Positions 1 through 14,822 of a stretch of 14,822 bases of DNA are shown here, piece after piece. A model generated the notes under the pieces. That model saw nothing but the letters and a program-made list of their open reading frames with translations, was not told the origin of the DNA and did not search any database. The stretch's first letter is position 1, and every line of letters starts with the position of its first letter. This DNA comes from Candidatus Heimdallarchaeota archaeon (GTDB lineage: Archaea > Asgardarchaeota > Heimdallarchaeia > Heimdallarchaeales > Heimdallarchaeaceae): NCBI GenBank assembly GCA_030668825.1, contig DAOVET010000062.1:1-14822 (forward strand), given 5' to 3'. A program made the translations under genes and the position numbers.

Positions 1-1447
1 CGATGGTGCAACTATCCTTAAGGAAATAGAAGTAAGTCATCCAGCTGCCAAATTTGTTATTGATCTAGCTAAAACCCAAGATCAAGAAACAGGCGATGGT
101 ACAACCACTGTTGTAGTTATTGCTGGTGAATTACTCAAACAAGCTGAAGAATTATTAGATTTGGATATTCATCCTACTTCTATTATTGAAGGTTATAGAT
201 TATCTCGTTTTCAAGCTGATAAGATACTGGAAGAAATGGCAATTGATGTTGCTTTTGAAGATGATAAAATCCTAAGAGCTGTTGCTGATACTTCTATGTC
301 GTCTAAAATAGTTAGCGGAGAGAAGGGTCCCCTTTCAGAAATCGTTGTTAAAGCAGTAAAATCTGTTACTGAGGACATAGATGGGGAATTAGTAGCTGAT
401 ATTGATAATATTCAAATTCAGAAGAAAAAAGGTGGAAGCTTAGTTGATACTGAATTGATTGACGGCATTATTCTAGACAAAGAATTTGTACATGCAGATA
501 TGCCTAAGAAAATTGATGATGCAAAGATTCTGTTGTTAGACAAGGGTTTAGAACTAAGTAAAACTGAAATTGATGCCAAGATTAACATCACTAGTCCAGA
601 TCAAATCCAAGCATTTCTTGATAGTGAACATGAAATGTTAAAGGAAATGGCCGATAAAATCATTGCTTCGGGCGCTAATGTGGTTCTTTGTCAAAAAGAT
701 ATTGATAATATTATTCAACACTATCTAGCCAAGAAAGGAATTGGTGCAGTTAGAAGAATCAAGAAAAGTGATATGGAAAAACTAGCCAAAGCCACTGGTG
801 CGCAAATCACCACAAGTTTGGATGATCTTGAAGGCTACATTGGTAAAGCTCAGGTTGCTGAAGAAAAAGCTATTGCAGACGATAAGATGATTTTCATAAC
901 TGGTTGTGAGAATCCTAAAGCTGTTTCTATCATCATTAGAGGGGGAACAGAAATGATTGTAGATGAAGCTGAAAGAGCAATTCATGATGCTTTATGTGTT
1001 GTTCGTCAGGTTATTCATGACAAGAAAGTTGTTCCAGGTGGTGGAGCTCCAGAATTAAGGATTAGCCATAAACTTGGTGATTTCGCAATGGGTCATACCA
1101 GTAAAGTTCAATTAGCAATCGAAAAGTTTGCCAAAGCAATGGAAATTATTCCAAGAACATTAGCAGAAAATGCTGGATTGGATCCAATAGATGTTCTTTC
1201 TGAACTGCACGTTCAACACGCTAAAGATGGACATGGATATGGTGTGAATCCTTTCAAATCCAAAGTTGATGAAATGATCAAACTTAATGTCTTTGAACCA
1301 ATTTCAGTTAAGAAACAAGCAATCAATAGTGCTGCTGAAGCTGCGGAAATGATTCTCCGAATAGATGATGTCATCGCTGCTAAAGAATTATCAGGTGGTC
1401 CAGCACCTCCAGGTGGTCCTGGTGGTGGAATGGACGAGGATTATTAA
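1..1447 (+). CDS. ths: Thermosome (group II chaperonin) subunit, 5'-truncated by the window edge
   Basis: The frame is open from nt 2 (DGATILKEIEVSHPAAK...QDQETGDGTTTVVV), so the ORF-track start at 161 is not the real start. Contains GDGTTT, IIRGG, ERAIHDA, VPGGGAPE, IPRTLAENAGLD and ILRIDD, plus a Gly/Pro-rich C-terminal tail. Confidence 0.98.
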   Translation, partial: DGATILKEIEVSHPAAKFVIDLAKTQDQETGDGTTTVVVIAGELLKQAEELLDLDIHPTSIIEGYRLSRFQADKILEEMAIDVAFEDDKILRAVADTSMSSKIVSGEKGPLSEIVVKAVKSVTEDIDGELVADIDNIQIQKKKGGSLVDTELIDGIILDKEFVHADMPKKIDDAKILLLDKGLELSKTEIDAKINITSPDQIQAFLDSEHEMLKEMADKIIASGANVVLCQKDIDNIIQHYLAKKGIGAVRRIKKSDMEKLAKATGAQITTSLDDLEGYIGKAQVAEEKAIADDKMIFITGCENPKAVSIIIRGGTEMIVDEAERAIHDALCVVRQVIHDKKVVPGGGAPELRISHKLGDFAMGHTSKVQLAIEKFAKAMEIIPRTLAENAGLDPIDVLSELHVQHAKDGHGYGVNPFKSKVDEMIKLNVFEPISVKKQAINSAAEAAEMILRIDDVIAAKELSGGPAPPGGPGGGMDEDY

Positions 1448-1462
1448 TCCTACCTCCTACTC

Positions 1463-1474
1463 TTTTTTTATTTT
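1463..1474 (+). terminator. Oligo-T tract, probable archaeal intrinsic terminator of the thermosome gene
   Basis: TTTTTTTATTTT about 15 nt after the TAA, in a convergent intergenic gap. Confidence 0.55.
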
Positions 1475-1497
1475 AATTATTATTTAAAACAGAATAT

Positions 1498-1710
1498 TTA
1501 GACTCTATAAGTCTTCAATGCACTTGTTATTTTGTGTAGCATTTCCTCGGTAACTTTGTTTGATTCAAGTTCTACTATTGCTACCCAAGTAGAATAAGCT
1601 GCTTCTCTTACTTCTTTGTTATGATCAGTCATACCATCGACTATGATATCGACTACTTCAGTTGTAAGAGGTAGACCTTCTTTCTTTATTTTGGTTGGAG
1701 TATACGACAT
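1498..1710 (-). CDS. Small (~70 aa) protein with a single HEAT/PBS-like repeat
   Basis: IVDGMTDHNKEVREAAYSTW fits the HEAT consensus LxDxxxxVRxAAxxxL. The ATG at 1710 has a TATA-like TTTTTAAA about 30 nt upstream, and an in-frame TAA just upstream rules out a longer ORF. Confidence 0.6.
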   Translation of the reverse strand: MSYTPTKIKKEGLPLTTEVVDIIVDGMTDHNKEVREAAYSTWVAIVELESNKVTEEMLHKITSALKTYRV

Positions 1711-1836
1711 TTTCCCCAATCTTTACTTATTTTGAATCTTTAAAAATGTTTTTCATGAACGTCTAATTTAGTCAAAATATGCATTGTTAAGTGAAACTAC
1801 ACTATTAGGTTATAATGCAAAAAAAAATAGAGCAAA

Positions 1837-3027
1837 TTATGATGATTTTACTCTTTCAGCAACTGCTTTACCTAGTTGTTTAGCTTGTTCTAAAACTTCA
1901 TCTGTAGGAGAACCTTTAAACTCTAGCAGAGGTTCAACAATTTCCCAATCTAATTCTTTCACCTGATCAGCGGCTTGTTTTAGAGCTCTACCACTCCACA
2001 TATAAGAACCAAAAAAACCAACAATTCTTTCTTTTAGGTCTTTTCTCTTTACGAGGTGCAGATAATATGAAGCATTTAGAAATGGACCACCATCATATGT
2101 TGGAAATCCTAAAATAACTCCTTTGTACTTCCAAGTCTCTTTTATCAAATAACTGAGATGGTCATTAGAGAAATTCAAAACTTTAACGGGAAGACCAGCT
2201 TCTTTAATTCCTTCAACCACATGATTTACAACTTTCGCTGTGTTTCCATACATTGAGCCCCATATAACTACAACACCTGGTATTGCCATCCTATCAGAAA
2301 GATGTATGTACAAATCAATGATTCTTTGAGGATTTTTTCGCCATATAAGTCCATGAGCAGGAGCAATAATTTTGATATCTAATCCTGCTAACTTCTCCAT
2401 TGCCTTCTTGACATACTTAACATATTTTGCTACAATGTTACTGAAATAGCGGATAGTTTCTTCATAGTAAATGTCGGGATCACACTCATCATCAAATAAA
2501 CCAAAATCCAGAGCTTTGTATGATCCAAATGCATCACATGAAAACAGAATTTTATCTTTAGCATCATAAGTAATCATTGTTTCAGGCCAATGAACCAAAG
2601 GATCCATATAGAAAACTAGTTCTCGACCCCCCAAATCCAGTTTTTCACCTTCTTCAACAACATGAATATTTTCAGTTATTCCGTAAAGACTATCGAGCAT
2701 TCCTTCAGCTTTTTTAGAACAGTAAATTGTTGCATTTGGGACTTTTTCTAGAAGACGAGGTAAAGAGCTGCTATGATCGGGTTCAATGTGATTTAGAACA
2801 ATATAATCTATATCAAAAGAGGTAACTTCTTCCACCTTTTTTAGAAATTCATCAATAAAGGGTATTTTTACTGTTTCAATTAGAGCTGTTTTTTCCCCTT
2901 TAACGATGTAGCTGTTGTAACTTACTCCTTCAGGAATAGGCCAAAGCCCTTCAAATAATTTTGTTAAATGATCATTTACACCAACATAATACACATCAGG
3001 AACTACTTCTTTCATTTTTATCAACAT
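1837..3027 (-). CDS. fprA: Flavodiiron protein (FprA / A-type flavoprotein, O2/NO reductase family)
   Basis: Metallo-beta-lactamase diiron ligands HIEPDH, HWPE, SCDAFG and PAHG. C-terminal flavodoxin motifs SMYGNT, FPTY and FGSYMWSG. The start is probably ATG 3027 or 3015 rather than GTG 3090. Confidence 0.95.
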   Translation of the reverse strand: MLIKMKEVVPDVYYVGVNDHLTKLFEGLWPIPEGVSYNSYIVKGEKTALIETVKIPFIDEFLKKVEEVTSFDIDYIVLNHIEPDHSSSLPRLLEKVPNATIYCSKKAEGMLDSLYGITENIHVVEEGEKLDLGGRELVFYMDPLVHWPETMITYDAKDKILFSCDAFGSYKALDFGLFDDECDPDIYYEETIRYFSNIVAKYVKYVKKAMEKLAGLDIKIIAPAHGLIWRKNPQRIIDLYIHLSDRMAIPGVVVIWGSMYGNTAKVVNHVVEGIKEAGLPVKVLNFSNDHLSYLIKETWKYKGVILGFPTYDGGPFLNASYYLHLVKRKDLKERIVGFFGSYMWSGRALKQAADQVKELDWEIVEPLLEFKGSPTDEVLEQAKQLGKAVAERVKSS

Positions 3028-3201
3028 TTGTGGTTTAATTCTGATTAATTCAAAGTCTCTGTTTAGAGGTTTAACCTCAAAATCAATCACTATAAACTCA
3101 AGGGTTGAATTTAAAAAATTTTAGGTTTTTTCAAACATTTTAAAAACACTCTTCTAACCAAAATTCTTAACTAGTTTAACAAAATAGTATCTTTGTATAA
3201 A

Positions 3202-4149
3202 ATGGAACTCAAAGGGATAGATAAACAAATTCTCCAGAAGTTAAAAGAGTCAAAACTCAATTTGGAAAATATTGCTGTTTCAACTTCTAACGAGTTGATT
3301 AGAAAGGTTGAAATTAGTAAGAAAGATGCGATAAAAGTAATAGAAGCTGCACAAAACAAACTAGGAATCCAACCAGTTACAGCTTTACAGTTTCTAGAGG
3401 CAGAAGGTAAAAGGGGTAAAATCACCACTTCATCCTCAGAATTCGATGGAATACTAGGTGGAGGGATCTGGACACAAGAACTGACTGAAATTGCAGGTGG
3501 ATTTGGTTCAGGTAAAACTCAACTATGTTTTCAGCTATGTATCAATGTTCAACTTCCTTTTGATGAAGGAGGATTAGAAGGAAATGCATTCTATATTGAT
3601 ACTGAGAGAACTTTTTCTCCGAAAAGAATTGTCGAGATGGCAACTTATAGAGAATTGGAAGTAGAGAAAATCCTTGAAAATATCTATATAAATTCTGCAC
3701 TTAATACACATCATCTTTTTAGTATAGTTGATACTCTTGATGAGATAATTCAAAAAAAGAACATTAAACTGCTTATAGTTGATTCTTTTGCTTCCCATTT
3801 TAGATCTGAATATATAGGTAAAGAGAGATTAGTTGAGAGACAACAAAGAATTATGCAAATCGCAGAAAAACTGATTGCATTAGCAGTAAAACATGATCTT
3901 GCTGTTGTAGTAACTAATCAAATTATGGCAAATGTTGAAGAGTTTCTTTTTGGAAGTCCTGAAGAACCAGCTCTAGGTTTTGCATGGGCTCATAGACCTC
4001 AACAAAGAATATTTTTGAGAAAATCAAGGGGAAGCTCAAGAATAGCAAGATTATTTGATAGTTCCAGAATGCCAGAAAGAGAGGCATTATTCTATGTCAC
4101 AGAAAGTGGATTAACTGACTCACCATTTTCTTCAGATTTCTATTCGTAA
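3202..4149 (+). CDS. RadA/Rad51-family recombinase paralog (N-terminal HhH domain plus RecA core)
   Basis: Walker A GGFGSGKTQ, YIDTE, Walker B LLIVDS, FRSEY, VVTNQ and LRKSRG. The FxxA and L2-adjacent motifs are divergent, so I do not call it canonical radA. ATG at 3202 is preferred to TTG at 3193. Confidence 0.93.
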   Translation: MELKGIDKQILQKLKESKLNLENIAVSTSNELIRKVEISKKDAIKVIEAAQNKLGIQPVTALQFLEAEGKRGKITTSSSEFDGILGGGIWTQELTEIAGGFGSGKTQLCFQLCINVQLPFDEGGLEGNAFYIDTERTFSPKRIVEMATYRELEVEKILENIYINSALNTHHLFSIVDTLDEIIQKKNIKLLIVDSFASHFRSEYIGKERLVERQQRIMQIAEKLIALAVKHDLAVVVTNQIMANVEEFLFGSPEEPALGFAWAHRPQQRIFLRKSRGSSRIARLFDSSRMPEREALFYVTESGLTDSPFSSDFYS

Positions 4150-4215
4150 ACAGTATTAAAAAACAATGAATACAGCAACAAGATGTTAAGATAGAATTAG
4201 AAGTAGGGGTGGGAT

Positions 4216-4518
4216 TTAGCTACTTTCTGTAGCCTTAGCTGAGGTTGCTGAATATACTTTAGTTCTTCTTGAAGCAACTATTAGTTCAATAATTTTGTTT
4301 TCTTCAGCTTCACGCAAGAATTTCTTTGCTGTGCTTACTCTGATATTGAATTTATCAGACAAATAAGCAGGAGTAATCCCTTTAGCTCTTCGAATCTCTG
4401 CATCTATTTTCTTCTTTGTCTCTTCATCAGGAGTAAGATCACGAATTGTGGGGATGAATTCCACTACGAGACCAAATTTTTTCTTCTTTCTGATTACTTT
4501 TCTTTCTCGTGAAGACAT
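4216..4518 (-). CDS. rps25e: 30S ribosomal protein S25e (eS25)
   Basis: 100 aa with a basic N-terminus and winged-helix signature ITPAYLSDKFNIRVSTAKKFLREAEENKII...SRRTKVY. Confidence 0.92.
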   Translation of the reverse strand: MSSRERKVIRKKKKFGLVVEFIPTIRDLTPDEETKKKIDAEIRRAKGITPAYLSDKFNIRVSTAKKFLREAEENKIIELIVASRRTKVYSATSAKATESS

Positions 4519-4641
4519 TTATCTCGTTTTTGCGTTTATGTGCTGACTTTTAAGTTATTCGATTGAATTGTTTTTGTGGTCTGCATATCGAAGAGAGAAT
4601 ACTGAAACATTCCCCGAAGATTCTTTTCATTAACCACAACT

Positions 4642-4661
4642 TTGATAATATTCTCTATCAA
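4642..4661. promoter_or_regulatory. Inverted repeat TTGATA-N8-TATCAA over the likely promoter of the 4670 gene; putative operator
   Basis: Perfect 6-bp arms, extendable with AAC/GTT and one bulge, ending 8 nt before the ATG at 4670. Confidence 0.4.
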
Positions 4662-4669
4662 GTTTTCTT

Positions 4670-5665
4670 ATGGATAAGCTGGAAATCCTTCTACAAACTT
4701 TCAAAGGACTAAATGATGAATATCCTCTTTTCAGTCTATGGAAACATTTTCCGAATATTGACAGAAATCCTTACCAACTTGCTGAAACTCATGTAGAATT
4801 CTATAATAAGCACAAATTCGACTTAATGAAAATATCTCCTCATGGTAGGTTTCCTGTTGTTGATTATGGATGTGTTATAGCAAAGGATTATGATCCCATT
4901 ACAGGAAGTACAAGCTGTGAGAGCTGTTGTATCGCTACAGTTGATGACTGGGAATCATTAGAACCCATAGATGTTGGAGAAGGGGAACTGGGTAAGCAAC
5001 TAAAAACTGTTGAGCTAATCAGCAAGGATTTAGAGAGTTTACCAAAAATGATGACTTTGTTTTCACCCTTAATGGTTGCTTCAAAAATGGATTGTGAGTT
5101 AGTTTCAAACATACGACAAAAACCAAACACAATAAGAGAATCTCTATTTACAATAACCGAGGATATTATTGAATTTGCGAATGCATCAATTGATGCAGGT
5201 GCAGAAGGGATTTTTCTAGCTTCTCAACACTTTAGAAAAACCGATTTAACATGGGAAGAAGTGCTAAAGTTTGAAATACCTTTTATAAAGAAATTATTAT
5301 CAAAAATAAGGAGTAAGGTTGAGTTCATTGTAATGCACGTCCATGGACAGGATATACGTTTCAAAGAAGCAGCTGAATTGATGGAAGTTGATGCCTTAAA
5401 TTGGCATGACAGATTGACATGGCCTGGAATAGAGGAAGCAGCAGACATATTTCCAAAAGGATTACTTGCCGGTATTGATGAAACGAGAACTTTAGTTGAT
5501 GGAAAACCTGACGACATAAAGAATAATATCCTTGATGCACTGAAAAAATCAACAGAAAATGATAATAGAGTCATTATTGCGCCAGGATGTGTAATTCCCA
5601 TAACTGCTCCAGATGAAAATATAGAAATTATTTCCCAAACAGTTAGAAAAACTAGAAAAGGATAG
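4670..5665 (+). CDS. Uroporphyrinogen decarboxylase / MtaA-CmuA superfamily (URO-D-like TIM barrel) protein
   Basis: WKHFP near the N-terminus, TLFSPL, AGAEGIFLA, MHVHG, LNW, LAGID and IIAPGCVIP...PDENI. It lacks the HemE RQAGR motif, so I do not call it hemE. Confidence 0.85.
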   Translation: MDKLEILLQTFKGLNDEYPLFSLWKHFPNIDRNPYQLAETHVEFYNKHKFDLMKISPHGRFPVVDYGCVIAKDYDPITGSTSCESCCIATVDDWESLEPIDVGEGELGKQLKTVELISKDLESLPKMMTLFSPLMVASKMDCELVSNIRQKPNTIRESLFTITEDIIEFANASIDAGAEGIFLASQHFRKTDLTWEEVLKFEIPFIKKLLSKIRSKVEFIVMHVHGQDIRFKEAAELMEVDALNWHDRLTWPGIEEAADIFPKGLLAGIDETRTLVDGKPDDIKNNILDALKKSTENDNRVIIAPGCVIPITAPDENIEIISQTVRKTRKG

Positions 5666-5671
5666 AGGGCG

Positions 5672-6328
5672 ATGAGCATGGAAGAAGAAGAGATTATTAT
5701 TGCTAAACAAGCAACTAGATTTGGGTGGAAAGATTTTATCATCAACCTTCTTTTTAGCTTGATAATGATATCAAGTTTTGTTGTTTTTGTGATTTGGGAT
5801 AGTCCAGCCAGCGATGATATTACAGATTGGTTACTAAGAATTTCAGTTACTTTACTTCCTCTGTTTATTTTTATCAACAGAACAATTAAGGAATTTTTCT
5901 ATACCAAAGACTTCATCAAAATCGTAGGTGTAGAAATACATTATCGTTCAACACCGCTTTTGATGACTGGATATAGGACAAAGAAAGGAAAAATACTAGT
6001 TAAAGAAGTAAGAAGATATGGTTTGTCACGCATTCCTAGAAAACTATCATTGGATATGTGGAGAAAATATAGAAACAAAGCTATGCTTGTGATACAACTA
6101 CGAAGTGGAAAAGAATTTTTTGTTGGTGAGTTCATTTCTAATGAAGATTTATCAGAAATCATTCTTCACATCAAGCATATGCACCCAAAAGCAAAGTTTT
6201 CTACAAACTTAAGAGAAGAAATTCCTGAATTAGCAAAGAAGGAAAAGGAATTAATAAAATCTAAGAAGGTTAAGAAGATAGAGGATTTTGATGATGAACC
6301 TGAGGGTACAGGATATAGAAAACGATGA
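5672..6328 (+). CDS. Membrane protein: two N-terminal TM helices plus a probable cytoplasmic PH-like domain and charged tail
   Basis: Hydrophobic segments FIINLLFSLIMISSFVVFVIW and WLLRISVTLLPLFIFI, then a beta-rich region ending LVIQLRSGKEFFV and an amphipathic helix, as in bacterial-type PH domains. Starts 6 nt after the previous gene. Confidence 0.65.
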   Translation: MSMEEEEIIIAKQATRFGWKDFIINLLFSLIMISSFVVFVIWDSPASDDITDWLLRISVTLLPLFIFINRTIKEFFYTKDFIKIVGVEIHYRSTPLLMTGYRTKKGKILVKEVRRYGLSRIPRKLSLDMWRKYRNKAMLVIQLRSGKEFFVGEFISNEDLSEIILHIKHMHPKAKFSTNLREEIPELAKKEKELIKSKKVKKIEDFDDEPEGTGYRKR

Positions 6329-6375
6329 GAAGAATATCCTAGCTTTTATTAATGAAATTCGTAGATTGTAAATAG

Positions 6376-7437
6376 ATGGCTAACAAATCATCAAGCTTTG
6401 CTAGTGATAAAAGAAATATTGCCGTATTAGATTTTGGAGTGACATCACTTAAAATAGTAATAGTTGACCCTACTCATCCAGAAGAACCTTTCCATTCCCA
6501 AAGAATTTATCTTCCTTTAAGAATGAAAAAAGAGGAAATCGAAGGAGATTTAAAGACTATTTTACGATCCTATGCTGATTATAATATCCGAAAGTTTATT
6601 TTAACTACTACTAATCCTCTTTTTGCTTCAGCAAAAGAAACTGTGGAATTCATTATTAATTCAGTTACTAAATTCATACAACCTTCGAATATTGTTATTT
6701 ACACACATGATGATGAATTTGTATCTATTAAACAAGCTTTAGAAAATCCTTCTAAAGTGGTTTCAGTAGGATGGAGGGCACTTGGAATAGGATTATGGCA
6801 AATGATAAAGCAGGAAGGTTTGGTAGTTGATTTTTCAACAAGAAGTACAAGTTTTATCCCTATTCGAGAAGGAAAAATACTCTCCAACTCTAAAACAGAC
6901 CATGATCGATTGAAGAACGATGAGTTGGTTTTTTTGGGATTGATGGAAACAAATGCAGCTTTTATCAATCCTACTTTCGAGTATAATGGAGAAACATACA
7001 ACCTCCCATTTGAAACTCACGCGATAACTGCGGACATTTTTACAATAACAGAGGATATACGGTCATCTGATTATATTACAAATACACCAGACAAAAAAGC
7101 AAAATTCAAAGAAGATGCCTTGAATAGAGTGAAGAGCATGTTTTGCATTGTTGATGAATTTGTTGATGAACTAGACTTAATCAAGATTGCTCACTTATTA
7201 AAGGTGAGAATGCTTGAAAAAATCAATCAGATAATAAAAAAGAAGAAGGAAGAATATCAACTGAATAAAATTATTGTCACAGGAGTTGGAGCGAATATTC
7301 TTTACCAATATCTATTGGAGAAGGATGAATATAGTAATTTAAGTAGAGCAGCAGATATTATTAAAACAGCAGAAATAAATCCTTCATTTAGTTTAGCTTA
7401 TATTTATGCATCCAAAAAGATGATGGCAAATGACTGA
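6376..7437 (+). CDS. MfnF-like (H4MPT-linked C1 pathway / hydantoinase-A-like, ASKHA fold) protein with degenerate motifs
   Basis: VLDFG..K (phosphate 1), VVD.....FIPIREG (phosphate 2), TDHDRLKNDELVFLG, AITAD, DY..NTPD, VTGVG and terminal INPSFSLA are collinear with the MfnF/MJ0840-type family. Confidence 0.8.
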   Translation: MANKSSSFASDKRNIAVLDFGVTSLKIVIVDPTHPEEPFHSQRIYLPLRMKKEEIEGDLKTILRSYADYNIRKFILTTTNPLFASAKETVEFIINSVTKFIQPSNIVIYTHDDEFVSIKQALENPSKVVSVGWRALGIGLWQMIKQEGLVVDFSTRSTSFIPIREGKILSNSKTDHDRLKNDELVFLGLMETNAAFINPTFEYNGETYNLPFETHAITADIFTITEDIRSSDYITNTPDKKAKFKEDALNRVKSMFCIVDEFVDELDLIKIAHLLKVRMLEKINQIIKKKKEEYQLNKIIVTGVGANILYQYLLEKDEYSNLSRAADIIKTAEINPSFSLAYIYASKKMMAND

Positions 7438-8671
7438 AAGAGTAGATCTAAGAAATAGGATTAACGTGATGTTATTTCACTTTGATCAAAGATTAGGACC
7501 TAGACTACTATTCAATGTAGCTGAAATACAAGACCCTAGAATAACAGCTTCCCTAACAAGACTTATGGATTTTAATTTTCTTCAAGAAATGAAAGCAATA
7601 GTCAATGCAATGGCAAACGTTGTTTATTCAAGTATGTTTTTCTCAATACCAAATCCAATGGCAAGGGGAGGAGTTGAACAATTCATGATTTCATTTGTGA
7701 TTTTTGACCCAACAATTACGGAATATCTTACAATATCATCGCTCGAAGAGGAGATGTCAAAAACAATAAGCAAACTCATGATGCTTTCTGAAATGTTTAT
7801 TATCATAACATATTCTAATCCAATTTTAGATGATTTTCCTGAAATTGAAAATTGCTTGAATGCATTAAGAGACAATGCAATAAACATTTTTCAAGATATA
7901 TTCTATGGGCAATTTGAAGGCGCTAAGGACGCAACTTCTCAAATTCTCGGGAAAATAGGGTATGAAGCAGGAAAACAAGTTTTACAACAAGTTAATGAAG
8001 GGGAATTTGAAAATTTAAGGTCTTATTTAGATGCAATAGTACAATCTCCAATAATTTCTAGATGGGGAAATATCAACATACTTCATTTTGATCCAGCAGA
8101 GAAGGTAGCAACAGTCTCACTTGATAGTTCTATTTGGACAGAATCTTTAGGAGTAATTGCTACAAAGACTTGTGCTTTTGTTGAAGGTATGCTTGAAGCA
8201 GTCTTCAGTAAAATTCTAGATGAGCATATCATCTGTGATGAGATGAGATGTGCTTCTGAATACAGTTATGTAAAGGATTGTATTTTTCAAATAGCTCCAG
8301 GTGGATCAAATAGAGAAATCACTTCTCATAGAGAAGATCAAACAATCAGGGAAATGGCTATAGAAGATAGAGAAAAAACAATGGAACACATCAGAGAAGA
8401 TATAGGAGAGCAATTCTACTATGAATTTGATCCAATGATAAAACTAATTCAATTGTTTAACAAAGCACCGTTTATATCCGATCATTTTATTCAAGAAACT
8501 GAAGAACAGGTTCAGTTCCTTGTTGTTTGTAATTATTGGAGATACCCAAATGACATAATCTGTAATTCTTGCGAAAAGTGGATTAGAGATTCAAGCAAAG
8601 TACCAATTACCCTACTTAAGAGTAAACATCGGATATGTGAAATAACATACAAAACTGAAGAAAACAAATAA
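7430..8671 (+). CDS. Fusion of an N-terminal uDENN/longin-like domain, a V4R domain and a Cys-containing C-terminal domain
   Basis: N-terminus has LFHFDQRLGP and FFSIPNPMARGGVEQFMISFV. The centre has LGKIGYEAG, RWG, TCAFVEGMLEAVF and DEMRC...CIF, the V4R pattern. Overlaps the upstream gene by 8 nt (ATGACTGA). Confidence 0.78.
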   Translation: MTERVDLRNRINVMLFHFDQRLGPRLLFNVAEIQDPRITASLTRLMDFNFLQEMKAIVNAMANVVYSSMFFSIPNPMARGGVEQFMISFVIFDPTITEYLTISSLEEEMSKTISKLMMLSEMFIIITYSNPILDDFPEIENCLNALRDNAINIFQDIFYGQFEGAKDATSQILGKIGYEAGKQVLQQVNEGEFENLRSYLDAIVQSPIISRWGNINILHFDPAEKVATVSLDSSIWTESLGVIATKTCAFVEGMLEAVFSKILDEHIICDEMRCASEYSYVKDCIFQIAPGGSNREITSHREDQTIREMAIEDREKTMEHIREDIGEQFYYEFDPMIKLIQLFNKAPFISDHFIQETEEQVQFLVVCNYWRYPNDIICNSCEKWIRDSSKVPITLLKSKHRICEITYKTEENK

Positions 8672-8863
8672 TGATAGTTTCAACTATTATCAAGATTCTG
8701 AATACAATTTTTTAACACTAAGTTAATTTGAGGAGATTATTCTCTCAGCATAATCACATATTAGAACCTCATCACAGGAATAAGAATCAAGAAATTTTTC
8801 AGACCGATCTAACCAGAGAGAGAGTAACTCTAAGTCTACAGTTTGCACAGAAAAATTCAATAT

Positions 8864-9100
8864 TTACATGAAATCTTCTAAACCTGATTGTTTCTTGGTT
8901 CTCATAAAATCCTTCAGTTCTTGATCCTTCTTGTCAATGAACCATTGTTTAATCAGTTTGGTTTCAGGATCAACAACAGACTTAGGTATCCAGATAGGTT
9001 TGTCACAGAAATTATCTATGAGAGCTAGATAGGCTTTTTTTGTCTCTAAATCTATTTTTCCCAATCTAAACTTTGAATACTTACTCTGTTTCTTCTCCAT
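8864..9100 (-). CDS. Small (78 aa) protein with a C-terminal PCNA-interacting (PIP-box) motif
   Basis: ATG at 9100 (MEKKQ...). Internal ETKKAYL...WIPKS...IKQW; ends KQSGLEDFM. The TTG extension to 9172 looks non-coding. Confidence 0.7.
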   Translation of the reverse strand: MEKKQSKYSKFRLGKIDLETKKAYLALIDNFCDKPIWIPKSVVDPETKLIKQWFIDKKDQELKDFMRTKKQSGLEDFM

Positions 9101-9211
9101 GTTAAAGAGAAAGAGGGGATTTCCATTTATAATGATGATAAAGGAGATAGGAGACGGTTTGAATAAAAGCAAGCAATAGATCTAATTAATACTATTCTAA
9201 GTCAAGTTAGA

Positions 9212-10413
9212 TTATGAAAGAGATTTCTTTTTAATAATGGCTGCTATACCGATCAAAAGTAATGATATCATAAAATAAGAGAACTTGATATCTAATCTTT
9301 CAAGAGAATTATTCAAAGGATACTTATCAACAGATTCAGCTAAACCATCAATAGGATAAGGTTTTTTTTTTGCCACTCAGACCAATAATTACCCTCTTTG
9401 AGTTCTTGATTGTACCATATATTTGACCCTTGTTCTCCATTATCTCTAGCTTGAGATGTTCCTCCAGGATTGTTACCTATGAAACTATTATGATAAACTG
9501 AATTGTTTGATGAGTATTTATTAAGTAACAACCCATAGAGAGAATTGTTTGCTATATAATTGCCAATGAATACGCTATTATCCACATCTTCTGCTAAACA
9601 GCCATATTCAGTATTATAACAAAATAAATTGTAAGAAATGGGTTAAAAACCTGTTTTTGTCAATATGCAACCATAGAAGTGATTATTATCAAGCATATTA
9701 CCTTTGATAGTGGAATTTGTAACTTCGAAAAATCCTCCTCTCGAGTTATAATTACAGATGTTGTTTAGTATAGTAGCATTTGACTCCTGATATAGAACCA
9801 TTCCTGCATTAATGTTAAACGAGTAATTATTATTCCAATATAAATTAGATACTGATTCAACAGAACAAATTGCATAATCTTCATTTTGAAAGCCTGTGTT
9901 TTGTTTGACTATAGAATTACTTGTATTTGAAAGAAAGATGCCAAGATTGTTATATGGACCACAGATATTATTGATAATCTGGACACCATTAGAGTTTTTG
10001 ACTGCAATCCCTACATCGCTTTTGAGAAGAGTATTTTCTTGAATAACAGCAGTTCCATCAGAAATATTCTCTATATAGATAGCTGACCATAAAGCCATTA
10101 GATAGCAATTCTGAATGAGAAAATGTTTAGTCGTGTTAATGATCACTATACCATTAAGATATTCTATCTCATCTAATGAATAATACTCAATTCGATAGGG
10201 ATTATCTTGAGTTCCATTCCCTGGAAATCCATAATCTGTAAAATTTGTGTCATTGACTATTGTAATGAATTCTATTAAGGATGATTCCTTAACTACTGTT
10301 ATATCAGCATTCACATGGTTGTAGTAAGTACTATTGTGAGCAAGACTTGATTTAAAATCAAATAATATAAGGCTAGAAAGAAAAATTACTATAATTACTT
10401 GGTATTTTTTCAT
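9212..10413 (-). pseudogene. Secreted NosD/CASH (right-handed parallel beta-helix) surface protein gene broken by a nonsense codon and a frameshift
   Basis: Signal peptide, GFPGNGTQDNPYRIE and repeated I.NN/GI motifs. An in-frame TAA at 9643-9645 is followed by the same frame (PISYNLFCYNTEYGC... into ORF 9340..9585). A frameshift at the A10 run (9362-9371) hides the tail PYPIDGLAESVDKYPL...TM...KKKSLS*, which ends at 9212. Confidence 0.85.
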
Positions 10414-10833
10414 TTTGATTCATCCTTCTTCTTGCGAATATTTTTTTACTAATTTTTGCTAGGACAATCTGTTATATTTTAGTTTATCTTTAAACTATTT
10501 AACTCCAAATCATATTGACTTGAGATTTGTAAAGCTGTAGTTTTATCTTCGCTTTTTCACTTGTCATCTACTATCTCTAGAGTTCATATAGTTAAATATA
10601 TGTATAAAATTACCACGTTTTGTGGATAAACTAATGGAGAATAGATACATATGAAACATACTTATTCCTAATGAATCTAGTAAGATTTAATAATTAAAAA
10701 AAGAAATTGAGCTAATTCAGAACAATTCGGAAATGTGTGAGAGTAGAAATTCAATGTATAGCTAGCAATGGCATTAATTTAGTTAAGTTTTATTAATAAT
10801 CTCTATCATCTGCTGATTTGTAATGATAGTATT

Positions 10834-11496
10834 TCAGACAATTCTCGGTTTTCTTCTTCTTCTAAATCTAATTATTGGATACAAACACAGTGAAAGAAAT
10901 ACTAGGGATGATATGTTTGAGAAGGTTACATTGTCAGTAGACTGATAGTTAAAGTTAGCGTATGTAATGTTCACTATACCAGAAGTCACAGTAATGTTCG
11001 TTTGTAAAGTCTCCCCTGCAACAATACTAAGTTCAGGAGATTCCCAAAATATTGGTCTATATAGAGTATAATTGCCATCCGGAAGTTGTGTCATATTTGC
11101 TTGATTAATATAAAAAACAACGTAATCATTTTCAGCTGTGATTCCAGATTGATAAGAATAACGTTTTACTTGTGCAAAACCAATTGCTATTGCTCCAAAT
11201 TCCAAAGATTGATTTACAAATGTTGCACCGATAAAGACTTTAGGGTCAAGAATTGATAATTCTACAACTGTTTGATTTTCATCTGCTCTATTTAAAATTT
11301 CCACACTTACATCTATACCATAAAAGGTAACATTGGGTACATTATAATCTGGATTTGGAATAACAACAATCTCATTAATTTTTGAAACTCTAGAAGCAAT
11401 TACTGGTAAATATCCTTGAGCTGATAAAATACTAGAAAATACAAGGATAGGGATAAAAATACTTATAACCAAGATTTTTACTGATTTTTCAATCAT
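10834..11496 (-). CDS. Secreted, C-terminally anchored glycoprotein with a probable Ig-like domain (paralog A)
   Basis: N-terminal signal/TM, many N-x-S/T sequons, LPDGNY motif, and a C-terminal hydrophobic helix followed by RRRRK. Confidence 0.85.
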   Translation of the reverse strand: MIEKSVKILVISIFIPILVFSSILSAQGYLPVIASRVSKINEIVVIPNPDYNVPNVTFYGIDVSVEILNRADENQTVVELSILDPKVFIGATFVNQSLEFGAIAIGFAQVKRYSYQSGITAENDYVVFYINQANMTQLPDGNYTLYRPIFWESPELSIVAGETLQTNITVTSGIVNITYANFNYQSTDNVTFSNISSLVFLSLCLYPIIRFRRRRKPRIV

Positions 11497-11537
11497 GTTT
11501 TTTTCTCCACTTGTTCAACTTACTAGCAGGTTGTCTC

Positions 11538-11567
11538 AAATTATATATGCTCAAATATATATATAAC
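11538..11567. promoter_or_regulatory. TATA-like elements in the divergent promoter between the paralog pair
   Basis: AAATTATATATG and AATATATATATAAC, 40-70 nt upstream of the ATG at 11496. A further TTTAAATA/TTTATAA block at about 11642-11668 precedes the ATG at 11708. Confidence 0.4.
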
Positions 11568-11707
11568 ATTTAGGCTGCTAATCTCCCCGTCATATGCTTA
11601 TGGAAGAGCTTATACTGAAAGAAGATGGGAATCATAAGAATTTTAAATATTCTTTCATATTTATAATTTAGGAAAAACTGAGACAAAAATAACAGGGAGA
11701 GAAAAAA

Positions 11708-12397
11708 ATGGATAAAAACAAAAAGAAAATCTTGATAGGAATAACTCTCATTCAATTGCTTCTTTATTCAAATGTTTTTTCAGTATATGGCGAATTACCT
11801 GTTATTGCTTCAAGGATATCTGAAATTATTGAAGTAACAGTTCTTACCGATTCAGCTTATAATACACCTAATAATACTGTATTTGGGATTGATACAAAAG
11901 TTGAAATCCTAAATAGAGATACTAAAAATCAAACTGTTGTTGAGGATGCAATTTGTTATCCAAAAGTTAATTTTAATGCAACATTAGTTAATCAATCATT
12001 AGAGATTGAACGAATATCAGCAGGGTGCCTTGATATTTTTGCAATGTATTACTATCAACCTAATATCACTATTGAATATGACATTATGAAGCTTTACGTT
12101 AATCAAACCGGTTTAAATCACCTTCCAGATGGTAATTATACTCTCTGGAGATATATTGAATATGGTTCTACAGTTGTCGATGGAACACCAGGAGAGATAC
12201 TCTTAACTCTTATCAATATGAATTCAGGAATCATGAATGTAACTTACAGTTATTTTGACAATCCACATACTAATGAAGTTAGTTTAACAGTCATGTTTCC
12301 AATCGCTTTCCTTGCAATATTTTCACAAATTGCTGCTATTTACAAAAAAAGAAACACAAATATCCTAAATATCTTCAAATTCCTGTACAAACTGTAG
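11708..12397 (+). CDS. Secreted, C-terminally anchored glycoprotein with a probable Ig-like domain (paralog B)
   Basis: Collinear with 10834..11496 (LPVIASR, GID..VEILNR...NQTVVE, VNQSLE, LPDGNYTL). Has a signal peptide and a C-terminal TM followed by KKR. Confidence 0.85.
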   Translation: MDKNKKKILIGITLIQLLLYSNVFSVYGELPVIASRISEIIEVTVLTDSAYNTPNNTVFGIDTKVEILNRDTKNQTVVEDAICYPKVNFNATLVNQSLEIERISAGCLDIFAMYYYQPNITIEYDIMKLYVNQTGLNHLPDGNYTLWRYIEYGSTVVDGTPGEILLTLINMNSGIMNVTYSYFDNPHTNEVSLTVMFPIAFLAIFSQIAAIYKKRNTNILNIFKFLYKL

Positions 12398-12493
12398 TTT
12401 GATTTTGCTATCATACTTTTTTATTTTTTTATATGTTACATTTCAGAACCTGTTTTGTCAATAGTCCAATAAATTTCAAAAAAGTTGTCTAAC

Positions 12494-13429
12494 TTATTGC
12501 CTATACTTTTTCTTCCTTAATAGATGCACGAAACTTATAAGACTGATTGAAATGATAATCAACGCTGCCTTATCCCCACTCGTTGTTGGTGTTTCTGTAG
12601 GTTGATCAGGCATATAAAAGACTCTATTTGAAGGAGGAGATAGGAACAATTCTTCCTCATAAACAACCAATCCTACTGCATAATAATATCCGGTTTCCAA
12701 ATCATCAACATTGAGAATAGAAGTCCAACGGTACCACCAACCACTAAATCCTCCCCAAGTTAGTATGACTGTTTTGACGTTATAATTAGAAGAATTGAAA
12801 ATACACCCATAGATAGCACTATTAAACAGAACATAATCAAGATAAATATATGGTTTTACAGTGATAGAAATTGATATGTGCATTATTCGACTCTCATTAC
12901 TTAAACCAAGTAGAGATTGATTAAAAGAGATACTGAAACCTATTTCAAATGAGTCAAGAGTATTATTATAATAATACAATCCTGTTGATACGATTAAATC
13001 GACATAATATATCCCTGGATATTCATAATAAAAAATAAATATGTCCTTTCCCCAGCCATTAAATCGATTCAAGTCGTAATCCATTGTATAATTGCTTGAA
13101 AAACCCTTATCATTGAAAATTACTAATGTTACATTATCTTCTGCACTTGCATCAATTATCGCTGTATCATTAGTGAAAGTAATATTCAGATTCATCACTG
13201 TTAAATAAGTAGTATTTTGTGATATTACTGGAGCATTTATTATTAATTGAAAATCATTAGTTAGTTTTTCATTTATCGAGGGTTTTTCATTAATCTTGAC
13301 TTTTCCAGAAGAACTTGAATGGTTCAAAGTTCCCAGTTGACATAAACTTGAAGATTCTTGCTTTAAAATAAAAGAAGAAGAACAAATCATAATCACAATT
13401 GCGATAGCAATTCTCAGATTCTTCTGCAT
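12494..13429 (-). CDS. Secreted/surface glycoprotein with two probable Ig-like domains, a P/T linker and a C-terminal anchor
   Basis: ATG at 13429 preceded by SD-like GGTGA. Signal peptide, PGIYYV and TGYYYA strands, PTETPTT linker, then TM plus RKKK. Confidence 0.8.
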   Translation of the reverse strand: MQKNLRIAIAIVIMICSSSFILKQESSSLCQLGTLNHSSSSGKVKINEKPSINEKLTNDFQLIINAPVISQNTTYLTVMNLNITFTNDTAIIDASAEDNVTLVIFNDKGFSSNYTMDYDLNRFNGWGKDIFIFYYEYPGIYYVDLIVSTGLYYYNNTLDSFEIGFSISFNQSLLGLSNESRIMHISISITVKPYIYLDYVLFNSAIYGCIFNSSNYNVKTVILTWGGFSGWWYRWTSILNVDDLETGYYYAVGLVVYEEELFLSPPSNRVFYMPDQPTETPTTSGDKAALIIISISLISFVHLLRKKKYRQ

Positions 13430-13518
13430 TAACTCACCCAATAATAGTCTCTCAATACATCTTATATAGCTTTTTCCGCAATCTGCAGTTTGCCTTGTAT
13501 TAGAATTCCAAGATTATA

Positions 13519-13611
13519 AGTATTGTTTAGAGATCCTCTTTTAATTTGGAAATGTTTCAACACTCAACAAGTCACTTTTAAATTTATAATCTATCAGTAT
13601 TGTTTGGAGAT
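13519..13611. repeat. Intergenic 16-bp direct repeat AGTATTGTTT(A/G)GAGAT, two copies
   Basis: Copies at 13519-13534 and 13596-13611, one mismatch, period 77 nt. Confidence 0.6.
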
Positions 13612-13637
13612 GAGATTTTACAAGCACAAAAATTGTG

Positions 13638-14822
13638 CTATATTTTGCTTTTACTTTTTCTTTTCGAACTAAATCGGAAATAACCAAATACAGCTAGTGG
13701 AATTAATACAACTAAAGAGAAAAATGCATAGTAGACATTCTTATTCTTATCAACTGGTGGTTTTCTAAGAGGGTAAGGATCTTCTGCTCCTGCAAATCCA
13801 TCAATGCTATAGTTGCCAACTCCTGAATAATCTGACCAGTAGTTACCTTCCAAGCTCTCTTCATCATACCATAAATTGTGGGTTCCATTATCATATGCTT
13901 GCGTTGTTCCATTATTATTGTTGATGAAAGTATTATGATGGATAACATTGTATGATGAAATTACACCCACTATAATGGCATAATTGTCGTTTTCCTCAAA
14001 CAAATTGGAAAAAACTTTAGTGTAAGTTACATGTTGCATGTCAATCCCATAGGAATTAAACTTGAATTCGTTTTTATTTATTGAAGAATTATAAACACCT
14101 GTTAAATATATTCCCAGCTCGTTTTTCTCAAATGAATTGCTTACAATTCGCAGATAAAGTGCCATTATACAAATTATTCCTCCAGATTTATCAGTAACTT
14201 GAGGATTTGGTAGGTTAGAACTAAAAAAGTTATTTGCAACAAGGGGCATGTAAACTTGACGCATATCTAGCCCCCTTGCATTCTTATTACATTGATTATA
14301 AGTTATGCTGCAATAATTTGAGTAACGGATATATATTCCATCTTCTAGATTGTCTGATATTGTACTATTAGAAACTGTACAGTATTCTGAACGAACTATA
14401 GATATTCCAATTGTATTATTAGAACATTCAATATTCTCAACAGAACAATAATCTGTTTCTAAAATCGTTACTCCATCGAAGGAGTTTTGAATTTCACATG
14501 AAGTAATTATACATGAATTACATCCATGTAAAGCTATACCAAATACTGTATTGTTAGTTGTACAATTTTCAAACACTGTTTCATCACAATAGAAAGCTCC
14601 AATTCCCATACTAACATTTTCGAAGATCATGTTCTGTACTTTTACTCCGACACATCTGATAAGAATGAGTTGTCCATAATCTCCCTCAATAACAAAATTA
14701 GAAGAATAGTAATATTTATGCTTAAAGTAACCTAGAGCTTTCCCATTCACAAGATTGTCTTCAAAATACCAAGTTACAACATCAACTTTCTCTACTTCTG
14801 CAAAGGAAACTCCACAATTAGT
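13638..14822 (-). CDS. NosD/CASH parallel beta-helix surface protein, 5'-truncated by the window edge
   Basis: The frame is open to nt 14822 (TNCGVSFAEVEKVDVVTWYFEDNLVNGK...). Repeated N..GI.L / I..N coils, HHNTFINN, GNYWSDY, YSIDG.A...DPYPL, and a C-terminal TM plus KRKSKSK. Confidence 0.92.
   Translation of the reverse strand, partial: TNCGVSFAEVEKVDVVTWYFEDNLVNGKALGYFKHKYYYSSNFVIEGDYGQLILIRCVGVKVQNMIFENVSMGIGAFYCDETVFENCTTNNTVFGIALHGCNSCIITSCEIQNSFDGVTILETDYCSVENIECSNNTIGISIVRSEYCTVSNSTISDNLEDGIYIRYSNYCSITYNQCNKNARGLDMRQVYMPLVANNFFSSNLPNPQVTDKSGGIICIMALYLRIVSNSFEKNELGIYLTGVYNSSINKNEFKFNSYGIDMQHVTYTKVFSNLFEENDNYAIIVGVISSYNVIHHNTFINNNNGTTQAYDNGTHNLWYDEESLEGNYWSDYSGVGNYSIDGFAGAEDPYPLRKPPVDKNKNVYYAFFSLVVLIPLAVFGYFRFSSKRKSKSKI

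What the first reader, a model, noticed from the sequence alone, without database searches (positions are those of the whole stretch)
3202..4149. Archaeal RadA homolog with the signature motifs of eukaryotic RAD51 paralogs (RAD51B/C/D/XRCC3)
Seen: after loop L2 the protein reads EPALGFAWAHRPQQR (PALG..W at 3967-3987), and the polymerisation FxxA position reads PVTA (3373-3384) followed by LQFLEAE. Known, recalled from memory: true recombinases RadA/RAD51/DMC1 have P(I/V)GG(H/N)I(L/I)AH and F-x-x-A at these positions. The eukaryotic mediator paralogs instead have (P/A)ALGxxW (RAD51C PALGESW, RAD51D PALGRSW, XRCC3 PALGITW, RAD51B AALGNTW) and generally lack the FxxA Phe. Unlike RadB/aRadC, this protein keeps the N-terminal HhH domain. 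It also retains RadA-like FRSEYxG..L.ERQQ, LRKSRG and the Asp of DS(P/S). Inference: a mosaic intermediate, possibly an Asgard relative of the ancestor of the eukaryotic RAD51-paralog mediators, acting as a filament cap or loader rather than polymerising.
Basis: partly seen in the sequence, partly recalled or inferred. Interest (0 to 1): 0.85.

Follow-up and report, generated by a model that had tools for sequence, protein, structure and literature searches.

The report
Heimdall RadA paralogue resembling RAD51 paralogues
This gene encodes a conserved extra copy of the archaeal DNA-recombination protein RadA, found in nearly all Heimdall-group Asgard archaea searched, whose altered contact motifs resemble the human RAD51 helper proteins RAD51C, RAD51D and XRCC3, hinting that such helpers may predate eukaryotes.

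Summary
Window 3202-4149 (+) encodes a 315-aa RadA-family protein. It has Pro (PVTA, 3373-3384) where RadA/RAD51 have the Phe of FxxA, and PALGFAWAHRP (3967-3999) where they have P(I/V)GG(H/N)IxAH. The ATPase motifs, L1, L2 and the N-terminal domain are intact.

This is not an isolated oddity. 119 of the 120 best database homologues carry PALGxAWxHRP. The motif occurs once per genome in 75 of 83 genomes of the window's class and in 3 of 317 other Asgard genomes. The same genome holds a canonical radA (FRNA, PIGGHIVAH), two further full-length paralogues and a RadB-like gene.

The family is a strongly supported separate clade (100/99). An origin by duplication of the Heimdall canonical RadA is not rejected (AU p 0.10).

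Overall it is still most similar to RadA/RAD51. Its profile nevertheless scores about 55-65 bits higher on RAD51C and XRCC3 than the canonical Heimdall RadA profile does. Short profiles of its two altered motifs retrieve only RAD51D and RAD51C among RecA-family chains in the PDB.

A phylogeny with eukaryotic RAD51 paralogues could not be built here. My reading is a specialised partner of RadA filaments, possibly homologous to the RAD51 paralogues. This reading is partly supported.

The parts
3202..4149 (+). Whole gene of the RadA paralogue (315 codons plus stop), protein P0001
   Evidence: Pfam Rad51 223.4 bits. NCBIfam NF003301 RadA 336 bits (cut-off 259), TIGR02236 312.7 bits (below cut-off 361.15).
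3202..3366 (+). N-terminal helical (HhH-type) domain, residues 1-55
   Evidence: Alignments to RadA/RAD51 N-terminal domains. AF2 helices 8-16, 21-25, 29-36 and 40-54. Pfam HHH_5 is sub-threshold.
3373..3384 (+). Remodelled polymerisation motif PVTA at the FxxA position. Family pattern: Pro, then a hydrophobic residue, then Ser/Thr, then Ala
   Evidence: for coordinates. Pro in 111 of 120, V/I/L/F/M at +1 in 112 of 120, S/T in 114 of 120, Ala in 120 of 120. Canonical paralogues have Phe.
3496..3522 (+). Walker A, GGFGSGKTQ
   Evidence: G99, G104, K105 and Q107 are invariant in A1.
3598..3606 (+). DTE (position of the catalytic Glu in RadA; that role is from general knowledge of the family)
   Evidence: D133 120/120, T134 118/120, E135 120/120.
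3769..3786 (+). Walker B strand, LLIVDS
   Evidence: D194 and S195 invariant.
3799..3846 (+). L1 region, FRSEYIGKERLVERQQ
   Evidence: The family consensus keeps HFR.EY.G...Lv.RQQ.
3913..3966 (+). TNQ plus L2 loop (residues 238-255)
   Evidence: T238, N239 and Q240 invariant. Low pLDDT at 243-252, as expected of a flexible loop.
3967..3999 (+). Family signature PALGFAWAHRP, replacing P(I/V)GG(H/N)IxAH(S/A)
   Evidence: 119 of 120. (78 of 400 genomes, single copy). (best PDB matches are RAD51D).
4015..4032 (+). LRKSRG strand shared with RadA/RAD51

Best explanation
The gene encodes a member of a conserved, single-copy RadA paralogue family of Heimdallarchaeia, here called the PALG family. It coexists with a canonical RadA. 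It keeps everything needed to bind ATP and single-stranded DNA inside a RecA-type assembly: Walker A/B, the DTE Glu, TNQ, the His after L2, L1 and L2. What has changed is two elements that sit at protomer-protomer contacts. The FxxA 'ball' has become Pro-hydrophobic-Ser/Thr-Ala, and the helix after L2 has become PALGxAWxHRP. I infer that it does not build ordinary RadA homofilaments. It more likely joins canonical RadA assemblies through a directional, remodelled interface, acting as an ATP-dependent filament end-binder, nucleator or stabiliser. That is the way XRCC3-RAD51C and RAD51D-XRCC2 act on RAD51. It may share ancestry with those eukaryotic paralogues. Shown: the anatomy, conservation, distribution, coexistence with radA, and the excess similarity to RAD51C/XRCC3/RAD51D. 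Inferred: binding to RadA, capping or mediator activity, and homology with the eukaryotic paralogues.
For: 1) Family-wide signature. 119 of the 120 best homologues carry PALGxAWxHRP; the other (P0038) is a 229-aa fragment in which the motif was not found. Pro replaces the FxxA Phe in 111 of 120, and the motif's Ala is kept in 120 of 120.
2) Catalytic and DNA-binding motifs are invariant or nearly so.
3) Distribution. The motif occurs once per genome in 75 of 83 class genomes and in 3 of 317 other Asgard genomes, with 0 hits for the reversed control. Among 46 class genomes at least 85% complete, the paralogue was found in 44 and a canonical RadA in 46. Single-contig genomes G026 and G074 carry both on one chromosome.
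4) All 30 canonical Heimdall RadA examined keep FxxA, GE(F/Y)R(T/S)GK(T/S)Q and P(I/V)GG(H/N)I(V/L)AH.
5) Constraint is similar to that on canonical RadA. Identity to the G000 copy in the same genomes, canonical versus PALG: 95/95 (G115), 85/86 (G080), 70/60 (G026), 49/46 (G123).
6) Separate clade with UFBoot 100 / SH-aLRT 99 and stem length 0.48.
7) Excess similarity to the eukaryotic paralogues. Single sequences, P0001 versus canonical P0271: RAD51C 120.1 vs 81.5 bits, Alvinella XRCC3 122.9 vs 101.4, although Pfu RadA is 241.9 vs 356.7. The other two paralogues score lower still on RAD51C (59.9 and 72.5). Profiles of 20 sequences each, PALG versus canonical: RAD51C 181.6 vs 117.1, core-only Alvinella RAD51C 179.0 vs 116.4, Alvinella XRCC3 180.5 vs 125.4, RAD51B 154.4 vs 131.7, human XRCC3 150.2 vs not among the 60 rows shown (lowest shown 114.4). 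In the opposite direction, Pfu RadA is 346.7 vs 475.4 and human RAD51 304.7 vs 380.6.
8) A 24-column profile of the PALG motif searched against 177,635 PDB sequences returned 4 hits at E<=10. Three are human RAD51D (KPALGRSWSFVPSTRILL, E 0.16-0.17). None is RadA or RAD51. A 22-column linker profile returned 2 hits, both human RAD51C (TALELLEQEHT, E 0.6-0.7).
9) Longo et al. 2023 (PMC10366140, passages read): RAD51C's polymerisation motif lacks the Phe, XRCC3's motif Ala (A65) is needed to bind RAD51C, and CX3 caps the 5' end of RAD51 filaments.
10) Complex prediction of P0271(85-403) with P0001 gave weak support: score 0.41, best of 3 controls 0.00. The mark was reached by 58 of 80 solved complexes and 2 of 110 mismatched pairs, but scores of 0.60 or under by only 7 of those 80 and by both mismatches that passed. 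The runs agree in at least 73% of contacts and the partner's pLDDT is at least 76. Like complexes are solved, so the pass may come from memory.
Against: Overall similarity is much higher to RadA/RAD51/DMC1 (248, 189 and 201 bits) than to any RAD51 paralogue (at most 123 bits). The best structural matches are RAD51, DMC1 and RadA (Z 34-38). L1, L2 and all ATPase motifs are conserved as in a true recombinase, unlike what is generally said of the eukaryotic paralogues (general knowledge, not tested here). The linker motif is remodelled rather than lost, with its Ala invariant, so it may still polymerise with itself. Phmmer with the L2 region or the N-terminal region alone found no RAD51 paralogue at E<=10. 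The E-values of the two short-profile hits are not significant on their own. The AU test does not reject a Heimdall-internal origin from canonical RadA (p 0.104), so the motif likeness to the RAD51 paralogues could be convergence. Part of the profile contrast could come from stronger penalties in the canonical profile, although the single-sequence searches point the same way. No partner gene lies beside it in the 30 loci examined. The complex prediction is only weak support.
Confidence: 0.5

Rival explanations
1. It is a second, self-sufficient strand-exchange recombinase. It forms its own filaments through a co-evolved, altered polymerisation interface (hydrophobic-Ser/Thr-Ala 'ball', remodelled post-L2 helix). 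This keeps it from mixing with canonical RadA, a division of labour like RAD51 versus DMC1.
For: Walker A/B, DTE, TNQ, the His, L1 and L2 are all conserved family-wide. The motif Ala is invariant (120/120) and the residue after Pro is hydrophobic in 112/120. The evolutionary rate is similar to canonical RadA. The protein passes the NF003301 RadA cut-off. The best structural matches are filament-forming RAD51/DMC1/RadA over residues 1-309.
Against: The Phe anchor is absent in the aligned position in 120 of 120. In solved RadA/RAD51 and in 30 of 30 canonical Heimdall RadA it is present. The two altered elements resemble RAD51D and RAD51C, which are not self-polymerising recombinases (Longo et al.). 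It scores below the stricter TIGR02236 cut-off.
Confidence: 0.3
2. It is a Heimdall-lineage duplicate of canonical RadA that diverged quickly on its stem. Its likeness to eukaryotic RAD51 paralogues is convergence or chance, and its role may be unrelated to RadA filament control.
For: The AU test does not reject PALG plus Heimdall canonical RadA as one clade (lnL difference 21.7, p 0.104). The family is almost confined to one class. The short-profile hits have E 0.16-0.7. The regional phmmer searches found no paralogue.
Against: The excess score on RAD51C is about 63 bits even for the core-only construct (179.0 vs 116.4). That is more than the roughly 14 and 9 bits seen for the two motifs. Two other divergent paralogues of the same genome show no such excess. 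In the free tree the family is not sister to the Heimdall canonical clade.
Confidence: 0.2

Closest known systems
Canonical archaeal RadA (e.g. Sulfolobus RadA 2bke, Pyrococcus RadA 1pzn; own-genome copy P0271 on contig C135)
   Same: Same architecture (N-terminal helical domain, linker, RecA core) and the same ATPase, L1 and L2 motifs. 248 and 242 bits to the solved proteins. 39% identity to P0271. Passes the NF003301 cut-off.
   Different: Pro instead of the FxxA Phe. PALGxAWxHRP instead of P(I/V)GG(H/N)IxAH. HL instead of the HQ after NS(D/H) in 107 of 120. Below the TIGR02236 cut-off. Separate clade at 100/99.
Eukaryotic RAD51 paralogues RAD51C, XRCC3 and RAD51D (CX3 and DX2 complexes)
   Same: No Phe in the polymerisation motif, as in RAD51C (Longo et al.). 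PALG..W...P..R(I/L)LL is shared with human RAD51D. TA.ELLE.E of the linker is shared with human RAD51C. Scores on RAD51C and XRCC3 are higher than for canonical RadA. It coexists with a canonical recombinase.
   Different: It is still about twice as similar to RadA/RAD51 as to any paralogue. L1 and L2 are conserved. It evolves as slowly as RadA. No heterodimer partner was identified. Phylogenetic relationship not tested.
Asgard 'RadA paralogue' clade of Matsuo et al. 2025 (Genome Biol Evol, PMC12722695, Fig. 1 legend and Results passages read)
   Same: They describe a clade of RadA paralogues in Heimdall-, Njord- and Gerdarchaea (less robustly Lokiarchaea), distinct from the other RadA of the same genomes. 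That distribution and status fit the family found here.
   Different: Identity of the two clades is my inference; their sequences and supplements were not seen. In the text read, the paper gives no motifs and no function. The terms 'Rad51 paralog' and 'Rad51B' occur 0 times in it.
Archaeal RadB and the RadB-like gene of this genome (P0274)
   Same: RecA-fold accessory proteins that coexist with RadA.
   Different: RadB has no N-terminal domain (general knowledge). P0001 has one and scores 101.4 on TIGR02237 against a cut-off of 172.4. The genome has a separate 215-aa RadB-like gene.

Membership tests
RadA/Rad51 recombinase family (Pfam PF08423; NCBIfam NF003301 / TIGR02236) | Rad51-type RecA core above the curated cut-offs | tested here: met
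   PF08423 223.4 bits (cut-off 22), NF003301 336 bits (cut-off 259). The stricter TIGR02236 is not reached (312.7 against 361.15).
RadA/Rad51 recombinase family | N-terminal helical (HhH) domain | tested here: met
   Alignments start at residue 2. The AF2 model has confident N-terminal helices. Structural alignment spans 1-309. Pfam HHH_5 alone is sub-threshold.
RadA/Rad51 recombinase family | Walker A, Walker B, DTE Glu, TNQ, L1 and L2 | tested here: met
RadA/Rad51 recombinase family | FxxA polymerisation motif with Phe | tested here: not met
   Pro58 aligns with the Phe. The family has Pro in 111/120 and Phe in 0/120 at that column. Canonical Heimdall RadA have it in 30/30.
RadA/Rad51 recombinase family | P(I/V)GG(H/N)I(L/I/V)AH after L2 | tested here: not met
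   PALGFAWAH instead; only Pro, the second Gly, Ala and His are kept.
RadA/Rad51 recombinase family | Forms filaments and exchanges strands | not testable with these tools
   Needs biochemistry.
Eukaryotic RAD51 paralogues (RAD51B/C/D, XRCC2/3) | (P/A)ALGxxW after L2 | tested here: met
The match to human RAD51D was displayed.
Eukaryotic RAD51 paralogues | Polymerisation motif without the RAD51-type Phe | tested here: met
   P0001. RAD51C: Longo et al.. Linker match to RAD51C.
Eukaryotic RAD51 paralogues | Groups with them rather than with RadA/RAD51/DMC1 in a phylogeny | not testable with these tools
Only score contrasts are available.
Eukaryotic RAD51 paralogues | More similar to paralogues than to the recombinases | tested here: not met
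   RadA 248 and RAD51 189 bits against RAD51C 120 and XRCC3 123 bits.
Eukaryotic RAD51 paralogues | Obligate hetero-oligomer that binds the recombinase filament | tested here: inconclusive
   Weak support only: 0.41 against best control 0.00. No adjacent partner gene.
RadB | Core-only protein above the TIGR02237 cut-off | tested here: not met
   101.4 bits against 172.4, and an N-terminal domain is present.

The most novel reading that the evidence does not exclude
The PALG family is the surviving archaeal sister, or a descendant of the ancestor, of the eukaryotic RAD51 paralogues (at least the RAD51C/XRCC3/RAD51D lineage). If so, the split between recombinase and mediator paralogues happened in Heimdall-related archaea before eukaryogenesis. 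Filament capping or loading by a RecA-fold paralogue with an N-terminal domain would then be an archaeal invention.
Probability: 0.3. Interest if true: 0.85.

Novelty: new variant of a known kind. Interest (0 to 1): 0.68.

Why it matters
The eukaryotic RAD51 paralogues are essential tumour suppressors, and their evolutionary origin is unsettled. Older work ties them to archaeal RadB (recalled, not read here). Recent Asgard studies looked only at RAD51 and DMC1.

This paralogue is slowly evolving, is found in nearly all Heimdall-class genomes searched, and still looks like RadA. It carries the paralogue-type linker and post-L2 signature, which gives a concrete candidate for the missing intermediate. 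It also offers a simpler system, one paralogue plus RadA, in which to study how a RecA-fold subunit without the Phe anchor controls a recombinase filament. The family is currently annotated simply as RadA (names), so genome surveys that count 'RadA' conflate it with the recombinase.

Tried and rejected
1) Fetching eukaryotic RAD51-paralogue sequences for a tree. A PDB chain id is not accepted as a sequence (error). The protein searches list only the best 120 or 150 hits, all of them PALG family or RadA/RAD51. No tree with RAD51B/C/D/XRCC2/3 was built.

2) Phmmer with the L2-to-C-terminal region and with residues 1-80. Only RadA/RAD51/DMC1 were hit, plus unrelated desmoplakin and a cytidylyltransferase. 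No RAD51 paralogue appeared at E<=10.

3) Literature search for the recalled motif strings PALGESW, PALGRSW, PALGITW and AALGNTW found 0 papers. Searches linking Asgard RadA to RAD51 paralogues found no paper making that link. Supplements are closed and were not seen; those of Matsuo et al. and of the Rad51/Dmc1 specialisation preprint (10.1101/2025.02.19.639135, passages read) may hold these sequences.

4) ESM Atlas: the nearest clusters are generic RadA/RAD51 and do not discriminate.

6) Expression: no RNA holder listed. Two runs labelled RNA-Seq are 'probably DNA' and hold only short contigs.

7) Neighbourhood: thermosome, flavodiiron protein, ribosomal protein S25e, URO-D-like and hydantoinase-like genes, with no repair genes. 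No second RecA-like gene within the 30 PALG loci. The S25e neighbour is found in 17 of the 30 loci (L037-L053), all from the window's own family f1.

8) AU test of PALG plus Heimdall canonical RadA as one clade: not rejected (p 0.104), so the depth of the duplication is open.

9) Structure comparison of the canonical model against the PALG model. The canonical model is poorer (pLDDT 70.3) and aligned over its core only, so the two lists are not comparable. For the PALG model, the best chain of entry 9q2a is chain A (residues 14-350, 33% identity, Z 34.1, rmsd 7.7, 294 aligned). By its residue range it may be RAD51C, but I did not verify the chain's identity.

10) Phe-pocket analysis from sequence. 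The pocket-equivalent columns 162-167 vary both within the family and among the canonical paralogues, so no conclusion was drawn.

11) Rows left out of the trees. Tree 1 used 22 of the 120 PALG hits and only representatives of 290-480 aa; intein-bearing and fragmentary ones were dropped. Tree 2 used 15 PALG rows, 11 of the 30 canonical loci, 36 representatives (6 of them RAD51-type) chosen for short branches, and P0272. It left out P0273 and P0274 as long branches.
Full report
THE GENE. Window 3202-4149 (+) is an open frame of 315 codons. It matches Pfam Rad51 (223.4 bits) and the NCBIfam RadA model NF003301 (336 bits, cut-off 259). It falls below the stricter RadA equivalog TIGR02236 (312.7 against 361.15). 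The best solved relatives are Sulfolobus RadA (248 bits) and Pyrococcus RadA (242). Next come yeast DMC1 (201) and human RAD51 (189). XRCC3 (123), RAD51C (120) and RAD51B (92) lie far lower. An AlphaFold2 model built on a 20-sequence family alignment is confident (pLDDT 87.4), apart from the L2 loop. It superposes over residues 1-309 on RAD51, DMC1 and RadA protomers (Z 34-38).

THE OBSERVATION. In HMMER alignments, Pro58 lies on the Phe of FxxA in Sulfolobus RadA and human RAD51, and ALGFAW lies on GGHILA / GGNIIA. Walker A (GGFGSGKTQ), DTE, Walker B, TNQ, the His after L2, L1 (FRSEY...ERQQ) and LRKSRG are retained.

IT IS A FAMILY, NOT AN ACCIDENT.
- All 120 best hits in the 5.8-billion-protein collection (46-99% identity) belong to one family. 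Of these, 119 carry PALG(F/Y/L/Q)AW(A/G)HRP. The other (P0038) is a 229-aa fragment in which the motif was not found.
- At the FxxA position the family has Pro in 111 of 120, followed by V/I/L/F/M in 112, Ser/Thr in 114 and Ala in 120 of 120. The few members without Pro read Q-F-S-A or L-I-T-A. The constant feature is therefore hydrophobic-Ser/Thr-Ala. The motif is remodelled, not decayed.
- ATPase and DNA-binding motifs are invariant or nearly so.
- Source names on the hits are mostly Heimdallarchaeota or Heimdallarchaeaceae. There are single hits labelled Thorarchaeota, Methanobacteriota and Zixibacteria, which I take to be labelling noise.

DISTRIBUTION.
- A degenerate DNA pattern for PALGxAWxHRP was scanned over 400 genomes of the window's phylum. 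It hit 78 genomes, exactly once each. The reversed control hit none.
- 75 of the 83 genomes of the window's class have it: f1 31/31 counting the window's genome, f2 8/12, f3 1/1, f4 3/3, f5 19/22, f6 11/12, f28 2/2. Only 3 of 317 genomes outside the class have it.
- Among 46 class genomes at least 85% complete, a full-length match at E<=1e-80 was found in 44, always single. Of the two misses, G193 does carry the motif. G188 does not, in what was assembled.

THE REST OF THE RADA SET. The window's own genome (2.76 Mb, 90.6% complete) has four full-length Rad51-family genes and a RadB-like gene.

| Contig | Protein | Length | Polymerisation motif | Walker A | Post-L2 motif | Note |
|---|---|---|---|---|---|---|
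| C135 | P0271 | 403 aa | FRNA | GEFRTGKTQ | PIGGHIVAH | Only one that passes both RadA equivalog cut-offs |
| C133 | P0272 | 455 aa | FINA | GPFRSGKSQ | AIGGNILGH | Two HhH-like modules |
| C1 | P0001 | 315 aa | PVTA | GGFGSGKTQ | PALGFAWAH | This gene |
| C5 | P0273 | 401 aa | FLSL | GAPQSGKTQ | PVGGFVLGH | Has an insertion |
| C100 | P0274 | 215 aa | – | – | – | RadB-like |

A canonical RadA was found in 46 of 46 class genomes searched. All 30 canonical copies extracted keep FxxA and P(I/V)GG(H/N)I(V/L)AH. In the single-contig genomes G026 and G074, the canonical, C133-type and PALG genes lie on one chromosome. The paralogue set is therefore not a binning artefact.

PHYLOGENY WITHOUT THE EUKARYOTIC PARALOGUES.
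- A careful IQ-TREE analysis (LG+C20+F+G4 PMSF, 63 rows, 319 columns) recovers the PALG family as a clade with UFBoot 100 / SH-aLRT 99 on a stem of 0.48 substitutions per site.
- It is separate from the Heimdall canonical clade (98/92) and from a eukaryotic RAD51 group. Two members of that group pass the RAD51 equivalog cut-off. The backbone is unresolved.
- An AU test does not reject the tree in which PALG and Heimdall canonical RadA are held together (lnL lower by 21.7, p 0.104).
- So the family does not nest inside canonical RadA in the free tree. A Heimdall-internal duplication followed by a burst of change on the stem nevertheless remains possible.
- After that stem the family evolves about as slowly as canonical RadA. 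Identities to the G000 copies, canonical/PALG: 95/95 in G115, 85/86 in G080, 70/60 in G026 and 49/46 in G123.

THE LINK TO THE EUKARYOTIC RAD51 PARALOGUES. I could not obtain their sequences as usable records, so I used the PDB sequence search as a fixed panel.

Single sequences, in bits:

| Target | P0001 (PALG) | P0271 (canonical) | P0272 | P0273 |
|---|---|---|---|---|
| Pyrococcus RadA | 242 | 357 | – | – |
| Human RAD51 | 189 | 276-278 | – | – |
| Human RAD51C | 120.1 | 81.5 | 59.9 | 72.5 |
| Alvinella XRCC3 | 122.9 | 101.4 | 54.7 | 76.9 |

P0001 is the more divergent from RadA and RAD51, yet it scores higher than the canonical copy on RAD51C and XRCC3. The two other divergent paralogues score lower, so divergence as such does not raise these scores.

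Profiles of 20 sequences each, drawn from the same class of genomes (mean column identity 58% for PALG and 52% for canonical), in bits:

| Target | PALG profile | Canonical profile |
|---|---|---|
| Pyrococcus RadA | 346.7 | 475.4 |
| Human RAD51 | 304.7 | 380.6 |
| Human RAD51C | 181.6 | 117.1 |
| Alvinella RAD51C, core-only construct | 179.0 | 116.4 |
| Alvinella XRCC3 | 180.5 | 125.4 |
| RAD51B | 154.4 | 131.7 |
| Human XRCC3 | 150.2 | Not among the 60 rows shown (lowest shown 114.4) |

I then searched the whole PDB with short profiles of the two altered elements.
- The 24-column PALG-motif profile returned four hits at E<=10. Three are human RAD51D (KPALGRSWSFVPSTRILL). This shares P-A-L-G, W, P and R-I-L-L with the family consensus. 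The fourth is an unrelated GST. No RadA or RAD51 was returned.
- The 22-column linker profile returned two hits, both human RAD51C (TALELLEQEHT at residues 86-96).
- Each E-value (0.16-0.7) is weak alone. What matters is that these elements pick RAD51 paralogues rather than the far more similar RadA and RAD51.
- The two motifs account for roughly 14 and 9 bits. The excess on the RAD51C core is about 63 bits, so the signal is not confined to them.

Caveats. Phmmer with the same regions of the single sequence found no paralogue. A sharper canonical profile may over-penalise divergent targets. Similarity contrasts are not a phylogeny.

HOW IT PROBABLY WORKS. Longo et al. 2023 (PMC10366140, passages read) report the following. 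RAD51-family subunits bind one another by docking the linker motif of one subunit on the core of the next. RAD51C's motif lacks the Phe and RAD51C lacks the Phe pocket. XRCC3's motif Ala65 is needed to bind RAD51C, while RAD51's Phe86 binds XRCC3. The result is a one-directional RAD51-XRCC3-RAD51C arrangement that caps the 5' end. RAD51C Gly264 sits on a helix at the XRCC3 interface, near the modelled ssDNA path.

The PALG protein has an invariant linker Ala with a shifted, smaller hydrophobic anchor. It has a remodelled helix after L2 that still ends in the conserved His. In RadA/RAD51 this His is thought to sense the neighbour's ATP (general knowledge of the family, not tested here).

I therefore infer a subunit that still sits in a RecA-type interface on ssDNA with ATP, but whose contacts are directional and not RadA-like. 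The likeliest role is a partner of RadA filaments, as an end-binder, nucleator or stabiliser. A complex prediction of the canonical RadA core with P0001 gave weak support only. The score was 0.41 against a best control of 0.00. Passes at 0.60 or under were reached by 7 of 80 solved complexes and by both mismatched pairs that passed. Like complexes are solved, so memory may explain the pass.

The main rival is a second self-polymerising recombinase with a private interface. The intact L1 and L2 and the slow rate favour it. No neighbouring gene points to a partner.

WHAT IS KNOWN.
- Matsuo et al. 2025 (PMC12722695; Results, Discussion and Fig. 1 legend read) report a clade of RadA paralogues in Heimdall-, Njord- and Gerdarchaea, distinct from the other RadA of the same genomes. 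This is probably the family described here, but they give no motifs and do not consider the RAD51 paralogues.
- The preprint 10.1101/2025.02.19.639135 (passages read) splits Asgard recombinases into 18 groups and drops four groups for lacking canonical motifs. The word 'paralog' does not occur in it.
- My searches found no paper linking an Asgard RadA paralogue to RAD51B/C/D/XRCC2/3. Supplements were closed.
- The existence of the clade is therefore in print. Its signature, its near-universality across the Heimdall class and its affinity to RAD51C/XRCC3/RAD51D appear not to be.

VERDICT. I rate it a new variant of a known kind (RadA paralogue), with a 0.3 chance that it is the archaeal relative of the eukaryotic RAD51 paralogues.

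Noticed in passing
L002:1486-2850 (-) = G000 contig C133, protein P0272: A 455-aa RadA paralogue with two HhH-like N-terminal modules (FINA, AIGGNILGH). It is sister to the eukaryotic RAD51 group in the careful tree (UFBoot 95 / SH-aLRT 91). Its branch is long (1.22), so long-branch attraction is possible. Similar matches occur across the class.
   Followed up: partly
L004:1153-2355 (+) = G000 contig C5, protein P0273: A fourth, very divergent full-length Rad51-family gene (FLSL instead of FxxA, GAPQSGKTQ, an insertion after LRR). It fails both RadA equivalog cut-offs. It scores about equally on RAD51 and RadA.
   Followed up: partly
L001:1-996 (+), just upstream of the canonical radA on contig C135: A 331-aa ORF that by eye looks like an IS200/IS605-type TnpB/OrfB transposon protein lies directly upstream of the canonical radA. 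No family search was run on it.
   Followed up: no
window 4216-4518 (-): A ribosomal protein S25e gene lies tail-to-tail with the paralogue. It is the neighbour in 17 of the 30 PALG loci examined (L037-L053), all from the window's own family f1.
   Followed up: yes
window 1837-3090 (-) and 2-1447 (+): A flavodiiron-type protein (ODP metallo-beta-lactamase fold plus flavodoxin) and a thermosome subunit lie upstream. They have no evident link to recombination.
   Followed up: no
window 2900-4700: Near-identical DNA is present in cold-seep and marine-sediment metagenomes of 10 coded studies. The organism therefore recurs in such sediments. Some of those runs may be the source of the assembly.
   Followed up: partly
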